Shown here one piece after another: positions 1 to 64,000 of a stretch of 64,000 nucleotides of DNA. The stretch comes from a bacterium. GTDB taxonomy: Bacteria > UBA8248. The number at the start of each line of letters is the position of its first letter. The stretch's first letter is position 1. The DNA lies in assembly GCA_965207065.1 (NCBI GenBank), contig OZ242260.1, forward strand, positions 4,412,867 through 4,476,866. The letters run 5' to 3'. The position numbers were made by a program, and so were the translations under genes. The notes below the pieces were generated by a model that was given only the letters and a program-made list of their open reading frames with translations, was not told where the DNA came from and made no database searches.

Positions 1-485
1 GAGGCATCCTGCTCCTGTACGACAAGAAAGCCACCCAGAGGCGGGTTCCCCTCACCTATTACCTCATACCGGTGGCGGGTGCGGCGTTTGCGAGCATCTC
101 CCACATCGTGCGCAAATACGGCTTCGTCCACATCCCCTCGGTCACGCTGGGGATGGGCGTCTCGAACATGACGACGCTCACGCTCCTGCTCGCCAGCGCC
201 TTTTTCTTCCCGACACTCCAGATGAAAAGCAGCCCTTTCACGCGACACTCGCTCCTCATCACGTCGCTGGGCGCGGCGTGCAACTTCCTGGCCGCGTTCT
301 TCTTCTGGTGGGCAATCAAGGACGGCGAGGTAATCCAGGTGGTTCCCATCAACCGGCTCTCGATCCTGATCGTCATCTTCTTCTCCTGGCTTTTTTTCAG
401 GAAACAGGAGCGCGTGAGCGCGCAGGTCATCATCGGCGGGGCGTGCTCGGTCCTCGGCGCCTGGGCCGTCGTGTGGGGCAAGTGA
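1..485 (+). CDS. EamA/DMT family transporter, 5'-partial (C-terminal EamA repeat)
   Basis: Hydrophobic ORF running off the left edge, with the EamA-type C-terminus (AIKDGEVIQVVPINRLSILIVIFFSWLFFRKQE...IIGGAC). Confidence 0.75.
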   Translation, partial: GILLLYDKKATQRRVPLTYYLIPVAGAAFASISHIVRKYGFVHIPSVTLGMGVSNMTTLTLLLASAFFFPTLQMKSSPFTRHSLLITSLGAACNFLAAFFFWWAIKDGEVIQVVPINRLSILIVIFFSWLFFRKQERVSAQVIIGGACSVLGAWAVVWGK

Positions 486-532
486 ATTTTCAGGTTCCTG
501 CAGATGAGGCGAATTATTCTCGGTCGACCATT

Positions 533-1549
533 TCAGGGCGATTCCACGCACGTCCATCCTCCCGTCTTCGATGATTCGAGCATGGCCGAGAGCAGCGCGA
601 CGAGGGAGGCTCCCTCGCGCCCGTCGGTGAACGGGGGCGCATCGCCGCGCACGCTCTTCGCGAAAGAAGCCATGTGGCTGGTGATCATGTCGGTATTCTC
701 GACCGTAACGATCTCCGGCTCCACTTCGCCCTTTCGGTGGATGACGAGTCCAGGCGCGGCGGGCGTTCCCCCTCCCGGATCCGCGTTCACGTAGAGATTC
801 GCCTCGGTTCCGAACAGAGAAAGCTGGTAGCGGCGCTGCGTCACGAAGCTCGAACTCACCTGGGCGGTCACGCCCGAGGCGAACCGGAGCGCGCCCGAGG
901 CGGTATCCGGAATGCGCCCCGCCGCCATCTTCCGCTCCAGCACGACGAAGGCCTCCTCCACCGGACCCAGGAGGTAATTCAGGATGTCGAGCAGGTGAAA
1001 TCCCGGCCCGGTGAACGGGCCGAGAGGCGATTCTGCGGGGTCGTCGCGCCAGATTTCCCTGCCGTAGTTCTGCGCCCGCGCGTTGCCGAAGTGCCCCGCC
1101 GCCTGCGTCACCTCCCCGAGGGCGCCTGCACCTATCAGCGCCTTCGCCTTCTGGACCGAGGCCACCCAGCGCCAGCAATGCCCCACCATCAGGACGACGC
1201 CCGCTCGCTCACACGCTTCCACGCAGGTGCGGGCGTCAGCCAAGGTGACGGCAATCGGCTTTTCGACGAACACGTGCTTGCCCGCCCGGGCCGCCGCGCA
1301 GACCTGATCCTTATGCGCGCTGTGAGGCGTTGTGAGGATCACGGCGTCGATGCGCGGATCTTCCAATATGGCCGCATAGTCAGGGTAAGGCTTGCAACCG
1401 TATTTTCGCGCGAAATCTTCTTTCCGCTCGTCCGACCGCGTATGGCAGGCGGTGATCTGAAGTCCCGGCGTTTTCCGGACCCCCTCCGCCAGCACGCCGG
1501 CCCAGCGGCCCAGCCCGACGCAAGCTGCGCGAATGTTTTCTCCACTCAT
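533..1549 (-). CDS. Gfo/Idh/MocA family oxidoreductase
   Basis: Start MSGENIRAACVGLG; motifs IDAVILTTPHSAH, AARAGKHVFVEKP, GFHLLD. Confidence 0.9.
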   Translation of the reverse strand: MSGENIRAACVGLGRWAGVLAEGVRKTPGLQITACHTRSDERKEDFARKYGCKPYPDYAAILEDPRIDAVILTTPHSAHKDQVCAAARAGKHVFVEKPIAVTLADARTCVEACERAGVVLMVGHCWRWVASVQKAKALIGAGALGEVTQAAGHFGNARAQNYGREIWRDDPAESPLGPFTGPGFHLLDILNYLLGPVEEAFVVLERKMAAGRIPDTASGALRFASGVTAQVSSSFVTQRRYQLSLFGTEANLYVNADPGGGTPAAPGLVIHRKGEVEPEIVTVENTDMITSHMASFAKSVRGDAPPFTDGREGASLVALLSAMLESSKTGGWTCVESP

Positions 1550-1630
1550 GGCGGGCAATATACCACCACGATCCTGAAACGATAAAATTCCCTGCCGCGA
1601 CTGCCCATCTCGCGGCGCATGAATTAGGAT

Positions 1631-2398
1631 GTGCCTTTCACATTCCCGGGGGGCGCGGCGTTGTCGCCAGAAAGTATTCATGGAAAGACCTGCATCGTCA
1701 CTGGCGCGAGCCGGGGCATCGGGCGCGGATGCGCGGTGGCGCTGGGGAGCGAAGGCTGCCGCGTGGCTGTGAACTACCGCGAGCGCGCGGACGAGGCGGA
1801 GGAGACCCGCCGCGAGATAGAAGAGGCGGGCGGGGAGGCCTTCACCATCCAGGCGGACGTATCGGTCGCCGGCGACGTGCGCCGCCTCGTGCACGAGACG
1901 AGGGAGCGCTTCGGCCCCGTCTCGATACTCGTCAACAACGCAGGTATCGCCATCATGAAACCATTTGACGACCTCACCGAAGCCGATTGGAACGCCACGC
2001 TCGACGTGAACCTCAAATCCGCGTTCCTGCTCTCGCAGGCCGTGTTGCCCGACATGCGGGAGGCGCGGTGGGGCAGGATCGTGAACGTCTCATCGAACGC
2101 CGCCTTCACGGGCGGGCGCGTCGGGCCGCACTACGCGGCGTCCAAGGCGGGCATGCACGGACTTACTCACGGTTACGCCGCGGCCCTGGTGAAAGAAGGC
2201 GTCACGGTGAACAGCGTGGCGCCCGCCCTCATCGACACCGACATGACGACGCAGGACCTGCGCACCTCCACGCCGAACACGCCGATGGAGCGCTTCGGGA
2301 CGGTGGAGGAGACGGTCGACGCCGTCATGATGATGATCCGAAACGCCTTCATCACGGGCCAGACCCTCCTGGTGAACGGCGGCAATTACTTCCACTAA
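1631..2398 (+). CDS. SDR family oxidoreductase (3-oxoacyl-ACP reductase-like)
   Basis: TGASRGIG Rossmann motif, LVNNAG, catalytic YAASK. True start may be TTG at 1661. Confidence 0.9.
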   Translation: MPFTFPGGAALSPESIHGKTCIVTGASRGIGRGCAVALGSEGCRVAVNYRERADEAEETRREIEEAGGEAFTIQADVSVAGDVRRLVHETRERFGPVSILVNNAGIAIMKPFDDLTEADWNATLDVNLKSAFLLSQAVLPDMREARWGRIVNVSSNAAFTGGRVGPHYAASKAGMHGLTHGYAAALVKEGVTVNSVAPALIDTDMTTQDLRTSTPNTPMERFGTVEETVDAVMMMIRNAFITGQTLLVNGGNYFH

Positions 2399-2435
2399 CT
2401 CATATCTTATCCACCAATACCCAGAGGCCAGATAG

Positions 2436-4130
2436 ATGAGAAACGCAAACGGCGCATGCTTGCTGCTCGAAACCCTGCTCGACGAGGGAGTCACGCACCT
2501 GTTCGGGAACCCGGGCACGACGGAGCTTCCCCTGATGGACGCGCTGGTGAACGAGGAGCGGCTCGAGTTCATCCTAACGCTGCACGAGGGCGTGGCCATA
2601 TCGGCGGCTGAAGGATACGGCCTGAGCACGGGGAGACCGGCGGCCATCAACCTCCATGTGGCGCCCGGCCTCGGCAACGCGATGGGCCTTCTCTACAACG
2701 CCAAGCGCTCGGGCGCGCCCATGCTCGTCACCGCCGGGAACCAGCCCCAGAGCGGACATTTTCAGGAAATCATCCTCTACGACGACCTCGCGCGCATGGC
2801 GGAGCCCCTCGTGAAGTGGTCGTACGAGGTGCGCCGCGTCGAGGACCTGGAACAGGCCGTGCGGCGCGCCGTCAAGGTGTCCATGACGCCGCCGACGGGG
2901 CCGGTCTTCCTCTCCCTGCCCGGAGACGTCATGCTGGCCGCAGCCTCAGAATTGCAGGAAAAGCCCACGCGCATCCACACGCGCTTCGCCGCGTCGGCGG
3001 AGTCCATCGAGGCGGCGGCCGCGCTCATCGCAAAAGCCGAGCGGCCCTGCATCGTCGCGGGTTCCGGCGTCGCGCACTCGGGTGCGCTGGAGGAAGCGGC
3101 GCGCTTCGCCGAGCAAATCGGCGCCAAAGCGTATGAGGAGAACTTCGCCAACGTGATCTCTTATCCCATGGCGCACCCGCTCTACGGCGGGAAACTCCCC
3201 ATTCTCGCCAGGCCCTTGAGGGAGCGCCTCTCGGAATCAGACCTGGTGTTCCTGGTCGGCACGGAGGTATTCCTGTTCTCATACCCCGCCGACGTGCGTC
3301 CGCTGCCCGAAAGCTGCCGGGTCGTGCATCTGGACCTGAACGCATGGGAGATGGGCAAGAACTTCGGGCTGGACGCCTCGCTGTACGGGGACCCGAAAAC
3401 CACCCTGCCCGTCCTGACAGAAGCCGTGGCGCGCGCGCAGACGGCGGATGAGGCAGCAAGAGCGAAAGCGCGCGCGGAGCGGATTGCGAATGAGAACCGA
3501 AGCGCGCGCGAGGCCGCATCGCCTCCGGCAGAGCAAAGTGATTATTCGGAAGGCATGCCGCTGCCCGTCTTTCACCGGGCGCTCGGCGCGGGCGCGCCCG
3601 ATGGCGCCGTGTGGGTGGATGAGGCGCTCACTTCCGCAGGCCCCGGTTTCCGCCGCGCGGTGGGGCGAACAGCCTCCCAGATTTTCGGACGTAAGGGCGG
3701 CGGCATCGGGAACGGCCTGCCCATGGCGCTGGGCGCCAAGATAGCGACGCCGGATCGCCCCGTCATCTGCCTCTCGGGAGACGGCTCGGCCATGTACTCC
3801 AACCAGACGCTGTGGACGGCGGCGAAATACAATGTGGGCGTCGTTTTCCTTATCGCGAACAACGGGGCCTACCACATCCTGAAAGGGCGCGTGCTTGCGC
3901 TGGACGGAAAGGCGAAGGAGTTTCACCGCTTCGTCGGCATGGACCTGACGGAACCGGACCTCGACTTCATCAAGCTGGCCGAATCGATGGGCGTGGACGC
4001 CGCGCGCGTCCATGCGCCGGATGAACTGGAAGCGTGTCTTGCCGAGGCCGCCCGGGGCGACAAGCCCTTCCTCATCGACGCGGTCGTGAAGCCCACCCCT
4101 CTGGGCGGCGCGCCACCCCAGGAGCTTTGA
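2436..4130 (+). CDS. Thiamine pyrophosphate-binding enzyme (benzoylformate decarboxylase-like)
   Basis: LFGNPGTTELP, LHE, NLHVAPGLGNA, and the TPP motif GDGSAMY...NN. Confidence 0.9.
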   Translation: MRNANGACLLLETLLDEGVTHLFGNPGTTELPLMDALVNEERLEFILTLHEGVAISAAEGYGLSTGRPAAINLHVAPGLGNAMGLLYNAKRSGAPMLVTAGNQPQSGHFQEIILYDDLARMAEPLVKWSYEVRRVEDLEQAVRRAVKVSMTPPTGPVFLSLPGDVMLAAASELQEKPTRIHTRFAASAESIEAAAALIAKAERPCIVAGSGVAHSGALEEAARFAEQIGAKAYEENFANVISYPMAHPLYGGKLPILARPLRERLSESDLVFLVGTEVFLFSYPADVRPLPESCRVVHLDLNAWEMGKNFGLDASLYGDPKTTLPVLTEAVARAQTADEAARAKARAERIANENRSAREAASPPAEQSDYSEGMPLPVFHRALGAGAPDGAVWVDEALTSAGPGFRRAVGRTASQIFGRKGGGIGNGLPMALGAKIATPDRPVICLSGDGSAMYSNQTLWTAAKYNVGVVFLIANNGAYHILKGRVLALDGKAKEFHRFVGMDLTEPDLDFIKLAESMGVDAARVHAPDELEACLAEAARGDKPFLIDAVVKPTPLGGAPPQEL

Positions 4131-4189
4131 GGGGAACAAATAACAACCCCCTCATCCCGAGTGGTTGTCCTTCGCCGGGCAGCGCGACA

Positions 4190-4470
4190 GTACAGGCACA
4201 GAGGCCTGCCCCTATGGAGTCATCCCGATTCACGGGGCTGTAGGGACAGGTCGCGACCTATCCAAATTCGTTCACGAATCAACGCAAGTGTAGGGGTCGC
4301 ATATATGCGACCCGTGGTTTGACGGCGAAAAAGCAGGGCCGCATATATGCGGCCCCTACACATCTCCTCGAATGGCGACCGTCGGGGCGGTTCGCGAACC
4401 GCCCCTACAAATCCATCGTTCCCCCATCGTTTCAGAGGGCTTTTTCAACAACCCCCTCAAGGGGGAGTGA
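4190..4470. repeat. Cluster of REP-like GTAG-palindromes plus one MITE right end
   Basis: GTAGGGACAGGTCGCGACCT, GTAGGGGTCGCATATATGCGACCC, GGGCCGCATATATGCGGCCCCTAC, GGGGCGGTTCGCGAACCGCCCCTAC; TTTTTCAACAACCCC near 4441-4456. Confidence 0.8.
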
Positions 4471-4471
4471 C

Positions 4472-5248
4472 TCAGGCCGGTTTCTGGCCCAGGATGGTCA
4501 GGCGTTTTCTGACAATGGAGAATTGCTCTCCTTCGCCACTTTCCTCATACCAGCTTCCGCCCTGATCGCGCAGCGACTCGAAGGCGGCTCTCAGCTTCGG
4601 GAACTCGTCCGGCGAGGTCTTGGCGATGTCCATCCACTCATCGAACGGCGTGTCGGTCCTGTCGACGACCGTCTCCTCGATACGGATTCCCTCTGCCCGG
4701 AACAAGTCTTCCATCTCCTTTCCGGACAGGTGCCGCGTGATGGTCGGCTCCCGCACACGGTCGAGCTCTTCTATCTTCTCGCGCTCTTCTTCCTCGTCGG
4801 GGTAGTGATAGTCGATCAGGAAAACGTGGCCGCCAGGACGGACGGCGCGCGCCATCTCCCCAAAAACTTTTTTGGGGTCATCGAGATGATGAAACGTGTG
4901 GCGACAGATGGCGGCGTCGGCGGCCCCCGCCGCGAGGGGCGCATCGTGCGCGTTCGCCATGACGTAGCGGGCGTTCGCCTCGAGCCCCCATTCGCGCAGG
5001 CGCTGGCGTCCGCTTATTGCCATTGCGGGGGTGAGGTCCAGCCCCACGACGTTCCCGCCCTTCATGAGAAAAGGCCGCGCGGAAGTGCCCGTGCCCATCC
5101 CGAAATCGACCAGCCAGGAGCCTTCGCCGAAGCCGACCCGCTCGGCCATCGCGCCCAGGCGCGCCTGTTCCGCGTCGCTGTAATAGCCGCCGTAGGTCTC
5201 GGCCATGCGCGTGAAGGTCTCGATGTTCCGCTGCTTCGCCGAATCCAT
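4472..5248 (-). CDS. Class I SAM-dependent methyltransferase
   Basis: Motif I LVDFGMGTG, VVGLDLTPAM, and post-II HTFHHLDDP...RAVRPGG. Confidence 0.85.
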   Translation of the reverse strand: MDSAKQRNIETFTRMAETYGGYYSDAEQARLGAMAERVGFGEGSWLVDFGMGTGTSARPFLMKGGNVVGLDLTPAMAISGRQRLREWGLEANARYVMANAHDAPLAAGAADAAICRHTFHHLDDPKKVFGEMARAVRPGGHVFLIDYHYPDEEEEREKIEELDRVREPTITRHLSGKEMEDLFRAEGIRIEETVVDRTDTPFDEWMDIAKTSPDEFPKLRAAFESLRDQGGSWYEESGEGEQFSIVRKRLTILGQKPA

Positions 5249-5416
5249 CTAAAGCCCCCTTCAGGGAGTTCGCCGTGCATGCGCATCAAATGAGGTATCT
5301 GAGAATCATACACCGAAACCGGGAAAAGCACGCTCCCCTCTCAATCGTTTTACAAAATACGCGGGCTGCCGTTAGAATGAGGAAAATCAACCTCTCAATA
5401 ACAAGGAGAGCGCACA

Positions 5417-5920
5417 ATGGGTGAAATACTCGACAAATTCGCAGCCGAATGCCACGACATCCTGAAAGCCGATTCGAGCAAGGCGGGTCTCCAGAAGGTG
5501 AGCGACGCCCTGGAGAAAGTCCTGGTGCAAGAGGAGTTCGTGCAGGAACACCTGGGGCCGGACAACGACTCCCCCCGCAAGATCCTCTACAAGGACCCCG
5601 AGCTCGGCTTCTGCATCTTCGCTCACGTTCACAAGGGTGTTACCGGAAGCTCCCCGCACGACCACGGCCAGTCGTGGGCCATCTACGGTCAGGCGGTCGG
5701 CACCACAACGATGACGGATTACGATCTCGTCGAACGGCCCAACGGCGCAGCGCCCGGCAAGGTGCGCGCCGTGCGCAGCTACGACCTCACGCCGGGCTTG
5801 TCCAAGGCCTATGACGTTGGGGAGTTCCACTCGCCCAAGCGCGAGGGAGAGACGCGCCTCGTGCGCATTGAAGGCATCGACCTGGACACCATCACGCGCG
5901 ACAAGTACGAAGCGGTTTAA
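5417..5920 (+). CDS. Cysteine dioxygenase-like cupin protein
   Basis: SSPHDHG-x-SWAIYG and downstream FHSP motif; RBS AAGGAG upstream. Confidence 0.65.
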   Translation: MGEILDKFAAECHDILKADSSKAGLQKVSDALEKVLVQEEFVQEHLGPDNDSPRKILYKDPELGFCIFAHVHKGVTGSSPHDHGQSWAIYGQAVGTTTMTDYDLVERPNGAAPGKVRAVRSYDLTPGLSKAYDVGEFHSPKREGETRLVRIEGIDLDTITRDKYEAV

Positions 5921-5977
5921 TACCGCCCCGATTCGTATGTAGCGCGCTAATTGATCGAGTAGTATCGTTTTTCCGAC

Positions 5978-6140
5978 CTGTCGCAGGTGGGCTTTCTGAG
6001 TGAAAGCCCGGGAAGCCGGTGAGAATCCGGCGCGGACCCGCCACTGTGACCGGGGACGAAAGCGGCCATTACCACTGGCGGATGCCGCCGGGAAGGGGCC
6101 GTGAGTAGGATGATCCGGAAGCCAGGAGACCGACCTGCGG
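5978..6140 (+). ncRNA. Cobalamin riboswitch (copy 1)
   Basis: CAGGTG...GGGAAGCCGGTGAGAATCCGGCGCGGACCCGCCACTGTG...CCACTGG...GGGAAGG...AGCCAGGAGACCGACCTG (B12 box); lies upstream of btuB. Confidence 0.9.
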
Positions 6141-6274
6141 CAACCTTTTGACCCGTCACGTCCTCGCGGAACGGGAGGTGGGTGGTATCTTGCGCATCAT
6201 CACACCCCAAGACGAGAGAATCATCGCACGCGCGGGCATTGCGCACACGCGGCGATAAAGTTTCGCCATAAGCG

Positions 6275-6496
6275 GGGATTGTTGAAAAGCCCCCTTTTTA
6301 GGGGGTAGAGGGGACGCCCCTCGCAACTGGAAAAACAACCCCCCTACCCCCCCTTCTCAGGGGGGTAAGAAAAAAAGCCTCCCTTGGCAGGGTGGTAAAA
6401 AGCGATGCCTTCCGGCAAGGGGGGCAAGAAAAAAAGCCCCCCTGACAAGGGGGGTTGGGGGGTTCCTCCCTTGCCAAAGGCCTTTTCAACAGCCAA
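6275..6496. mobile_element. MITE-like element (TIR ~GGGGTTGTTGAAAAA) filled with CCCCCCTTnTCAGGGGGG palindromes
   Basis: GGGATTGTTGAAAAG...CTTTTCAACAGCC ends, flanked by a 5-bp direct repeat AAGCG (6270-6274 and 6497-6501). Confidence 0.75.
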
Positions 6497-6527
6497 AAGC
6501 GCGGCGGACGCATCCGCCGCTGAAACA

Positions 6528-6668
6528 GCCGTCAGGTGTTCGGGAATCCGGTGTAAGACCGGAGCTGCCCAGCAGCTGTGAGCGACGCGCCTTTCATGCA
6601 ACCACTGGGATTTTCCCGGGAAGGAATGAAAGGCGGCCATCGGCGCGAGCCAGAAGACCGGCCTGCCG
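6528..6668 (+). ncRNA. Cobalamin riboswitch (copy 2)
   Basis: CAGGTG-TTC-GGGAATCCGGTGTAAGACCGGAGCTGCCCAGCAGCTGTG...CCACTGGGA...GGGAAGG...AGCCAGAAGACCGGCCTG, ~70 bp upstream of the btuB start. Confidence 0.85.
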
Positions 6669-6736
6669 GCATCTCCCATGCGACCCCACGAGGGGTCCGT
6701 TTCGAGCGCTTGGGCCGCTCAAGGAGGCGTCACATC

Positions 6737-8788
6737 ATGCAAGGCATTTTGAGAAAACCCACCCGATCATCCATCCGCATCAAAGGGGGCCTGTTCGCTG
6801 TGTGGCTCGCCGCACTCATCCTGTTGGGCGGGGCGGGGATTGCCCACGCGCAAAGCGCCGAGGAGGAACTCTACCTCGACCCCATCACCGTTACGGCCAC
6901 ACGAACGCCCGAGCGGTTGAGCGACGTGGCCGATTCGGTGGAGGTCTTCGGTCCCGATCGGATCGAGAGCCTCCTGCCGGGCGACGCGCTCGATTTCCTC
7001 ACTGAGGGGGCGGGCGTCATCCTCCCGCAGACGAGCGGCAGGGGCGGGCAGGCGAGCCTTTTCCTGAGGGGAAGCGAGAGCAACTTCACCAGCGTGATGA
7101 TCGACGGCTTCAAGCTCACCTTTCCGGACGGGAGCGCGTATGACTTCGGGCATCTATCACCCGAGTGGGTGGGCGCAGCCGAAATTCTCAAGGGTCCGCA
7201 AAGCCCGCTGTACGGCTCGGACGCGGCTTCGGGCGTGATGAATTTTCTGCCCGAGGTCGGCAAGCCGGGAGAAGCGCCCTCTTTCACCGTCCGCGCGAGG
7301 GGCGGCAGCGACGACACGTTCGAGGAGGCCTTCAAGCTCAAGGGCGGAACGGCCAAGAGCGGATACGCCGCCACCCTGAGCCGCCTCGATACGGAGGGAC
7401 ACCTGCCGAACGACGGATACTACCGCACCGTGGGGACGGTGGCGCTGGATCATTTCTTCTCAGACAAGGCGAAATTGCGCTTTCTCTACCACGCCAACCA
7501 GAACCGCTACGACATCCCCGGGCCGGCTCATGCGGGCTACAGAGAACCGAACAAGTACGGGCGAAACACCGAGCAACTCATCGGCGCGCGCGCTCATCTC
7601 AAGCCTTTCTCCTGGCTCGAGTACGTCCCGCGCGTTTCCATGTACCTGCGAGACACGCTGTTCGAGAACATGCCGGATGCGCACAACCCCGGCTCCGACA
7701 AAACGGATACGAGCGGGACGAGACTTCATTTCGACAACCAGGTAAACGTGAGGCTCTCAGGGGAGCAAATCGGCTTGCGCGCGCTTCGCCGCTCCACCTC
7801 CACGCTGGGCATCGAATGGGAGACGGAGGACATCTCGGTCGAGAGCGCTTATGAGAACGACTTCGGCGCCGGGGAAAACGAATACGACAGCGACAGGCGG
7901 GCGACTTCTTTTTACGCGCAGCAGCAGTTCCAGTTCGAGGGAGGCCTCACCCTCGCAGTCGGGGCGCGTGCCGATAATTTCGACGTCGGCGAGGACGAGA
8001 CGACCGGAAAGCTCTCCGCCTCCTACAAAATTCCCGGAACCGGCGCGCGGTTTCGCGGCGCGGTGGGCGAGGGAATCAAGCGGCCCTCTTTCGCCGAGTT
8101 GCTCGACGTCTACGGCCCCGGCAACCCGAACCTAAAGAGCGAGAGGCAACGAAGCTGGGAGGCGGGCTTCGATCAGTTTTTCGCCGGAAAAAAGCTCAAA
8201 TTCAGCGCCACGTATTACGTGAACGATGTCGACGACCTGATCGCCTATTCCTTTACCCCGTTCGACAACGGGACAAACTACGAGAACATCCAGAAGGTGC
8301 GGGTCAAGGGCGCGGAAGTATCCTTATCGCTACTTGATTTCCACGACTTCACGGCCCACGCGAGTCTCAACACCATGGATACGGTCGCGCTCGAAACCGA
8401 AGGCCTCGGCGCGCCGAACTACGTGGAGGGAGAACCGCTCCTGAGACGCCCGGACTGGTGGTGGAGCGCCTCGATCAGCTATCACCCGGATCGGCTCAGA
8501 GCCGCTTTAAGAGTGAACACGGTGAGCGACAGGTGGGACATCGACGACTCGGCGCCCTGGCCCTACCCGAGGGTGGTGAACCCAGGCTTCACACGGGTGG
8601 ATCTGGCGCTCTCGCTCGACGTCGTGAAGGAGCGAATCTCGATGTTCGACAAGACGAGGAAATCCAGGCTCAAGGAATTGACGTTGGAACTCAAGGTGAA
8701 CAACGCGCTCGATGAGGAATACGACGCCATCTACGGCTTCGGCGCGCCAGGGGTCCAGTGGTTCGCGGGCGTCAGGGCGGTCTTCTAA
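6737..8788 (+). CDS. btuB: TonB-dependent receptor, probable vitamin B12 transporter
   Basis: Signal peptide, TonB box DPITVTATR, plug motifs (VMIDG, EILKGPQSPLYGSDA), C-terminal Phe, B12 riboswitches upstream, RBS AAGGAGG. Confidence 0.85.
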   Translation: MQGILRKPTRSSIRIKGGLFAVWLAALILLGGAGIAHAQSAEEELYLDPITVTATRTPERLSDVADSVEVFGPDRIESLLPGDALDFLTEGAGVILPQTSGRGGQASLFLRGSESNFTSVMIDGFKLTFPDGSAYDFGHLSPEWVGAAEILKGPQSPLYGSDAASGVMNFLPEVGKPGEAPSFTVRARGGSDDTFEEAFKLKGGTAKSGYAATLSRLDTEGHLPNDGYYRTVGTVALDHFFSDKAKLRFLYHANQNRYDIPGPAHAGYREPNKYGRNTEQLIGARAHLKPFSWLEYVPRVSMYLRDTLFENMPDAHNPGSDKTDTSGTRLHFDNQVNVRLSGEQIGLRALRRSTSTLGIEWETEDISVESAYENDFGAGENEYDSDRRATSFYAQQQFQFEGGLTLAVGARADNFDVGEDETTGKLSASYKIPGTGARFRGAVGEGIKRPSFAELLDVYGPGNPNLKSERQRSWEAGFDQFFAGKKLKFSATYYVNDVDDLIAYSFTPFDNGTNYENIQKVRVKGAEVSLSLLDFHDFTAHASLNTMDTVALETEGLGAPNYVEGEPLLRRPDWWWSASISYHPDRLRAALRVNTVSDRWDIDDSAPWPYPRVVNPGFTRVDLALSLDVVKERISMFDKTRKSRLKELTLELKVNNALDEEYDAIYGFGAPGVQWFAGVRAVF

Positions 8789-8805
8789 AGCGGCCCTTAC
8801 TACAG

Positions 8806-9035
8806 GGGGTTGTTGAAAAAGTCCCCTGAAAGGGTAAAGGCAACCCCCTTGAGAGGGAAACCCATAAAGGCAACCCCCCCTACCCCCCCTTGTCAGGGGG
8901 GTATAAAAAGGCGATATCCCCCGCCGGGTGGGTAGAAGGGCTTTGCTTTTTCTTGCCCCCCTGACAAGGGGGGGTAGGGGGGGTTGGTTTTCAAGGCAGG
9001 GGGAGGACGAGCGGGGCGGGTTTTTCAACAACCCC
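8806..9035. mobile_element. MITE-like element, same TIR family
   Basis: GGGGTTGTTGAAAAA...TTTTTCAACAACCCC perfect 15-bp TIR; flanks TACAG/TATAG; interior has inverted CCCCCCTTGTCAGGGGGG units. Confidence 0.8.
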
Positions 9036-9048
9036 TATAGGAGGGGCT

Positions 9049-9933
9049 TTGCGCAAAGGGTGGCAGATGCGATTATGCGGTAAGCTCAAAATTTTCTTCC
9101 TGGCGGCGGCTCTATTATGGGCTGCGGTCTCCTCGTTCCCGGAGGGGCCCTCACCCGCCCGCGCCGCCAGGAAGCCCGAACGCCTGATCGCCATGACGCT
9201 CGCCACCGCCGAGATGCTCCTCGCTTTGGCGCCCAGAGAAAGAATCGTCGGCCTGCACAAACTGGCCGGACATCGGGGTTATTCCAACGTCGCCGGTAAG
9301 GTGGGGGAAATTCCCCTCATCGGCAGCGCGCCCGAGCACATCATCTCTTTCAGGCCGGATATGGTGTTCGTCGCCTCATACTCCAGCGCTGCGTTCCTGA
9401 ACCATCTGCGCGCAGCCGGGGCGCCCGTCTCGAAATTTTCCGCTTTCAGCGGTATGGAGGATGTCTTCGCGAGCATCGAGAAGATGGGCCGCCTGATCGG
9501 AGAAGAAGACAAGGCGCAAAAACTCATCAAAGACACGAAAGAGAGAATCCACGCCATACGCTCGCGCATCCCGAAAAACGCCAAGCCCCCACGCATTCTC
9601 ACGCTCGTGCGTGGCGGATGGGTAACGGGCGGCGGCACCTCGCACGACGCGCTCATCCGCCTCGCGGGCGGAGAGAACGTGGCCGCCGAACACGGCATTC
9701 GAGGGGCGCGCAGGGTATCGGCGGAACAGGTCATCGCCTGGAACCCCGACGTTATCCTGGTGGGGGCAAATCCCGAATCGGGCGCGAGCATGAAGAACGC
9801 CATCCGCGCGAACGGGGTCTACGCACCTCTGCGGGAGAAAAAAATCGTCGAGATCCCCTACCCGCGTTTTTCGAGCGTGTCGCAATACATCGTCGATGGA
9901 CTCGATGATCTGGTGCGAGGGCTTTACCGATGA
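9049..9933 (+). CDS. btuF: Cobalamin/iron-chelate ABC transporter periplasmic binding protein (BtuF-like)
   Basis: PERLIAMTLATAEMLLAL, EQVIAWNPDVIL; operon context. Start may be ATG at 9067. Confidence 0.8.
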   Translation: MRKGWQMRLCGKLKIFFLAAALLWAAVSSFPEGPSPARAARKPERLIAMTLATAEMLLALAPRERIVGLHKLAGHRGYSNVAGKVGEIPLIGSAPEHIISFRPDMVFVASYSSAAFLNHLRAAGAPVSKFSAFSGMEDVFASIEKMGRLIGEEDKAQKLIKDTKERIHAIRSRIPKNAKPPRILTLVRGGWVTGGGTSHDALIRLAGGENVAAEHGIRGARRVSAEQVIAWNPDVILVGANPESGASMKNAIRANGVYAPLREKKIVEIPYPRFSSVSQYIVDGLDDLVRGLYR

Positions 9934-10964
9934 GGAAATACGCCCTCATGGCAGGGCTTTTCGCCGCCGCCTTGCTCCTCGCCGCACTCAGCGTCCGCCT
10001 GGGCGTGGCGGATATCGATTCCGGAAAAATCCTGAAGGTCATCCTGAGTGAACTGGGACTCATCTCAACCGAGGGGATGGGCGTCTCCGCGCATGAGCGC
10101 GCCATCGTCTGGCACATCCGGCTCCCCCGCACGCTCACGGGCGCTTTCGTCGGCGCCTCGCTCGCGCTCTCGGGCGTGATGCTCCAGGGTCTTTTCCGAA
10201 ACCCGATGGCGAGCCCCGCCGTGGTCGGGGTCAGCACGGGCGGCGCGCTGGGCGCTACGAGCGCCATCGCGTTGGGTCTCGGCGCCGCCTCGATCTGGGC
10301 CGTTCCCATGAGCGCCTTCGCCGGCGCGCTGGTGACGGTGCTTCTCGTCTCCCTCGTAGCCTCCCACAAGGGACACACGCCCCTGGGCGCGCTCATCCTC
10401 TGCGGGATGGCGATGAACGCCATCGCGGGCGCGCTGACGACGCTCGTACTCAGCTACAGCGTGAGCGATTTCGAGATCGCGCGCCAGATTCTCTTCTGGC
10501 TGATGGGGAGCCTCACGAACCGGACCTGGGAGCACGTGATCCTCATCGCGCCCTTTTTCGCCGCCTCCGGGATTGCCGCCGCGTTTTTCGGGCGCGAGCT
10601 GAACCTCATGATGTCGGGTGAGGAAGCCGCCATGGCGCTCGGCGTGAACACGGCGCGCACGAAAGCGTGGGTTCTCGTCATCGCGGCGGCGGCGGCGGGA
10701 GCGGCGGTCGCCGTAGCGGGCGTGGTCAGCTTCGTGGGACTGCTCGTCCCCCACATCGTGCGGATGCTGGCCGGGCCGGACCACCGCAGGCTCCTGCCCA
10801 TGAGTATGACGGCGGGCGCGGTCTTCGTGATGGGGATGGACCTGCTCGCGCGCGTGCTCTCGCCCGCCGGGGAGGTCCGCCTGGGCGTCCTCTCGGCGAG
10901 CATCGGCGGGCCGTTCTTTCTGTATCTCATCGTCCAGAATCGCGCGCGTGCGGAGTCCTTCTGA
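9930..10964 (+). CDS. btuC: FecCD/BtuC family ABC permease
   Basis: IRLPRTL, LQGLFRNPMASP, FVGLLVPH, IGGPFFLYL. Confidence 0.88.
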   Translation: MRKYALMAGLFAAALLLAALSVRLGVADIDSGKILKVILSELGLISTEGMGVSAHERAIVWHIRLPRTLTGAFVGASLALSGVMLQGLFRNPMASPAVVGVSTGGALGATSAIALGLGAASIWAVPMSAFAGALVTVLLVSLVASHKGHTPLGALILCGMAMNAIAGALTTLVLSYSVSDFEIARQILFWLMGSLTNRTWEHVILIAPFFAASGIAAAFFGRELNLMMSGEEAAMALGVNTARTKAWVLVIAAAAAGAAVAVAGVVSFVGLLVPHIVRMLAGPDHRRLLPMSMTAGAVFVMGMDLLARVLSPAGEVRLGVLSASIGGPFFLYLIVQNRARAESF

Positions 10965-11749
10965 TGCGGCTCGAGGCGGAGAACGCACAGGTCGAACTCG
11001 GCGAGCGCGACGCCCTCAAGGGCGTGTCGGCCGATTTCCGTCCCGGCGCGCTCACGGGCGTCATCGGCGCGAACGGCGCGGGCAAGACGACGCTCCTGCG
11101 CGCGCTCGCGGGTCTTGCGCCCTTGAAGGGGGGGAGAATCATGCTGGACGGCGAACCCATCGACGCTTTCGACAGGCGAGAGACCGCCCGCCGGGTGGGC
11201 TATCTCGCCCAGAAACAAGAACCCGCGTTCCCCTTCCGCGCCGACGAGACGGTGATGATGGGGAGATACCCGCACCAGGGCAGGCTCGCGCCCGAGACGG
11301 AGGCGGACCGCGAGGCGGTGGCTGCCGCGCTTCGCGACGTGGACGCCGAAGACCTCGCGGGCCGCGCGATCAACGAACTCTCGGGCGGGGAGCTTCAGCG
11401 CGTGCTGATCGCGAGAACGCTCGCCGCGCAAACGCCCGTCCTGCTGCTCGATGAGCCTTTTGCGAATCTCGACGTCAGGCACTGCCTCGACATCCTGGCT
11501 ATCCTGCGGGCGCAGGCTTCGGGGGGCCGGACCGTGGTCGTCTCCGCGCATGATCTGAACCTCGCGCACCGCTTCTGTGACGAACTGCTCCTGCTCCATG
11601 AGGGAGAAGTCCTCGTCTCCGGAAACCCGCGCAGCGTCCTGAGGCCCGAATTCATTGAAAAGGCTTTTGGGGTGCGCGCGCATATCCTGCCGGTGAACGG
11701 CGGGGAGGAGCGGCACTTCATCCTGCGCGCGCCGGAGGAGGAAGAATGA
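10964..11749 (+). CDS. btuD: ABC transporter ATP-binding protein (BtuD/FepC-like)
   Basis: Walker A GANGAGKT, signature LSGGELQR, Walker B LLLDEP; ATG overlaps the btuC stop. Confidence 0.88.
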   Translation: MRLEAENAQVELGERDALKGVSADFRPGALTGVIGANGAGKTTLLRALAGLAPLKGGRIMLDGEPIDAFDRRETARRVGYLAQKQEPAFPFRADETVMMGRYPHQGRLAPETEADREAVAAALRDVDAEDLAGRAINELSGGELQRVLIARTLAAQTPVLLLDEPFANLDVRHCLDILAILRAQASGGRTVVVSAHDLNLAHRFCDELLLLHEGEVLVSGNPRSVLRPEFIEKAFGVRAHILPVNGGEERHFILRAPEEEE

Positions 11750-12177
11750 AAATCGGCGACAGAGCCATCACCTGCGCAATCGCGTTCCTCCTCTTTCTTC
11801 CCGCGACGCCTGCGCCGCTCGCGCAGGAGATAAAAACGTCCGTGGACGCGCCGCCCGGTGCGCCCTCTTTCACCTTCCGGAAACGCCGCGTGCGGGATGA
11901 TGCGGACGCGCGCCTTCAGGCCATCCTCCAGCGCATCAGGCGCCACCAGCGCTACCCGGGAGTCGCGCGCGAATCGGGGGCGGAGGGCGAGGCCTCCGTC
12001 AGCTTCCGGGTTCTGCCGGACGGGCGGCTCGAGGACTTAAGAATCAAGAAGACCTCGGGCAACGCCCATCTGGACGACGCCACGCTTGAGGCGGTGCGGA
12101 AAGCGGCACCGCTCCCCTATCTGGGTAAGACACTCGTGCTGACCATACGCTATACTCTTACGCGAGCGACCGATTAA
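11746..12177 (+). CDS. tonB: Energy transducer TonB (C-terminal domain protein)
   Basis: YPGVARESGAEGEASVSFRVLPDG...TSGNAHLDDATLEAV. Confidence 0.8.
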   Translation: MKIGDRAITCAIAFLLFLPATPAPLAQEIKTSVDAPPGAPSFTFRKRRVRDDADARLQAILQRIRRHQRYPGVARESGAEGEASVSFRVLPDGRLEDLRIKKTSGNAHLDDATLEAVRKAAPLPYLGKTLVLTIRYTLTRATD

Positions 12178-12240
12178 GTTTCATTACATCACTCGTGTTT
12201 GACTGACGCGTGCGACACAATTCGCAAACGGGGTAGCAGC

Positions 12241-12816
12241 ATGAAAGTGGATGTTCTGCATCGACAGGAAACCGGGGTCGACGGGAGCCGGCAGTGCGTC
12301 TGGGAGTTCCGGCCCGGACGTGAATTCCTGGAAACCCTGCTGCGCGATCTGTTCGAGAACCATTACGGATCGCTCACGTTCGGCCCCTGCATCCAGGGGG
12401 CCGTGTTCGAGTGCCGCGTGAAATCCCCTCCCCGCAAGATCAGCTATCTGGACGGCTACCTGACCGTCGACCTGGGCGATTGGCACTTCCACCTGTGCAT
12501 CGGCGAACACCAGGGCGACGCGCAAAACCCCTGCCCGCCCGAACTGGCGCAGTGGCGAAGGTGCGCGCGGGCGATGCTCCTGCGCATTTACCAGAATCCC
12601 CCCGTCGCGGGCCACGCGCCGGTGAGCTATTCGCTGGCGCTGCTGAACGGGCGCGACGAGCAGATGGTGACCTTCTATCTCCCCAACCCGTTCTTCGACG
12701 AGTACTACCGGGTGCTCGAAACGCCCGACTGGGGAAAGCTCGCCCTGTGGAACCACATACGCACGGACTACCTCGGGCTGGAGGCGGACCCGGGGCCGTT
12801 TGAAGACCTCGCGTGA
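12241..12816 (+). CDS. Conserved-looking hypothetical protein (HFHLCIG motif) at the end of the btu operon
   Basis: Clean ORF with host-like codon usage, co-directional with btu genes; family not recognised. Confidence 0.7.
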   Translation: MKVDVLHRQETGVDGSRQCVWEFRPGREFLETLLRDLFENHYGSLTFGPCIQGAVFECRVKSPPRKISYLDGYLTVDLGDWHFHLCIGEHQGDAQNPCPPELAQWRRCARAMLLRIYQNPPVAGHAPVSYSLALLNGRDEQMVTFYLPNPFFDEYYRVLETPDWGKLALWNHIRTDYLGLEADPGPFEDLA

Positions 12817-12850
12817 GCGGAAACATCTCTCGGAAAGGCAGGAGAACACG

Positions 12851-13780
12851 GTGAAAGCGGTATTGATGCGCGGCTACGGCGGCCCGGAAGTGCTCGAATA
12901 CGCGGATACCCGCGACCCCCAAGCGGAGCCGGGGGAAATCGTCGTCGACGTCCACGCGGTGAGCCTGAACCCCGCCGACTGGAAGGTGCGCGAGGGACTC
13001 CGCAAAGGGGACGTGAAGGCGCGTTTCCCGCACATCCCGGGGCGGGATTTCTCGGGCGTCGTCCGCGATACGGGGGCGGGCGTTTCCGACTTTCAGCCCG
13101 GAGACCCCGTGTTCGCAGTCAACGAGCAAGGCTGCGAGGGAGGATACGCGGAGGCTGTCGCCATACCCGCGGCGCTCGCTGCCCCGAAGCCGGACTTCCT
13201 CTCGCACACGGAAGCCTCGGCGCTCGCCATGACGGGCCTCACGAGCTTAAGAGCCCTGGAGGACGAGGCGAAGCTGCAAGCCGGCGAGACGATTCTCATC
13301 CACGCGGGCGCGGGCGGCGTGGGCGGATTCGCCGTGCAGTACGCAAAACACGTGGGCGCTGTGGTCTACACGACGGCGAGCGCGGCGAACCACGAATACG
13401 TGAAAAGTCTGGGCGCACACCACGCCATCGACTACGGACAAGAGGATTTCGCCGAGGCCGCCCCTCCTTGCGACGTGGTGTTCGACACCATCGGCGGGGA
13501 GGTGCACGCGCGCAGCTTCGCCGTTCTCAAGCCGGGCGGACGGCTGGTTCACATCGCGGCGGGGCCGCCCGGGTTCACGCCGCCGAGAGAGGACGTGCGC
13601 GTCATCCGCCCGGACGTGCGGCGGGACCGCGCGCATCTGGGGAGAATCGTCGAACTCGCAGCCTCAGGCGCGGTGCGCCCTCCTTATATAAAGGAGATGC
13701 CGCTCGCGGACGCCGCGGCGGCGCAGGAGATCAGCAAGGCCGGCCACGTGCGCGGGAAGATTATCCTGCGGGTGCGGTAG
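12851..13780 (+). CDS. NADP-dependent oxidoreductase (MDR/quinone oxidoreductase family)
   Basis: YGGPEVL, SLNPADWK, IPGRDFSG, ILIHAGAGGVG, GKIIL. Confidence 0.9.
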   Translation: MKAVLMRGYGGPEVLEYADTRDPQAEPGEIVVDVHAVSLNPADWKVREGLRKGDVKARFPHIPGRDFSGVVRDTGAGVSDFQPGDPVFAVNEQGCEGGYAEAVAIPAALAAPKPDFLSHTEASALAMTGLTSLRALEDEAKLQAGETILIHAGAGGVGGFAVQYAKHVGAVVYTTASAANHEYVKSLGAHHAIDYGQEDFAEAAPPCDVVFDTIGGEVHARSFAVLKPGGRLVHIAAGPPGFTPPREDVRVIRPDVRRDRAHLGRIVELAASGAVRPPYIKEMPLADAAAAQEISKAGHVRGKIILRVR

Positions 13781-13781
13781 G

Positions 13782-15488
13782 CTACACCCCCTCCGCGATG
13801 GCGCTGGCGGCGCCCAAGCCTGCGATGATTCTGTTCTTCTCGCGTAAAACCCGCGTGTAGATGACGCGGCCTGAGTCGCTCTCGGGGCCGCGCTCCACGA
13901 AATGCCCGATGCACTGAAGCCCCGGAAGCCGGAACGCGCCGCTCGCCGGATCGTGGTCGAACGGCCCCGCCATGGTGTAGAGCACGGGGTTGACCGCGTG
14001 GCTCATATCGAGGAGCGCGCGGTTGGCGGCCGCGGTGTCGAGGCTTTCGATCTTCGCGTTCAACGCCTCGCACGCGCGGGCGAAGCGGGCGCCCGCCTCG
14101 CGCAGGTCGCCCAGGTCCACCGCGCCACCAGAGAGCGATTCCAGCCTGCCTATCTCCTCGTTCACGACGGCCGCCGTCGTCGCGGGATTCAGGGGCGCCC
14201 GCTCGAGCGTGCAGAGTTCGTGGAGCGCGCCCGCGTAGACGCTCGTGTGCTCGGCGAGGAGCGCCTCGTCCATCTTGTCGAGCGTGTCGGCGGGGTGATG
14301 CCAGTACTCGGGAAAGCCGTCCGCGGGGTGATCCTTCCGAAGCTCCGGGTGGCCGGGCGGGAGCACGGGCAGGAAGGAGAACGAGGGGACGCCCACTCCC
14401 CACATTGACTGGTCGGCCATCTTGCGGGGGTGGTCGGGCTGCGTACTCTGGCCGCCGATGCGCGAGACGGCGTCCTGCACCCAGTCGCGGACCTCCGCCG
14501 TGCAGAAGGGCCGGTAGAGCGTCGCGCCACGGCAGCCGGGCTGATCGATGTTGAGATAGGCGACGCAGTTCCGGCGCAGCTCTTGGAACATGTGATCCGC
14601 ATACCAGGTGGAGCCCGAGAAGCGCCCGTGCGAGTGCCCGTTCCACCAGGCCACCTTGAGGCCGCGCGTAAGCTCCCCCCTCGTCTCGTGCGCGACGCGC
14701 GCGAGCTCCATCAGGGTGGCGTCGCCCGCCGCGTTGTCGTTCGCGCCGATGTGCCAGGAGTCGATGTGCCCGCCGACGAGGACGTACTCCTCGCTGCCGC
14801 TGCCGGGCGTGATGGTGGCCACGGGCATGAGCGTCTCGCGCCAGGCGGTGTCCGTCTTCGCATGGATGAGGAGTTCGACCTCCTCCCTTCTCTCAAGGCG
14901 CTCCAGCAGCGCGGCGCCCTGCTCGCGCGAGAGGGTGACGACGGGCGTCTCAGGCATCCGCGCGATGCTCTCGGGCGTCGGCGCGCCCCAGATGGTCGAG
15001 ACGGTCAGTTCGTGCGCGTTTCCCTTGTTGACGTAGACCTGAGCGATAGCGCCCCTTCGCTCGAAGTAATAAAAGCGCGCGGGGCTCAGCATCCCCTCGG
15101 CCACGACCACCCTGCCCGCCACGGGCGTCTCCGCCGATGCGCCCGTATATAAAGGATCGCCGAACGGCGTATCCGGCGGGCCGGCCTCGCCGACATGGAC
15201 CGCCTGGCCCCTCACGCCACTCTCTCCGGTGGAGGCGCCGAAGACGGCCGTGATGGCGGAAATCGTCTCGCCGCCTTCCCCGAGCACCTCCAGCGTCGTC
15301 CCGCCCGGAATGCTGATGAGCGAGCTGAACCGGTGCACCTGTACGTCGATTCCCAGCGCGGTGAGCTCAGCCTCGACGTAGCGCACGGCCGCGTTCTCGC
15401 CCTCCGTGCCGGTGTAGCGCTCCCAGCGGCAGATGTCCTCGAGATTTCTCCACAGGGAATCGGCGTCTACTTTTTGCTGAACGGACAT
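13782..15488 (-). CDS. M28 family metallopeptidase with PA domain
   Basis: LVGGHIDSWHIGANDNAAG, YLNID, YWHHPADT. Confidence 0.85.
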   Translation of the reverse strand: MSVQQKVDADSLWRNLEDICRWERYTGTEGENAAVRYVEAELTALGIDVQVHRFSSLISIPGGTTLEVLGEGGETISAITAVFGASTGESGVRGQAVHVGEAGPPDTPFGDPLYTGASAETPVAGRVVVAEGMLSPARFYYFERRGAIAQVYVNKGNAHELTVSTIWGAPTPESIARMPETPVVTLSREQGAALLERLERREEVELLIHAKTDTAWRETLMPVATITPGSGSEEYVLVGGHIDSWHIGANDNAAGDATLMELARVAHETRGELTRGLKVAWWNGHSHGRFSGSTWYADHMFQELRRNCVAYLNIDQPGCRGATLYRPFCTAEVRDWVQDAVSRIGGQSTQPDHPRKMADQSMWGVGVPSFSFLPVLPPGHPELRKDHPADGFPEYWHHPADTLDKMDEALLAEHTSVYAGALHELCTLERAPLNPATTAAVVNEEIGRLESLSGGAVDLGDLREAGARFARACEALNAKIESLDTAAANRALLDMSHAVNPVLYTMAGPFDHDPASGAFRLPGLQCIGHFVERGPESDSGRVIYTRVLREKNRIIAGLGAASAIAEGV

Positions 15489-15679
15489 GGCGGCTCCACA
15501 TAAGAGGTATATAAAGAGGTGGCGTCCGCGCATTCTAGTACACCGCACGCCCGATGCCGAGTACGGCCAAGCGTTGCGGGCGAGGCCGCTTCGGGGGAGA
15601 ATCGGCGGGACACGCACCGGGGAGTGAGGGTTCACGGCGAGGGCATCACTCGCCCCGCTCTCCCTTTGCATGAAAAGCA

Positions 15680-15710
15680 ACCCCCCCTACCCCCCCTTGT
15701 CAGGGGGGTA
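15680..15710. repeat. CCCCCCTAC-CCCCCCTTGTCAGGGGGG REP-like palindrome
   Basis: Same unit as at ~6340, ~8875, ~8960, ~18361, ~18422 and ~18541. Confidence 0.75.
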
Positions 15711-15791
15711 AGAAAAACAAAGCCCTCCCGGGAAGGGAGGGTTCATGTTCAGCAGGGTTAGGGGTGAACCCAAACCAGGGGAACGACGTTC

Positions 15792-16181
15792 ATGTGGGCA
15801 AAGTTATCCAGGCCATTCTACCTGACGCTGGGCTGCCTCTGCCTGGGGCTGGGCTTCATCGGCCTGCTGCTGCCCGTCCTGCCGACGACGCCGTTCATCC
15901 TCGTGGCGGCGTTCGCGTTCTCCAAGAGTTCGGAGAGGCTGCACGCCTGGCTGCTCGGCCATAAACTCTACGGGCCGCTCATCACGAACTGGCAGCGTCA
16001 CGGCGTCATCCGGCCCCGGGCGAAGTGGACATCCGTCTCGCTCATCGCCGTGCTGGCTGCGCCCTCGATATATCTCGTAAGCGCGCCGGTATACGCGAAG
16101 GTTCTGCTCGCGGCGATATGCGCGTGCGTGGTGTGCTTCATCGTGACAAGGCCGGGGACGATTCCAGGGGACGGGGAGTAG
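15792..16181 (+). CDS. ybaN: YbaN/DUF454 family inner-membrane protein
   Basis: LGFIGLLLPVLPTTPFILVAAFAFSKSS...WLLGHKLYGPLI. Confidence 0.85.
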   Translation: MWAKLSRPFYLTLGCLCLGLGFIGLLLPVLPTTPFILVAAFAFSKSSERLHAWLLGHKLYGPLITNWQRHGVIRPRAKWTSVSLIAVLAAPSIYLVSAPVYAKVLLAAICACVVCFIVTRPGTIPGDGE

Positions 16182-16195
16182 GGTTTGTTTTCTTG

Positions 16196-16333
16196 TAGGT
16201 AGCGCTCTCTTCTTGGGAGCGCTACATATATGCGACCCTCATGCCACGAATCGGACGGGCCGCATATATGCGGCCCCTACAAGATCGGTGAGCAAACGCG
16301 AAAATCGGACAGGCACAGGGGCCTGTCCCTACA
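16196..16333. repeat. REP-like GTAG-palindrome cluster
   Basis: GGGCCGCATATATGCGGCCCCTAC and GGACAGGCACAGGGGCCTGTCCCTAC, matching units at 4.2-4.4 kb and 18.2-18.35 kb. Confidence 0.8.
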
Positions 16334-16363
16334 ATTCATCCGCCTTATATAAAGGAGAAACGC

Positions 16364-16753
16364 ATGAACGAGGAACGATACGAGCGCGGTCTGGACATCC
16401 GGAAAAAACTCGGCATCTACGGGGAGGACGGCCTCGCGGGCACGTTCACCGAGATGAACGAACTCACGCCGACGCACACGCGCGCCATCGTGGAGTACGT
16501 CTTCGGCACCTGCTGGAGCCAGCCCCTGCTCGACAACAAGACGCGCGAGATGCTCATCGTCGCCGCCGCCGCCGCGCAGGACCTCTACGGCGAGGTGGAG
16601 ATCCACTCGCGCGGGGTGCTGAACCAGGGGCTCAATCCGGAGGAACTCATCGAGGCCATCGTCTCGCTCGCGCCATACATCGGCTTCCCCAAGACGAACC
16701 ACGCCCTCGCGGCGGCGAAGAGCGCGATTGAGAAGAACGCGTCGGAGGGGTGA
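16364..16753 (+). CDS. Carboxymuconolactone decarboxylase family protein
   Basis: RYERGLDIR...EYVFGTCWSQPLLDNKTREML...APYIGFP. Confidence 0.85.
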   Translation: MNEERYERGLDIRKKLGIYGEDGLAGTFTEMNELTPTHTRAIVEYVFGTCWSQPLLDNKTREMLIVAAAAAQDLYGEVEIHSRGVLNQGLNPEELIEAIVSLAPYIGFPKTNHALAAAKSAIEKNASEG

Positions 16754-16843
16754 ATCGTCCCGTCACACGCGAAACATACAATTCACTCCCCACTTGAGGG
16801 GTCGGGCATCCGATGAGGGTTGAAAAATCACTCCCCCCTTGAG

Positions 16844-17013
16844 GGGGCTGTTGAAAAAGCCCTTATGAACGAGGATTCGACTCGACCGGGAAGGGACGAT
16901 TATTGTAGGGGCCGCATATTATGCGGCCCGCGTGCCCCTAACGGGGAGGGTCGCATAATATGCGACCCCTACAAACGAACAAATTTTCCCTCTCCAACTT
17001 TTTCAACAACCCC
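16844..17013. mobile_element. MITE-like element, same TIR family, carrying an inverted GTAG-REP pair
   Basis: GGGGCTGTTGAAAAA...TTTTTCAACAACCCC with 5-bp direct repeat TTGAG on both sides. Confidence 0.8.
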
Positions 17014-17125
17014 TTGAGGGTCGGTCTCCCTCGGGGAAGACCGACAACGAGACAAGGGCGAAGCCCGCAGGCGAGTTGGTGGGAGGAGCCTTTTCCGTGG
17101 CATGTCCCCCCGCTCGCGTTTCAAC

Positions 17126-18154
17126 TCACACCGCCTCGTACGCCCGGTGCACGGCGCGGCTGGCCCCGTTCCAGCCGGGCATCACCGCGCCGAGCGGCCC
17201 GTTACCGCCCGCGACGATGAGGTGCAGGTCTTCGGGCTCGTTCACGACGCGGATGAAGAAATCATCGTTATCTCTCTCCACCGGATATTCCCACCGCCCG
17301 TTCGGCTTGTCTTCGCGCCAGGGGCCGCCGCGCTTGAGCTCGCCCACCGTGCGGCCCGCGTTTTCCGTGACGTAAGCGTGCACGTCCGCCCGCGAGAAGC
17401 CCGCCCGCGCGCACAGCCTCGCGTGTTCGGGGGAGAGGACGAGCACGGTGTCCGACCGCACCCAGATGGGCCACGAACCCATCGCCGCCATGTTGTCCAT
17501 GTGGGAGACGAGCAGGCGCTTCGGGTCCCGGTCCACGTCGTTGAAGATGATGTGGGGGTTCTCCACCATCACGGCGGTGATGACGTCCTCCTCCGCGCCG
17601 TAGCCCCGCGATACGGCGAGCGACTCCCAGGGGCTCTCCTCCTCGTTCTCCGCCACGCAGAACGTGAACCGCGACGGCTGGCTGTAGATGCTCATGCACG
17701 CGACGCGCGCGACCCCGCCGCCCAGGTTGAGCAGCAGGAGCCGCACCGCGCGGCCGATGGTGGCGTTCGCCCGGAAGCCGGGGCCGAAGCAGCCCTGCCC
17801 GCCCGTGACGCCGATTCTTTTCGCGTAGGGGCCGTTCAGGATAAGCAGCGGCGCCACGCTGTGCATCGTCGCCTGCACCCCGCTCAGGTTGAGCGGCTCC
17901 TCCACGATGAGTTCGAGCGCGGCGATCACGACGGGGAGATACTCGGGCCGACAGCCGGCCATCACCGCGTGGGCCGCGACGTCGCGCACCGTGGCCGTCT
18001 CGTCGAGCGGCGGGACGGGGGTCACGACCTCATCGGGCGACCGGGACGTTCCCGCGAGCATGCGCTCTATGCGTTCTTCCGTGGGCGTGACAACGGGCAG
18101 GCCGTCCGACCAGGGTTTCTCCAGAAAGAATTCGAATTCATCCATCTCGTTCAT
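17126..18154 (-). CDS. Conserved hypothetical protein (WSDGLPVV.PT family)
   Basis: Motifs WSDGLPVVTPT, AVMAGCRPEYLPVV, GPGFRANATIGRA, ENEEESPW; function not assignable. Confidence 0.75.
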   Translation of the reverse strand: MNEMDEFEFFLEKPWSDGLPVVTPTEERIERMLAGTSRSPDEVVTPVPPLDETATVRDVAAHAVMAGCRPEYLPVVIAALELIVEEPLNLSGVQATMHSVAPLLILNGPYAKRIGVTGGQGCFGPGFRANATIGRAVRLLLLNLGGGVARVACMSIYSQPSRFTFCVAENEEESPWESLAVSRGYGAEEDVITAVMVENPHIIFNDVDRDPKRLLVSHMDNMAAMGSWPIWVRSDTVLVLSPEHARLCARAGFSRADVHAYVTENAGRTVGELKRGGPWREDKPNGRWEYPVERDNDDFFIRVVNEPEDLHLIVAGGNGPLGAVMPGWNGASRAVHRAYEAV

Positions 18155-18238
18155 GGGAGGCTCTCCGGTGAGTGTTTTCGGTGGTTTGCGTTTTCCCGAG
18201 CCTATCACGCCGGGCGTTGCCGATCATGGGGGGTGCGT

Positions 18239-18702
18239 GTAGGGACAGGCACAGGGGCCGGACAGGCACAGGGGCCTGTCCCTACGGGATCCTTGTGGAG
18301 AATCACACACGCCCGTCATTCCGGTCTCGGACAGGTCGCGACCTGTCCCTACAAAATCAACCCCCCCTACCCCCCTTGACAGGGGGGCATGAAAAGGCAA
18401 CCCCCGCGACAGGAAAAGCAACCCCCCCTACCCCCCCTTGACAGGGGGGCATGAAAAAACAAAGCCCCTGATAAAAAACCTTCCCGGCAGGGGGGTATGA
18501 AAAAACAAAGCTCCCCCGACAGGGGGAATAATTGAAAGACCCCCCTGACAAGGGGGGGTAGGGGGGGTTGCTTCTGACGAGGAGAGTCGGGGGTTCGTGC
18601 GGAAGCGGCCTTCCCGCAAAAGGCAATGCCCCCGGCAAGGGGAGTTGCGGATCGGACGCGACCGATGCGGAGACCCCGGACAGGTCACGACCTGTCCGCT
18701 AC
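18239..18702. repeat. Mixed REP cluster (GTAG-type and CCCCCCTTGACAGGGGGG-type)
   Basis: At least 6 palindromic units; last REP cluster seen in the window. Confidence 0.8.
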
Positions 18703-18750
18703 GCACCCCCCTCACCTGCCGGTTTCTCCTTTTTCCGCCGAAAAGATTCC

Positions 18751-18909
18751 TTGACAATTATGAAAATTATCGCGCAATATGGATGCGTGCGACACAATCC
18801 GCGGGGTGGAGAGGCTTCGGCTGCTCGCCGTCCACGAGGCGACCTTCCGACGGAAGGTCGAAATAGGCGAGAAATCACCTTGACAAAACGGAAAAGGCTG
18901 TAGCAATAT
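18751..18909 (+). promoter_or_regulatory. Two tandem sigma70-like promoters TTGACA-N18-CAATAT
   Basis: TTGACA 18751 with CAATAT 18775, and TTGACA 18880 with CAATAT 18904. The same twin arrangement is on the minus strand at 48943 and 48816. Confidence 0.65.
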
Positions 18910-18915
18910 CAAGTC

Positions 18916-19041
18916 TGCGACACGTTCCATGAGGTGCAGTCGACTTCGGGCTGCCCGCTGAATACAAGACGACCCTCTTCCGGAGGGCCGGAATAGGCGG
19001 GAACCCACCTCAAGTACCTATACCTCGTGGATTGTGTCGCA
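18916..19041 (+). ncRNA. Candidate structured RNA (unit B), unknown family
   Basis: 20-bp closing stem 18916-18935/19022-19041 with two G-U pairs, internal hairpins, starting 7 nt after a -10 box. Confidence 0.5.
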
Positions 19042-19199
19042 ACCAGCCCGGACTGCGACGCATCCTTATCGTCGCACCCCCCGCGCTGTTTGAATCGATC
19101 ACAAGCGGCATGAAAACTGCCCGTTTATATACGCGAGATGAAGGAGGCTCATCGGAGGAAGCTGTAACTGCGTTGATACACCTTTTTTGAATCTAAGTT

Positions 19200-19320
19200 T
19201 GCGACACGTTTCACGAGGCGCGGTCATCTTCAGGATGACGGCAAAAAGGCGGCCTTCACCCTTGATGGCCGAAGGGATAATGGGAACCCACCTGAACCAC
19301 CAACCCTCCTGAAACGTGTC
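19200..19320 (+). ncRNA. Candidate structured RNA (unit C), paralog of unit B
   Basis: Closing stem GACACGTTTCACGAGG/CCTCCTGAAACGTGTC; shares GGGAACCCACCT with unit B. Confidence 0.45.
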
Positions 19321-19632
19321 CCGGGAAATCCGGAACGCGGGCCGCAAGGCAGGCGCTCTCCGGTTGACGAGACAACATGAACCCAGGATTGAAGGCCCAA
19401 AAATATGAGGAAAGGAGGTTAATCGGAGAAAGCCGGCATATACACGTAAAATTTCTCCCCTCGCCAGTCACCCCACCGAACGCGCTCTGATACGATAAAC
19501 AACTGATTTAATTCACCTTTAATTCAATCGGCATATATTCCTGCGCTTGCAACCTCGTCAGGCGTGTGCTCCAATACGCTCCTGTTTGATGCCGCGTGTT
19601 TGCGATTTGATTACGGTTTCAGGGGAGGATCC

Positions 19633-20814
19633 ATGCCGAAAAGAAGCGGGAGCAGGCTCACGAAGCGCGCCGTCGACGCGCTCTGTGTCGAGGGGAAGGA
19701 CGCGGTCTTCTGGGACAGGGAACTGGCCGGTTTCGGGGTGCGCGTCTACCCCACGGGGCGGAAGGTCTACGTGGTGCAATCGAGGGGGCCGCGCGGGCCG
19801 AAGCGCAAGGCGCTGGGCCGTCACGGGGATATATCGTGCGACGAGGCGCGCAAGCTTGCCGCCGCCCTCATCGACCGCATCAAGCGGGGGGAGAACCCCG
19901 CACCCGGTGCGAAACTCACCGTGGCGGGGCTGGCGGAACGCTTCATGCGCGTCCACGTGTCGGCGCACTGCAAACCGCTCACCGCCGTTTCCTACGGCAG
20001 CACGCTGGAGAAGCACGTCCTGCCGTCATTTGGCGAGATGGGGGTCGGCGAGGTCACGGGAGGCGACGTCATGGCCATGCACCACCGCATGCGTGAGACG
20101 CCCAAGGCGGCCGACATAGCGGTCGACGTGCTCTCGAGAATGTATGTGCTGGCCGAGGCGTGGGAACTCATACCGCCCGGGAGCAATCCTTGCTCGGCAG
20201 TGCGCCGCTACCGGAGGCGCCCCCGCGAGCGGTTCCTGACGCCCGAGGAGTTCCGCCGCCTGGGCCGCGCGCTGCGCGAAGCGGAGGCGGAGGGCTCGGC
20301 CCGGCCGTCCACGATTGCGGCGCTCCGCCTCGTGATGCTGACCGGGTGCAGGAAGTGCGAGATTCTGGAACTCAACTGGGACGACGTGGATCTCACGGCG
20401 GGGGAGCTCAGGCTCAGGGACGCGAAGTCGGGGCCGCGCATGGTCCACCTGACGGCGCCCGCGCTCGTGGTGCTCGGTCAAGTCCCGCGCACGCCGGGGG
20501 AGGCCCGCGTGTTCCCCGGGCGGGAAGGGAGGAGCCACAAGCCCTACTTCGACCTGGTCTGGCGGCGGGTGCGGGCTCGCGCGGGACTCGAAGACGTAAG
20601 GGTCCACGACCTGAGACACTCCTACGCCAGCCGGGCGCTCGCGCTGGGCGAGGGGCTGCCCATGATAGCGAAGCTGCTCGGACACGCGGGGATATCGACG
20701 ACGGCGCGCTACGCGCACCTGATGCGCGAGGCGGAGAAGACGGCGGCCGCCCGGGTTGGGGAGAGTATCGGGGTCCATCTGGAGCCTCGGGCCACGGAAG
20801 CCCGGGCGGAATAA
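19633..20814 (+). CDS. Tyrosine recombinase/integrase with N-terminal arm-DNA-binding domain
   Basis: WDRELAGFGVRVYPTGRK N-domain; LTGCR, HDLRHSYAS, LLGH, TTARY catalytic motifs. Confidence 0.92.
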   Translation: MPKRSGSRLTKRAVDALCVEGKDAVFWDRELAGFGVRVYPTGRKVYVVQSRGPRGPKRKALGRHGDISCDEARKLAAALIDRIKRGENPAPGAKLTVAGLAERFMRVHVSAHCKPLTAVSYGSTLEKHVLPSFGEMGVGEVTGGDVMAMHHRMRETPKAADIAVDVLSRMYVLAEAWELIPPGSNPCSAVRRYRRRPRERFLTPEEFRRLGRALREAEAEGSARPSTIAALRLVMLTGCRKCEILELNWDDVDLTAGELRLRDAKSGPRMVHLTAPALVVLGQVPRTPGEARVFPGREGRSHKPYFDLVWRRVRARAGLEDVRVHDLRHSYASRALALGEGLPMIAKLLGHAGISTTARYAHLMREAEKTAAARVGESIGVHLEPRATEARAE

Positions 20815-20830
20815 CGGGGAGGCGCCGGAG

Positions 20831-22036
20831 ATGGCGAAGCTGCAGGGCGGGACGCTCTCGAACCGCATGGTGGAGAAGCTTGCCGCCGAAAAAGACTCGG
20901 TTTTCTGGGATCGCGACCTCACGGGCTTCGGCGTGCGTGTCTACCCCACGGGGAGCAAGGTCTACGTCGCCCAGGTCCGGGGGCCGAAGGGTCCCAGGCG
21001 CGTGACGGTGGGCCGGCACGGTGTGATCAACGCGGATGAGGCGAGGAAGCGCGCGGCCTCGGTCATCGCGCGGGTGAAGGCGGGCGAGGAAGTAGCGTCC
21101 GGACCGGCGAAGCCCGCGGGAGGCCCCACGGTGGCCGATCTCGCGCGGCGCTACATGGAAGAGCACGTGGCGGTCCGGTGCAAGCCGAGCACCGGGGACC
21201 TCGCCCGCGCGGTGGTATGCAAGCACATCCTGCCGGCCCTGGGCAGGGCGCCGCTTGCGGCGCTCGAGCGCGCGCAGGTGGCGGAGTTGCACCAGCGGCT
21301 GGGCAGGACGCCCTACATGGCGAACATGGTGGTCCGCACCCTGAAGCTGATGTACAGGCTGGGCGAGGGCTGGGGCATGGTCCCCAAGGGATGCAACCCG
21401 TGCCGCGCCATCGTGAAGTATCCCGACCGCAAGCGCGAACGCTTCCTGACCGATAAGGAGTACACCCGCCTGGGGCGCGTCCTGGAGGAGGCCCGAAACA
21501 GGCGCGGTTCGGCGGGAGCGGTGGCGGCCATCCGCCTTTTGATGCTGACCGGGTGCCGGAAGAATGAGATACTCTCGCTCCGCTGGGAGAACGTCTCGCT
21601 CGAGGCGCGTGAATTCAGGCTGCCCGGCGCCAAGACGGGCGCGCGGGTGGTGTCCTTATCGCCGCCGGCGCTCAAGCTCCTCTCCGCCCTGCCCCGGGCG
21701 CCCGGGAGCCCGTGGGTGTTTCCCGCCAGGAACCCCGGCGAGCACGTCCGCTCCGTCCACCATGTCTGGAAGAGCGTCTGCTCGCGCGCCGGTATCGAGA
21801 ACGTGCGGGTCCACGACCTCAGGCACTCCTACGCCTCGCGCGCCCTGGCCCTGGGCGAGAGTCTCACGATGATCGGAAAACTCCTGGGGCACAGCCAGAT
21901 CAAGACCACGGCGCGCTACGCGCACCTCGCGCGCGAGTCGGTGCGCGAGTCCGCCGAGCGCGTCGCAACCAGTATTGCCGACGACGTATTGGAGGAGGAC
22001 TGGAGGCGGGCTCTCGGTTCAGAACACGTCCCGTAG
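20831..22036 (+). CDS. Second tyrosine recombinase/integrase, paralog of the upstream gene
   Basis: WDRDLTGFGVRVYPTGSK; LTGCR, HDLRHSYAS, LLGH, TTARY. Confidence 0.92.
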   Translation: MAKLQGGTLSNRMVEKLAAEKDSVFWDRDLTGFGVRVYPTGSKVYVAQVRGPKGPRRVTVGRHGVINADEARKRAASVIARVKAGEEVASGPAKPAGGPTVADLARRYMEEHVAVRCKPSTGDLARAVVCKHILPALGRAPLAALERAQVAELHQRLGRTPYMANMVVRTLKLMYRLGEGWGMVPKGCNPCRAIVKYPDRKRERFLTDKEYTRLGRVLEEARNRRGSAGAVAAIRLLMLTGCRKNEILSLRWENVSLEAREFRLPGAKTGARVVSLSPPALKLLSALPRAPGSPWVFPARNPGEHVRSVHHVWKSVCSRAGIENVRVHDLRHSYASRALALGESLTMIGKLLGHSQIKTTARYAHLARESVRESAERVATSIADDVLEEDWRRALGSEHVP

Positions 22037-22176
22037 CGGCGCGAGCCGCGACAGGCCGTGTAGTCCGTGCGCCGGCGCAGGTCTCATCGTAACGGCGCGC
22101 AACCATATGCGCTTGCGCTTTATCCGGGCCTTGCTCTCTGCCGACGGCCGGCGACGAACAGTGCCCCGCGTCGGCG

Positions 22177-22503
22177 TCAATCGCTGGCGTCGTGCCCGGC
22201 GATGCCCGCGAGCTCGACCGGAGGGCGGTCGGGGAAGCGGGCGACGAGCGAGAGGCTTCCGCCCATCGCCTCGACCGTCCGGCGCAGCGTGGACAGCAGC
22301 AGGTCGCTGCGCTGCTCGAGCCGAGAAACCGCGTCCTGGCCGATGCCGAGCTCGCGCGCAACGCTCACCTGGGTTAGCCTGCGGGCCTCGCGCAACTCGC
22401 GCAGCGTCATCTCCTCGGCGATCAGTTCCGCCGCCCGCTCCTCGATCCTGCGCCGCCGCTCGGGGGCGAGACTTGCGATTACCTCTTCCACGTCGAGCGC
22501 CAT
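22177..22503 (-). CDS. XRE/HTH antitoxin (HigA-like)
   Basis: TLRELREARRLTQVSVARELGIGQDAVSRLEQRSDLLLSTL. Confidence 0.85.
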   Translation of the reverse strand: MALDVEEVIASLAPERRRRIEERAAELIAEEMTLRELREARRLTQVSVARELGIGQDAVSRLEQRSDLLLSTLRRTVEAMGGSLSLVARFPDRPPVELAGIAGHDASD

Positions 22504-22821
22504 TACGATTCTCCTCTTCTTTCCTCGGCGAGCCGGGCGAGGTGCCGGTCGTATCGTTCGTCGGCCTTGCGGGTAAGCGCGCGGTAGAACCGCCGCCGGC
22601 TCCTGCCCGTCTTCTCGCCCGCAACCAGCACAACGGCCTGACGTGCGGGATTGAACGCGAAGGCGACCCGCCATGCTCCGTCCACTGCGCTGAACCGCAT
22701 CTCCTTCATGTTCGCATGCCGCGATCCGTGCAGCGTATCCACCTGCGGCCTTCCCAGTTGCGGCCCGAACTGCTCGAGCAAGCGACCGATTGCGTAGACC
22801 TCATCCTGAACCTGGCCGGGC
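22503..22821 (-). pseudogene. RelE/ParE (Gp49-like) toxin, 5'-truncated
   Basis: Matches the copy at 31099-31464 only up to 22821; the N-terminal ~18 codons are replaced by unrelated sequence. Confidence 0.75.
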
Positions 22822-23117
22822 GGGAAGGAGGCGACGACAGGCGTCCGGGAGAAGCGGCACTTTCCTTCGCGGTCAGGGCCGACAACCGCCATCGTCCATC
22901 CCTTCCAAGGAAGCACGCGATCCGGCGCAGGAGGCGGACGACTGCTCGGAGATGCGGCGAAAAAATATTTTCCGCGGCGCGTCACACCCGGCACGGAACG
23001 CCGCAGGACCCGGGCGGTCGTTCATCACGCACGTCTCTTAAATCGCGCCTCGCACCGACGAGGTGCCGGGCCGGGAAGGGATCCGTCCTTCCCGATCGTG
23101 GCTCACTTCGCCCGCCC

Positions 23118-24146
23118 TCACGCCTTCCCGGAATGATCCGCCAGTCCGCGCAGCAGGGTTTTCCAGGAGACGGCGCCGACGACGGCTCCTGCCTCGTCCA
23201 CCACCCGCAGCGGCGCATCGCTATCGATACACTTGAGCAGCATGTCCTGAAGCACGGTGTCGCGCGATACGGTTGGCCCGTTCGCGTCGCCTTTCGGCGG
23301 CGTCATGATGGAGGCCGCCGTCACCACGCGGCCCCGCTTCACGTCGCGCACGAACTCGCGCACGTATTCGGTGGCCGGGTTGAGCAGAATCTCCTCCGGC
23401 CCTCCTATCTGGTCGATCACGCCGTCCTTCAGGATGGCGACGTCATCGCCCAGCTTGAGCGCTTCGTCCAGATCATGAGTGATGAAGACGATGGTCTTCT
23501 TGAGGTCGCGCTGGAGCGCGATGAGGTGTTCCTGCATCTGCTTGCGGATCAGCGGATCCAGGGCGCTGAATGGCTCGTCCATGAGGAGAATCTCGGGGTC
23601 CGTGCACAGCGCGCGCGACAGACCCACGCGCTGCTGCATGCCGCCCGATAGCTGGGCCGGGTAGGCGTTTTCATAGCCGATGAGGCCCACGTCCTCTATC
23701 CACCGCATCGCGCGCCGGCGCCGCTCGGCAGGTTCCACCCCCTGGACTTCCAGGCCGTAGCCCACGTTCTCAATGACCGTCAAGTGCGGAAAGAGCGCGA
23801 AACGCTGAAAGACCATGCTCACGGCGCCCCGCCGGAAGGCGAGCAACTCCTCGGTCGAGAATTCGAGAACGTCCCGCCCGTCGACGAGTATCTGGCCCGT
23901 CGTCGGGTCGATCAGCCGGTTGATGTGGCGGATCAGGGTAGATTTTCCCGAACCCGAAAGGCCCATGACCACGAATATCTCGCCGCGCTCGACGGAGAGG
24001 CTCACGTCCTTTAAGCCCAGGGTGCAGCCGGTCTCGACCAGCACGTCGTTCTTCTCGACTCCCGTTTGGGCCATTTCGAGCGCCGTGTCCAGCGCGCGTC
24101 CCGTTCCGAATATCTTGTAGACGTTTCGCACCTCGATCAGCGCCAT
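23118..24146 (-). CDS. proV: Glycine betaine/L-proline ABC transporter ATP-binding protein
   Basis: GLSGSGKSTL, LSGGMQQRVGL, LLMDEPFSALDPLIR, FITHDLDEA. Confidence 0.88.
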   Translation of the reverse strand: MALIEVRNVYKIFGTGRALDTALEMAQTGVEKNDVLVETGCTLGLKDVSLSVERGEIFVVMGLSGSGKSTLIRHINRLIDPTTGQILVDGRDVLEFSTEELLAFRRGAVSMVFQRFALFPHLTVIENVGYGLEVQGVEPAERRRRAMRWIEDVGLIGYENAYPAQLSGGMQQRVGLSRALCTDPEILLMDEPFSALDPLIRKQMQEHLIALQRDLKKTIVFITHDLDEALKLGDDVAILKDGVIDQIGGPEEILLNPATEYVREFVRDVKRGRVVTAASIMTPPKGDANGPTVSRDTVLQDMLLKCIDSDAPLRVVDEAGAVVGAVSWKTLLRGLADHSGKA

Positions 24147-24150
24147 CGGC

Positions 24151-25059
24151 TCAGCCCCTCCCGTCCATGCGGATGAAGCGCCCGCCGTAGGCCTGTGTGA
24201 CGCGGTCCATGACGATGGCGAGCAGCACGATGGCCACGCCGGCCTCGAGCGCGCGGCCGACGTTGAGCTGCTGGAGGCCGATGAGCACCTCGGTGCCAAG
24301 CCCCCGCGTTCCGATCATTGAGGCGATCACCACCATCGCGAGCGCCATCATCGTCGTCTGGTTGACCCCCTGCATGATGTTGGGCAGCGCCATCGGTATC
24401 TGCACGCGAAGGAGCTTCTGCCTCTTGCTCGCGCCCATGGCGTCGGAAGCTTCGACGATGTCCTCATCCACCAGGCGGATGCCCAGGTCGGTCAGGCGTA
24501 TCACCGGCGGGATGGCGTAGATCACCGTGGCGAAGACGGCGGGCACCGCGCCCAGGCCGAAGAGCATGATCGCCGGAATGAGATAGACGAAGCTCGGCAT
24601 GGTCTGCATCAGGTCGAGTGCGGGCAGCACCATGTCGCGCATCCGGTCGTTTCTCGATATCGCGATGCCGACCGGAACGCCAACTCCGATGCAGATGAGG
24701 GTGGAGACAAGCATCACCGAAAGGGTCATCATCGACAAGTCCCAGAGCCTGGGATCGGTGAGACCGATGAAGAACATGCAGGCGGCCACGAGCGCGGTCA
24801 GGCCCCATTTGCGCCCGCTGGAGAAGAAGGTGAGCGCGCCCACGCCGAGGAACACGACAACCCACGGGAGGTCGCGCAGGAAGCGCTCCAGGCCCACCAG
24901 CACCACGAGTATGGCGTCCGAGGCGGTCTCGAAGATGACCCCGTACTCGGTGACCAGCCACTCCACGAAATCGTTGGTCCACTTGTTGAGCGGCAGGTTG
25001 AGATTCTTTGGCCACTCGACCGCCCACTCCGGGAACAGTCCGCGGATTAAGTTCATCAT
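24151..25059 (-). CDS. proW: Glycine betaine/L-proline ABC transporter permease
   Basis: LDLMQTMPSFVYLIP, PPVIRLTDLGI, GVNQTTMMALAMVV. Confidence 0.88.
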   Translation of the reverse strand: MMNLIRGLFPEWAVEWPKNLNLPLNKWTNDFVEWLVTEYGVIFETASDAILVVLVGLERFLRDLPWVVVFLGVGALTFFSSGRKWGLTALVAACMFFIGLTDPRLWDLSMMTLSVMLVSTLICIGVGVPVGIAISRNDRMRDMVLPALDLMQTMPSFVYLIPAIMLFGLGAVPAVFATVIYAIPPVIRLTDLGIRLVDEDIVEASDAMGASKRQKLLRVQIPMALPNIMQGVNQTTMMALAMVVIASMIGTRGLGTEVLIGLQQLNVGRALEAGVAIVLLAIVMDRVTQAYGGRFIRMDGRG

Positions 25060-25120
25060 GGGCGGACCTCCCCGGGATTTAACGCTGCTTCACGAGTGAA
25101 AAGCATCGCGCGGGCGCGGC

Positions 25121-26158
25121 TTACGCAGATTTGAGCGCCTCCTCGATCTTTTTCGCGACGTCGGCCGGAACCCACTTCTTCCAGACCTTGTTGGTCTTCA
25201 GGAAATGGATAGCGGTGGTTTTGGCGTCGCCGCCGGCCTTGGTCTCGAGATAGGCCAGCATCTTTGAGACCTCTTTCGACGGGAGCGTGTATTTCTCGAT
25301 GAAGGCGACGATCTCGGGATGCTTGGCCGCGAACTTTGTCGTGACCGATTTCGGCAGTTCCGCCGTCCGGTAGGCTGTCGCTTTCTTCGGGTTCCCCAAA
25401 GCCTCCATTCCGCCCTTCTTGAGCGCGTCCATGTGTTTCACTACAACGTTCCAGTCGGCCTCGTTCCATGCAGGCTCTTCGAGCTGGACGAGATCGAGTT
25501 GTCCCAGGAGCGGCGTCGGCGCCCAGTAATAGGCGAGTACGGGTTTTTTCTTGAGATACGCGCCCTTGATGGCCGCCGCGAGCGCGCCGCCCGAGCCGGG
25601 CCGGAAATTGGTGAAGTGTTTTTCCAGCCCGTAGGCGCGCAGCTTCACCGTGTTGATGACCTCGCAGGACCAGCCTGGGATGCAGTTCACGAACCGGCCT
25701 TTGGAGGGTTCTTCGGGGTCCTTGAAGAGATGCTTGTATTTGGGCAGGTCGAAGACCGACTTGAGACCCGGATTCGCCTTCTGGACGAAGCGCGGGATGA
25801 ACCAGCCCTGTATGCTGTCGGGCGTGTTGACCCCTACTTGTTTGACCTTGCCGCTCTTCATGGCGGGGTCATACTGCGCCTTCACGTTGTCGTACCAAAG
25901 CTCCATGACAATGTCGTTCTTGCCCTCGTAGTGGGCCGTCATGATCGGCAGCGTGCCGCCGTAGATGAGCCGCACCCGGCAGCCGTAGCCGTGCTCCAGG
26001 ATGAACGCGGTCACCTGATCGTGAAAGTTGGCGCTGTCCCAGTTCAGGTCGCCGATGCGGACACTGCAGGCGGCATCGGCCTTGCCGGGGAGGGATACGA
26101 GCGCTGACGCCCCGATAGCGAGAGTCAAAACGAAGATAAGCAATACTCTGGATTTCAT
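25121..26158 (-). CDS. proX: Glycine betaine ABC transporter substrate-binding protein
   Basis: Signal peptide, LNWDSA, HGYGC, CIPGWSC, YYWAPT. Confidence 0.85.
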   Translation of the reverse strand: MKSRVLLIFVLTLAIGASALVSLPGKADAACSVRIGDLNWDSANFHDQVTAFILEHGYGCRVRLIYGGTLPIMTAHYEGKNDIVMELWYDNVKAQYDPAMKSGKVKQVGVNTPDSIQGWFIPRFVQKANPGLKSVFDLPKYKHLFKDPEEPSKGRFVNCIPGWSCEVINTVKLRAYGLEKHFTNFRPGSGGALAAAIKGAYLKKKPVLAYYWAPTPLLGQLDLVQLEEPAWNEADWNVVVKHMDALKKGGMEALGNPKKATAYRTAELPKSVTTKFAAKHPEIVAFIEKYTLPSKEVSKMLAYLETKAGGDAKTTAIHFLKTNKVWKKWVPADVAKKIEEALKSA

Positions 26159-26527
26159 GGTTGGCCCCCTGTTCTCGTTGTGTAAGCCGGTCGATTCGAA
26201 GAAAAAATGGAGCCTTCGCGCAAGAGAAAGTCCAACCCCTCTCCCAAGGCCCCTGCGAGTTCGCTGCGGACTGAACATGCGGCGACTCTCAAGCCGCCGT
26301 GTCTGGTTTTTGTGCCGCATGAAATTCCAGGGCGAACCGACGGGAAATCGCAAACCCAAATCCCTCCCGGACATTCGCGGGCGCGTTCCTCACCATGACG
26401 GGAGATGCGTGGATTCACCGAAAGCAACTCTCCCGGACGGGAGACGACCACGCTGCCGTCGCACGCAGTGATGATAGCAAGCAACCGGGGATGCCGGTAG
26501 CGGCAGCCCACAAGCCATATAAAAAAA

Positions 26528-27844
26528 CTAGAAGCTGTACTGCAGCCCCAACTGCAGGCGCGCCGCGTCACCCTCTCTGCCGTCGTTCGTCTCGCGTCGG
26601 CCATGGATGAATTCCACGCCTACCCTCGTCTTGGGCGCAGGTGACCACCAGACGTTGGCGTGCACCGTCTGGAGCGATTGGCTGAGGTCCGGGAACGCCG
26701 CCCTGGCCGGGTCCTCATAATCGTTCTCCACCCAGCCGTAATATAAACTCGAACTCACCGAACCGCTCCAGTTGTGCGTGATGCCCACGAACCCGCCCGT
26801 CGAATCCAGCGCCTCCAGTTCGTTATTCGCACCCAGGACGGCGGCGGCGGGTACTCCGAGCATGTAGTTCCCCAAACCGCCCTGGCCCACGTTGAACGTG
26901 CCCCACAGGCGGGTGTCCCTGCCCAGACCGACGTTTGCGCCGAGGTGAAGTGCGGAGATGGTCAGGCTCTCCTCAACCGCCCCTTCTTCGTAGAGTACCT
27001 GTCCGATGAGGCCCGATACGTTAACGGCGCCCCAGGCCGTCTTCAGGCGCAGGGCCGCAAGCAGGTTCGGCATCCGGTCCTCGGACGAGGCATTGCCGCC
27101 TGCTTTCAGAATGGTCGGGCTGCCGGGGTCATCGAGCGCAACCTGGGCGGTGAGGTTCTTTCCCATGGCCTGGGTGTAGCGCAACTGGGCCAGGCGGCTC
27201 GTAACGACGCCGACAGGACCTTCGAAGTCCACCGTGTCGGCATAGGTATTCTCGTCCTGCAGGATCGTCCAGGTCTGGCCGGCGAGCACCCCGCCCAAAG
27301 TGGCGTAGGCGTGGCGAAGTCTCAAAGGTGCGCCGGAATTGTAATAAAAATCTGTTTCGATCCTGGTCTTGAGCCCGCCCATCTTCGTCGGCGTCAGGCT
27401 GTCGAAGCGAAGGCGCGTCTGCCGGGCGTGCAGGGAGGTTTTTTGTCGTCTGGCATCGCCATCCAGAGGAATGCCGCTCGCACCGCCCCCGTAATCATAG
27501 CCGAAAAAGGAATCGCCCAGATCCTTGTCGAAATCATAGATCGCATCGAGCTTCACGTAGCCGCTGAACGAAACGGAAGTGTTCGACCCCGGCATCTTCC
27601 ACGAACCCGGAAAATCGCCCGTGGCCACGGCTTTTTTCCGGACGGCCTCCTGTGCGGTCTTCATATCGGCCTTCATCTTCTTCTCTCGGGCTTCCAGGGC
27701 TTCGAGCCGTTCCATGAGCGCCTTGATCTGCGTCTTGAGGTCGTCCATCTCTCCACCGGCGGCAGGCGCGGCGAACAACGCCAAAGCCATGACGAACCCA
27801 AGTACCCCTGTTCCCAGTCGGTATTTCCGCTCTCTGTTCATCAT
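26528..27844 (-). CDS. DcaP-family trimeric outer-membrane porin
   Basis: Signal peptide, N-terminal coiled coil, GDFPGSW...GYVKLDAIYD, RLRHAY, LAGQTW, C-terminal YSF. Confidence 0.8.
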   Translation of the reverse strand: MMNRERKYRLGTGVLGFVMALALFAAPAAGGEMDDLKTQIKALMERLEALEAREKKMKADMKTAQEAVRKKAVATGDFPGSWKMPGSNTSVSFSGYVKLDAIYDFDKDLGDSFFGYDYGGGASGIPLDGDARRQKTSLHARQTRLRFDSLTPTKMGGLKTRIETDFYYNSGAPLRLRHAYATLGGVLAGQTWTILQDENTYADTVDFEGPVGVVTSRLAQLRYTQAMGKNLTAQVALDDPGSPTILKAGGNASSEDRMPNLLAALRLKTAWGAVNVSGLIGQVLYEEGAVEESLTISALHLGANVGLGRDTRLWGTFNVGQGGLGNYMLGVPAAAVLGANNELEALDSTGGFVGITHNWSGSVSSSLYYGWVENDYEDPARAAFPDLSQSLQTVHANVWWSPAPKTRVGVEFIHGRRETNDGREGDAARLQLGLQYSF

Positions 27845-28157
27845 TATCTTCTCCCGGAAAGTTAGGCAGGGCGTGTAAGCGATACGTGGATGCCTGTGCC
27901 TTAAGTCAACAGAATATGCACATATTATATGCCCAAGATCGCTTTGTCTCGCACGTCAAACAACTTTGCGAACGGTTCGTGAACCCAGGGGGTTTTCCCT
28001 CGCTTTCCTGGTGGAAGGTTCTCCCCCACGGCCCGTAATCTCTTGTGTGATGCCGGTATTGCGCTCGCACACGGATCCATGGATACAACCTGCACCCCGA
28101 AACCCCCTGACAAGGCGGAGGGATGCGAAGCTTTTTCTCTCGACCCGGGGAGCCCCG

Positions 28158-29339
28158 TCAAGTCTTTCGGTATCCGTCGAATCGTTCCAGCAGTTCCCCC
28201 AGCGCGCTCAACGGGATCGCCTCCCCGTCCCGGCGGGATTGCCGCACCGCTCCTCCATAGACGACGGCCCGGCCTGTGATCCGGGGCAGCGCCTTCTCCA
28301 CCCGGCGAAAAGCATCGAACCACCCCGAAGCGAGCGTCGCGCCCGACTTTATCTCGATGGCGCCCACTCCGTCGCCGTTCTCGTAGAGAAGGTCGCACTC
28401 GAGCCCCCGGACGTCGCGGAAAAAAGACAGGTTCGAGCGGCGGCCACGGTTGAAGCGGTGCTTGAGTACCTCCGCCACGACGGCGTTCTCGAACAGCGCC
28501 CCTCGAAGTGGATGGGTGCCCAGTTGTCCGGCGTGTTCGACCCCGATGAGGTGGCTCGCCAGTCCGACGTCGTGGAAGTAGAGCTTGGGCGATTTCACCA
28601 GCCGCTTGCGGACATTCGCGAAAAATGGCGGAAGCAGGAACACGATATAGCTCGCCTCCAGGATCGTCAGCCAGTGGCGCGCCGTCGTGTGGGAGACGCC
28701 GGCATCAGCGCCCAGTGTCGAGAGATTGACAAGCCCCCCCACGCGCCCGGCGCACAGGCGGACGAACCGGCGGAAGCTCGAGAGGTTGCGAATCTCGCCG
28801 ATTCGGCGCACGTCTCGCTCCACGTAGGTTTCGAAATAATCGCCGAGCGCCTGGCGGGGTTCGAGGCCCTGGTCGTGAATCCGGGGATAGAAACCCGAGT
28901 AGAGGATATCGTCGACCTCTCCGCCCACGTCCGCACGGCTCCTTTCCGCGAGCGAGAACGGCAGGAGGCGGAGCAGAGCCGTTCGACCGGCTAGAGACTG
29001 GCCGACGGCGCCCGTGAGTTGGAACTGCCCACTGCCCGTCAATACGAACAGACCGTTCCTCCCCGCCTCGTCGGCCAGCACCTGGAGATAGGACAGGAGC
29101 GCGGGGACGCGCTGGACCTCGTCCAGGACGGCGCCATCGCCCAGACGGGCCAGAAACCCCCTGGGGTCGGTCTCGGCGAATTCACGCTCATCCGGAGCCT
29201 CGAGATTGACGTATGCAAGGTGCGGAAATGCCGCGCGGCAAAGCGTGGTCTTGCCGGACTGCCTTGGTCCCGTTACCGTGACGAACGGGTATTGTTCAAA
29301 CAATTCCTTCAGGCAGGCAGTGATCTCGCGCTCGATCAT
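28158..29339 (-). CDS. AAA+ ATPase (AAA_14 + DUF4143 type)
   Basis: TGPRQSGKTT, LDEVQR, LTGS, SLAGR, KSPKLYFHDVG, ECDL...IEIK. Confidence 0.88.
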   Translation of the reverse strand: MIEREITACLKELFEQYPFVTVTGPRQSGKTTLCRAAFPHLAYVNLEAPDEREFAETDPRGFLARLGDGAVLDEVQRVPALLSYLQVLADEAGRNGLFVLTGSGQFQLTGAVGQSLAGRTALLRLLPFSLAERSRADVGGEVDDILYSGFYPRIHDQGLEPRQALGDYFETYVERDVRRIGEIRNLSSFRRFVRLCAGRVGGLVNLSTLGADAGVSHTTARHWLTILEASYIVFLLPPFFANVRKRLVKSPKLYFHDVGLASHLIGVEHAGQLGTHPLRGALFENAVVAEVLKHRFNRGRRSNLSFFRDVRGLECDLLYENGDGVGAIEIKSGATLASGWFDAFRRVEKALPRITGRAVVYGGAVRQSRRDGEAIPLSALGELLERFDGYRKT

Positions 29340-29660
29340 ACGAACAGGATATCAAGCAGGTGTATTATTGCAAGTTGTACTTTCAGAATTGCAATTCAGC
29401 GTACGCCCTCAACGTCTGACGAGCAGGCATCGGGTGATACCGACCGAGATCACGAAAGGAAGGCTCTGAAATCTTCACGAATCAGTTCGTCGACCCACTG
29501 CTCAATCCGCAGCATAGCTTCAGGTTATGTAGCCGGCGCGGGCGTTGTTCACCAAGACTTCTCGCGCCCACTCGATCCCCGGAGAATCGACGCCGGCTCT
29601 CATATCCGCATGATGCGCGACCGGGGTCCGTAAAACCATCCACTCCCGCGCTTCCGCAGG

Positions 29661-29966
29661 CTATGCGGGGTGATAACGCTTCACGTTTATCTCGCCCGCC
29701 CGCACCCGCATGCGCGAGGCGTCGCACCAGGCCTGCATCCGCAACAACATGTCCATTCTTACGCCGAAAGCCTGCTCGATACGCAGCGCCATCTCCGGCG
29801 ACAGCGACGCGTTGCCGTTCAGCAGGGCCGAAAGCGTCGCCCGGCGAACGCCGAGAATCTCAGCGCTCCTCGTCACGCTCAAGCCCAGTGTTTCGAGCAC
29901 CTCCGTGCGTATGAACCTCCCGGGATGCGACGGGGTCATGCGCACCTCGATACCGTCTCTCGCCAT
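29661..29966 (-). CDS. higA: HigA family antitoxin
   Basis: PSHPGRFIR...LGVRRATLSALLNG...SPEMALRIE. Confidence 0.85.
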   Translation of the reverse strand: MARDGIEVRMTPSHPGRFIRTEVLETLGLSVTRSAEILGVRRATLSALLNGNASLSPEMALRIEQAFGVRMDMLLRMQAWCDASRMRVRAGEINVKRYHPA

Positions 29967-30256
29967 CAGTGGTAATCCTCCAGATTGAGATGGTCCATGC
30001 GGCCGTCTTCTTCGGAAAAGGTGATTCGCCAGTTGCCGGACACCGCAACGCTCCACACGCCCCGACGCGCTCCCCCAAGCCGGTGGATGCGCCAGCCGGG
30101 AGGCGCTTCGGCGATGAAACCCTCCATGTCTTCGGCAAGAATCAGCGCCGTCATGATGTTTCGCGCCCTGTCCACCAAGTCCTGACGCAGGAATCGAGAA
30201 GAATCATTTTCAAGCAGGCGACGCAGTCCCCGATGACGAACAGAGCGAATGATCAT
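29966..30256 (-). CDS. higB: HigB (plasmid-killer RelE-like) toxin
   Basis: IRSVRHRGL...PGWRIHRL...WSVAVSGNWRITF...LEDYH; lies directly upstream of higA. Confidence 0.85.
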   Translation of the reverse strand: MIIRSVRHRGLRRLLENDSSRFLRQDLVDRARNIMTALILAEDMEGFIAEAPPGWRIHRLGGARRGVWSVAVSGNWRITFSEEDGRMDHLNLEDYH

Positions 30257-30447
30257 GTATCCATATGTACGGCAACGCCGTTCGGATTGCAACCGGGATG
30301 CCCGGTTTCCGCATCTTCCCCTTCCTCCCGAATGAAGGCGCCTGAACTCCAGACGCCGCCCCGCTCGGGAGCGGCCACCGCCATCGTCCGGACCTTGCCG
30401 GGAAGCGATGAGGGAGCATCGGCGCCCTCCGACCGGGGAATCGCTCT

Positions 30448-30636
30448 TTATTCCGCCATGCGCCTGAGCCCCGTGAGCGGCCGGATCCGGACCGTCCGCG
30501 AGGCGGGCTTCGCGGGCACGCCGATCTCCTCGCCGCTGAAGGGCAGGATCATCCGGCGCGCCTTTCTCGCCGGCTTTCGCGCGACTTCGATCTTCAAAAG
30601 GCCCGGAAGCGTGAAGAAGCCCACGGCGCGTCTTTT
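30448..30636 (-). pseudogene. 3' fragment of HU-like gene (duplicate of 31748-31936)
   Basis: 30293-30636 is near-identical to 31593-31936. Confidence 0.85.
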
Positions 30637-30702
30637 AGTATCGCCGACGACATATTGGAGGATGGCTGGAGGCGGGCTCTCGGCTCAGAACACGCCCCGT
30701 AG
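30637..30702 (+). pseudogene. Duplicated 3' tip of the second integrase
   Basis: AGTATCGCCGACGACATATTGGAGG...CAGAACACGCCCCGTAG matches 21971-22036. Confidence 0.8.
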
Positions 30703-30772
30703 CGGCGCGGGCCGTAAGCAGGTCTTATCGTGACGACGCGCGACCGAACACACCGGCGCCTTCGGCCCCCGT

Positions 30773-31102
30773 TCAATCGCGGTCGTCATGCCCGGCGATG
30801 CCCGCGAGCTCGACCGGAGGGCGGTCGGGGAAGCGGGCGACGAGCGAGAGGCTTCCGCCCATCGCCTCGACCGTCCGGCGCAGCGTGGACAGCAGCAGGT
30901 CGCTGCGCTGCTCGAGCCGCGAAACCGCGTCCTGGCCGATGCCGAGCTCGCGCGCGACGCTCACCTGGGTGAGCCTGCGGGCCTCGCGCAACTCGCGCAG
31001 CGTCATCTCCTCGGCGATCAGTTCCGCCGCCCGCTCCTCGATCCTGCGCCGCCGCTCGGGGTCGAGTTCCGCCATCATGTCGTCAAGGCTCACGCTCATC
31101 AC
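30773..31102 (-). CDS. XRE/HTH antitoxin (paralog of 22177-22503)
   Basis: Near-identical core sequence to the first copy. Confidence 0.85.
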   Translation of the reverse strand: MMSVSLDDMMAELDPERRRRIEERAAELIAEEMTLRELREARRLTQVSVARELGIGQDAVSRLEQRSDLLLSTLRRTVEAMGGSLSLVARFPDRPPVELAGIAGHDDRD

Positions 31103-31464
31103 GATCCTCCTTCATCGGCGAGTCTGGCAAGGTGCCGGTCGAATCGTTCGTCGGCCTTGCGGATAAGCGCGCGGTAGAACCGCCGCCGGCTCCTGCCCGA
31201 CTTCTCGCCCGCAACCAGCACGACGGCCTGCCTCGCGGTATCGAACGCGAAGGCGACCCGCCATGCGCCGTCCACTGCGCCGAACCGCATCTCCTTCATG
31301 TTCGCATGCCGCGATCCGTTCAGCGTATCCACCTGCGGCCTGCCCATTTGCGGCCCGAACTACTCGAGCAAGCGACCGATTGCGTAGACCTCATCCTGCA
31401 CCTCGCCGGGCAGACTGCGAAACTCCGGCACGAACTCCTCATGGAATGCGACCTGCCATTTCAT
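31099..31464 (-). pseudogene. RelE/ParE (Gp49-like) toxin with in-frame TAG at codon 35
   Basis: MKWQVAFHEEFVPEF...GRLLE*FGPQ; TAG at 31360-31362 where the other copy has CAG. Confidence 0.8.
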
Positions 31465-31747
31465 GGTGATAGAATGGCGCTACCGGGATATGAAGTCAAG
31501 GACATATCCTCTCCTCGCTCCAAGTCGGCCCGCCGGGTTCGGTGAGAGACGCTGCCGAGCGCGTCGACCGCGCTTCGCGCCTGCGACGCGGGCCGGGATA
31601 CCCGGTTTCCGAATCTTCCCCTTCCTCCCGAATGAAGGCGCCTGAACCCCGGGCGCCGCCCCGCACGGGAGCGGCCACCGCCATCGTCCGGACCTTGCCG
31701 GGAAGCGATGAGGGAGTACCGCCGCCCTCCGGCCGGGGATTCGCTCT

Positions 31748-32089
31748 CTATTCCGCCATGCGCCTGAGCCCCGTGAGCGGCCGGATCCGGACCGTCCGCG
31801 AGGCGGGCTTCGCGGGCACGCCGATCTCCTCGCCGCTGAAGGGCAGGATCATCCGGCGCGCCTTTCTCGCCGGCTTGCGCGTGACTTCGATCTTCAAAAG
31901 GCCCGGTAGCGTGAAGAAGCCCACAGCGCGTCTTTTGAGGTGACGCGCGATGAGAGTTCCGAGTTCATCGAGCACCAGGGCCACGTCTTTTTTGTGAAGC
32001 CCCGTCGAATCGGACAGCGCACCCACCAGTTCGGATTTTTTCATCGCCGCCCGTAGCGCCGTTTCCTTTCGTTTCGCCTGTTTCGCCAT
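31748..32089 (-). CDS. HU/IHF family DNA-binding protein
   Basis: MKKSELVGALSDSTGLHKKDV...FTLPGLLKIEV...PFSGEEIGVPAKPASRTVRIRPL. Confidence 0.85.
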   Translation of the reverse strand: MAKQAKRKETALRAAMKKSELVGALSDSTGLHKKDVALVLDELGTLIARHLKRRAVGFFTLPGLLKIEVTRKPARKARRMILPFSGEEIGVPAKPASRTVRIRPLTGLRRMAE

Positions 32090-32420
32090 CCCGCGTCTCC
32101 TCTCGATGTTTTCGCCGGCTTCTCCCCGGAGGGTTCGTATCACGCGCCTACGAGCCGCGCCGCCGGACCCGTTGAATTTCTTTTTTTCGGTGAACGGATT
32201 CCACCGATCATACCCGGTTCCCCGGCGCCGGACAACGCCGCCCGCGCCGGTCGAAACCGCCGAAACCTCCCCGATGAGGCCGTGCCGAGTCGCCGTTATC
32301 CCGCCGCCCGCCGGCGAGAGGTGGAGGCCGGGGAGAGAAGCCCGGGGCCGAGGGTGCGGGAGCGAGAGAGAGTCCGCCGCGCCCCTCCGCCATCGACCCA
32401 CGACCCGGGAGGAAACACAC

Positions 32421-32759
32421 ATGAAGAATCGAAAACCATCCGCTGCGGCGCACTTGATCGTCCTCGCAGGCCCCGCTCTCGCGCTGCTCTTCACCCTTAT
32501 CGCCATAAGCGGCGGGAGGGGCGTCCGCTTCATCTCCGGCGCCTGGCTCCTCGCCGCGCTCTGGGTGTTCCTCACAGCGCTCTCGGGCGCCCTGTGGCAG
32601 GCATACCGCAGCGACCGGTCCGCCTACACCCTTCCCGAGAGGAACGAAGAGCAATTCGACTGGGAAACCCGGACGGGGCGTTACTCCTGGCGAAGGGATT
32701 ACGAGGAAGGCGGGCTGTACGACGACGATTATCCCTTCGGTCACGGCCCCATCGCCTGA
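32421..32759 (+). CDS. Small hypothetical membrane protein
   Basis: RBS GGAGG, two hydrophobic segments, acidic tail. Confidence 0.55.
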   Translation: MKNRKPSAAAHLIVLAGPALALLFTLIAISGGRGVRFISGAWLLAALWVFLTALSGALWQAYRSDRSAYTLPERNEEQFDWETRTGRYSWRRDYEEGGLYDDDYPFGHGPIA

Positions 32760-33146
32760 GTGCCGGGAGGCTTCGCTCTCTCCCGCTCACGCGGGCATGT
32801 GATCCATATTCCGGTGTCTCCCCCCAATTTTTCGTCGCGGCGTCCGGTCCTCTTCACGGACGCCCATATTACCCGAAATCAATCCGCGTGCAAGGAAATT
32901 TTGTAGCGGATTTCCTGCGCCTTGCCGCCGTACGCGCTCACGACCACCATCCCCCGCGCCGGGGTTTGACAAAAAAATACGCTAAGACAGGCGGCATCCC
33001 TCTTTTCCTCCACAGGCGCGCCCCGCCCCGCCGAGAGACAGAGCCGGGCCGGGAGGGGGCGGCGGAAGGGGTCCGGGAGGGAGGCTCTCCCTCTCCGGTC
33101 AGTACCGGTCGCCGCCATCATCCACCCATTCCAAGGAGGCCGCGCG

Positions 33147-33449
33147 ATGCGGAAACCAAAACCACCGGCAAACACCTTCCTCACCCATCTCCTGGGCCCT
33201 GGCCTGGCCGACGAGCGATACGAAGTAAAACGCTATAAAGCCACGGGAGAGGGCGACATCAGGCCCGCGCCCTCTCCTGAGAGCGGGAAGCGCGGAAGAA
33301 AACGCGTGACGGCCTCGCGCCGTGTTGTAAGGGAGATGCGTCCCGCCCGGGACGAGCTCATCATTTGTACGGGGATCAAAATCCCCGGCAGCGGCCTGCA
33401 GCTGTGGGGCGAGCACCTCGTCTGGGGACGGATGATGAGCCGGGGATGA
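33147..33449 (+). CDS. Hypothetical protein or gene remnant
   Basis: RBS AAGGAGG; its C-terminal ~33 aa recur at 57043-57143. Confidence 0.4.
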   Translation: MRKPKPPANTFLTHLLGPGLADERYEVKRYKATGEGDIRPAPSPESGKRGRKRVTASRRVVREMRPARDELIICTGIKIPGSGLQLWGEHLVWGRMMSRG

Positions 33450-33467
33450 GCCCGCAAGACGTCTGGC

Positions 33468-34838
33468 CGTATGTGGACGACCCCGTAAATGCAAGCATGT
33501 CAGTTGAACGATTCGGGGTCCGTGGTCAGGCGCAGTCGTATGTCCGACCTCTTGGTGCGGCATATAACTTGCCGCGGGTCTGTATGGAGATGCGCGGATC
33601 GGGTCCTAATCGGCCCATCGAGCTCAAGAGCTCTCGGCCAGACCCTGGTTTTCCGATCCTGTCTCATTGACCATTTTCCCTTACCCGTCCTCCGACCTGC
33701 TCACATTCCCGGATAATCCAATTGTCCGCCGCTCAGGCGACCGGCGCCGGTTCCTGGTAGACTTCTTTCTTCGTCATCAGCGCCCAGGCGATGCGCGCCA
33801 TTCGATTCGCCAGCGCCACCGCGACCAGCATCCGTGGCTTGCGCGCCAGCATCCGGGCCAGCCATGAACCCGCCGGCGCACCGCGCCGGACCGCGCTGCG
33901 CACCACCGCCATGGCCCCTATGATCAACAGCCGTCTGATGTCGCGCTGTCCCATCTTCGACACTTTGCCCAGTCGGGACTTGCCTCCGCTCGAGTGCTGT
34001 CTGGGCACGAGGCCGAGCCAGGCGGAGAAGTCCCGTCCGCGCTTGAAGCTTTCCAAAGGCGGCGCGAAGGCCAGTATCGCCGACGCGGTGATCGGGCCGA
34101 TTCCCGGGATGCTCATCAGACGCCTCGCCTCCGCATCCGCGTAAGCGCCCGCGTGGAGTTGCCTCTCCAACTCCCTGATCTTCTCGTTGAGTTCGGCAAT
34201 TTGATCGAGCAGAACCCCGCCCAACTCGCGGACCACCGCCGGCAACTCCGTAACCGGGTCTCCAAGAGCCGCCGCCAGGCGAGAGATATTCACCAGTCCC
34301 TGCGGAGCGATGACCCCGAACTCCGCGAAGTGACCGCGCAACGCATTGGCAGTCTGCGTGCGCTGGCGAACCAGGAGATCGCGCGTGCGGAACATCATCC
34401 CCTGGGCCTGCTGCGCTTCGCTCTTCACCGCCACGAAGCGCATGGTCGGGCGCGAGGCGGCCTCGCAGATCGCCTCCGCGTCCGCCGCGTCGTTCTTCTG
34501 ACGCTTGAGGTAAGGCTTCACGTAGACCGGTGGCATGAGCTTCACCTCGTGGCCGATCTTGCCGATCTCGCGGCCCCAGTAGTGCGCGCTCGCGCACGCC
34601 TCCATCGCAATCAGGCAACGCGGCTGCGAAGACAGAAAACCCGGTACTTTCCCCCGGCTCAGTTTCTTGCGAAACGCGACCGAACCGTCCGGACGCGCGC
34701 CATGGAGCTGAAAACCATGTTTCGCCAGGTCGATGCCGATGATGTGAACCTGTTCCATGGGATACTCCTTCCAGGCGATTTAGAGACGCTACCTCGCCAC
34801 AGTGTGATACCTGCCAGGAGGGGTCGTCCACCCCATCG
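33468..34838 (-). mobile_element. IS110 family insertion sequence, IS1111 subgroup
   Basis: 12-bp sub-terminal inverted repeats GTGGACGACCCC (33473-33484) and GGGGTCGTCCAC (34820-34831); ~250-bp non-coding region downstream of the transposase. Confidence 0.85.
33733..34758 (-). CDS. IS110 family transposase (DEDD recombinase)
   Basis: IGIDLAK, MEAC, KNDAADA, SIPGIG, WLGLVPRQHSSGGK. Confidence 0.95.
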   Translation of the reverse strand: MEQVHIIGIDLAKHGFQLHGARPDGSVAFRKKLSRGKVPGFLSSQPRCLIAMEACASAHYWGREIGKIGHEVKLMPPVYVKPYLKRQKNDAADAEAICEAASRPTMRFVAVKSEAQQAQGMMFRTRDLLVRQRTQTANALRGHFAEFGVIAPQGLVNISRLAAALGDPVTELPAVVRELGGVLLDQIAELNEKIRELERQLHAGAYADAEARRLMSIPGIGPITASAILAFAPPLESFKRGRDFSAWLGLVPRQHSSGGKSRLGKVSKMGQRDIRRLLIIGAMAVVRSAVRRGAPAGSWLARMLARKPRMLVAVALANRMARIAWALMTKKEVYQEPAPVA

Positions 34839-34884
34839 GCCCACTGCCGGCCGTACGACTTCACCGACACATGAGGAAAATCCC

Positions 34885-35694
34885 ATGCCTCACAAGGATC
34901 CGGAAACCAAGCGCAAGTACGAGCGCGAACACCACAGGCGGAGGACGGCCGAACGCCGCGCGCGGGGGGCTTGTGTAAAGTGCGGTGAACATCCTCCTGC
35001 GCCCGAGAGAACTCTCTGCGAATCCTGCCTCGGAAAAGCCCGGGACGCCGAACGCGCCAGATACGCCAAAGCCCGGGAAGAGGGTTTCCCATATGGCGGG
35101 AGAGACCCCGAAAGCCGCCGCCGCATGGCGCGGGAGAGGGCGAGAAAACGCAGGCGCGAGCGTCTCGAGGCCGGGCTCTGCACGGCTTGCGGCGAACGGG
35201 AACCCGCCGGGGACGCAGCCGTCTGCGAGGATTGCCGACAGGCAAGACGCGTTGCGGAAAAAAAGCTTTATGACAAAAGGCGCGCCTCCGGGCGCTGCGG
35301 TCGTTGCGGAGGCGCCGTAATCGATAAGGCTTCGACGTGCGCTTCGTGCGCCGCAAGGGATTCAAAACGCCGTCCGCGAAAGAACGCCGCGAGCCGGAAA
35401 CGCTATCACGAGAGACGGGCACGGTCGCTTTGTGTGGACTGCTCATCCGAAACCAACGGAGCATCGAGGTGCGCTTCCTGCGCCTTGCGCTCCTGGCACT
35501 CCTCGGGCGTGCACAGGGGGATGCCGGTCTTTCCGGCGCGGTTCACCATAGTCGAATTGTCCACGGGTGTGGAACACGGGCCACTCGACTCCTGGGAGGA
35601 GGTGGCCATGTGCCTCGCCTTCAAGAGGCTCTCCCGCCATGAGGTGGAGGTGGTCGAGGATGCGCCCGTGATTTCCGGGCTCGCCGGTTGGTGA
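34885..35694 (+). CDS. Basic hypothetical protein with four CxxC...CxxC zinc-finger-like repeats
   Basis: CVKC/CESC, CTAC/CEDC, CGRC/CASC, CVDC/CASC separated by Arg-rich helices; RBS GAGGA. Confidence 0.7.
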   Translation: MPHKDPETKRKYEREHHRRRTAERRARGACVKCGEHPPAPERTLCESCLGKARDAERARYAKAREEGFPYGGRDPESRRRMARERARKRRRERLEAGLCTACGEREPAGDAAVCEDCRQARRVAEKKLYDKRRASGRCGRCGGAVIDKASTCASCAARDSKRRPRKNAASRKRYHERRARSLCVDCSSETNGASRCASCALRSWHSSGVHRGMPVFPARFTIVELSTGVEHGPLDSWEEVAMCLAFKRLSRHEVEVVEDAPVISGLAGW

Positions 35695-35854
35695 GCGTCT
35701 GAGCCGGCCCGGCGCGGGTACGTACCGCCGGCGGGCCGACGACGGAGGAGGGGGAGGGTTCGACGCCGCCCTGCTACGCAGCCGGCCCGTCGTCAGTAGT
35801 CAGGCGCCCGATGGGGCCTTAGCGCCCGGCGCGGAAGGACCCGCGGGCCCTCCC

Positions 35855-36247
35855 TCACTTCGGGCGCCGTAATGACGGAGCGAATTTCAGGCGCGGGGGG
35901 GGGAGCCACCACGTCAAAACCCAGACGGGAAGGCAGGCTGCGAGCGCCTGAACGCCCACGGGGAGCGGACCGAAGAGACCCCCCGCCGAGGCTGCGCCGA
36001 GGGCCAACCACGCCATCAGGGCGGGACCCGGATAGCCCGAGCGATTCAAACGCCGGCATGTGAGCGCAAGCGGCAGTCCGAACGGAGCAGCCAGCAGCAA
36101 CTCCAGAGTGGCCAGCGGCGTATTCACACTCTCCACGGAGCCCGTGCGCAGGACCTCGCCCGCAATCATCCCCCCCGGCAGCCACACGAGCGCAGCCATC
36201 CGGAACCCGAGTCTCGCGATGCGTTTTTTCCCTCTTCGTTCGTCCAT
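35855..36247 (-). CDS. Hypothetical membrane protein
   Basis: Several hydrophobic segments; RBS GAGG upstream. Confidence 0.5.
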   Translation of the reverse strand: MDERRGKKRIARLGFRMAALVWLPGGMIAGEVLRTGSVESVNTPLATLELLLAAPFGLPLALTCRRLNRSGYPGPALMAWLALGAASAGGLFGPLPVGVQALAACLPVWVLTWWLPPPRLKFAPSLRRPK

Positions 36248-36431
36248 GCCTCATCCGACACGAATCCGGTGTCCGGCGCAAGTCCCGACACAGTCCGCGA
36301 GTGATCCCCGCCGGGTGAGGACCTCCTCTCGAGAGTGAGAGCGAAGCCGGGAGCCGGGCAAACGCCCGGAGGGGAGAGGGAGACGGTCTCCAGATCCCGC
36401 CGCCGGGGACAACCCAAGAGGAGGCACGGCC

Positions 36432-36566
36432 ATGTACGAGAACGACTACGACGTCGACGTTCCCACCGCGGACGAACTGCTCGCAGAACTCGGACTCGAC
36501 GCGTACACGATCCGCAAGCTGCGAGACGAGGCGAAAGGCGAGGCGGAGGTGTTCTGTAGCGTCTAG
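36432..36566 (+). CDS. Small acidic hypothetical protein (44 aa)
   Basis: Strong RBS GAGGAGG; MYENDYDVDVPTADELLAELGLDAY...; below the ORF-track cutoff. Confidence 0.5.
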   Translation: MYENDYDVDVPTADELLAELGLDAYTIRKLRDEAKGEAEVFCSV

Positions 36567-36643
36567 GGCGAACCGAGGGCGGGGAGAGAGGATTTCCGGC
36601 TCCTCGACTTTATCATCCACACCACACTTCAAGGAGTATCAAA

Positions 36644-37084
36644 ATGGCATTCGGACTCAACAGAGCGGAACTGATCGGGCGTCTCGGCGCCGACGTCACC
36701 ATCAACCATCTCGCAAGCGGCGGGCGCGTCGCCAATCTCTCGATCGCCACCGACGAGGGTTATGTCGACAAGCAGTCGGGCGACCGGGTGGAGAAGACGG
36801 AGTGGCATAGGATCGTGACCTTCCAGCCCGGGCTGGTGGACATGTTCGAGCGGCACGCGAAAAAAGGCCGCCTGGTCTACGTCGCGGGCAAGCTCCAGAC
36901 CCGCCGCTGGAAGAAGGACGAGGAGGATTCGGACCGGTTCTCGACCGAGATCCTCATCGCCCCCGGCGGGCGGGTGCAGTTCCTGGAAAAGATGAACGGA
37001 AATGGCAACGGCAACGGCTCGCACCCCGAGACGGCCGATGTGGCGGCGACCGCGGGCGTAGCCGGGCAGGAGATTCCATTCTGA
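36644..37084 (+). CDS. ssb: Single-stranded DNA-binding protein
   Basis: LNRAELIGRLGAD, TEWHRIV, VAGKLQTRRW, C-terminal EIPF. Confidence 0.92.
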   Translation: MAFGLNRAELIGRLGADVTINHLASGGRVANLSIATDEGYVDKQSGDRVEKTEWHRIVTFQPGLVDMFERHAKKGRLVYVAGKLQTRRWKKDEEDSDRFSTEILIAPGGRVQFLEKMNGNGNGNGSHPETADVAATAGVAGQEIPF

Positions 37085-37091
37085 GTACCCC

Positions 37092-37125
37092 GGGGGTCGG
37101 CGCCACGCGCTGGCCCCCTTTTTTT
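37092..37125 (+). terminator. Rho-independent terminator after ssb
   Basis: GGGGGTCGGCGC-CAC-GCGCTGGCCCCC followed by a T run. Confidence 0.75.
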
Positions 37126-37679
37126 ACTCCAGATCCCGAGGAGGCCCATTATACCCCGAACACCCTCTCCCGCGTCTTTCCCTCCCTGCCGGCTTCTTTC
37201 GTCTACCGGGAACTCCTGAAGAATCTCCGGTTCCGTGAACGGTAAACCGTGTTCACGGAAGATCGGCTTGCGCCTGCAATAATCACGTATTCAAGACAGT
37301 GGCTCAGTCCACCCCCCGCTGCGGGAATTCCGGGCCGAACAACGGCCCGAAATGACCCTCTCCGCAGCATGAGGGATTGTTTCCCGATGAGCTTCGCCTT
37401 CATCGTGAAACACCAGAGGCTCTTGTGTCCCGGTGGCGAATCAACTGTCTCTCTCTTAGCGTCCTCATTTTAGCACGCACGGCGCGGGGTCAAGGGTGCT
37501 TTTGCAAATAACGCAAAAGCATCTTTTTTTCAGAAAAAATCGGTGAAGCATGGATTTTTTCCGCTGCGCGCCCTCCGGGTGAAAAAAAGACTGAAAACCG
37601 CCCCTGACGCCCACGCCTGACACGTGCTGAAAATGGGGCGCTAAGAAGCGCATCCGTTAACTCTCTGGAGGAGAAAGGC

Positions 37680-38051
37680 ATGGAAACCACCGTGGTGAAC
37701 CTGAACACATATGTCGATGAACCCGGCAGCGGCCTGCTGGTGAGGATCGACCGCATGACGAAGTGGGGAAATCCCTTCCGGGTCGGTACCGACGGCGACA
37801 GAGAAGCCGTCATCGAGAAATACCGGCGTTGGCTGTGGGGAAAAATTCAGCGCGAGGAGCTGGACCTCCACGAACTCGCCGACCTCCAGGGCTGCGAGCT
37901 CGGCTGCCACTGCCGGCCCCTCCCGTGCCACGGCGACGTCCTCGCGCGCGCCGCCGAGTGGGCAGCCGGGTATCTCGACGAGATGCCCAGGGAAGTGGGA
38001 CGCAACGAGCGTGGCTACGCTCTTCCCGAATTCAACCATCCCCTCGCTTGA
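37680..38051 (+). CDS. DUF4326-like protein
   Basis: IDRMTKWGNPF...YRRWL...LGCHCRPLPCHGDVL. Confidence 0.8.
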   Translation: METTVVNLNTYVDEPGSGLLVRIDRMTKWGNPFRVGTDGDREAVIEKYRRWLWGKIQREELDLHELADLQGCELGCHCRPLPCHGDVLARAAEWAAGYLDEMPREVGRNERGYALPEFNHPLA

Positions 38052-38072
38052 GGACTACCAAAGGAGTGAACG

Positions 38073-39026
38073 ATGACCGCTACACACGACCACAAGGAGA
38101 GCACCATGTTCGAGAACGATCACAACGATGCCCAGCATGAATCCTTCACCGCCATGGTCTGCGAGCAGGCCGCCCTGTTCGGCGCGACTCCGGGGCCGGA
38201 TGAGTTCGACAACCGCCCCGTGTGGGACGAAGCAGAGGCGACCGCCGCCGTCATCAAGGCCTTCGGCGCACTCGCCGAAGCCGCACCCGACGGAACGCAA
38301 CTCGCGGATGAGCGAAGAAACCTTCTCTGGGGCTTCGTCAACACCCTGAACGCCCAGGTACAGCGCCTCGACCGCGCCGCCGACAAGCTCATCCCCGGGG
38401 TCCGTGAACTGCAGCGCGAGCAGGACGGCTCCGAGATCCGCTCCCGCGAACTCGAACTCATGACCGACCGCGCACAGAACCTGAATGACCGGCGCGATGC
38501 GTTCGAGGGGCTGCGCGACACGGCCGCAGAGGCCTACCGCATCGAGACCGGCGAGGTATGGCGGCCCAGGCGAGGTTCCCACGTCAGCCAGACCGGCAAG
38601 CTCACCTCCGCCGTCATCGAGGCGCGCGACTTCCAGCGCGCCAGAAAGGACCGCGAGAACACGGCTCATCTTCCCCAGGGAACCCTCGTCGCCGTCGCGG
38701 GCGGCAAGGAGGCGAGCGACGCAGGCAAAATCATCGGCCACCTCGACAAGGTCAAGGCCAAGTACGCCGACGTCGTCCTCGTCCACGGCGGCGGCCCCGG
38801 TGCTGAGAAGATTGCGGCGGGATGGGCCGAGCGAAACGGCGTCCACCAGGTTGTCTGCAAGCCGGATTGGGACGCACACGGTCGGGCCGCTCCCTTCAGG
38901 CGCAACGACGAGCTCTTAGCCCTCCTCCCCAAGGGCGTGGTCGCGTTCCCCGGTTCGGGCATCACGGACAACCTCGTCGACAAGGCAAAAACCCTCGGCA
39001 TCCCCGTCCAGAAAATCGTCGCCTGA
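38073..39026 (+). CDS. DUF2493-type (SLOG-like) protein of mobilisable elements
   Basis: C-terminal VAVAGG...LVHGGGPGAE...AAPFRRND...FPGSG. Confidence 0.75.
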   Translation: MTATHDHKESTMFENDHNDAQHESFTAMVCEQAALFGATPGPDEFDNRPVWDEAEATAAVIKAFGALAEAAPDGTQLADERRNLLWGFVNTLNAQVQRLDRAADKLIPGVRELQREQDGSEIRSRELELMTDRAQNLNDRRDAFEGLRDTAAEAYRIETGEVWRPRRGSHVSQTGKLTSAVIEARDFQRARKDRENTAHLPQGTLVAVAGGKEASDAGKIIGHLDKVKAKYADVVLVHGGGPGAEKIAAGWAERNGVHQVVCKPDWDAHGRAAPFRRNDELLALLPKGVVAFPGSGITDNLVDKAKTLGIPVQKIVA

Positions 39027-39725
39027 TGCGGGCGCTCAACGGGTCGCGTCGTCGCCGCCCGACGGCGCGGCTCGTTGCGTCCCGTCGACCAACGCTCGCG
39101 CCACTTGCGCCGGCAACGATGAAGACTGCACTGGTCTTGCCGCAGGAACAACTCCCCGCATTGCTCCTCCCGCTCAATCGCCGCGACGGCTCCCGCTCGC
39201 CTTCTTCTCCGGCTAAGATCCCCCTGTCGCTTGTCCCGCGAATTCGGTGCGCTAGCCGCCCTTCGGCGCTTCGGGTTACACACCGGAACGCAGCGGGCTG
39301 CAGGGTTCCGGCATACGACGACTGGGCTACGATCCCGTCTCCTGTGGACGACACGGGGCGCCAGGCTTATGGCGGATAACATGTATGCTCAGAGCATACA
39401 CAATCTTTCTCATTCCTGACGGCGCATGGCTGCGCATGTTGCGCACGGATACTGGGTCCGTCGCAAATGGTGGCGTTTCGTAACACAATGTGTTACGGTC
39501 CTCATTGCGTTTGTATGCTCCCGATTCCGGCCGTTTCGCGGTGCGCCGGGGTCGCCAACGGGGCGGACGCTCTCTCGCAGATGGCCGCAAGAACCTTGAC
39601 ACGGGATTTTCAATCAAACCCGGATACGCCCGGGTTTTCGCCCCGAACCGAGCCGTTGGAACCCGGCATCTGCGCTCAATGCGGTCCGTATCGCCACCCG
39701 ATCTTGTCCTGAGGAAGAGAAAAAG

Positions 39726-40112
39726 ATGACGCGAAACGACCCGAATCAGCCCGAAAAGAGCAAAAAACCGGTGGAAAAACCGGGCGACCCGCGAACGCCG
39801 CACTCGGTTCGCTTCACCGGTTCGGAATGGAAATTGATTAAACGGGCCGCCGAGCTACACGGCATCCCGGCCGGTGAACTCGTCCGCAACGGCGCGATGG
39901 CCGCTGTCGAGGAACTGCTCGACGAGCCTCCAGAGGCCACCCTGTCGCATGGTCATGCCGCCCTCATCGAGTCCGTCTACCGCATGGTCTACGTGATGGC
40001 GACCCTGGATCGGGAGCGATTGCTCGACGCCGGGCGCGGGAAAGAGCTCGAGGACCTCATCGCCGCTGCGCACAGAACGATGGCCGAGACGATGGACGAA
40101 GGCCCTGCGTGA
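39726..40112 (+). CDS. Small putative DNA-binding protein (possible relaxosome accessory, RHH-like)
   Basis: HSVRFTGSEWKLIKRAAELHGIPAGELVR; convergent with the relaxase. Confidence 0.55.
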   Translation: MTRNDPNQPEKSKKPVEKPGDPRTPHSVRFTGSEWKLIKRAAELHGIPAGELVRNGAMAAVEELLDEPPEATLSHGHAALIESVYRMVYVMATLDRERLLDAGRGKELEDLIAAAHRTMAETMDEGPA

Positions 40113-40203
40113 ACGCATGGGGCGGCGCGATGCGTGCGTAAGCCGGTTTATCGGCTGAGAATTTGTTGCAAGAACCCGCGAATCAGACCCGGTCGGACCG
40201 CGT

Positions 40204-43146
40204 TCATAGCCCCAGGTCCATCTCGATCCGCTTCCCGCGGCCGGGTTCGGGCGTCTTCGCGCGCGGCATTTCCCGTCCGGTTTTCATGCCCGGGGAAGAG
40301 GAATCGGCAATATCCCGCTCCGTATTTTCGCGCTCGAAAGGCGCCTTTGCGTCGATCCCGGGCTCCGGACGGACGGATTCCCCGATGCCCTCGAGTGCCG
40401 AGATGCGCTCGCCGGTGACGGTTTCGAGTCTCTCCTTCAGCGCCTTCGCGTCGTCGGTGACGAGTTCGGCCCTGTCCCGGGCGCGCGATATCTCGACGTA
40501 AAACGCTTTCGCCGTGGTCAGATGAGGGTGGTTCGCCTCCATCGCGGCGATGACGTTATCCACCGTTCGCCCCTGAAAGGCGTGCACGGTCGAGGCCCAG
40601 GCGCGGTCGAGATGGCGCAGTTGCGGGTCGCCGCGGGTCAGGACGAGCTTGCGGCCTTCCTCGAGGGTGAACGTCACCCGTCCGCTCCGGACGCCTGAAA
40701 CCTCCGCGGTGGCGCTGTTCACGAGTCCCAGTTCCTTGTCGTTCCGGGTCCAGCGCACCCGGTCGCCGGCGCGAAGCTCGATGGTTTCGGGGCGGTAGAC
40801 CTCGGTCCCGCCCCGCCTGCCGCCGATCCGGGCGGGCTTCCAGTCCACGACCGAGCCGCCAAGGGCTTCCAGCCGGACGGTTCCACCCTCGCGATCCACA
40901 CCCAGGACGCGCCTCTCCTCGCCCTTCTCGACCCCAATCCGCTTATAAGATCGGTGGAAGGCGACCACGTCGCCGGGCGCGTAGTTGGCCGCGAGCGCCT
41001 TCTCGGCGTTCGTGTAGCCCTTAGAAACCAGCCGCTTCGTCAGGAGCGCAGGGCCCGCGATGCGTCCCTCGCGCACCAGGCGTTCACGGATGTGGGCGTT
41101 GATCGCCTCGCGCAACTCGTGGCCGGGCGACATCACCCCGGTGCGCTCGCGCATGTCGGGAGAGAGTTTCAGCCACCTTGCCGCCACGGCGCCCGCGATG
41201 TTCTTGGGGTTTACCTCGGCGACGTTGTCTCCCAGTTTTTCAAAGGCGCGCCCGATCTCGCCCGCGAGAGCGGCCTCGACCGCGGCCTTGAGATCGGGAT
41301 CGCGCTGGCGGAGGATCTCGCCCATCACCGCGGTCTTCATGCCCGCGGCCTGGAGCTGGGCGAAGGGTTTGCCGGCGTCGACGGCTTCGAGTTGTTTGGC
41401 GTCCCCGACGAGTACGAGCTTCGGTATGCGCAGTTCGCCCGCGATTTTAAGCAGATCGCGGGCCTGGGCGGTGGACGCCAGCGAGCCTTCGTCGACCACG
41501 AGCACGGTCTTGGCGAAGGCGGCGCGCATCTTTCTAGCGGCCCCTTTCGTGAGCCGGCCTTCTGCGACGCCGGCGTTCCTCGCCAGGAACCGCTGCAGGG
41601 TCTCGCTCTTAATCCCCGATTCCGCCTCCAGCGTGCGTACAGCGGACGCCGATGGGGCGAGCCCCGCGACGCGCCAGCCCTTCTTCGCGGCAAGCGTCCT
41701 TGCGCGATCGAGCATCCGGGTCTTGCCAACACCGGCGTAGCCCTGCACGCCGACGGTCCGGTCCTTCTCGGAAAGAATGAGTTTCACCGCCCGTTTCTGC
41801 CCGGCCGTGAGCGGCCCCTTTCGCAGATACCGCTCCACCATCCAGCCGCGCATCGCCGCACCGCCCCGGCCAGCGCCTGCGCGCATGAGCGCTATGGTCT
41901 CGCGCTCGCGTGCCACAGCCACGTCGGTAGTGAGTCCGCCGCCTCCCTTGAGCGCCGGCGCATCGTGAACGCGTCCCTCGCGCTTGAGATCCTCGACGAC
42001 CCGCTCGACGGCCCCGATGGCCGCGGCGCCGGGTCCGTGGGCGAGCGCTGCGGCGAGAAGATCCGCCTTCGCGAACACCGCATCGCGCTCCGAGAGATGG
42101 GCGAGCGCCCACTCGACAGCCTCCTTCGCAGGGTCCGTCCGCGATGGATGATTGATGAGGTTCGCCTGCCGATCCGCCCCCGCTTCCCGTGCCCTCTCTT
42201 TCCCAGGGACGTGCAACGCCCGTTCGGTGGCCGAGGCGACTAGCGCTTTCGCGTCCAAGCCGAGTTCCGATGCCTGCTTCGCCCAGAGCCCGTGTAGCGC
42301 CTCCCTGTCGACGTCGCGCTTGTGCGCGCGGGTCATCAGGGCCGCCCGCCGGGCGAGGTGCTGGTTCTCCGCCGTGGCGCCGTGGCCCCGGCTCTCCATC
42401 GCCGCTTCGATCTCTGCGCGGCGCGAGGAGAACGCCTCGATGGTTTCGCGCGAGACGCCCCCGATCTCGAACCGCCCGTCGGCGTGGGTCTTCTCGATCC
42501 GGTACCCGAGCCTCATTAGATCACCGGCGAGTTCGCTCCGGTAGAGCGCGCCCAGCAGCATCTTGGAGGCGTAGAGGCGCTCGTTCGCCATCGTCCTCCA
42601 CTTGCCCTCCGCGCCGAGCAGCATGTTGGCTACAACCGAGTGGGTATGCAGCGCCGGGTCGAGGTTTCTCGACGTCTCGTGCCGGAACGTGGCGATCACC
42701 GCCTTCTGGCCGCCGGCCCGGACCATGCGTCCCGTCTCCGGTTCCTTCATCCTGGTCTCGGCGGCGTTTCGCTCGAACCAGTCGAGCGCCCGTCTGACGG
42801 CGCGATCGTGGGCGTCGACGATGCGCGCATCGCCGCCGATGAGCGCGACCAGGGATACGGATTTAGGTGCGGAGAAGGTGAGGTCGCGCCCGGGCCGGTG
42901 GTGAATCCCTCCCTCCCGGGTCCAGCGCCCGAGGCGCCGCCCCGAGCCGTCGGGCACATGGCCCTCGAGCACCGCCCGGAACACGTCCGGATCGACCGCG
43001 CCCTTGAGCCCTAGGGCTTCGGCGCCCCTGCCGGCCCAGGCGCTCAGTATCCGGTGCTCGGCCGAGTCTTTAGCGTAGTAGCCGTCCCGCTCGTAGTAAT
43101 TAGCGCCCTGCGAGGGGCTCGCCACCGCGCCGATCGATGCGACCAT
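40204..43146 (-). CDS. MobF (TrwC-type) relaxase-helicase
   Basis: NYYERDGYY, DLTFSAPKSVS, HETSRNLDPALHTH; helicase motifs GYAGVGKT, VVDE, TVHAFQGRT. Confidence 0.93.
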   Translation of the reverse strand: MVASIGAVASPSQGANYYERDGYYAKDSAEHRILSAWAGRGAEALGLKGAVDPDVFRAVLEGHVPDGSGRRLGRWTREGGIHHRPGRDLTFSAPKSVSLVALIGGDARIVDAHDRAVRRALDWFERNAAETRMKEPETGRMVRAGGQKAVIATFRHETSRNLDPALHTHSVVANMLLGAEGKWRTMANERLYASKMLLGALYRSELAGDLMRLGYRIEKTHADGRFEIGGVSRETIEAFSSRRAEIEAAMESRGHGATAENQHLARRAALMTRAHKRDVDREALHGLWAKQASELGLDAKALVASATERALHVPGKERAREAGADRQANLINHPSRTDPAKEAVEWALAHLSERDAVFAKADLLAAALAHGPGAAAIGAVERVVEDLKREGRVHDAPALKGGGGLTTDVAVARERETIALMRAGAGRGGAAMRGWMVERYLRKGPLTAGQKRAVKLILSEKDRTVGVQGYAGVGKTRMLDRARTLAAKKGWRVAGLAPSASAVRTLEAESGIKSETLQRFLARNAGVAEGRLTKGAARKMRAAFAKTVLVVDEGSLASTAQARDLLKIAGELRIPKLVLVGDAKQLEAVDAGKPFAQLQAAGMKTAVMGEILRQRDPDLKAAVEAALAGEIGRAFEKLGDNVAEVNPKNIAGAVAARWLKLSPDMRERTGVMSPGHELREAINAHIRERLVREGRIAGPALLTKRLVSKGYTNAEKALAANYAPGDVVAFHRSYKRIGVEKGEERRVLGVDREGGTVRLEALGGSVVDWKPARIGGRRGGTEVYRPETIELRAGDRVRWTRNDKELGLVNSATAEVSGVRSGRVTFTLEEGRKLVLTRGDPQLRHLDRAWASTVHAFQGRTVDNVIAAMEANHPHLTTAKAFYVEISRARDRAELVTDDAKALKERLETVTGERISALEGIGESVRPEPGIDAKAPFERENTERDIADSSSPGMKTGREMPRAKTPEPGRGKRIEMDLGL

Positions 43147-43844
43147 CAGATCCAGCGGTCGTAGCCGTGCTCGCGAGGGGCCGGCGCGTCTTCGACGCCC
43201 GGGGCCGCCTTCCCGCGTTCCGCCTCGGCAGGACCGGGTTTTACGCGCCGAGGCGTATCTGCTCTCAACGGCATCGCCGCCGGTGTGCGAACGGGCGCCG
43301 TGGCCACGGGCGTCGGTGAATCTGAGCCCGGCCTAGTCCTGCGAGGCTCCTGCGGCGTGCGCCGATCGCCGCGTTCGGCCTCATAACACCAGATCAGCGC
43401 CAGGCACATCAGCGCGGCGGCGAAGCCGCACCAGGCGCCGAGCTCGGCGGACCGCTTCGCCGTGTGGAGGAGACGGTCACGCGCCAGCAGTGCCTCGCCG
43501 CTGAACGTGAGGTCGCTGCGGGCGATGGTCACTTCCTTGCCCTCCCTCGTCCGGTATTTGACCTGTGTCCTGGGGTCGAAGTGGAGTGCGAGCAGTGTTT
43601 CCGCCCAAAAGAGCTTGCCGCTCGCATGCCAGTCATGGCTCGTCGTGTCACGCGCAAGCCCCACGACGCAGGCCAGCGCTGACAAAAAAACGACGTAGAC
43701 GGCCGTCAGGAGTAAGGAGCGCAAACACGCGCCGGGATCCAGGACGGCCCTCCAGCCGGTGCGGCTTCTGTCTCGTGCCCGGTTTCCCAAAGAGGCGCTC
43801 TCCCTATCCTGCGTGTCGCGGGAGCGGTGGCGGGTATTTCCCAC
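43146..43844 (-). CDS. Two-TM protein coupled to the relaxase; possibly a coupling-protein N-terminus lacking the ATPase domain
   Basis: Two TM segments, Pro-rich tail, stop overlaps the relaxase start, no Walker motif. Confidence 0.45.
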   Translation of the reverse strand: MGNTRHRSRDTQDRESASLGNRARDRSRTGWRAVLDPGACLRSLLLTAVYVVFLSALACVVGLARDTTSHDWHASGKLFWAETLLALHFDPRTQVKYRTREGKEVTIARSDLTFSGEALLARDRLLHTAKRSAELGAWCGFAAALMCLALIWCYEAERGDRRTPQEPRRTRPGSDSPTPVATAPVRTPAAMPLRADTPRRVKPGPAEAERGKAAPGVEDAPAPREHGYDRWI

Positions 43845-44091
43845 GGGCGCTCCCGTCGGTCCTGGGTATCGAATATAATACGAAATTATTGGGATTTCAA
43901 CCAGATAGAAAACGGAATTTCGACGGTTTTACTACAGACACGCGCAGGCGTGCGATCAAGGCCCATGCTTCTTCCCCCGGAACCGGATACCGGGGGGGCG
44001 GGAACGCCTGATGCGCCGTCGCCTCCCGGCGAAAACAGCTTTATTTACTTTCTTGGTGGGGTTTCCCGTTGAATCCATCGTCAGGCTTTCC

Positions 44092-44119
44092 CGCTTCATC
44101 CCCGCGCGGGCGGGAACAT
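44092..44119. CRISPR. Solitary degenerate type I-E-like CRISPR repeat (no array)
   Basis: CGCTTCATCCCCGCGCGGGCGGGAACAT resembles the I-E consensus CGGTTCATCCCCGCnnGCGCGGGGAACAC. Confidence 0.4.
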
Positions 44120-44364
44120 GAATCAGTAAATACCTGAAATCGAATTCATCGATTCAAGAGGATCGGCTTCGAAACCATGGATCAAATGGTGCGATGATAT
44201 GCTCCCTGGACATGAGGGATGCGAAAACCCGCCTGGAGGTTTTTGGTGCTCTTGCGACAGGTAAGCACGAACAAGAAAAGGCATACGCGGTAGGGGAGAG
44301 GGAAGCGAGAGGCGGAGAACTTCCTGTACTTGTTACTCGAGCGTTTGACAATTGTCCACATAAG

Positions 44365-44426
44365 AAAAGGGACCTGCCTCTCTCCCGATTTCAGTCGATC
44401 CTGGGGAGAGAGGCAGGTCCCTTTTT
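44365..44426. terminator. Bidirectional terminator-like hairpin
   Basis: AAAAGGGACCTGCCTCTCTCCC...GGGAGAGAGGCAGGTCCCTTTT, a perfect 22-bp stem. Confidence 0.7.
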
Positions 44427-44636
44427 CTCATATATCAAGCACTTACGAATCGCGTATAAGAAGAACAGGGGCTGCCCGTTGCTCCCGTTCCCGGTCCGAG
44501 GACTCAAACTCATGACGAGGAACGGTACGTTTTGCTCTATCACGAGGGAAGCAACCAACGGGCAACCCCCTTTTCGCTCTCCTTTTACCGCCTCAGGCCC
44601 CGGGGCTGACCCCGGGGTCTAAGGCGTTTTGCTCTG

Positions 44637-46376
44637 CTACCTGTGCGCCGCGAATGACCCGATGAAGGCGGCGTCTCTCACCGGCGCGCTCTGCTGGGTA
44701 GCGTAAAAGGTTCCCGCAACCGAACCGGGCGCCTGGGGCGAATACGTCGTCGTTATCGTACTTGTCGTCACCGGTGGATCTGACGCATCCGTTGTCCTTA
44801 CCGTTGTTTGGGACCTTGTATACCTCGTCATTCCAAAAAACTGGCCTTTCCATGCGCCGCCGAAGGACTTGCCGTCAACCACGCCGATGGTCGAACCATC
44901 ATTGAATTTGTCATTTCCACCGATATCATTTTCAAGGCTCTGTTCCTGCAACTCGATGCTGCCATCCATTCGTTGTCCGCCGGCGACGATGTTGGTGACC
45001 GCGCCCACGATGCTGCCTGTGCCTTCAGTCGTGCCGCCTGTCGGATTCTGGAACTCGGCGGTGAGCGTAACGTCCGCCGTGAAATAGCTCGTATCGCTTC
45101 CCGCTAGGTAGGCGCCGTTCGCATTCCCGTTGTAGGTGGCCTTGAAATCTTGGCCGTCTTTCACGAAATCGCTGATAGATTCGAATCCATCAGTAGTCTC
45201 GCATACTCTGGTGGTTGTGGTTGTTCCAGATGTTGTAGATACACCTGGACTGGCAGTACCCTCATTACTACCACAGAAGTTCGAAGCGGCGCTGGCGGTG
45301 GGTTGGCCCCCGTAGGCGAATGCCGTAATTCTGGAAGTACTCAAATTATCGGGGACTACCGTAAGCCAGATACCTGCGAGCAGATAGTCGGTGTCGAGGT
45401 TATAGTCATACCGCTCGTCGTAAGGCGTAGTACCATCATCATCCTCGACATCATTTCTTGCCCTTCTCTCTTGACTGATGTCCGTATAGGCGTTGACGAA
45501 GGTGGTGGCGGTGGCGCCGTTGTTCAGGTCGAATCCATGGGGGAGACGGCCCGTTCCGGTGAGGGAGGGCGTCGTGCTGTCCGATACGAGGGTGGTGGCG
45601 CTACCCGTGGGACCCACCCGTACCGTCCGCTGTCCGGTAGTCGCTGTTGTGCTTGTCCTGGTATTCGCAGGGTATTCGGCGCACGGCGCAGTGCAAGCAG
45701 GACGATCACCGGAACTGATATCGCCGTGGTCTCCAGCCCCAGCTACGACTAGGCTACCGGCTTCCAGGGAGTCCCTGACGGCGTCAGCAAGGAGCTTGTT
45801 GTCCCTCAAATGCTTGATGAGCCCTGAATTGTTCGTCAGGGCGCGCTCATCCACTTCGCGTTGCATGCGTCGGTTCGCGGCCGCTTGCACGGCGCCCTGA
45901 ATGCTGGATATTGCAGATGCGGATGTGTTGAGAGTGCCTTGAGCCGCTCTCGCGTTCCCAAGCGCCGTATTCGCCTCCGCCGGCGTAGTGGCCAGGGTTG
46001 CCGCCGTATTCGCGCTCACGATAAGCGCCAGGGCGCTTTGCGCCGTATTGCTATGGCTGATGGCGGCTGTGATTTGCTCGGACGTGGCGTCGGCATTGGT
46101 TTGTATCGCGGCCGCGACCGAGCTCGCCGCCCCCGCTCGTGCCTGAGCATTCGTAAGGATATTTGAAAGTTCCCGTCTCGCTTCGGTTATCCTATCAGCA
46201 TCGGTCTGGGGCGGATCCTCGCATTGCCCGTTCACCTCGATTTGAGGCGCCGTGCACATCACCACATCCATTTCGTCGTCCGCAGCAGTACCGCCGCCGC
46301 CACCGCAACCGGAGGCAAATGCCGCAATGCACACGACAAGTACCGCCAATCCTGAATATCTGAGCATTTTCATCAC
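44637..46376 (-). CDS. Surface lipoprotein with C-terminal TbpB-like beta-barrel
   Basis: Lipobox ASG-C followed by GGGGG, Ala-rich stalk, C-terminal ATYNGNANGAY...YFTADVTLTAEF...GAWKGQFFG...GTFYA...GSFAA. Confidence 0.75.
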   Translation of the reverse strand: MMKMLRYSGLAVLVVCIAAFASGCGGGGGTAADDEMDVVMCTAPQIEVNGQCEDPPQTDADRITEARRELSNILTNAQARAGAASSVAAAIQTNADATSEQITAAISHSNTAQSALALIVSANTAATLATTPAEANTALGNARAAQGTLNTSASAISSIQGAVQAAANRRMQREVDERALTNNSGLIKHLRDNKLLADAVRDSLEAGSLVVAGAGDHGDISSGDRPACTAPCAEYPANTRTSTTATTGQRTVRVGPTGSATTLVSDSTTPSLTGTGRLPHGFDLNNGATATTFVNAYTDISQERRARNDVEDDDGTTPYDERYDYNLDTDYLLAGIWLTVVPDNLSTSRITAFAYGGQPTASAASNFCGSNEGTASPGVSTTSGTTTTTRVCETTDGFESISDFVKDGQDFKATYNGNANGAYLAGSDTSYFTADVTLTAEFQNPTGGTTEGTGSIVGAVTNIVAGGQRMDGSIELQEQSLENDIGGNDKFNDGSTIGVVDGKSFGGAWKGQFFGMTRYTRSQTTVRTTDASDPPVTTSTITTTYSPQAPGSVAGTFYATQQSAPVRDAAFIGSFAAHR

Positions 46377-46510
46377 TTGCCCCCTGAGGGTTACGTCCCC
46401 TTCCGGGAAAGAAGAGGGCGGGCGATTGAAACCAGGTCCAATGAATCGTTTGCTTTGAGAACCCCCGGCCCCGGGCTCAGAGAGCCCGAGGCCGAAAGTG
46501 TTGTGCGCTG

Positions 46511-48334
46511 TTACTCAGCCTTCCATGTGCCGAAGGAACCGAGGATTCTGATCGGGTCACCGGAATGCCCCGGCGCTTCCGCGGTGAAAGTACCTGCCGC
46601 GGTCGTGGGGTACTGGGTTTCAGCCGCCTTGCCGGTCGCGCCGCTGGGGCCATAGAACTGGCCGCCCCACTCGCCTGACATCGTCCGGCCCACCAAGGTG
46701 CCCGAAACGTCGCCGGTGAAAGGACCAGTGAAGGTGGCACCAGTAGCGTTCTGGTCAATACCACCATTAGCAGCATCGGAATTCGTATCGATTATTGGCG
46801 CCCTCTTTAGCGTCAGCGAGCCGTCGACGTCCATGCCGCCGGCCCTGATGCCGGTGACGGTGCCGGTGACGGCACCCAAGAGGAGCTCGTCATTGTCGGT
46901 AGCAGCAGAAGCTGATAGCGGAGTGGAATCAGCGCCTACGGATCCGCCGAAGTTGGCCGTCAGGCTGACGTCCGCGTCGAAGTATTCGACCATGCCGCCC
47001 GCCGAATACAGGCCGTTCGCGACGCCGTTATACGTCGCGTTGCCCGTGAGGACGGCCTTGACATCGAACTGGTCACTGCCGTAAGCGAATGCGCCTGCCT
47101 GGGCGTCTCTATTGGTAGCTGTCGGGCCGGAACTTCTGGTGGAACCTTGCATCCAGAAACCCCAGGCCAGATAGTCGCCGTCCTGCCTGGTGATTCCGGT
47201 GCTCTCATGGAATGCGTAGCCCGTCTGCGCTACGATCTTTCCACTCGCGTCAACACTGATTGAACAAGGAGTGGTAGTGGGATCAGTACATCGAAATTGT
47301 CCTTCAACCGGAGGGTCATTGTCTGTGGGATCCGAGTTGAACGTTGCCGCGAAATTGCTTCCGTCCCCTGCGACCTCCCCCCCTACGATTACACTTGTTC
47401 CAACGCTGATAGTATTATCGGTAGATGCTGCTGCAGCATAGTTTTGGGTCGCCGCCTGAATGTCCGTGCTGATTACTAGATGACTTCTCAGCATATCAGT
47501 GGCGGTGTCACCCGGCAACACCAGACCCTGGGCTTCCCAGTCTCCTTTGGTCTGGAAACGTGAAGGAGTTTCACCCTCCAGCAATCGAGTTGGAGAACCA
47601 GAAGCACCAATGCCAACTGCAAATGTTGAGCCGTCCTTTTTATGCTCGACTACTGCCGTGTCCGTTATTGCAGCTACCACAAGCGCAGTAGCAGTCGAAT
47701 TGCTCATTCCGCTCTGGCCAGTCAAGCCAGCAGCAGCAGTAGCTTCAACACCAGCGGCAGCCGCCATTGCGTTTCCCACGTTCTGCGCATTTGAGACAGA
47801 CTTGGGCGGATCCTTGCCTTCCAACTCGGCATTTCTGATGTCTTGAGTGTTGAGTTCCTTGTTCGCCAGCCCTGTGATTCCCAGGCTGCGTTCGCCGGCC
47901 GCTTCCATCGCCTTGTCGCGGGCCGTCTCGGCCGCCGTCCGGTATTCCATGGCCATTGCGGAAGTCGTGGCCATCGCCGCCGAGTCGGAAGCTGTCTTGG
48001 CCATCGCCGCGTACGAGTACGCGTTCGAGGCCGCCACGGGGTCCTTCGCGCCGCCTACGGCCGCCATCGCCGCCGAAGCCGCCTGCATGGCCGCGCTCTG
48101 CGCGCCGCTCAGGGCCATCTCTTCGGCCAAGTCTGCGGCGGATGTGCACGAACCGTCCGCGTTATACCGGCCGCCGTCATCCTCGCACATTTCCTGCTGG
48201 GTCGGCATGGCGGACGTCTCTTCTTCAACGGCGGCCGTTCCGCCGCCGCCGCCGCAACCGGCCAGCGTCAGTGCGAACACCGCCGTCAGGGCATAAGCGT
48301 AAAGCTTGCTTATCGATTTCTCTTTGAACATCAT
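46511..48334 (-). CDS. Surface lipoprotein with C-terminal TbpB-like beta-barrel (paralog)
   Basis: Lipobox LAG-C followed by GGGGG, Ala-rich stalk, YLAWGFW, ATYNGVANGLY...YFDADVSLTANF...GEWGGQFYG...GSFG. Confidence 0.78.
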   Translation of the reverse strand: MMFKEKSISKLYAYALTAVFALTLAGCGGGGGTAAVEEETSAMPTQQEMCEDDGGRYNADGSCTSAADLAEEMALSGAQSAAMQAASAAMAAVGGAKDPVAASNAYSYAAMAKTASDSAAMATTSAMAMEYRTAAETARDKAMEAAGERSLGITGLANKELNTQDIRNAELEGKDPPKSVSNAQNVGNAMAAAAGVEATAAAGLTGQSGMSNSTATALVVAAITDTAVVEHKKDGSTFAVGIGASGSPTRLLEGETPSRFQTKGDWEAQGLVLPGDTATDMLRSHLVISTDIQAATQNYAAAASTDNTISVGTSVIVGGEVAGDGSNFAATFNSDPTDNDPPVEGQFRCTDPTTTPCSISVDASGKIVAQTGYAFHESTGITRQDGDYLAWGFWMQGSTRSSGPTATNRDAQAGAFAYGSDQFDVKAVLTGNATYNGVANGLYSAGGMVEYFDADVSLTANFGGSVGADSTPLSASAATDNDELLLGAVTGTVTGIRAGGMDVDGSLTLKRAPIIDTNSDAANGGIDQNATGATFTGPFTGDVSGTLVGRTMSGEWGGQFYGPSGATGKAAETQYPTTAAGTFTAEAPGHSGDPIRILGSFGTWKAE

Positions 48335-48950
48335 TTAGTGAGTCCTCCTGAGTACATAGAAAAAGAGATTTTCTGCGAATTTCCGGCTTTCTCTAAACCT
48401 CTAACATCCTCCTCTCCGTTGAATTCCATTATCTCTAACTCTGGGTTGTCTTCCTGAATTAATTACCGGAGGACGGTTACTACCGGGTTCGCCTTCCAGA
48501 ATGTAATGGTACACGATTCGTGATTCTAAAAAAGTTGGTCAGCCGATTAAGCTTCCTGTTACGTTGAACCCGTCTCCTCTTCCGGGCGACGACCACTCCG
48601 TTCGAGAACCCTTCCAACGGGTCGATGCAACCTCAATACAGACATTCGGGGTCGGCTGCAACGTTATCCCCGAGGAGCCAATTCCCGATGTAGTACCCGC
48701 CTGTTCCAAACCTCATTAGCTGAGTATATCGTTCCCGGCGAGCAACCCCGCGTCAATCGCGCCTCCTGGATTCTATTGCTACACCGATATTGCTACAGCT
48801 TTTTCCGTTTTGTCAAGGTGATTTTCTCGCTAAATTCGGCCCTGGGTGAGAAGACCGCAATCGGCGGGCGGGCGAAACATAAAATCATCACCTTATTCAC
48901 TATCGTTTATATAAATATGAAGTAAACTCCGGTCAATTGTCAAGTGATTC
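48335..48950 (-). promoter_or_regulatory. Long leader of the lipoprotein pair: twin promoters plus structured unit
   Basis: Homologous to 18741-19445; 48786-48830 matches 18867-18910 with one mismatch and one indel; 48329-48390 is identical to 63861-63922. Confidence 0.7.
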
Positions 48951-49409
48951 CCTTTGCCCGGCGGGCTATTGCCGAATCCTGCGTGCCGACCCTGTCTCAT
49001 CAAACGTTTGCCCCTTGTCTTCTTCCGGCCTGCCATCGTTCCTGTGTCATTCGCTCCAGGGTAGCTCGGGCGACCGGGGATACCCTCGGGTTTCTCCCCG
49101 CCCCGGAACGCAATCCCCCGGGCCCGCAGGCGTATGCCCGATGAGCGGAGCGCCGGAATAGCGGCGATTCGAGCGTTCCGAACGGCATTTTTCCCGCGAG
49201 TTGCGTCGCCGCGCATACGGGGTGATGACGGAAAAACCCTCGGGGAGGCGAGCCGGCGATGGTGGGCCGGACCGGCCCGGACGCGTGGGTCCCGAAGCGC
49301 CGAACCACAAAACCGGGAAGTTCCGCCAGCCCCGTTGACGGCATGATGATGAAGGCCGTTTTCCGGATCGAGTCCTCGACTCATCCACGGGCTCGGAGTT
49401 TCTTTCTTA

Positions 49410-49620
49410 TCGGCGGGCGGGGTGAGAATGTCGTACTCCGGACCCGTAGCGCGGCCGAGCTTCCGGTCAAGCGTAATCAGCGGACAACCCGGCGCCACGT
49501 ACCAGGCGTCGCAGCAGGCCAGGTTACTCCGCAATGCCCATATCCGTTCGGCAAACGGCATGAAAGGAAACAACTCCAGGTGCATTCGCAGCAGAATGAT
49601 TTCGTCCGGGGAGAGCAACT
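49410..49620 (-). pseudogene. VapC/PIN toxin remnant
   Basis: PFAERIWALRSNL..CDAWYVA..PLITLDRKL; internally deleted, no intact start. Confidence 0.6.
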
Positions 49621-50341
49621 CCCGCTACGAGTTCCGTCATATCAGGCGCATGGGGGGTTGCGTCGTTGCGATATCGGCGTCGAGTCGAAGCGTATTATAT
49701 ATAGAGGAGGCGAACCCGACCGCGCCAGGGTCTTCCCTGGAGTCTGGTTGAAATTCATGAATCTTGCAGATTTTCAGGAAGACGGGCAAGGAATTTCATC
49801 ACGGATATGGGTATGATGCGCATCTTATTCGCCATGGCGCCGGGCAATGGCCGGATATGCGTATTCTCCTGACGACTCTCTCGCCGGTAAGGAACACAAT
49901 ACCGGGACTCCGATTGCGCAAGCAGCGCAGTCGGGAAATGAACGGAATGCCCGTTCAATATCCTTGCCGTTTCTCCCGCTCGGTGAATATCGATTCTTCT
50001 ATGGGGAATGGGAACCATTACCACCAGGCGGGGGGAGAAGCCGAACGTATCCAACCGGAGCGTCGCAACTCATGGCCGGGGAAACGCCTTCATCCCGAAA
50101 AAAGCCGCCCGCGACTTCATGTCAGGCCAACCCGATGCATCGGCCGATACGGTGCGGAAGAAGCGGTGCGAGACCCGCAGCGTGGCGGAGGGAGAAACAT
50201 TACCTCGGATCAGGTTCGCTCAAAACGGGATTCGACAAGTTGCGCCGAAAGAGTTGCGCAGACACGCATTCCTGCTAGAATCGCTCATTCCCCCGAGAAA
50301 TACCCCGCCCTGGATGACCCGTAAAAGAGACGGGAGAATCG

Positions 50342-50686
50342 ATGATGGCGACCGGATATTCCGGCGAGACCTGGAACACGAAGGAATTCTTCGAGCGCGC
50401 CGGCGCGGCGGATACTCTCCGCCGCCTGCAGGACGGAGACGATGTCAACGCGCGGGATGAACGAGGATGGACGCCTCTTCACAGGGCGGCGGCGTTCGGC
50501 AGGACGCCCGGGGTCGTGACCGCGCTGGTCGAAGCCGGCGCCGCCCCGAACGCCCGGGACCGCAAAGGGCGCACGCCCCTGCACGTGGCGGCGTGTTTCG
50601 GCAAGGCCGTCCCTGCCGTCGCGGAGGCCCTGCTTGCCGCCGGCGCCGACCCGGCGGCAAAGGACGAGGGCGATAAAACGCCCTGA
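50342..50686 (+). CDS. Ankyrin repeat protein
   Basis: NARDERGWTPLHRAA, NARDRKGRTPLHVAA, KDEGDKTP; possibly truncated. Confidence 0.85.
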   Translation: MMATGYSGETWNTKEFFERAGAADTLRRLQDGDDVNARDERGWTPLHRAAAFGRTPGVVTALVEAGAAPNARDRKGRTPLHVAACFGKAVPAVAEALLAAGADPAAKDEGDKTP

Positions 50687-51119
50687 GATCACGTCAGGAT
50701 GGATTCTCCGCTCTGGGGAACGGAGGTCTTCCGGCGCTTAAAGGACGGACGGCACCCATAGCCCACAGAAATTGCGCGCGCGGCGTCACGCGAGGGGTTA
50801 CTGTCCTTTTCCGCCGCCCTCACCGGTTCCGTCGCCTGAATCGTGGCCGGGGCAATCAAGGGGTAGACGCCGCGCATTCTACTTGTCTTGCCGAATGCGG
50901 CATCGGGCACGCTCCCCCTTTCATTTTTTTCGTTTTCTTGCCAATTACGTGGTGAAAAGCTATAAACGCGCCTTTTCGAATGCAAAATATAATGAATGCG
51001 AGGATAATACCTGTATCAAGAATCAGGATTAATTGTTGCGATGCATTACGCGTCAATCCTCTGGAAAGACGACCCGGGATTGGAACAACCACACACGAAC
51101 GGGACAGGCGAGGGGCCGG

Positions 51120-51950
51120 ATGAGAAACATGTTCCGGAGTTTCATGCGATTACTTGAGGCTCGGCGCGAAGCCGGGGAGCCTGCTCCGGCTCCGGATAGC
51201 GCGGATACCGGGGAGGAGACGCTCGATGGGCGTGAACTGACGCCCGAGGCTCAAAACGCCCGGTTCCTGAGCGAAATCACCAACCGCTCCATTCATCTGA
51301 GCGAACGCGCCGTCGAACAGGCGCAGGCGGGGGACATCGAGGGCGCCATAGAGACGGCGCGGGGCATCGGAAGCTCTCTTTTCCACGCCTCCGCCCTGCG
51401 GGAAATCGCCATCGCCCAGGCGGGGGCAGGACAGATCAGCGAAGCCGTCGAGACGATTCGCCGCATCGACGACCCCGACGATCGAATGGTGGCGCTCAAG
51501 CACTTCTCCGCCGTTCAGAGGGGCCCCGCCGCTGCCATCGCCTCCCATACGCTGAACGCCGCCCTGGAGGCGATCGAGGAGATCCGCGACGAAAAGAGCG
51601 TTTCCGAGCAAGCGTGGAAAAACGTCATGTCCCTGGCCGGGGCGGGGGATTTCACCACCGCCGTTCAGGCAGCCCGCGAAATCGGCGACCCTTCCTGGCG
51701 CTCCTGGGCCTTGCAGGAAATCGCCACGGGCCAGGCGGGTGCGGGAGATTTCCCCGCCGCTCTCCATTCCGCAGGCGGCATCGGCAAGCCGCTTTACCGC
51801 TCATGGGCGTACCGGGACATCGCCGTGGCGCAGGCCGAAGCCGGGCAAATCGACGCCGCCATGGACACCGCGCGCCGCGTGGAAGACACAGAAGATAAAG
51901 AGCAGGCGTTCGCGGCCATCGAAAAACAAAAGGAACAACCCGGCGGGTAG
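51120..51950 (+). CDS. Alpha-solenoid (TPR-like) repeat protein
   Basis: ~33-aa repeats of the form AL.EIA..QA.AG.I..A..TAR.I.D. Confidence 0.75.
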   Translation: MRNMFRSFMRLLEARREAGEPAPAPDSADTGEETLDGRELTPEAQNARFLSEITNRSIHLSERAVEQAQAGDIEGAIETARGIGSSLFHASALREIAIAQAGAGQISEAVETIRRIDDPDDRMVALKHFSAVQRGPAAAIASHTLNAALEAIEEIRDEKSVSEQAWKNVMSLAGAGDFTTAVQAAREIGDPSWRSWALQEIATGQAGAGDFPAALHSAGGIGKPLYRSWAYRDIAVAQAEAGQIDAAMDTARRVEDTEDKEQAFAAIEKQKEQPGG

Positions 51951-52909
51951 CGCGTCTGGCCGCATCACGCAAGAACACGTCCGGCGCTCAACTTCCAGAA
52001 AAATCGCCACAGACGTCGTACGGACTCAGGTCCTTCACGACGGGCTCGGGGAAAACCCCTGCATACTCGAAACCGGCCGCTGCCGTCATTCCGGTGAATA
52101 CTCTCGATCGGGGGGGAGGTCAACAGCCCCTGACGCAGGGGTTTCCGAACAAAGACGCGCCGGGATGGTCCGTTTTGCGTCACGGACGCGCGACGGTAGA
52201 ATCATGAGCCGTCCCGGCCCTGTGCGAGATGCGGGCCGTGCTCGCCATGGCGCGCCGGAGCTTCGAAGTGAAACCGCCTCGCCGCGGAAAAGCGGAACCC
52301 GGGCGGCGCGCCACACACAGGACACTCTCATATGTGCATGTCGGTTGAGCATACCCGGATACAGAATGCCGATACCGGCTCCTTAACGATTACGCCATCT
52401 TCCGGGGCGAATTCGGGAAACTGCCGCGCGATGGTGCACGGAGAGTTACTCGCCAAGCCGTGGAAGCAGGGTCGTGGGACTTTCCGGCAGAGCCCGCGGG
52501 TGAGCATCAGAGCCGCCAAATGGCTCGAATCATCGCTTGCTGCTTCCGACCCCTGACAACCCGAAAATCAAGCTGCGGATTGCTAATCCGTCAACCGCCA
52601 TTGCAGATCCTGATTTTTTGATCCAGGAATCCCTTGTCAGGAAAAGCACTCAATCGCGCATAAGGGACTAAGCACGAATACCGTGCATTTACCATCGTGC
52701 GTGACTGTCAATTTCCTGCAAGAAGAGTCGAGGACGCTCTTGAAGCGCTATGGCCATTGCCCCTCCACTACCTCGACGGGCCAAGAATGTCGCCACGGCA
52801 AGAGTTGAAGAGGAATGAATCCTGTCAGCGAATGGCCCCGTAGTATCCGATAAACGAACCAGGTGCTCCGCGTGGCTGGGCACGCATATTTTCAGTTCAT
52901 GATGACGAA

Positions 52910-53740
52910 CTATTGGCAAAATGTGCCCGTCCAATGCACGGACTCAGGAAGTTTCGGGAGTGCATTTTTTCTCGCACACGCGCTCTTAAGTTGTTTCGGT
53001 TTTAGTCCGAGAGCCGTACTCAGATCTGCGTTACTCAGATTCGTTCGGATAAAAAACGCATTATCTAGCTGTGAGTTCGAAAAAACTACACTTCTATCAA
53101 TCGTGGTGTCACTAAATACCACAGAAGTAAGGTCGGAATTAGTGAAATCCACACTCTTGATATTGATAGCATGACCGAAGGTCGCGCCCTTTAGCTTTGT
53201 GTCACTAAAATCTGAGCTGCTGATTCTTGCCTTGTTAAATTTTGCGCCTCTTAGATCTGCATCGCGAAATATTACATTGATGAATTGCGCATCATTGAAG
53301 TTCGCATTACGCAGGCTCGCTCCACCTAAATCCAAATCCTTCAAGATCATATCGCTAAGATCAATACGGTTCAAGGGAAACTTATCACGTGAAAGAGCTT
53401 CAATAATTGCATGAATAGGTGCGTCGCGTTTACCTAATGGGAGGGAGCGCAACTGGCCAATCTGGGTCAAGAGCATTGCGCCACGCACGGCACGGTCCAT
53501 ACTTCTCTCTTCGTATTCGGAGAACACACCAAATACGGTCGCTATAAGAGCCACTACCGCAATGAGCTCGCACGATATTCGAAATAGCGCTACATTGTGA
53601 AATAGGTAGAAGAATACGGAAGCCCAGTGGTCTGGTCGTGCGAAAATCCTTAGAATAATACTCTTCTCACTCCTCCATCTGTGTTGATCGAATACTGGAC
53701 GGGTAGCGGCTGTTGATTTACATTTCGGTTTTGGCTCCAT
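52910..53740 (-). CDS. Pentapeptide repeat protein with N-terminal TM segment (low GC)
   Basis: ASLRNANFNDAQF, ADLRGAKF, TNLSNADLS. Confidence 0.85.
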   Translation of the reverse strand: MEPKPKCKSTAATRPVFDQHRWRSEKSIILRIFARPDHWASVFFYLFHNVALFRISCELIAVVALIATVFGVFSEYEERSMDRAVRGAMLLTQIGQLRSLPLGKRDAPIHAIIEALSRDKFPLNRIDLSDMILKDLDLGGASLRNANFNDAQFINVIFRDADLRGAKFNKARISSSDFSDTKLKGATFGHAINIKSVDFTNSDLTSVVFSDTTIDRSVVFSNSQLDNAFFIRTNLSNADLSTALGLKPKQLKSACARKNALPKLPESVHWTGTFCQ

Positions 53741-54242
53741 ACGAAACTCCTTATCTGTCAGTATCCGAGTCGCCTAGCGCCTAGCCAATAGTTAACTTGT
53801 TCTTTTTTTTCCAAGTAGCTAGGATTTTGCTTCCACGCTTTGTCTAATTGCAAGTGCGTCAGTAGCTTGACTTAGTGGTAGTTACTGCTGGCAATTTCAA
53901 TAGTACTCTTTGCGCCGTTGGATTCCACTCGATAGATTTTTCTCTTATGTGAAAATCAAACGTCCATGATAAAATCGGGCAAGTAGATCCGCAATTCGAG
54001 GATTGCGCTGTGTCTTTGAAATAAGCAATAATCGTAAATAAGAAATTGGTTAGCGCGATGTTTGGCCATCCCCAACTCCTATCTTAGGTGTGGGTGACAG
54101 CATTGCCTTCCATTGCACCACATCTTCAAAGAATCCTAAGTTAGTTATACGAATCTTCGTTTTGCTGACACATATCACTACCTCATAGCCTGATCTCATA
54201 GATAAGAGGAAAGAGCCATGAGCCAAACAGAAACTATTAAAC

Positions 54243-54665
54243 GTGGCAATGCGAATTGGCGCCATAGGCGGGGCATTTATAGCCTTCGGCACATTTCCAT
54301 GGGCAAGCTATGAGATGAAACCATTACTCGTTCTAGGTATACTTGTCAGGGTCATAATTTGTTCGTTTTTTGGAGCTCTATACGCTTACCTCAAATCTCT
54401 TCCCCAAGATCGATGGCATGCATTTGAACGAGGGTTGATAGCACCAACTATATTTGCCTCTATAATCTTGACACACGCCCCTCCCGCTGAAACATTTGCG
54501 AAAATGCTGCATTTAAGTTCGCATGAAAGTGTAGCATACGCATCCACAACCAAAAAAAATCCTACCAAAGCCTACTTCCTCGATCATTCTGATTCTCAAG
54601 GGTATAATTGGAAAATAGAACAAGGAGAAATTCGACATGAAAAAAGTTATTGTCATTTGGGATAG
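54243..54665 (+). CDS. Low-GC hypothetical membrane protein, possibly frameshifted at the 5' end
   Basis: Hydrophobic segments; the best RBS/ATG (54218) is in another frame. Confidence 0.4.
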   Translation: MAMRIGAIGGAFIAFGTFPWASYEMKPLLVLGILVRVIICSFFGALYAYLKSLPQDRWHAFERGLIAPTIFASIILTHAPPAETFAKMLHLSSHESVAYASTTKKNPTKAYFLDHSDSQGYNWKIEQGEIRHEKSYCHLG

Positions 54666-54870
54666 TGAAGCAAAGGTTTTTGTTGCAACCAGTGAAGATA
54701 TTCCTGGTCTTGTTACAGAAGCCGATACGCCAGAAGAGCTTGTTAATAAACTACAGGTAATTATTCCAGAATTGCTTGAGTGGAATGCGCATTTAATCAA
54801 AGAGGAAATCAAAGAGGTCAAAATAGTTTTTCAAGAATTTGAAACACCTATTGAATGTGCCACCGCGTGA
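54637..54870 (+). CDS. DUF1902/HicB-like antitoxin
   Basis: WDSEAKVFVATSEDIPGLVTEADT. Confidence 0.8.
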   Translation: MKKVIVIWDSEAKVFVATSEDIPGLVTEADTPEELVNKLQVIIPELLEWNAHLIKEEIKEVKIVFQEFETPIECATA

Positions 54871-55061
54871 CCGACTACAGAAAAAAAGTGGAAAGAATAC
54901 TCATTCGGGAAGGATGTCATTATGTTCGCCAGGGAAAAGGCGACCATGAAAGATGGCGAAGCCCCATTAACTCACAAAACTTCACGCTAGATTCAAAAAT
55001 AAAATCCAGACATACCGCTAATGTAATTCTCAAGCAAGCTGGCACTAAGGAGAAAGTTTGA
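54867..55061 (+). CDS. hicA: HicA family toxin
   Basis: RQGKGDHERW...SRHTANVILKQAG. Confidence 0.8.
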   Translation: MTDYRKKVERILIREGCHYVRQGKGDHERWRSPINSQNFTLDSKIKSRHTANVILKQAGTKEKV

Positions 55062-55119
55062 TGGGAATTAGAGAACTCAAATTTCCAGGGGCGCAAATCC
55101 GATGTATGGCTGTCTTGAA

Positions 55120-55295
55120 TCAAGCGGCCCTCCTGCCTGTTTCTTTTTCGTCCGCACCATTGATGAACCTTACGTCGGCGATCACTTCTGCCAAATGACG
55201 GAAGCCACGTAGTAGTCGCCATCGCTTTTGCGCGCTCAAGGCGAGTTGATGAACGAGGTGTAGTCCCGTCTTCTCGCTCAGACAGTTTCTCCCGA
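55120..55295 (-). pseudogene. IS256-family transposase C-terminal fragment
   Basis: LVHQLALSAQKRWRLLRGFRHLAEVIADVRFING. Confidence 0.7.
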
Positions 55296-55387
55296 GCGTG
55301 CGCATCTCCAAAGAACGCTCCCGCGGAGGTTGCCGCCCGTACGAGATGTCGATATCGAAAATCACCCGAACCGTTCCGGAATTCCGT

Positions 55388-55672
55388 TCAACCGCTCGCC
55401 TGCGACAAGTCGACGCTCAAGCGCGTGCCGGTCGCCTCGGCATATCGGCGCAGGGTTCTGATCGATGGCGAGACGCCGCCGCTCTCCAGACGAGCAATGG
55501 CCGACTGGGTGGTGCCGAGACGCCGGGCGAGTTCCGCCTGCGTCAGCTTCGTTTCCGTGCGGGCGCGAACCAGCGCCTCCAGCAACCTGAATTCCTCATC
55601 GACTCGCTCGTACTCTTCCCGGAATTCCGGGTCTTCCATAAAATGCTTCTTCAAATCCTCGAGCTTCGTCAT
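55388..55672 (-). CDS. XRE/HTH antitoxin
   Basis: DPEFREEYE...LTQAELARRLGTTQSAIARLESG. Confidence 0.85.
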   Translation of the reverse strand: MTKLEDLKKHFMEDPEFREEYERVDEEFRLLEALVRARTETKLTQAELARRLGTTQSAIARLESGGVSPSIRTLRRYAEATGTRLSVDLSQASG

Positions 55673-55965
55673 GGCGTCACCTGTTTCATACGCTCTCTGG
55701 CCAGCGCCAACGCTCGTCCTGGCGTCCTCCGCGTTTTCTTCGCAAACACATGCAGAACGACAACCCGACGCCGCGCCGCCGTCACATAGATCCCACGGGC
55801 GATCCCTCCATGCGCCCTGACGCGCAATTCCCAAAGCTTGCTCTCGATATGCTTGACGTGCGGTTCACGAAGCGCCTCGAGACCGACATTTTCAATCATC
55901 TCCAATAACCGCACCATCCGGGCGCGCAACTTGGCGGGTAACGCTGCGATTTCGTCATCGACTAG
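55669..55965 (-). pseudogene. RelE/ParE (Gp49-like) toxin with 5' end overwritten by a lipoprotein remnant
   Basis: EPHVKHIESKLWELRVR...LHVFAKKT..TP; upstream sequence reads as a lipoprotein C-terminus on the other strand. Confidence 0.6.
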
Positions 55966-56407
55966 AAACGGAGCTACCTCCGGAGAAACGAGTGGTGAGA
56001 CGGAATTCCTGGGGTCATTCAACTTACCCCCACGTCAGTTCCTTTCGAAACGCTACCTGCCCGTCAACGCGCTCCGTGGAGTCCTGGGCGTTGTTATCGG
56101 AACCGTCTCCAAAATCAAGGCCGGCGTAATGGACGTCGACGGCATGCTGACGCTGAAGAATCCGAAAATCGTCACGGACACGGCCAACGGCGCCAACGAC
56201 GACGGCTTCACCGGCACCACGGAGGTCACGCTGGGAGGCGTCGTGCTGAAAGGCAACTGGGGCGGCCAGTTCTACGGCCCCAACAAGGCGACAGGTAGCG
56301 CGATTCAAAGCGAATACCCCACATCCGCGGCAAGTACTTTCAGCGCTACGGGCGGCGGCCATACTCCTGTGAGCCTCCTCGTCGTCTTCGGTGCGCACAA
56401 GCATTAA
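55966..56407 (+). pseudogene. C-terminal fragment(s) of a 46511-48334-type lipoprotein
   Basis: GTVSKIKAGVMDVDGMLTLK...GNWGGQFYGPNKATG...YPTSAASTF aligns with GTVTGIRAGGMDVDGSLTLK...GEWGGQFYGPSGATG...YPTTAAGTF. Confidence 0.85.
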
Positions 56408-56459
56408 GCAGTAATATCGCACGATACCTTCGGTTCCCCGGGCGTCTGTATGACGCCCG

Positions 56460-57042
56460 GACGCGGGAGCAGGCGGCGCGCTCGGATGCGAGGGCCGAGG
56501 AGGGTCACGCGGACGCCACGGAAACGCAGAAGACGAGCGCCGGCAATCTTGGCGACGACGCGCGCGACGCGCTAACGGATATTGTGGGCGCGAACGCAGC
56601 GGCGAACGTGGCCGCCACGGGGCGCAGGCGGAAACCGCGGTGTCGGAAACGTTGGCGGCGCTCAGCGACCTGAGAACCGCAGAATCGTCTGCGACCCTGC
56701 TTAGCAACGTAAATGCGGTTGCGAACCTTCGCAGACAACAGGAATAGGACAAGCGCCTCGCGACGAACGGCCTCGAGCTCATCAAGCACGTGATGGAGAA
56801 CAAACTCGTGTTTGACCGCGTGTAAAATGACCTAGGTCGGGGAGATGGACCGAATGAGTATCCTTTGGTTGTAAGTCAAACTGGTGCCGATAATCTTGCT
56901 ACATTCGATGCGGATTACACGGACAGCACACCCACTGTTCCTGGGGTGCGAGAAGTTACTGCAGGAGGTAATGAAACCAATGGCGGCATCAAGGGCAAAA
57001 TCACGCACATCGTCGCCGGCGGGAAATCCATCGCGGGCCGCA
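56460..57042 (+). pseudogene. Decayed 44637-46376-type lipoprotein
   Basis: VANLRRQQE*DKRLATNGLELIKHVMENKL vs AANRRMQREVDERALTNNSGLIKHLRDNKL; GKITHIVAGG vs GAVTNIVAGG; contains stops and deletions. Confidence 0.75.
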
Positions 57043-57349
57043 TCTCGCGGACCGCACAGGATGAACTCATCGTCAGCACGGGGTTTCGCATCTCCGACAG
57101 CGGACTACAGCTCTGGGGCGAGCCCCTGGTGTAGGACCGGATGACTGGTCGGGAATAATTCACATTGGGTAACCGGAAAATGATTTTATCTACGAAAGAC
57201 AATGCAAGAAGGCCGCTTAGTTCAGTACCGCCATGCACCAAATTTTCATCCTCGAATGACGGTTCAACCTATCGTGACACCCGCGGCCGATACCTTAAAC
57301 ACGAATAGAAATCCTGTTCTGAAAGGGTTTATTAACAGCTTTCAGGATT

Positions 57350-58300
57350 TCAAAGGAACGGGATGGCAAACAGCCCGGCTACAGTCACCAACTCACGATA
57401 GTAAGAATAGTAAGAAGCTTTCGCCCGCAACTCTTTAAGAAGTTCTTCCTTTTCTCCTCCGTTGCGCCTAACTCCAATAGCGCGCACGCAACCTTGATGC
57501 AAAGACCAATGCGTCAAAACAGCTATTGAAAGTAGGACTGTAAAAAAAGATATAGCGTTAAAAATCTCTATTCCATGTGCCATGGCGATAAAAATCGATG
57601 AATCTCCTGTTACTCCTATCTCAATACAATACTTTACCCAATAATGCATAAAGAGCATTCCGCTGCCAAATAGGCAAGAACCTTGGACGATCAAAACGCG
57701 CAATTTTTCGAAACGTCTTATCGTCTCGCGTATACCGTGATAATCGAATGGGATCTCTGTTTCGGGGATAAGTGCAGCAGCAGAAAATACCACTCCAACA
57801 GATGTCAAAACAAATAAAAAGTTTATGGTGTCTATCATTACATCAATACCGCATTGACTCAATATTCCCGCAAAATTTTTTGGGACTAATTTCAGGAATT
57901 CGTCCAACGGAGAATTCTTGAATATGCTACTGAGCCACGCGACTACCAGAAACAAACTAAACGAAATATAGGAGATAATCCATGTTTGGGTTTTCCGTAT
58001 CAAATTTGTCATGAAATACACCAACAGAAACATTGAAGTTAAAAATGCCAAACCAAACGTCGCTCCCACAATATATTTGGTTGTATGCGGCAATTCTGTT
58101 GGTATCTTTTGTGCTGACGATGCATGAAAGACAATCGAAGATATCGATAAACCTGGCCCGCCAGCATCAGATAAAAATATCAGAAATGTTTGGCCCAAAA
58201 CAAAAATCAGCGTTGGAATCAGGATGATACACAATTCGTAGCGACGCCGTTTTATCCAATGAACCATGTCAAAATATTTCCCGTCATTCGTAAAATCCAT
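57350..58300 (-). CDS. Low-GC multi-pass membrane hypothetical protein
   Basis: About 7 hydrophobic segments; AT-rich. Confidence 0.65.
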   Translation of the reverse strand: MDFTNDGKYFDMVHWIKRRRYELCIILIPTLIFVLGQTFLIFLSDAGGPGLSISSIVFHASSAQKIPTELPHTTKYIVGATFGLAFLTSMFLLVYFMTNLIRKTQTWIISYISFSLFLVVAWLSSIFKNSPLDEFLKLVPKNFAGILSQCGIDVMIDTINFLFVLTSVGVVFSAAALIPETEIPFDYHGIRETIRRFEKLRVLIVQGSCLFGSGMLFMHYWVKYCIEIGVTGDSSIFIAMAHGIEIFNAISFFTVLLSIAVLTHWSLHQGCVRAIGVRRNGGEKEELLKELRAKASYYSYYRELVTVAGLFAIPFL

Positions 58301-58571
58301 CTGCCGTCAACTTCGTCGAATCCTCTGAGAACGCACCAGTTAAGGGAGCATTAGCGGTTTCGGATTTAGTTATATAATTCCCAGAAATTTCATGTTCCGC
58401 TCATAGTATAGTGTTTCCAATATAATCAACCATTTGGCTGGTATGTCATTTGAAACATAAGCAAGAATGTGCCCGAAAGTCCCTTTGCGCCACATGAATC
58501 CATATATTGAGCACTTCTGATATCCAGCACCTTGTTGACAGGTCAAACTATCCCGCTTATCTTACAGTATT

Positions 58572-58808
58572 ATGACTTTCGACACTCTCGCCACAGCTCG
58601 TGCACTCAAGGAAGCGGGCATTGAGGAGCGTCAGGCCGAGGCCATCGCCTCGGGCATGAAGGCCGCCAGCGAGGCAGGACACGGAGAGTTGGCAACCAGG
58701 TCGGATATTGAAAAACTCGAGGTCAAAATCGACTTCATGAAGTGGGTTCTCGGCTTCATGGTCGCCTTCCAGTTGCTCATACTCGGACGCGTTTTTGACG
58801 TGCTTTAG
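58572..58808 (+). CDS. DUF1640/CCDC90-like small coiled-coil protein with C-terminal TM
   Basis: FDTL...LKEAGIEERQAEAI...LATRSDI...MKWVLG. Confidence 0.75.
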   Translation: MTFDTLATARALKEAGIEERQAEAIASGMKAASEAGHGELATRSDIEKLEVKIDFMKWVLGFMVAFQLLILGRVFDVL

Positions 58809-59145
58809 GCCAGTTCAAAACACTTGGAATGACTACATCGGGCGTTAAGTAATTTAGTCGGATGTACTTTACCGCTATATCCGCATTTCAAACTCTGTTC
58901 ACTGTGGGGATTTATTCGTAAGCCAGTCATATGGGGTGAGAACCAGCCGCTGGTTGTCAGCCTGCCAGGTTATCGCAAACACAAGACCACGGCGGGCTAT
59001 GACCGCCTAGTGTTGCATCCTTAATAACATGTTAGTTATATTCAATTGGGCAATGCGGCCCGTACCCAACCGACCTTTTCGATGATCTCTGCGACACTCT
59101 TCGTCCAGACAAACGGGCGGAGGTTCTGGGTTTAGCTGTCCAGAT

Positions 59146-60012
59146 ATTCCCAAAACCAACTGGCTGCCCTCGGCATCCACCACCGCCTGCGCGTTGTACG
59201 CCTGACGGTACTCGTGCCGCTTGCTCTTGCGCATCAAGGCGCTGTCCCCATCCGTCAGGTTAATCTGCTGCCCCTCTTCGGGCTCCTCCCGCGGAGGCTT
59301 GATGCGCGGACCCTTCCTCCGCCCCCTGCGACGCTCCCGAGACGCCACCTTGCGATCATGTTCCGCCCGACCCGCATCGGCTGCCGTTCCTGCCCGGCGC
59401 TCCAACTCCGCGCACGCCTCGTCCAGCTTCGACTTCAACTGCTCGCGACGCGCCAACTCCTCCGGCAGCGCCTGCGCACGATCATACCGGATGCTGTTGC
59501 GCTTGTTCGCGTTCGCGTCCACCTTCGTCCCGTCCACACTCACCATCCCGACTCGCAACAGCTTCAATTCCTTCGCCAGCAACAGAACCTGCTCGAACGT
59601 CTCCGCTACCGCCTCGAAGTTCTTCCGGCGGAACGCGCAGATCGTGTCGTGGTCCGGGTGAGTGTTCGACGCCACGTACCGAACCCCGATATCACGGTAC
59701 GTAGCGCTCGATATGCCGCGAACCGAATATCCCGTTCGCATAGCAGTAAATCAGCAGCGCAAGCATCATACGCGGGTGGTACTGCGCCGAACCCGTGCCG
59801 CGCTCGTTCACACGGAATGACCCCAGAGGCACCCGTTCCACCGCCTCCACTACGAAGTGCGCCAGAGCGTCCTCAGGCAGCCAATCCCGCATGTCCACAG
59901 GCAGCAGATACAACTGCGGCTGCTCTCTTTCCACAAACTTCGCCACCGCAAGCCCCTCCATAGATATATGGAGCGATTATAGAAGACAGGGCCTAAGTCC
60001 GACAGGCTGCTA
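59146..60012 (-). pseudogene. IS1182-family transposase, frameshifted and truncated, with one IS end
   Basis: LLPVDMRDWLPE, YHPRMMLALLIYCYANG, PDHDTICAFRR, VDGTKVDANA, NLTDGDS, YNAQAVVD; split across two frames. Confidence 0.8.
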
Positions 60013-60068
60013 GCCCGTATATTTCACCGCCAAATGGCATGGGACCTCTGAATGTCGGATAATGTGAG

Positions 60069-60412
60069 TTGTCTCAATCACTTACACCCGTCCGACAGAG
60101 AGGCCCCATGTATACACATTGTACACCAGGACAACTTCACTTTCACACCCACGGAAGACGCGATGTCGTCGCTCGATTCGACGGCGGACGAATCACTTCG
60201 GACGCCGGCGGGGTGCTGCTTCGAGAGACGGAGCTTCGCCTGGGTCTGATGGCTCGTCTGGCGCGGTGTTTTCGTGATTACTGCAAACCCGGCAGCGTGG
60301 AGCACCCGGTACGCTCGCTGGTGGCACAGCGGGTGTATGCACTGGCGCTGGGCTACGAGGACCTGAACGACCACGAGGAATGCGCCGCGACAGTTTGTTG
60401 GCGTTGCTGGTG
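60069..60412 (+). pseudogene. IS1380-family transposase N-terminal fragment
   Basis: RFDGGRITSDAGGVLLRE...LALGYEDLNDH. Confidence 0.8.
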
Positions 60413-60419
60413 GGCAATC

Positions 60420-60495
60420 GGTGTGCGCCGACTTGGTCGTCAACGAAGGACTTCAGCGTCTCTGGCTGTGATATGTTCATCGTGCTCATGGTCAT
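60420..60495 (-). pseudogene. ParD-like antitoxin 5' fragment
   Basis: MSTMNISQPETLKSFVDDQV, nearly identical to the start of 62379-62606. Confidence 0.65.
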
Positions 60496-60649
60496 GTCAT
60501 GCCTGCTGGGTTGCAAATTTTGTCAACAGTCCACAGATGGAGATGGCCGGCAGGCACGACCAGAATTACTGCCGTGCACCGACGCTCCCGCAATGCCTCT
60601 CGTCCACAGTCACGATATCTCGACGGTAGAGCAGCCTTGCGCCTTGTAA

Positions 60650-60862
60650 TCACGCGAGCATCAGGCGCTCGCCCTTGGGCTGCGGAACGGCCCGTCCCAG
60701 TTCCTTCGCCCGCTCGATCCAGAACTGCATGGCGTCCTTCATATTCCGCAACGCGGTTTCCTGATCGTCGCCGTGAGCCGTGCATCCGGGCAATTCGGGC
60801 GCCTCGGCGATGAACGCCTGATCTTCGTTGCTCCAATAGATGATGATCTCGTACTTGTGCAT
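60650..60862 (-). CDS. hicB: HicB family antitoxin
   Basis: YEIIIYWSNEDQAFIAEAPELPGCTAHG. Confidence 0.85.
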   Translation of the reverse strand: MHKYEIIIYWSNEDQAFIAEAPELPGCTAHGDDQETALRNMKDAMQFWIERAKELGRAVPQPKGERLMLA

Positions 60863-61116
60863 TAGTCGTCTCCTCCCAGCTTGTATTTCAGGATCAACTG
60901 CCGGACCTGTCTCACCTGATAAGGTTTCGCGTGTCCGCCACGGCTCTGCAGGTTGACGATTTCCAGAATGCCTTCCTTGTCGAAGAGATGATGGCTTCCT
61001 CGTATACGCTCCTCGAATCCCAGATGACCCATCAGGGTTCGCAGATCGGAGAATCGGATGTTCGCTTCCGACATTCCACCGAGGATCGTCTGCAACAGTC
61101 GCTCGTGTCGGTTCAT
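60862..61116 (-). CDS. hicA: HicA family toxin
   Basis: LGFEERIRGSHHLF...AKPYQVRQVR. Confidence 0.85.
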   Translation of the reverse strand: MNRHERLLQTILGGMSEANIRFSDLRTLMGHLGFEERIRGSHHLFDKEGILEIVNLQSRGGHAKPYQVRQVRQLILKYKLGGDD

Positions 61117-62051
61117 TCGCTTTGTTCCTCAACTCGTCTGCTTCACAGGCTTCGCTCGCTAACGTTGTCATGCTGCTGGAGAATCTCCGTGAGGTTCGAA
61201 TCGGCGGCGGCGTTGTCGCGAAAGACGATGGTGCGCTCACCCGCGGATTCGAGCGCATCAAGGAAGGCAGCCAAGCCGGACGCCGGCGGTTTTGCATAAT
61301 CTCGAAAATCGCCTCATCAAGGCAGGCGACAGTATCCGCCGTATGGGTTTCCGGATCGCTGAAACGATCATTTCCCGTGTGCGCTTTATTCTCATAGTCT
61401 GGTCCGTGCCGGACACCGGAAGGAGTACAGGTGCTCCCATTCCAGATCCATTCCGTCTCGAAAGGACATCTGTTTCTCCTCATCCTTCGATCAACAATCG
61501 TAAAATAGCGAGGACATTGGTTCAATGATGAAAGCATATTCTGGTTATTACGCGATAAAAACGCAAGTCTTTATCGCTCCATCACACAGGCCGGCGCCGC
61601 GCCCGGTAACGCCGGCCAGGCATACTCTCACGCCGTGAGACGTAACGGTGGCGCCTGGATGGCGACGGTTGCGCAACGATTACTGCAATCCGGGCAAAGA
61701 ATACCGCAAATCGCCGCTTCCAGCACGGAAGCCCTCTATGCCGCCATCGAGAGGGGCTCCACGAGCGCGCCTGGCTTCCCGACGGGAACAGCGTCAACGA
61801 GCATGACCCGGATGCACCAAGACCTATAGAGCACTCGGAAATTCGTCGCTTAACTGGAGTGACTTGCAGTCGCCTTGCTTGCCCGCGATTCGGCAGTCAG
61901 AGCCAATGTCACCCGAAACACCGGAAGCTGAATACTTATTCGAGTTAAGAACAGGAATTGTTATGGTGGACAAGACAATGATGAATACAACACCGGATGA
62001 GAGCGCGTCTGGCATTTGGATGGATGTGCTCGCGTTGAAATCTTCATTGAA

Positions 62052-62382
62052 TCAATCCTCTCGCGGCGCCTGCATCCAGCCTGCAATGTACTGCGCTCCA
62101 TGCAGGACACGCCAGACGACGATTTCGATTTCCCCCTCGACGTAGAAGACAAGATACGGATACTTCCCTGCTGCCCGGAAGCGCAGGCCGATGAGGTCGA
62201 GTTCATGCGCATAACGGGGCGAACCCGCTTCCGGTCGCTCGCCGTTATGGCGGATGGCACCTTCGAGCGCGTCGATTAAGATCAATGTAACCGCTTCTCC
62301 CGACTCGGCCAAGAAAATGCTCGACAGCCTCTTCCACATCGCGCCGCGCTCGCTCGAGAAGGACGACCTGTTTTCCGTTCAC
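62052..62382 (-). pseudogene. ParE/RelE toxin with apparent frameshift
   Basis: N-terminus VNGKQVVLLERARRDVEEAVEH and C-terminus GSPRYAHEL...YPYLVFY...VWRVLHG lie in different frames (shift near 62315). Confidence 0.65.
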
Positions 62383-62606
62383 CGCGCAGGCGTTTTGCGG
62401 AGCCGGTTGAAGTAGGCCGCATCGGCGGTGACTGCCGATGGAGTGGAGGCGCCTTCGAGAAGCAGACCGCTCAGATGCTGGCGATTCCGGTCCTTGCGAA
62501 TCAACTCCCGAACATACTCGCTCGAAGTGCTGTAGCCGTGTGCGTTGACTTGATCGTCAACGAAGAATTTCAGCGTCTCTGGTAGTGATATGTTCATCGT
62601 GCTCAC
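62379..62606 (-). CDS. ParD-family RHH antitoxin
   Basis: TMNISLPETLK...GYSTSSEYVRELIRKD. Confidence 0.85.
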   Translation of the reverse strand: MSTMNISLPETLKFFVDDQVNAHGYSTSSEYVRELIRKDRNRQHLSGLLLEGASTPSAVTADAAYFNRLRKTPAR

Positions 62607-62844
62607 GCTCCAATCCTGCCTGTATTGGCAAAATTTCTCAAAATTACACAGACAGGGATGGGCCTCTGGCGTGACTGTAATCGCCGCCGTGGTCCGATAC
62701 TCCTGCGGTTCCTAACGCATATGCTTTCGATGGGATGGATTGGCCCTCCCATCGCCTGCTTCAATACAGACATGTCGTTTTCAAATTTGTGGTCCGCAGA
62801 AAAATAAAAAGGCCGTTATCAAAAGAATTCGCCTCCCAAGAGCG

Positions 62845-63223
62845 TCAAGTCACCGGTTCAGGACCCAGGCGAGGACTTGCATCAACGAGATTAACGCTCT
62901 CCGCACCAACTCGTTCCCGTAAATCTTCCACCGATTGGCCCGGCAATTCGGGAACGACTTCGGTGATGTTCCGAACAATTCGCTCGATCTCATCCTTTTT
63001 TCGAACCCGTTCCATGTCTCGTATTATTGCCTGCGCTGCGAACATCGCAAAACACAACAGGTGGATTTCCGCCTCGGTTCGCGGCCATTCCCGGCGCTCG
63101 ATGGCCCTCATCGCGAGTTCGACCACGAGCCTGTTGGGCGATTTTTCGCACCTTTCGGCTCCTATTACGAAGCGCTTCCACTGCTTCGGCGTGACCCTGA
63201 TGTTCTTTTGTATTGATTGGACC
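62845..63223 (-). CDS. Hypothetical protein, distantly similar to 39726-40112
   Basis: NIRVTPKQWKRFVIGAE...SPNRLVVELAMRAIE vs SVRFTGSEWKLIKRAAE...PAGELVRNGAMAAVE. Confidence 0.5.
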
Positions 63224-63816
63224 ATCGGTTTTTGGCCTATCCTTTTGAAGTTTATCACGCTGATTGGTCTCCAATCGGGCTGAATAATTTCTTTTCCTTG
63301 CATCGGGCGCACTACGTTTGGAGCGCATACATCCCCAAAATGCCTCCTGGACATCTTCCTGTCGATTCCTCGCGCCGGCATGAACCCCGCATGTCGGATT
63401 GCGTTTTCTGCCCCTCGCGAAAATCTCATCCTGAATCCGGAATGAACGGGCGGTCGCAATTACCACGCCCGAATGACGACACGACCCCGGGCGTCCGTCC
63501 GACCACGCCGTGACGGCGGCGCCAGGCCGGCCCGTTGTTTTCGGGACCATTCAAATCGGGAGAATATCCTGGTGCTTCGGATGCATGAACGGCGCTACAA
63601 GATTGATTTTTTCTCGTAGAGGGAAACAAAATCATCAGCATCCGGTCGGCGGTGAGGCCCGCTTCGTCGCGCCCGCCTACCCGGCCCGCCGCCGGTCGAC
63701 ACCGGCGCGACAGGACGCGCAGAACTTGTAATGAATCCGCTATCTTTTTGATTACGGGCTTTAAAATGCAGATTTCACGCCATAATATAACAATTATAAC
63801 GAGATAAATATCAACT

Positions 63817-64000
63817 AGATATAAGAATTCAACGCTATCCTAAAAGAATCCTCCATCTAAAAAGCCGGAAATTCGCAGAAAATCTCTTTTTCTATGTACT
63901 CAGGAGGACTCACTAAATGATGCGGAACTCAGGGTAGCGGACGCCATGGCCGCGAATGCCACGGCCCAGGCGGCCGACAACACGGCGCATGCGGAAGACG
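63817..64000 (+). pseudogene. Third lipoprotein-type 5' UTR and start, fused out of frame to an Ala-rich stalk remnant
   Basis: 63861-63922 is identical to the reverse complement of 48329-48390; the ATG frame stops after 6 codons; another frame reads DAELRVADAMAANATAQAADNTAHAED. Confidence 0.7.

Follow-up and report, generated by a model that had tools for sequence, protein, structure and literature searches.

EAR (eps-associated RNA) of Bacillus and the put RNA of phage HK022 are cis-acting processive antitermination RNAs, which act on polysaccharide or horizontally acquired operons; EAR has a pseudoknot, and put lies right after the promoter. The 5′ hairpin of ompA and the STAB-SD of cryIIIA are stabilisers of the 5′ UTR. 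The vsa and vsp loci of Mycoplasma are tyrosine-recombinase-driven expression sites for variable surface lipoproteins.

The array of RNA units described here, which is located in a 64,000-nucleotide stretch of a bacterial contig (the window, to which all coordinates refer), can be compared with each of these systems. Similar to EAR and put, it is a structured RNA at the head of polysaccharide-type transcripts, but it has no Rfam match, and many of its units are found 4–60 nt before single genes. As in the 5′ UTR stabilisers, a terminal stem is positioned at the predicted +1 of envelope mRNAs and the leader carries non-initiating AAGGAGG motifs, but the fold is much more elaborate and conserved than stabilisation needs. 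With vsa and vsp it shares paralogous lipoprotein operons, one short core, alternative arms and tyrosine recombinase genes, but what is seen here is the insertion of integrase-bearing elements and a set of static alternative arms.

The array is also similar to riboswitches with a 3′-tail pseudoknot. Both display an aptamer-like fold in a 5′ leader, covarying helices around near-invariant joints and tandem copies per leader; here the 3′ pseudoknot strand may also pair downstream instead, and short leader transcripts seem to accumulate. One mark of the riboswitch kind, a conserved and covarying structured domain in an untranslated 5′ leader, was found, with a promoter directly upstream and an ORF downstream. 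Unlike in riboswitches, each unit tends to have a promoter to itself, in one case within the leader, and half unit A is also of unusual anatomy. Compared to a typical metabolite riboswitch, the set of genes is broader and is best described as “envelope” instead of one pathway. The unit is most likely a cis-acting regulatory leader. We give somewhat better than even chances to the fuller reading that a surface-lipoprotein operon once followed this locus, its composite 5′ leader, in which three copies of the RNA each serve as a cis-acting sensor or binding domain, and that the operon has been displaced at this site.

Architecture of the array

Three related units, described in an earlier note on this DNA, are indeed present on the forward strand, with TGCGACAC beginning at 18788 (unit A), 18916 (unit B) and 19200 (unit C). 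The note had placed TTGACA-N18-CAATAT promoters 7–8 nt ahead of A and B. Both promoters are there, P_A at 18751–18780 (TTGACA 18751–18756, an 18-nt spacer, CAATAT 18775–18780) and P_B at 18880–18909 (TTGACA 18880–18885, an 18-nt spacer, CAATAT 18904–18909), both on the + strand; the spacing holds for A (7 nt) and is 6 nt for B. Since CAATAT shares just three of six positions with TATAAT, both promoters escaped a generic promoter scan, and the assignment of P_A and P_B as putative promoters rests on conservation. The layout of P_A is kept in nine other loci, the 34-nt stretch of P_B occurs five times in the genome (zero times for the reversed control), and 42 of 48 family units have, no more than 12 nt from where they begin, a promoter of the form TTGACA-N17/18-nAnnnT with at most one mismatch in TTGACA. 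No clear TTGACA promoter belongs to unit C.

Unit A (18788–18879, +) is a half unit. It consists of a start UGCGACACAAUCC that resembles the 5′ strand of the closing stem P1, a short closing stem GGUGG/UCACC, helix P2 (CUCGCC/GGCGAG) and a P3 hairpin. Neither a 3′ strand of P1 nor a tail is present, and the unit runs directly up to the –35 box of P_B. Its covariance-model match (18798–18892, 38.5 bits) covers model positions 12–108 only, and its fold taken by itself is unexceptional against shuffled sequences (z –0.85, 42 of 200 as good). The fusion of A to promoter B is a conserved arrangement, found in other genomes too.

Unit B (18916–19051, +) is a full unit with the best score of the three (118.2 bits, E 1.3e-26; folding z –5.52, 0 of 200 shuffles as good). 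Its closing stem, noted previously as 20 pairs, is borne out by folding as 9 + 11. P1 is formed by 18916–18936 and 19022–19042, P2 by 18954–18959 and 18996–19001, and the P3 hairpin spans about 18970–18990. The 5′ strand of the pseudoknot is located at 18946–18953 and its 3′ strand CAGCCCGG, within the tail, at 19044–19051; the conserved joints read GAAUACAAGACG, GGAAUA and AACCCACC. The change of the inner helix P2 from CTCGCC/GGCGAG in A to CCCGCT/GGCGGG in B can be read directly, and the shared GAAnnCACCT motif is likewise seen in the sequence.

Unit C (19199–19336, +) is diverged. It scores 23.9 bits (E 1.8e-5) with filters off, and its fold stands out against shuffles (z –4.44, 0 of 200). 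The stem of 16 bp and different sequence that had been attributed to it is given by folding as 11 + 4 = 15 pairs, and it follows the same P1 consensus with few changes. C further contains a hairpin GGUCAUC..GAUGAC and GGGAACCCACC, and its P2 and P3 are altered. A C-type unit is kept at the same place in nine loci, where six of 28 predicted pairs are changed on both sides; a C-type match in another genome reaches 32.1 bits. We conclude that A, B and C are genuine members of one RNA family.

The AAGGAGG..ATCGGAG.AAGC block that had been reported behind B and C was found in both places. Block 1 (AAGGAGGCTCATCGGAGGAAGCTG, 19141–19164, +) is a Shine-Dalgarno-like leader element recognisable in a leader alignment of ten loci, with no start codon at the proper distance. 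Block 2 (AAAGGAGGTTAATCGGAGAAAGCCGG, 19411–19436, +) ends in a putative recombination core AAAGCCGG (19429–19436), delineated by aligning the junctions of filled and empty sites. Both blocks are conserved elements of the leader, and the second doubles as a hot spot at which integrase elements insert. Read from its 5′ end, the leader would begin with P_A and half unit A, continue with P_B, the full unit B and hairpins, and end, after block 1, with the diverged unit C, a hairpin and block 2.

The diverged A + B pair noted on the opposite strand was located at about 48943–48644 and forms a second composite leader, A2–promoter–B2 (48644–48943, –; 74.1 bits). Its –35 boxes are at 48943–48938 and 48816–48811, and B2 occupies 48781–48644 (folding z –2.81, 3 of 200 shuffles as good). 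Near-identical copies of it are found elsewhere in the genome (g13428, g69733 and g96948). A long-range pairing between the A 5′ strand and the B 3′ strand can be drawn by hand (19 of 19 pairs) and is not claimed: the minimum free energy (MFE) structure of 18788–19062 keeps B’s own P1, and A2 and B2 lack this complementarity. The ORF upstream of the array (17102–18379, 425 aa) has no Pfam match.

A pseudoknotted fold supported by covariation

In this fold of about 130 nt, a long closing stem P1 is combined with helices P2 and P3, which flank an asymmetric internal loop of strong conservation, and a pseudoknot joins the stretch just 5′ of P2 with the tail immediately 3′ of P1. Homologs show strong covariation. 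In an alignment of 18 hand-picked units, 90.0% of cells pair (82.3% in shuffles, 29–40% in slid controls) and 15 of 34 pairs change on both sides, a count that none of 500 shuffles reaches. With 48 distinct sequences the figures rise to 94.9% and 25 of 33 pairs, again with 0 of 500 shuffles. P1, in which 11 of 14 pairs change on both sides, is rich in G–U pairs that are possible on the + strand only. The pseudoknot is absent from the covariance model; it is 95.5% paired, and four of its eight pairs change on both sides (one of them is UA in 28 units, CG in 10 and UG in 8).

These data bear on the possibility that the repeats are a feature of the DNA, i.e. a miniature transposable element, operator palindromes or integrase recombination sites. 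The island is rich in recombination, integrase elements enter the leader, and P1 resembles terminal inverted repeats. A DNA-level origin is nevertheless very improbable and already largely refuted, as P1 covaries and contains strand-specific G–U pairs, and B scores 118.2 bits on the + strand and 14.0 bits on the – strand. The same asymmetry and the compensatory changes disfavour mere inverted operator sites, against which the earlier note had cautioned. Furthermore, the copies are diverged (mean column identity 70% in alignment A4) and carry a promoter at a fixed distance, the integrase elements insert into block 2, outside the unit, and ARAGORN finds no tRNA or tmRNA gene in the window that could be an integration target. 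A MITE or other inverted-repeat mobile element, for which one would expect near-identical copies with conserved terminal inverted repeats and target-site duplications, was rejected, as the copies here are diverged, their arms covary and use G–U pairs, and the signal is strand-specific.

A second way to explain P1 is as a passive 5′ stabiliser that would shield abundant envelope mRNAs from 5′-end-dependent decay, with the AAGGAGG blocks acting as Shine-Dalgarno-like stabilisers. P1 does begin at the predicted 5′ end, and two perfect AAGGAGG motifs devoid of start codons are kept in the leader, but a terminal hairpin would suffice for this role, and an internal loop that hardly varies, the AACCCAC joint and a pseudoknot that covaries are signs of a specific three-dimensional fold. 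We regard stabilisation as improbable.

If the unit is a cis-acting sensor or binding domain for a metabolite or protein, as we favour, the tail could act as its switching element. The tail would be held in the fold when the pseudoknot is formed and would pair with the sequence just downstream when it is not, and the choice between the two pairings would set the level of transcript or translation that reaches the gene. In B, the MFE structure of the tail plus 52 nt contains an alternative hairpin (19044–19088, +) that takes up the 3′ strand of the pseudoknot: CAGC.CGG pairs with CCG.GCUG and encloses GCGACGC...GUCGC, so that seven of eight tail bases are paired downstream (0 of 100 shuffles as good). 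One compensatory change in this B-type hairpin is found among species (CGGC/GCCG in locus L077). Of 28 non-redundant units, 18 have MFE structures in which five or more of the eight tail bases are paired further downstream; for 12 of the 28, no more than 5 of 100 shuffles equal the result. One locus (L060) has an 8-bp stem followed by UUUUUU; few of the downstream hairpins resemble terminators or clearly cover a ribosome-binding site. The patchiness of the hairpin, which is missing in 10 of the 28, and the single compensatory change in the B type speak against a switch.

No Rfam 15 family accounts for the fold, and the earlier note had likewise been unable to match it to a known one. Rfam 15 (4227 models, including 6S, c-di-GMP-I/II, c-di-AMP, ZTP, EAR and Y RNA-like) finds only two cobalamin riboswitches (5968–6680) in the whole window at the gathering score. 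At E ≤ 10, there are nine weak matches in 18300–19700, all within 18373–18583 and none in 18741–19445; at E ≤ 1, eight loci with diverse units give seven matches, none of which overlaps a unit in any of the eight. Searches of literature listings and abstract openings gave nothing relevant to this RNA, and going by these and by Rfam 15 the family is previously undescribed. Several other contexts were considered and dropped: Y RNA/RtcB (the upstream ORF has no Pfam match, and there is no Rfam Y-RNA match), and retron msr/msd, bridge RNA and omega RNA, since the units have neither an Rfam match nor a reverse transcriptase, IS110 or IS605 gene beside them.

Distribution, transcripts and downstream genes

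Fourteen matches to the family are found in this genome. In the small phylum to which the genome belongs, 24 of the 51 genomes have the RNA, and in the genus 20 of the 22 other genomes do; a single genome can carry up to 16 copies. Among genomes of 185,579 species, 35 stretches carry the exact pattern, all from MAGs of this bacterial kind, and all eight metagenome stretches were confirmed by the covariance model. As far as these sequence searches reach, the family appears confined to one small phylum of uncultured bacteria. In public records the lineage is called “Nitrospinota bacterium” or “bacterium”, and its sequencing runs bear the label “sponge metagenome”.

Contigs from RNA libraries of two studies cover the A–B stretch, in agreement with its proposed transcription, although as assembled contigs they carry no ends, strand or level, and RNA libraries can hold DNA. 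The contig 18801–19045 (run X15) has a word depth of 87.9 and no differences; others span 18802–19024 and 18801–19054, and a 469-nt contig spans A2–promoter–B2. Contigs over C (19075–19420) have a depth of 9.3 in X15, and a contig of run X17 (19214–19420) has a loose end like the junction in locus L117. Within 18200–20400, cover is missing at 18496–18791 and 19458–19605, and these parts are given no weight as evidence. Three runs have contigs that start at 18801 or 18802, perhaps where a variable base broke the assembly, and no 5′ end is claimed from them.

The greater depth over A–B could reflect a stable, separate sRNA that acts in trans, for instance by titrating an RNA-binding protein, in which case the proximity of genes would be incidental or the sRNA would derive from a 5′ UTR. 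Promoters belonging to single units, the closure of 5′ and 3′ ends by P1, and the multi-copy occurrence, which is also that of protein-titrating RNAs, agree with this, as does the roughly tenfold depth over A–B relative to C, although these depths are flat per-contig figures that cannot rank parts of the leader. The most conserved paralogue (g1626198, 91–100% identical across 17 genomes) also has no nearby gene in this genome; two of its orthologous loci have a lipoprotein gene 174–196 nt downstream. We consider a trans-acting sRNA unlikely, as a clear terminator is missing after most units, and envelope or secreted-protein genes follow 29 of 40 units on the same strand.

A downstream ORF on the same strand could be called for 40 of 47 units. 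These ORFs comprise 14 lipoproteins (12 by lipobox regular expression, two by eye), six proteins with signal peptides, seven Bac_transf, two Glyco_transf_25, two integrase insertions, one SNase and eight unclear cases. Lipoproteins, secreted proteins or sugar transferases thus follow 29 of the 40, an envelope, secretion and polysaccharide theme that is coherent yet covers several pathways. Pfam recognises Bac_transf in three of three downstream genes tested for it, and also CsgG, OMP_b-brl, TbpB_B_D and Glyco_transf_25. In the cis-acting reading that we prefer, P1 would start at the transcription start, and the fold would head envelope-gene transcripts throughout the lineage.

The same position suits processive antitermination, in which the unit at the 5′ end of the nascent RNA would bind RNA polymerase and allow read-through of terminators in long leaders and in long envelope and polysaccharide operons. 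Transcripts are predicted to begin at about the first nucleotide of the unit, which heads Bac_transf, Glyco_transf_25 and surface-protein operons, often with leaders of 300–470 nt, and RNA-library transcripts continue from the leader into an inserted element (the X17 contig 19214–19420, with its loose end). Each of the 23 genomes of the genus, which has the RNA, contains one NusG-family gene; at least two are found in eight of the 51 genomes, only one of which has the RNA, a weak lead that is confounded by phylogeny. Recruitment of a NusG paralogue was dropped since there is exactly one NusG-family gene per genome in the genus. Rfam gives no match to EAR or any other such family, and the many units located 4–60 nt from the start codon of a single gene leave an antiterminator little to act on, and this mechanism, too, is rather unlikely.

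Insertion of integrase elements into the leader

The array had been described as an orphan. In other genomes it forms a conserved leader ahead of a surface-lipoprotein operon: the A–B–C order is kept in nine other loci, seven of which run into AGGAGGACTCACTAAATG and a lipoprotein gene. Here a mobile element intervenes, and the array looks orphan because an integrase-pair element directly follows AAAGCCGG (19436|19437), breaking the leader after 19436. The left end of this element (19437–22036, +) carries two tandem tyrosine integrase genes (19633–20814 and 20756–22036), both with Pfam Phage_integrase and Arm-DNA-bind_3 matches. There are ten integrase pairs in the genome, and copies 97–98.5% identical to this one are found behind two other leaders (g13816 and g70121). 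Locus L080 carries the same insertion in its leader, and the empty site was found in a metagenome contig (L118). The point of insertion is block 2, 100–270 nt downstream of the last unit, so the unit itself is spared. In the favoured reading, displacement of the operon by this element would leave the leader reading into the element instead.

Paralogous lipoprotein operons have identical ribosome-binding sites (RBS) and signal-peptide starts and are joined at AAAGCCGG to alternative upstream arms; tyrosine recombinase genes are located at the same core. The exact AAAGCCGGAAATTC heads seven lipoprotein leaders in the genome, and AAAGCCGGCATATACACG (with at most one mismatch) heads three integrase elements. 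An intact target is present in the window at 46511–48390 (–), where the core AAAGCCGGAAATTC (48390–48377) is followed by the RBS AGGAGG and a surface-lipoprotein gene (48334–46511). The product is 607 aa long with the lipobox LAGCGGGGG; this copy has no Pfam match, and its relatives downstream of other units match TbpB_B_D or FHBP_C. Another AAAGCCGGAAATTC core is found behind an AT-rich arm at 63861–63874 (+), with the lipoprotein RBS and start codon following and a stop reached after six codons. This site may mark where the inserted island ends and contain what is left of the array’s own target gene, and we infer that it could represent the right-hand junction of the element that starts at 19437. 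A strict linkage of leader and lipoprotein operon was rejected, as only two or three of the seven operons in this genome carry the leader; this, and the lack of a gene near g1626198 here, count against the operon-leader reading.

A bolder and rather doubtful proposal is that this leader RNA, as a new ligand- or polymerase-binding class, is the master cis-control of the surface regulon in an uncultured phylum of sponge symbionts, which would comprise surface lipoproteins, outer-membrane proteins and polysaccharide starters, with a strand-exchange relay and with AAAGCCGG-based swapping of operons amounting to RNA-gated surface variation. The composite leader offers three P1 5′ strands, which would be interchangeable in such a scheme, two 3′ strands and an internal promoter. 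If the scheme is true, AAAGCCGG would let tyrosine-recombinase elements swap the lipoprotein operon or mobile element that the leader drives.

The earlier note suggested that the RNA is functional, as a cis-leader or as an sRNA. This is supported, with nothing in the Rfam, covariation and transcription checks to refute it. What emerges is a transcribed RNA family with a pseudoknot, good support and no counterpart in Rfam, from a lineage that is known through metagenomes only. It is a defined candidate for a new riboswitch or polymerase-binding RNA and is open to in vitro tests that need no culture of the organism. The locus also illustrates how mobile elements can choose a strongly transcribed leader to insert into. 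The covariance model is a practical marker for the transcription starts of envelope genes, and the RNA marks the transcript starts of surface proteins and polysaccharides, which are likely host-interface molecules in a sponge symbiont.

Repeat units and their RNA fold

Three related units, A, B and C, lie on the + strand and open with TGCGACAC at 18788, 18916 and 19200, as an earlier note on this DNA had described (reading of 18400–19800). Units A and B are each preceded by a TTGACA-N18-CAATAT promoter (P_A and P_B), at a gap of 7 nt and 6 nt, respectively; in the same 18400–19800 reading, this promoter was not found before unit C. The repeated + strand blocks of the type AAGGAGG..ATCGGAG.AAGC are located at 19141–19164 (block 1) and 19411–19436 (block 2), and the diverged A–B pair of the minus strand (A2 and B2) spans about 48943–48644. 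In unit B, an inner domain is enclosed by the 20-pair closing stem that the note had reported, and none of 200 shuffles equals this fold (z −5.52). The z-scores of unit C and B2 are −4.44 and −2.81, and unit A folded alone is ordinary (z −0.85).

Further copies from the same genome and its relatives were collected by BLAST and with a 34-nt promoter pattern. Four helices were defined on an alignment of 18 non-redundant units (A4): a closing stem (P1), CCCGCU/GGCGGG (P2), a variable hairpin (P3) and a pseudoknot, in which CGGGCUG, immediately 5′ of P2, pairs with the tail sequence CAGCCCG immediately 3′ of P1. In A4, 90.0% of cells are paired (82.3% in shuffles, 29–40% in slid controls), 15 of 34 pairs carry double-sided changes, and 0 of 500 shuffles attain any of these measures. 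A covariance model (R1), which covers the nested part, gathered 62 matches, 48 of them distinct, with 94.9% of cells paired and double-sided changes in 25 of 33 pairs (attained by 0 of 500 shuffles); these nested-helix statistics depend partly on R1. The pseudoknot, despite its absence from R1, is 95.5% paired in the 48 sequences, with double-sided changes in four of its eight pairs. The joints GAAUACAAGACG, GGAAUA and AACCCAC are almost invariant across units. The repeats form a genuine, pseudoknotted RNA fold, and covariation in homologues bears out the functional RNA that the note had read from conserved pairing.

With filters off, R1 assigns 118.2 bits to B, 38.5 to A (positions 12–108 only) and 23.9 to C, which identifies A as a half unit and C as diverged. 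The strand opposite unit B scores 14.0 bits; this strand asymmetry, the G-U pairs and the covariation contradict a repeat acting at the DNA level, which is highly improbable.

The note's failure to match a known family holds for Rfam 15, which has no match at E ≤ 10 inside 18741–19445 and none at E ≤ 1 over units in eight diverse relatives. ARAGORN found no tRNA or tmRNA in the window, and literature search listings showed nothing relevant. The only Rfam 15 matches at gathering score in the whole window are two cobalamin riboswitches away from the units, tandem + strand aptamers at 5968–6152 and 6517–6680 (121.4 and 86.9 bits). Clusters of short G-run/C-run palindromes (GGGGGG..CCCCCC, TGTCAAG-like loops) occur at 18350–18640, about 15650–15725 and 16800–17110 and recur at very many genome sites; weak miRNA-like Rfam matches and terminator-like calls are spurious and correspond to such repeats.

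Distribution, transcription and downstream genes

R1 has 14 matches in the source genome (4.48 Mb). Of the 51 genomes that represent the whole phylum in the collection, 24 have matches: 20 of the 22 other genomes of the genus (1–16 matches each) and three other genera with single matches. An exact IUPAC pattern scan of one genome per species (185,579 species) yielded 35 stretches, all in MAGs: 10 under the title "Nitrospinota bacterium" or "uncultured Nitrospinaceae" and 25 under the title "bacterium". Eight pattern stretches in JGI metagenomes were all confirmed by the covariance model. The locus is present in sequencing runs that carry the label "sponge metagenome".

TTGACA (39 exact) followed by 17–18 nt and nAnnnT lies at most 12 nt from the first base in 42 of 48 units; each unit is the start of a transcription unit. 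Bearing on the transcription expected in the note are RNA-library contigs from two studies, which carry no information on ends, strand or level. They cover A–B at 18801–19045 (word depth 87.9, no differences), 18802–19024 and 18801–19054, and unit C at 19075–19420 (depth 9.3); a 469-nt contig covers the A2–promoter–B2 paralogue. We take this as evidence that the leader is present in RNA and that transcription extends from A through the internal promoter into B. The higher contig depth over A–B would also fit a stable trans-acting sRNA, as would the best-conserved paralogue, which has no gene; this reading is unlikely. Across 12 aligned species, that g1626198-type copy is nearly invariant, in contrast to its drifting flanks. 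Downstream of it (locus L010, about 1690–1900, or g1626390–1626600 of the whole genome, G000) and in its orthologues are a conserved palindrome TGACCnnTTGGTCA and an invariant GGATTGTATGG; the latter repeats the 3′ strand of P1 and might rival it for pairing with the 5′ strand.

For each of 47 units, the first ORF of substantial length on the same strand was taken, and 40 units had one. These comprise 14 lipoproteins with an L(A/V)GCGGG lipobox (12 by regular expression, two by eye), seven Bac_transf sugar transferases, six signal-peptide proteins, two Glyco_transf_25 proteins, two integrase insertions, one SNase and eight unclear cases. Among 19 representatives, ten match Pfam and nine do not: Bac_transf (three), Glyco_transf_25, CsgG, OMP_b-brl and SNase (one each), and TbpB_B_D (one over the cut-off and two under, one of the latter also FHBP_C). 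Many units end 4–60 nt before the start codon. The common theme of the downstream genes is the cell envelope.

The composite leader and its insertion site

Alignment of the P_A-to-gene region with nine loci of other genomes gives a constant order: P_A, half A (ending ..AAAUCACC, directly adjoining the −35 of P_B), P_B, full B, hairpins, block 1, a C-type unit, a hairpin (CCGGACGGCG..CUCUCCGG) and block 2 (ending ..GGAGAAAGCCGG). The C-type fold is conserved, with double-sided changes in six of 28 predicted pairs. The A-B-C array is one conserved composite leader. In seven loci, block 2 is followed by AAATTCACGGAAAATCCCTTTTTCTATG..CAGGAGGACTCACTAAATG and a lipoprotein. In the window, CATATACACG.. 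and two tandem tyrosine integrase genes follow 19436. The array, which the note had called an orphan, is orphaned only through the inserted element. The same insertion is found in another genome (L080) and behind two other leaders of the source genome (97–98.5% identity). Two sites are "empty": the minus-strand copy at 48.6 kb, which continues into a 607-aa lipoprotein gene (48334–46511), and metagenome contig L118. Metagenome contig L117 (about 11580) has a near-identical A-B-C leader (368/382 bases) and a different integrase element, whose insertion point after AAGGAGGTT lies 16 nt upstream of the junction in the window. The insertions in the window, in L080, behind two other leaders and in L117 make block 2 a hot spot for insertion. 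RNA contig X17 departs from the window sequence at 19420, the L117 insertion point; since it runs from the leader into an L117-like junction, leader promoters may drive the inserted element.

The mobile element (19437–22772; also g13816–17162 and g70121–72745) has at its left end two P4-like integrase genes (Arm-DNA-bind_3 and Phage_integrase, about 52% mutual identity). There are ten tandem integrase pairs in the genome (60–100% identity), three exactly behind the leader core AAAGCCGG. This core is found at 19429–19436 and 63861–63868, bounding a 44.4-kb stretch with the integrase pair, a betaine-type ABC transporter, a porin, a DUF4143 ATPase, a TrwC relaxase and a second leader–lipoprotein operon. 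The stretch may be an integrative mobilisable island, with the 63861 core as its far junction; the gene behind that core stops after six codons. A 5.6-kb inverted duplication (48383–54000 and g13826–8209, 100% identical) ends exactly at the core, past which one copy leads to a lipoprotein operon and the other to an integrase pair; it lies across contig ends and therefore carries an assembly caveat.

Exact AAAGCCGGAAATTC heads seven lipoprotein leaders in the genome, one of them at 63861 behind an AT-rich arm. The seven paralogous two-gene surface-lipoprotein operons, which include g43748, g61677, g108391 and g121784 outside the window and 46511–48334 within it, have a near-identical RBS and signal peptide. 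In four, an AT-rich upstream arm joined at the same core replaces the RNA leader. In layout, they are similar to expression-site systems for variable surface proteins; no switching among them was seen.

Regulatory reading of the leader

The fold, the promoters, the association with downstream genes and the presence in RNA are shown, and a switch is inferred from them: the tail that closes the pseudoknot may instead pair with the next 20–50 nt downstream. In minimum-free-energy folds, at least five of its eight bases pair downstream in 18 of 28 non-redundant units, and in 12 of the 28 this pairing is equalled by at most 5 of 100 shuffles of the downstream part. The B type has a double-sided change in one species (CGGC/GCCG replacing CAGC/GCUG), and in locus L060 UUUUUU follows the hairpin. 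The RNA would act as a switch, with a folded sensor domain in one state and an alternative structure in the other, the same anatomy as in riboswitches; because of this, a cis-acting regulatory leader with a putative effector is preferred, by a modest margin over even odds. Passive stabilisation by a 5′ structure is very unlikely. An antiterminator directed at the polymerase would be consistent with the long leaders, with the polysaccharide operons and with read-through into inserted elements, and we regard it as improbable. One NusG-family gene is present in each of the genus's 23 genomes and at least two in 8 of the 51, of which only one has the RNA, a pattern confounded by phylogeny; the eight multi-copy genomes belong to other genera and have 2–4 genes each.

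The observation in the earlier note is confirmed and its functional-RNA interpretation supported, with a cis-acting regulatory leader as the favoured form. Among structured 5′ leaders, a general kind of RNA already known, this family is new. It is unusual in its copy number, which reaches 16 in one genome, in a composite leader made of three units and containing an internal promoter, and in the recombination hot spot where that leader ends.
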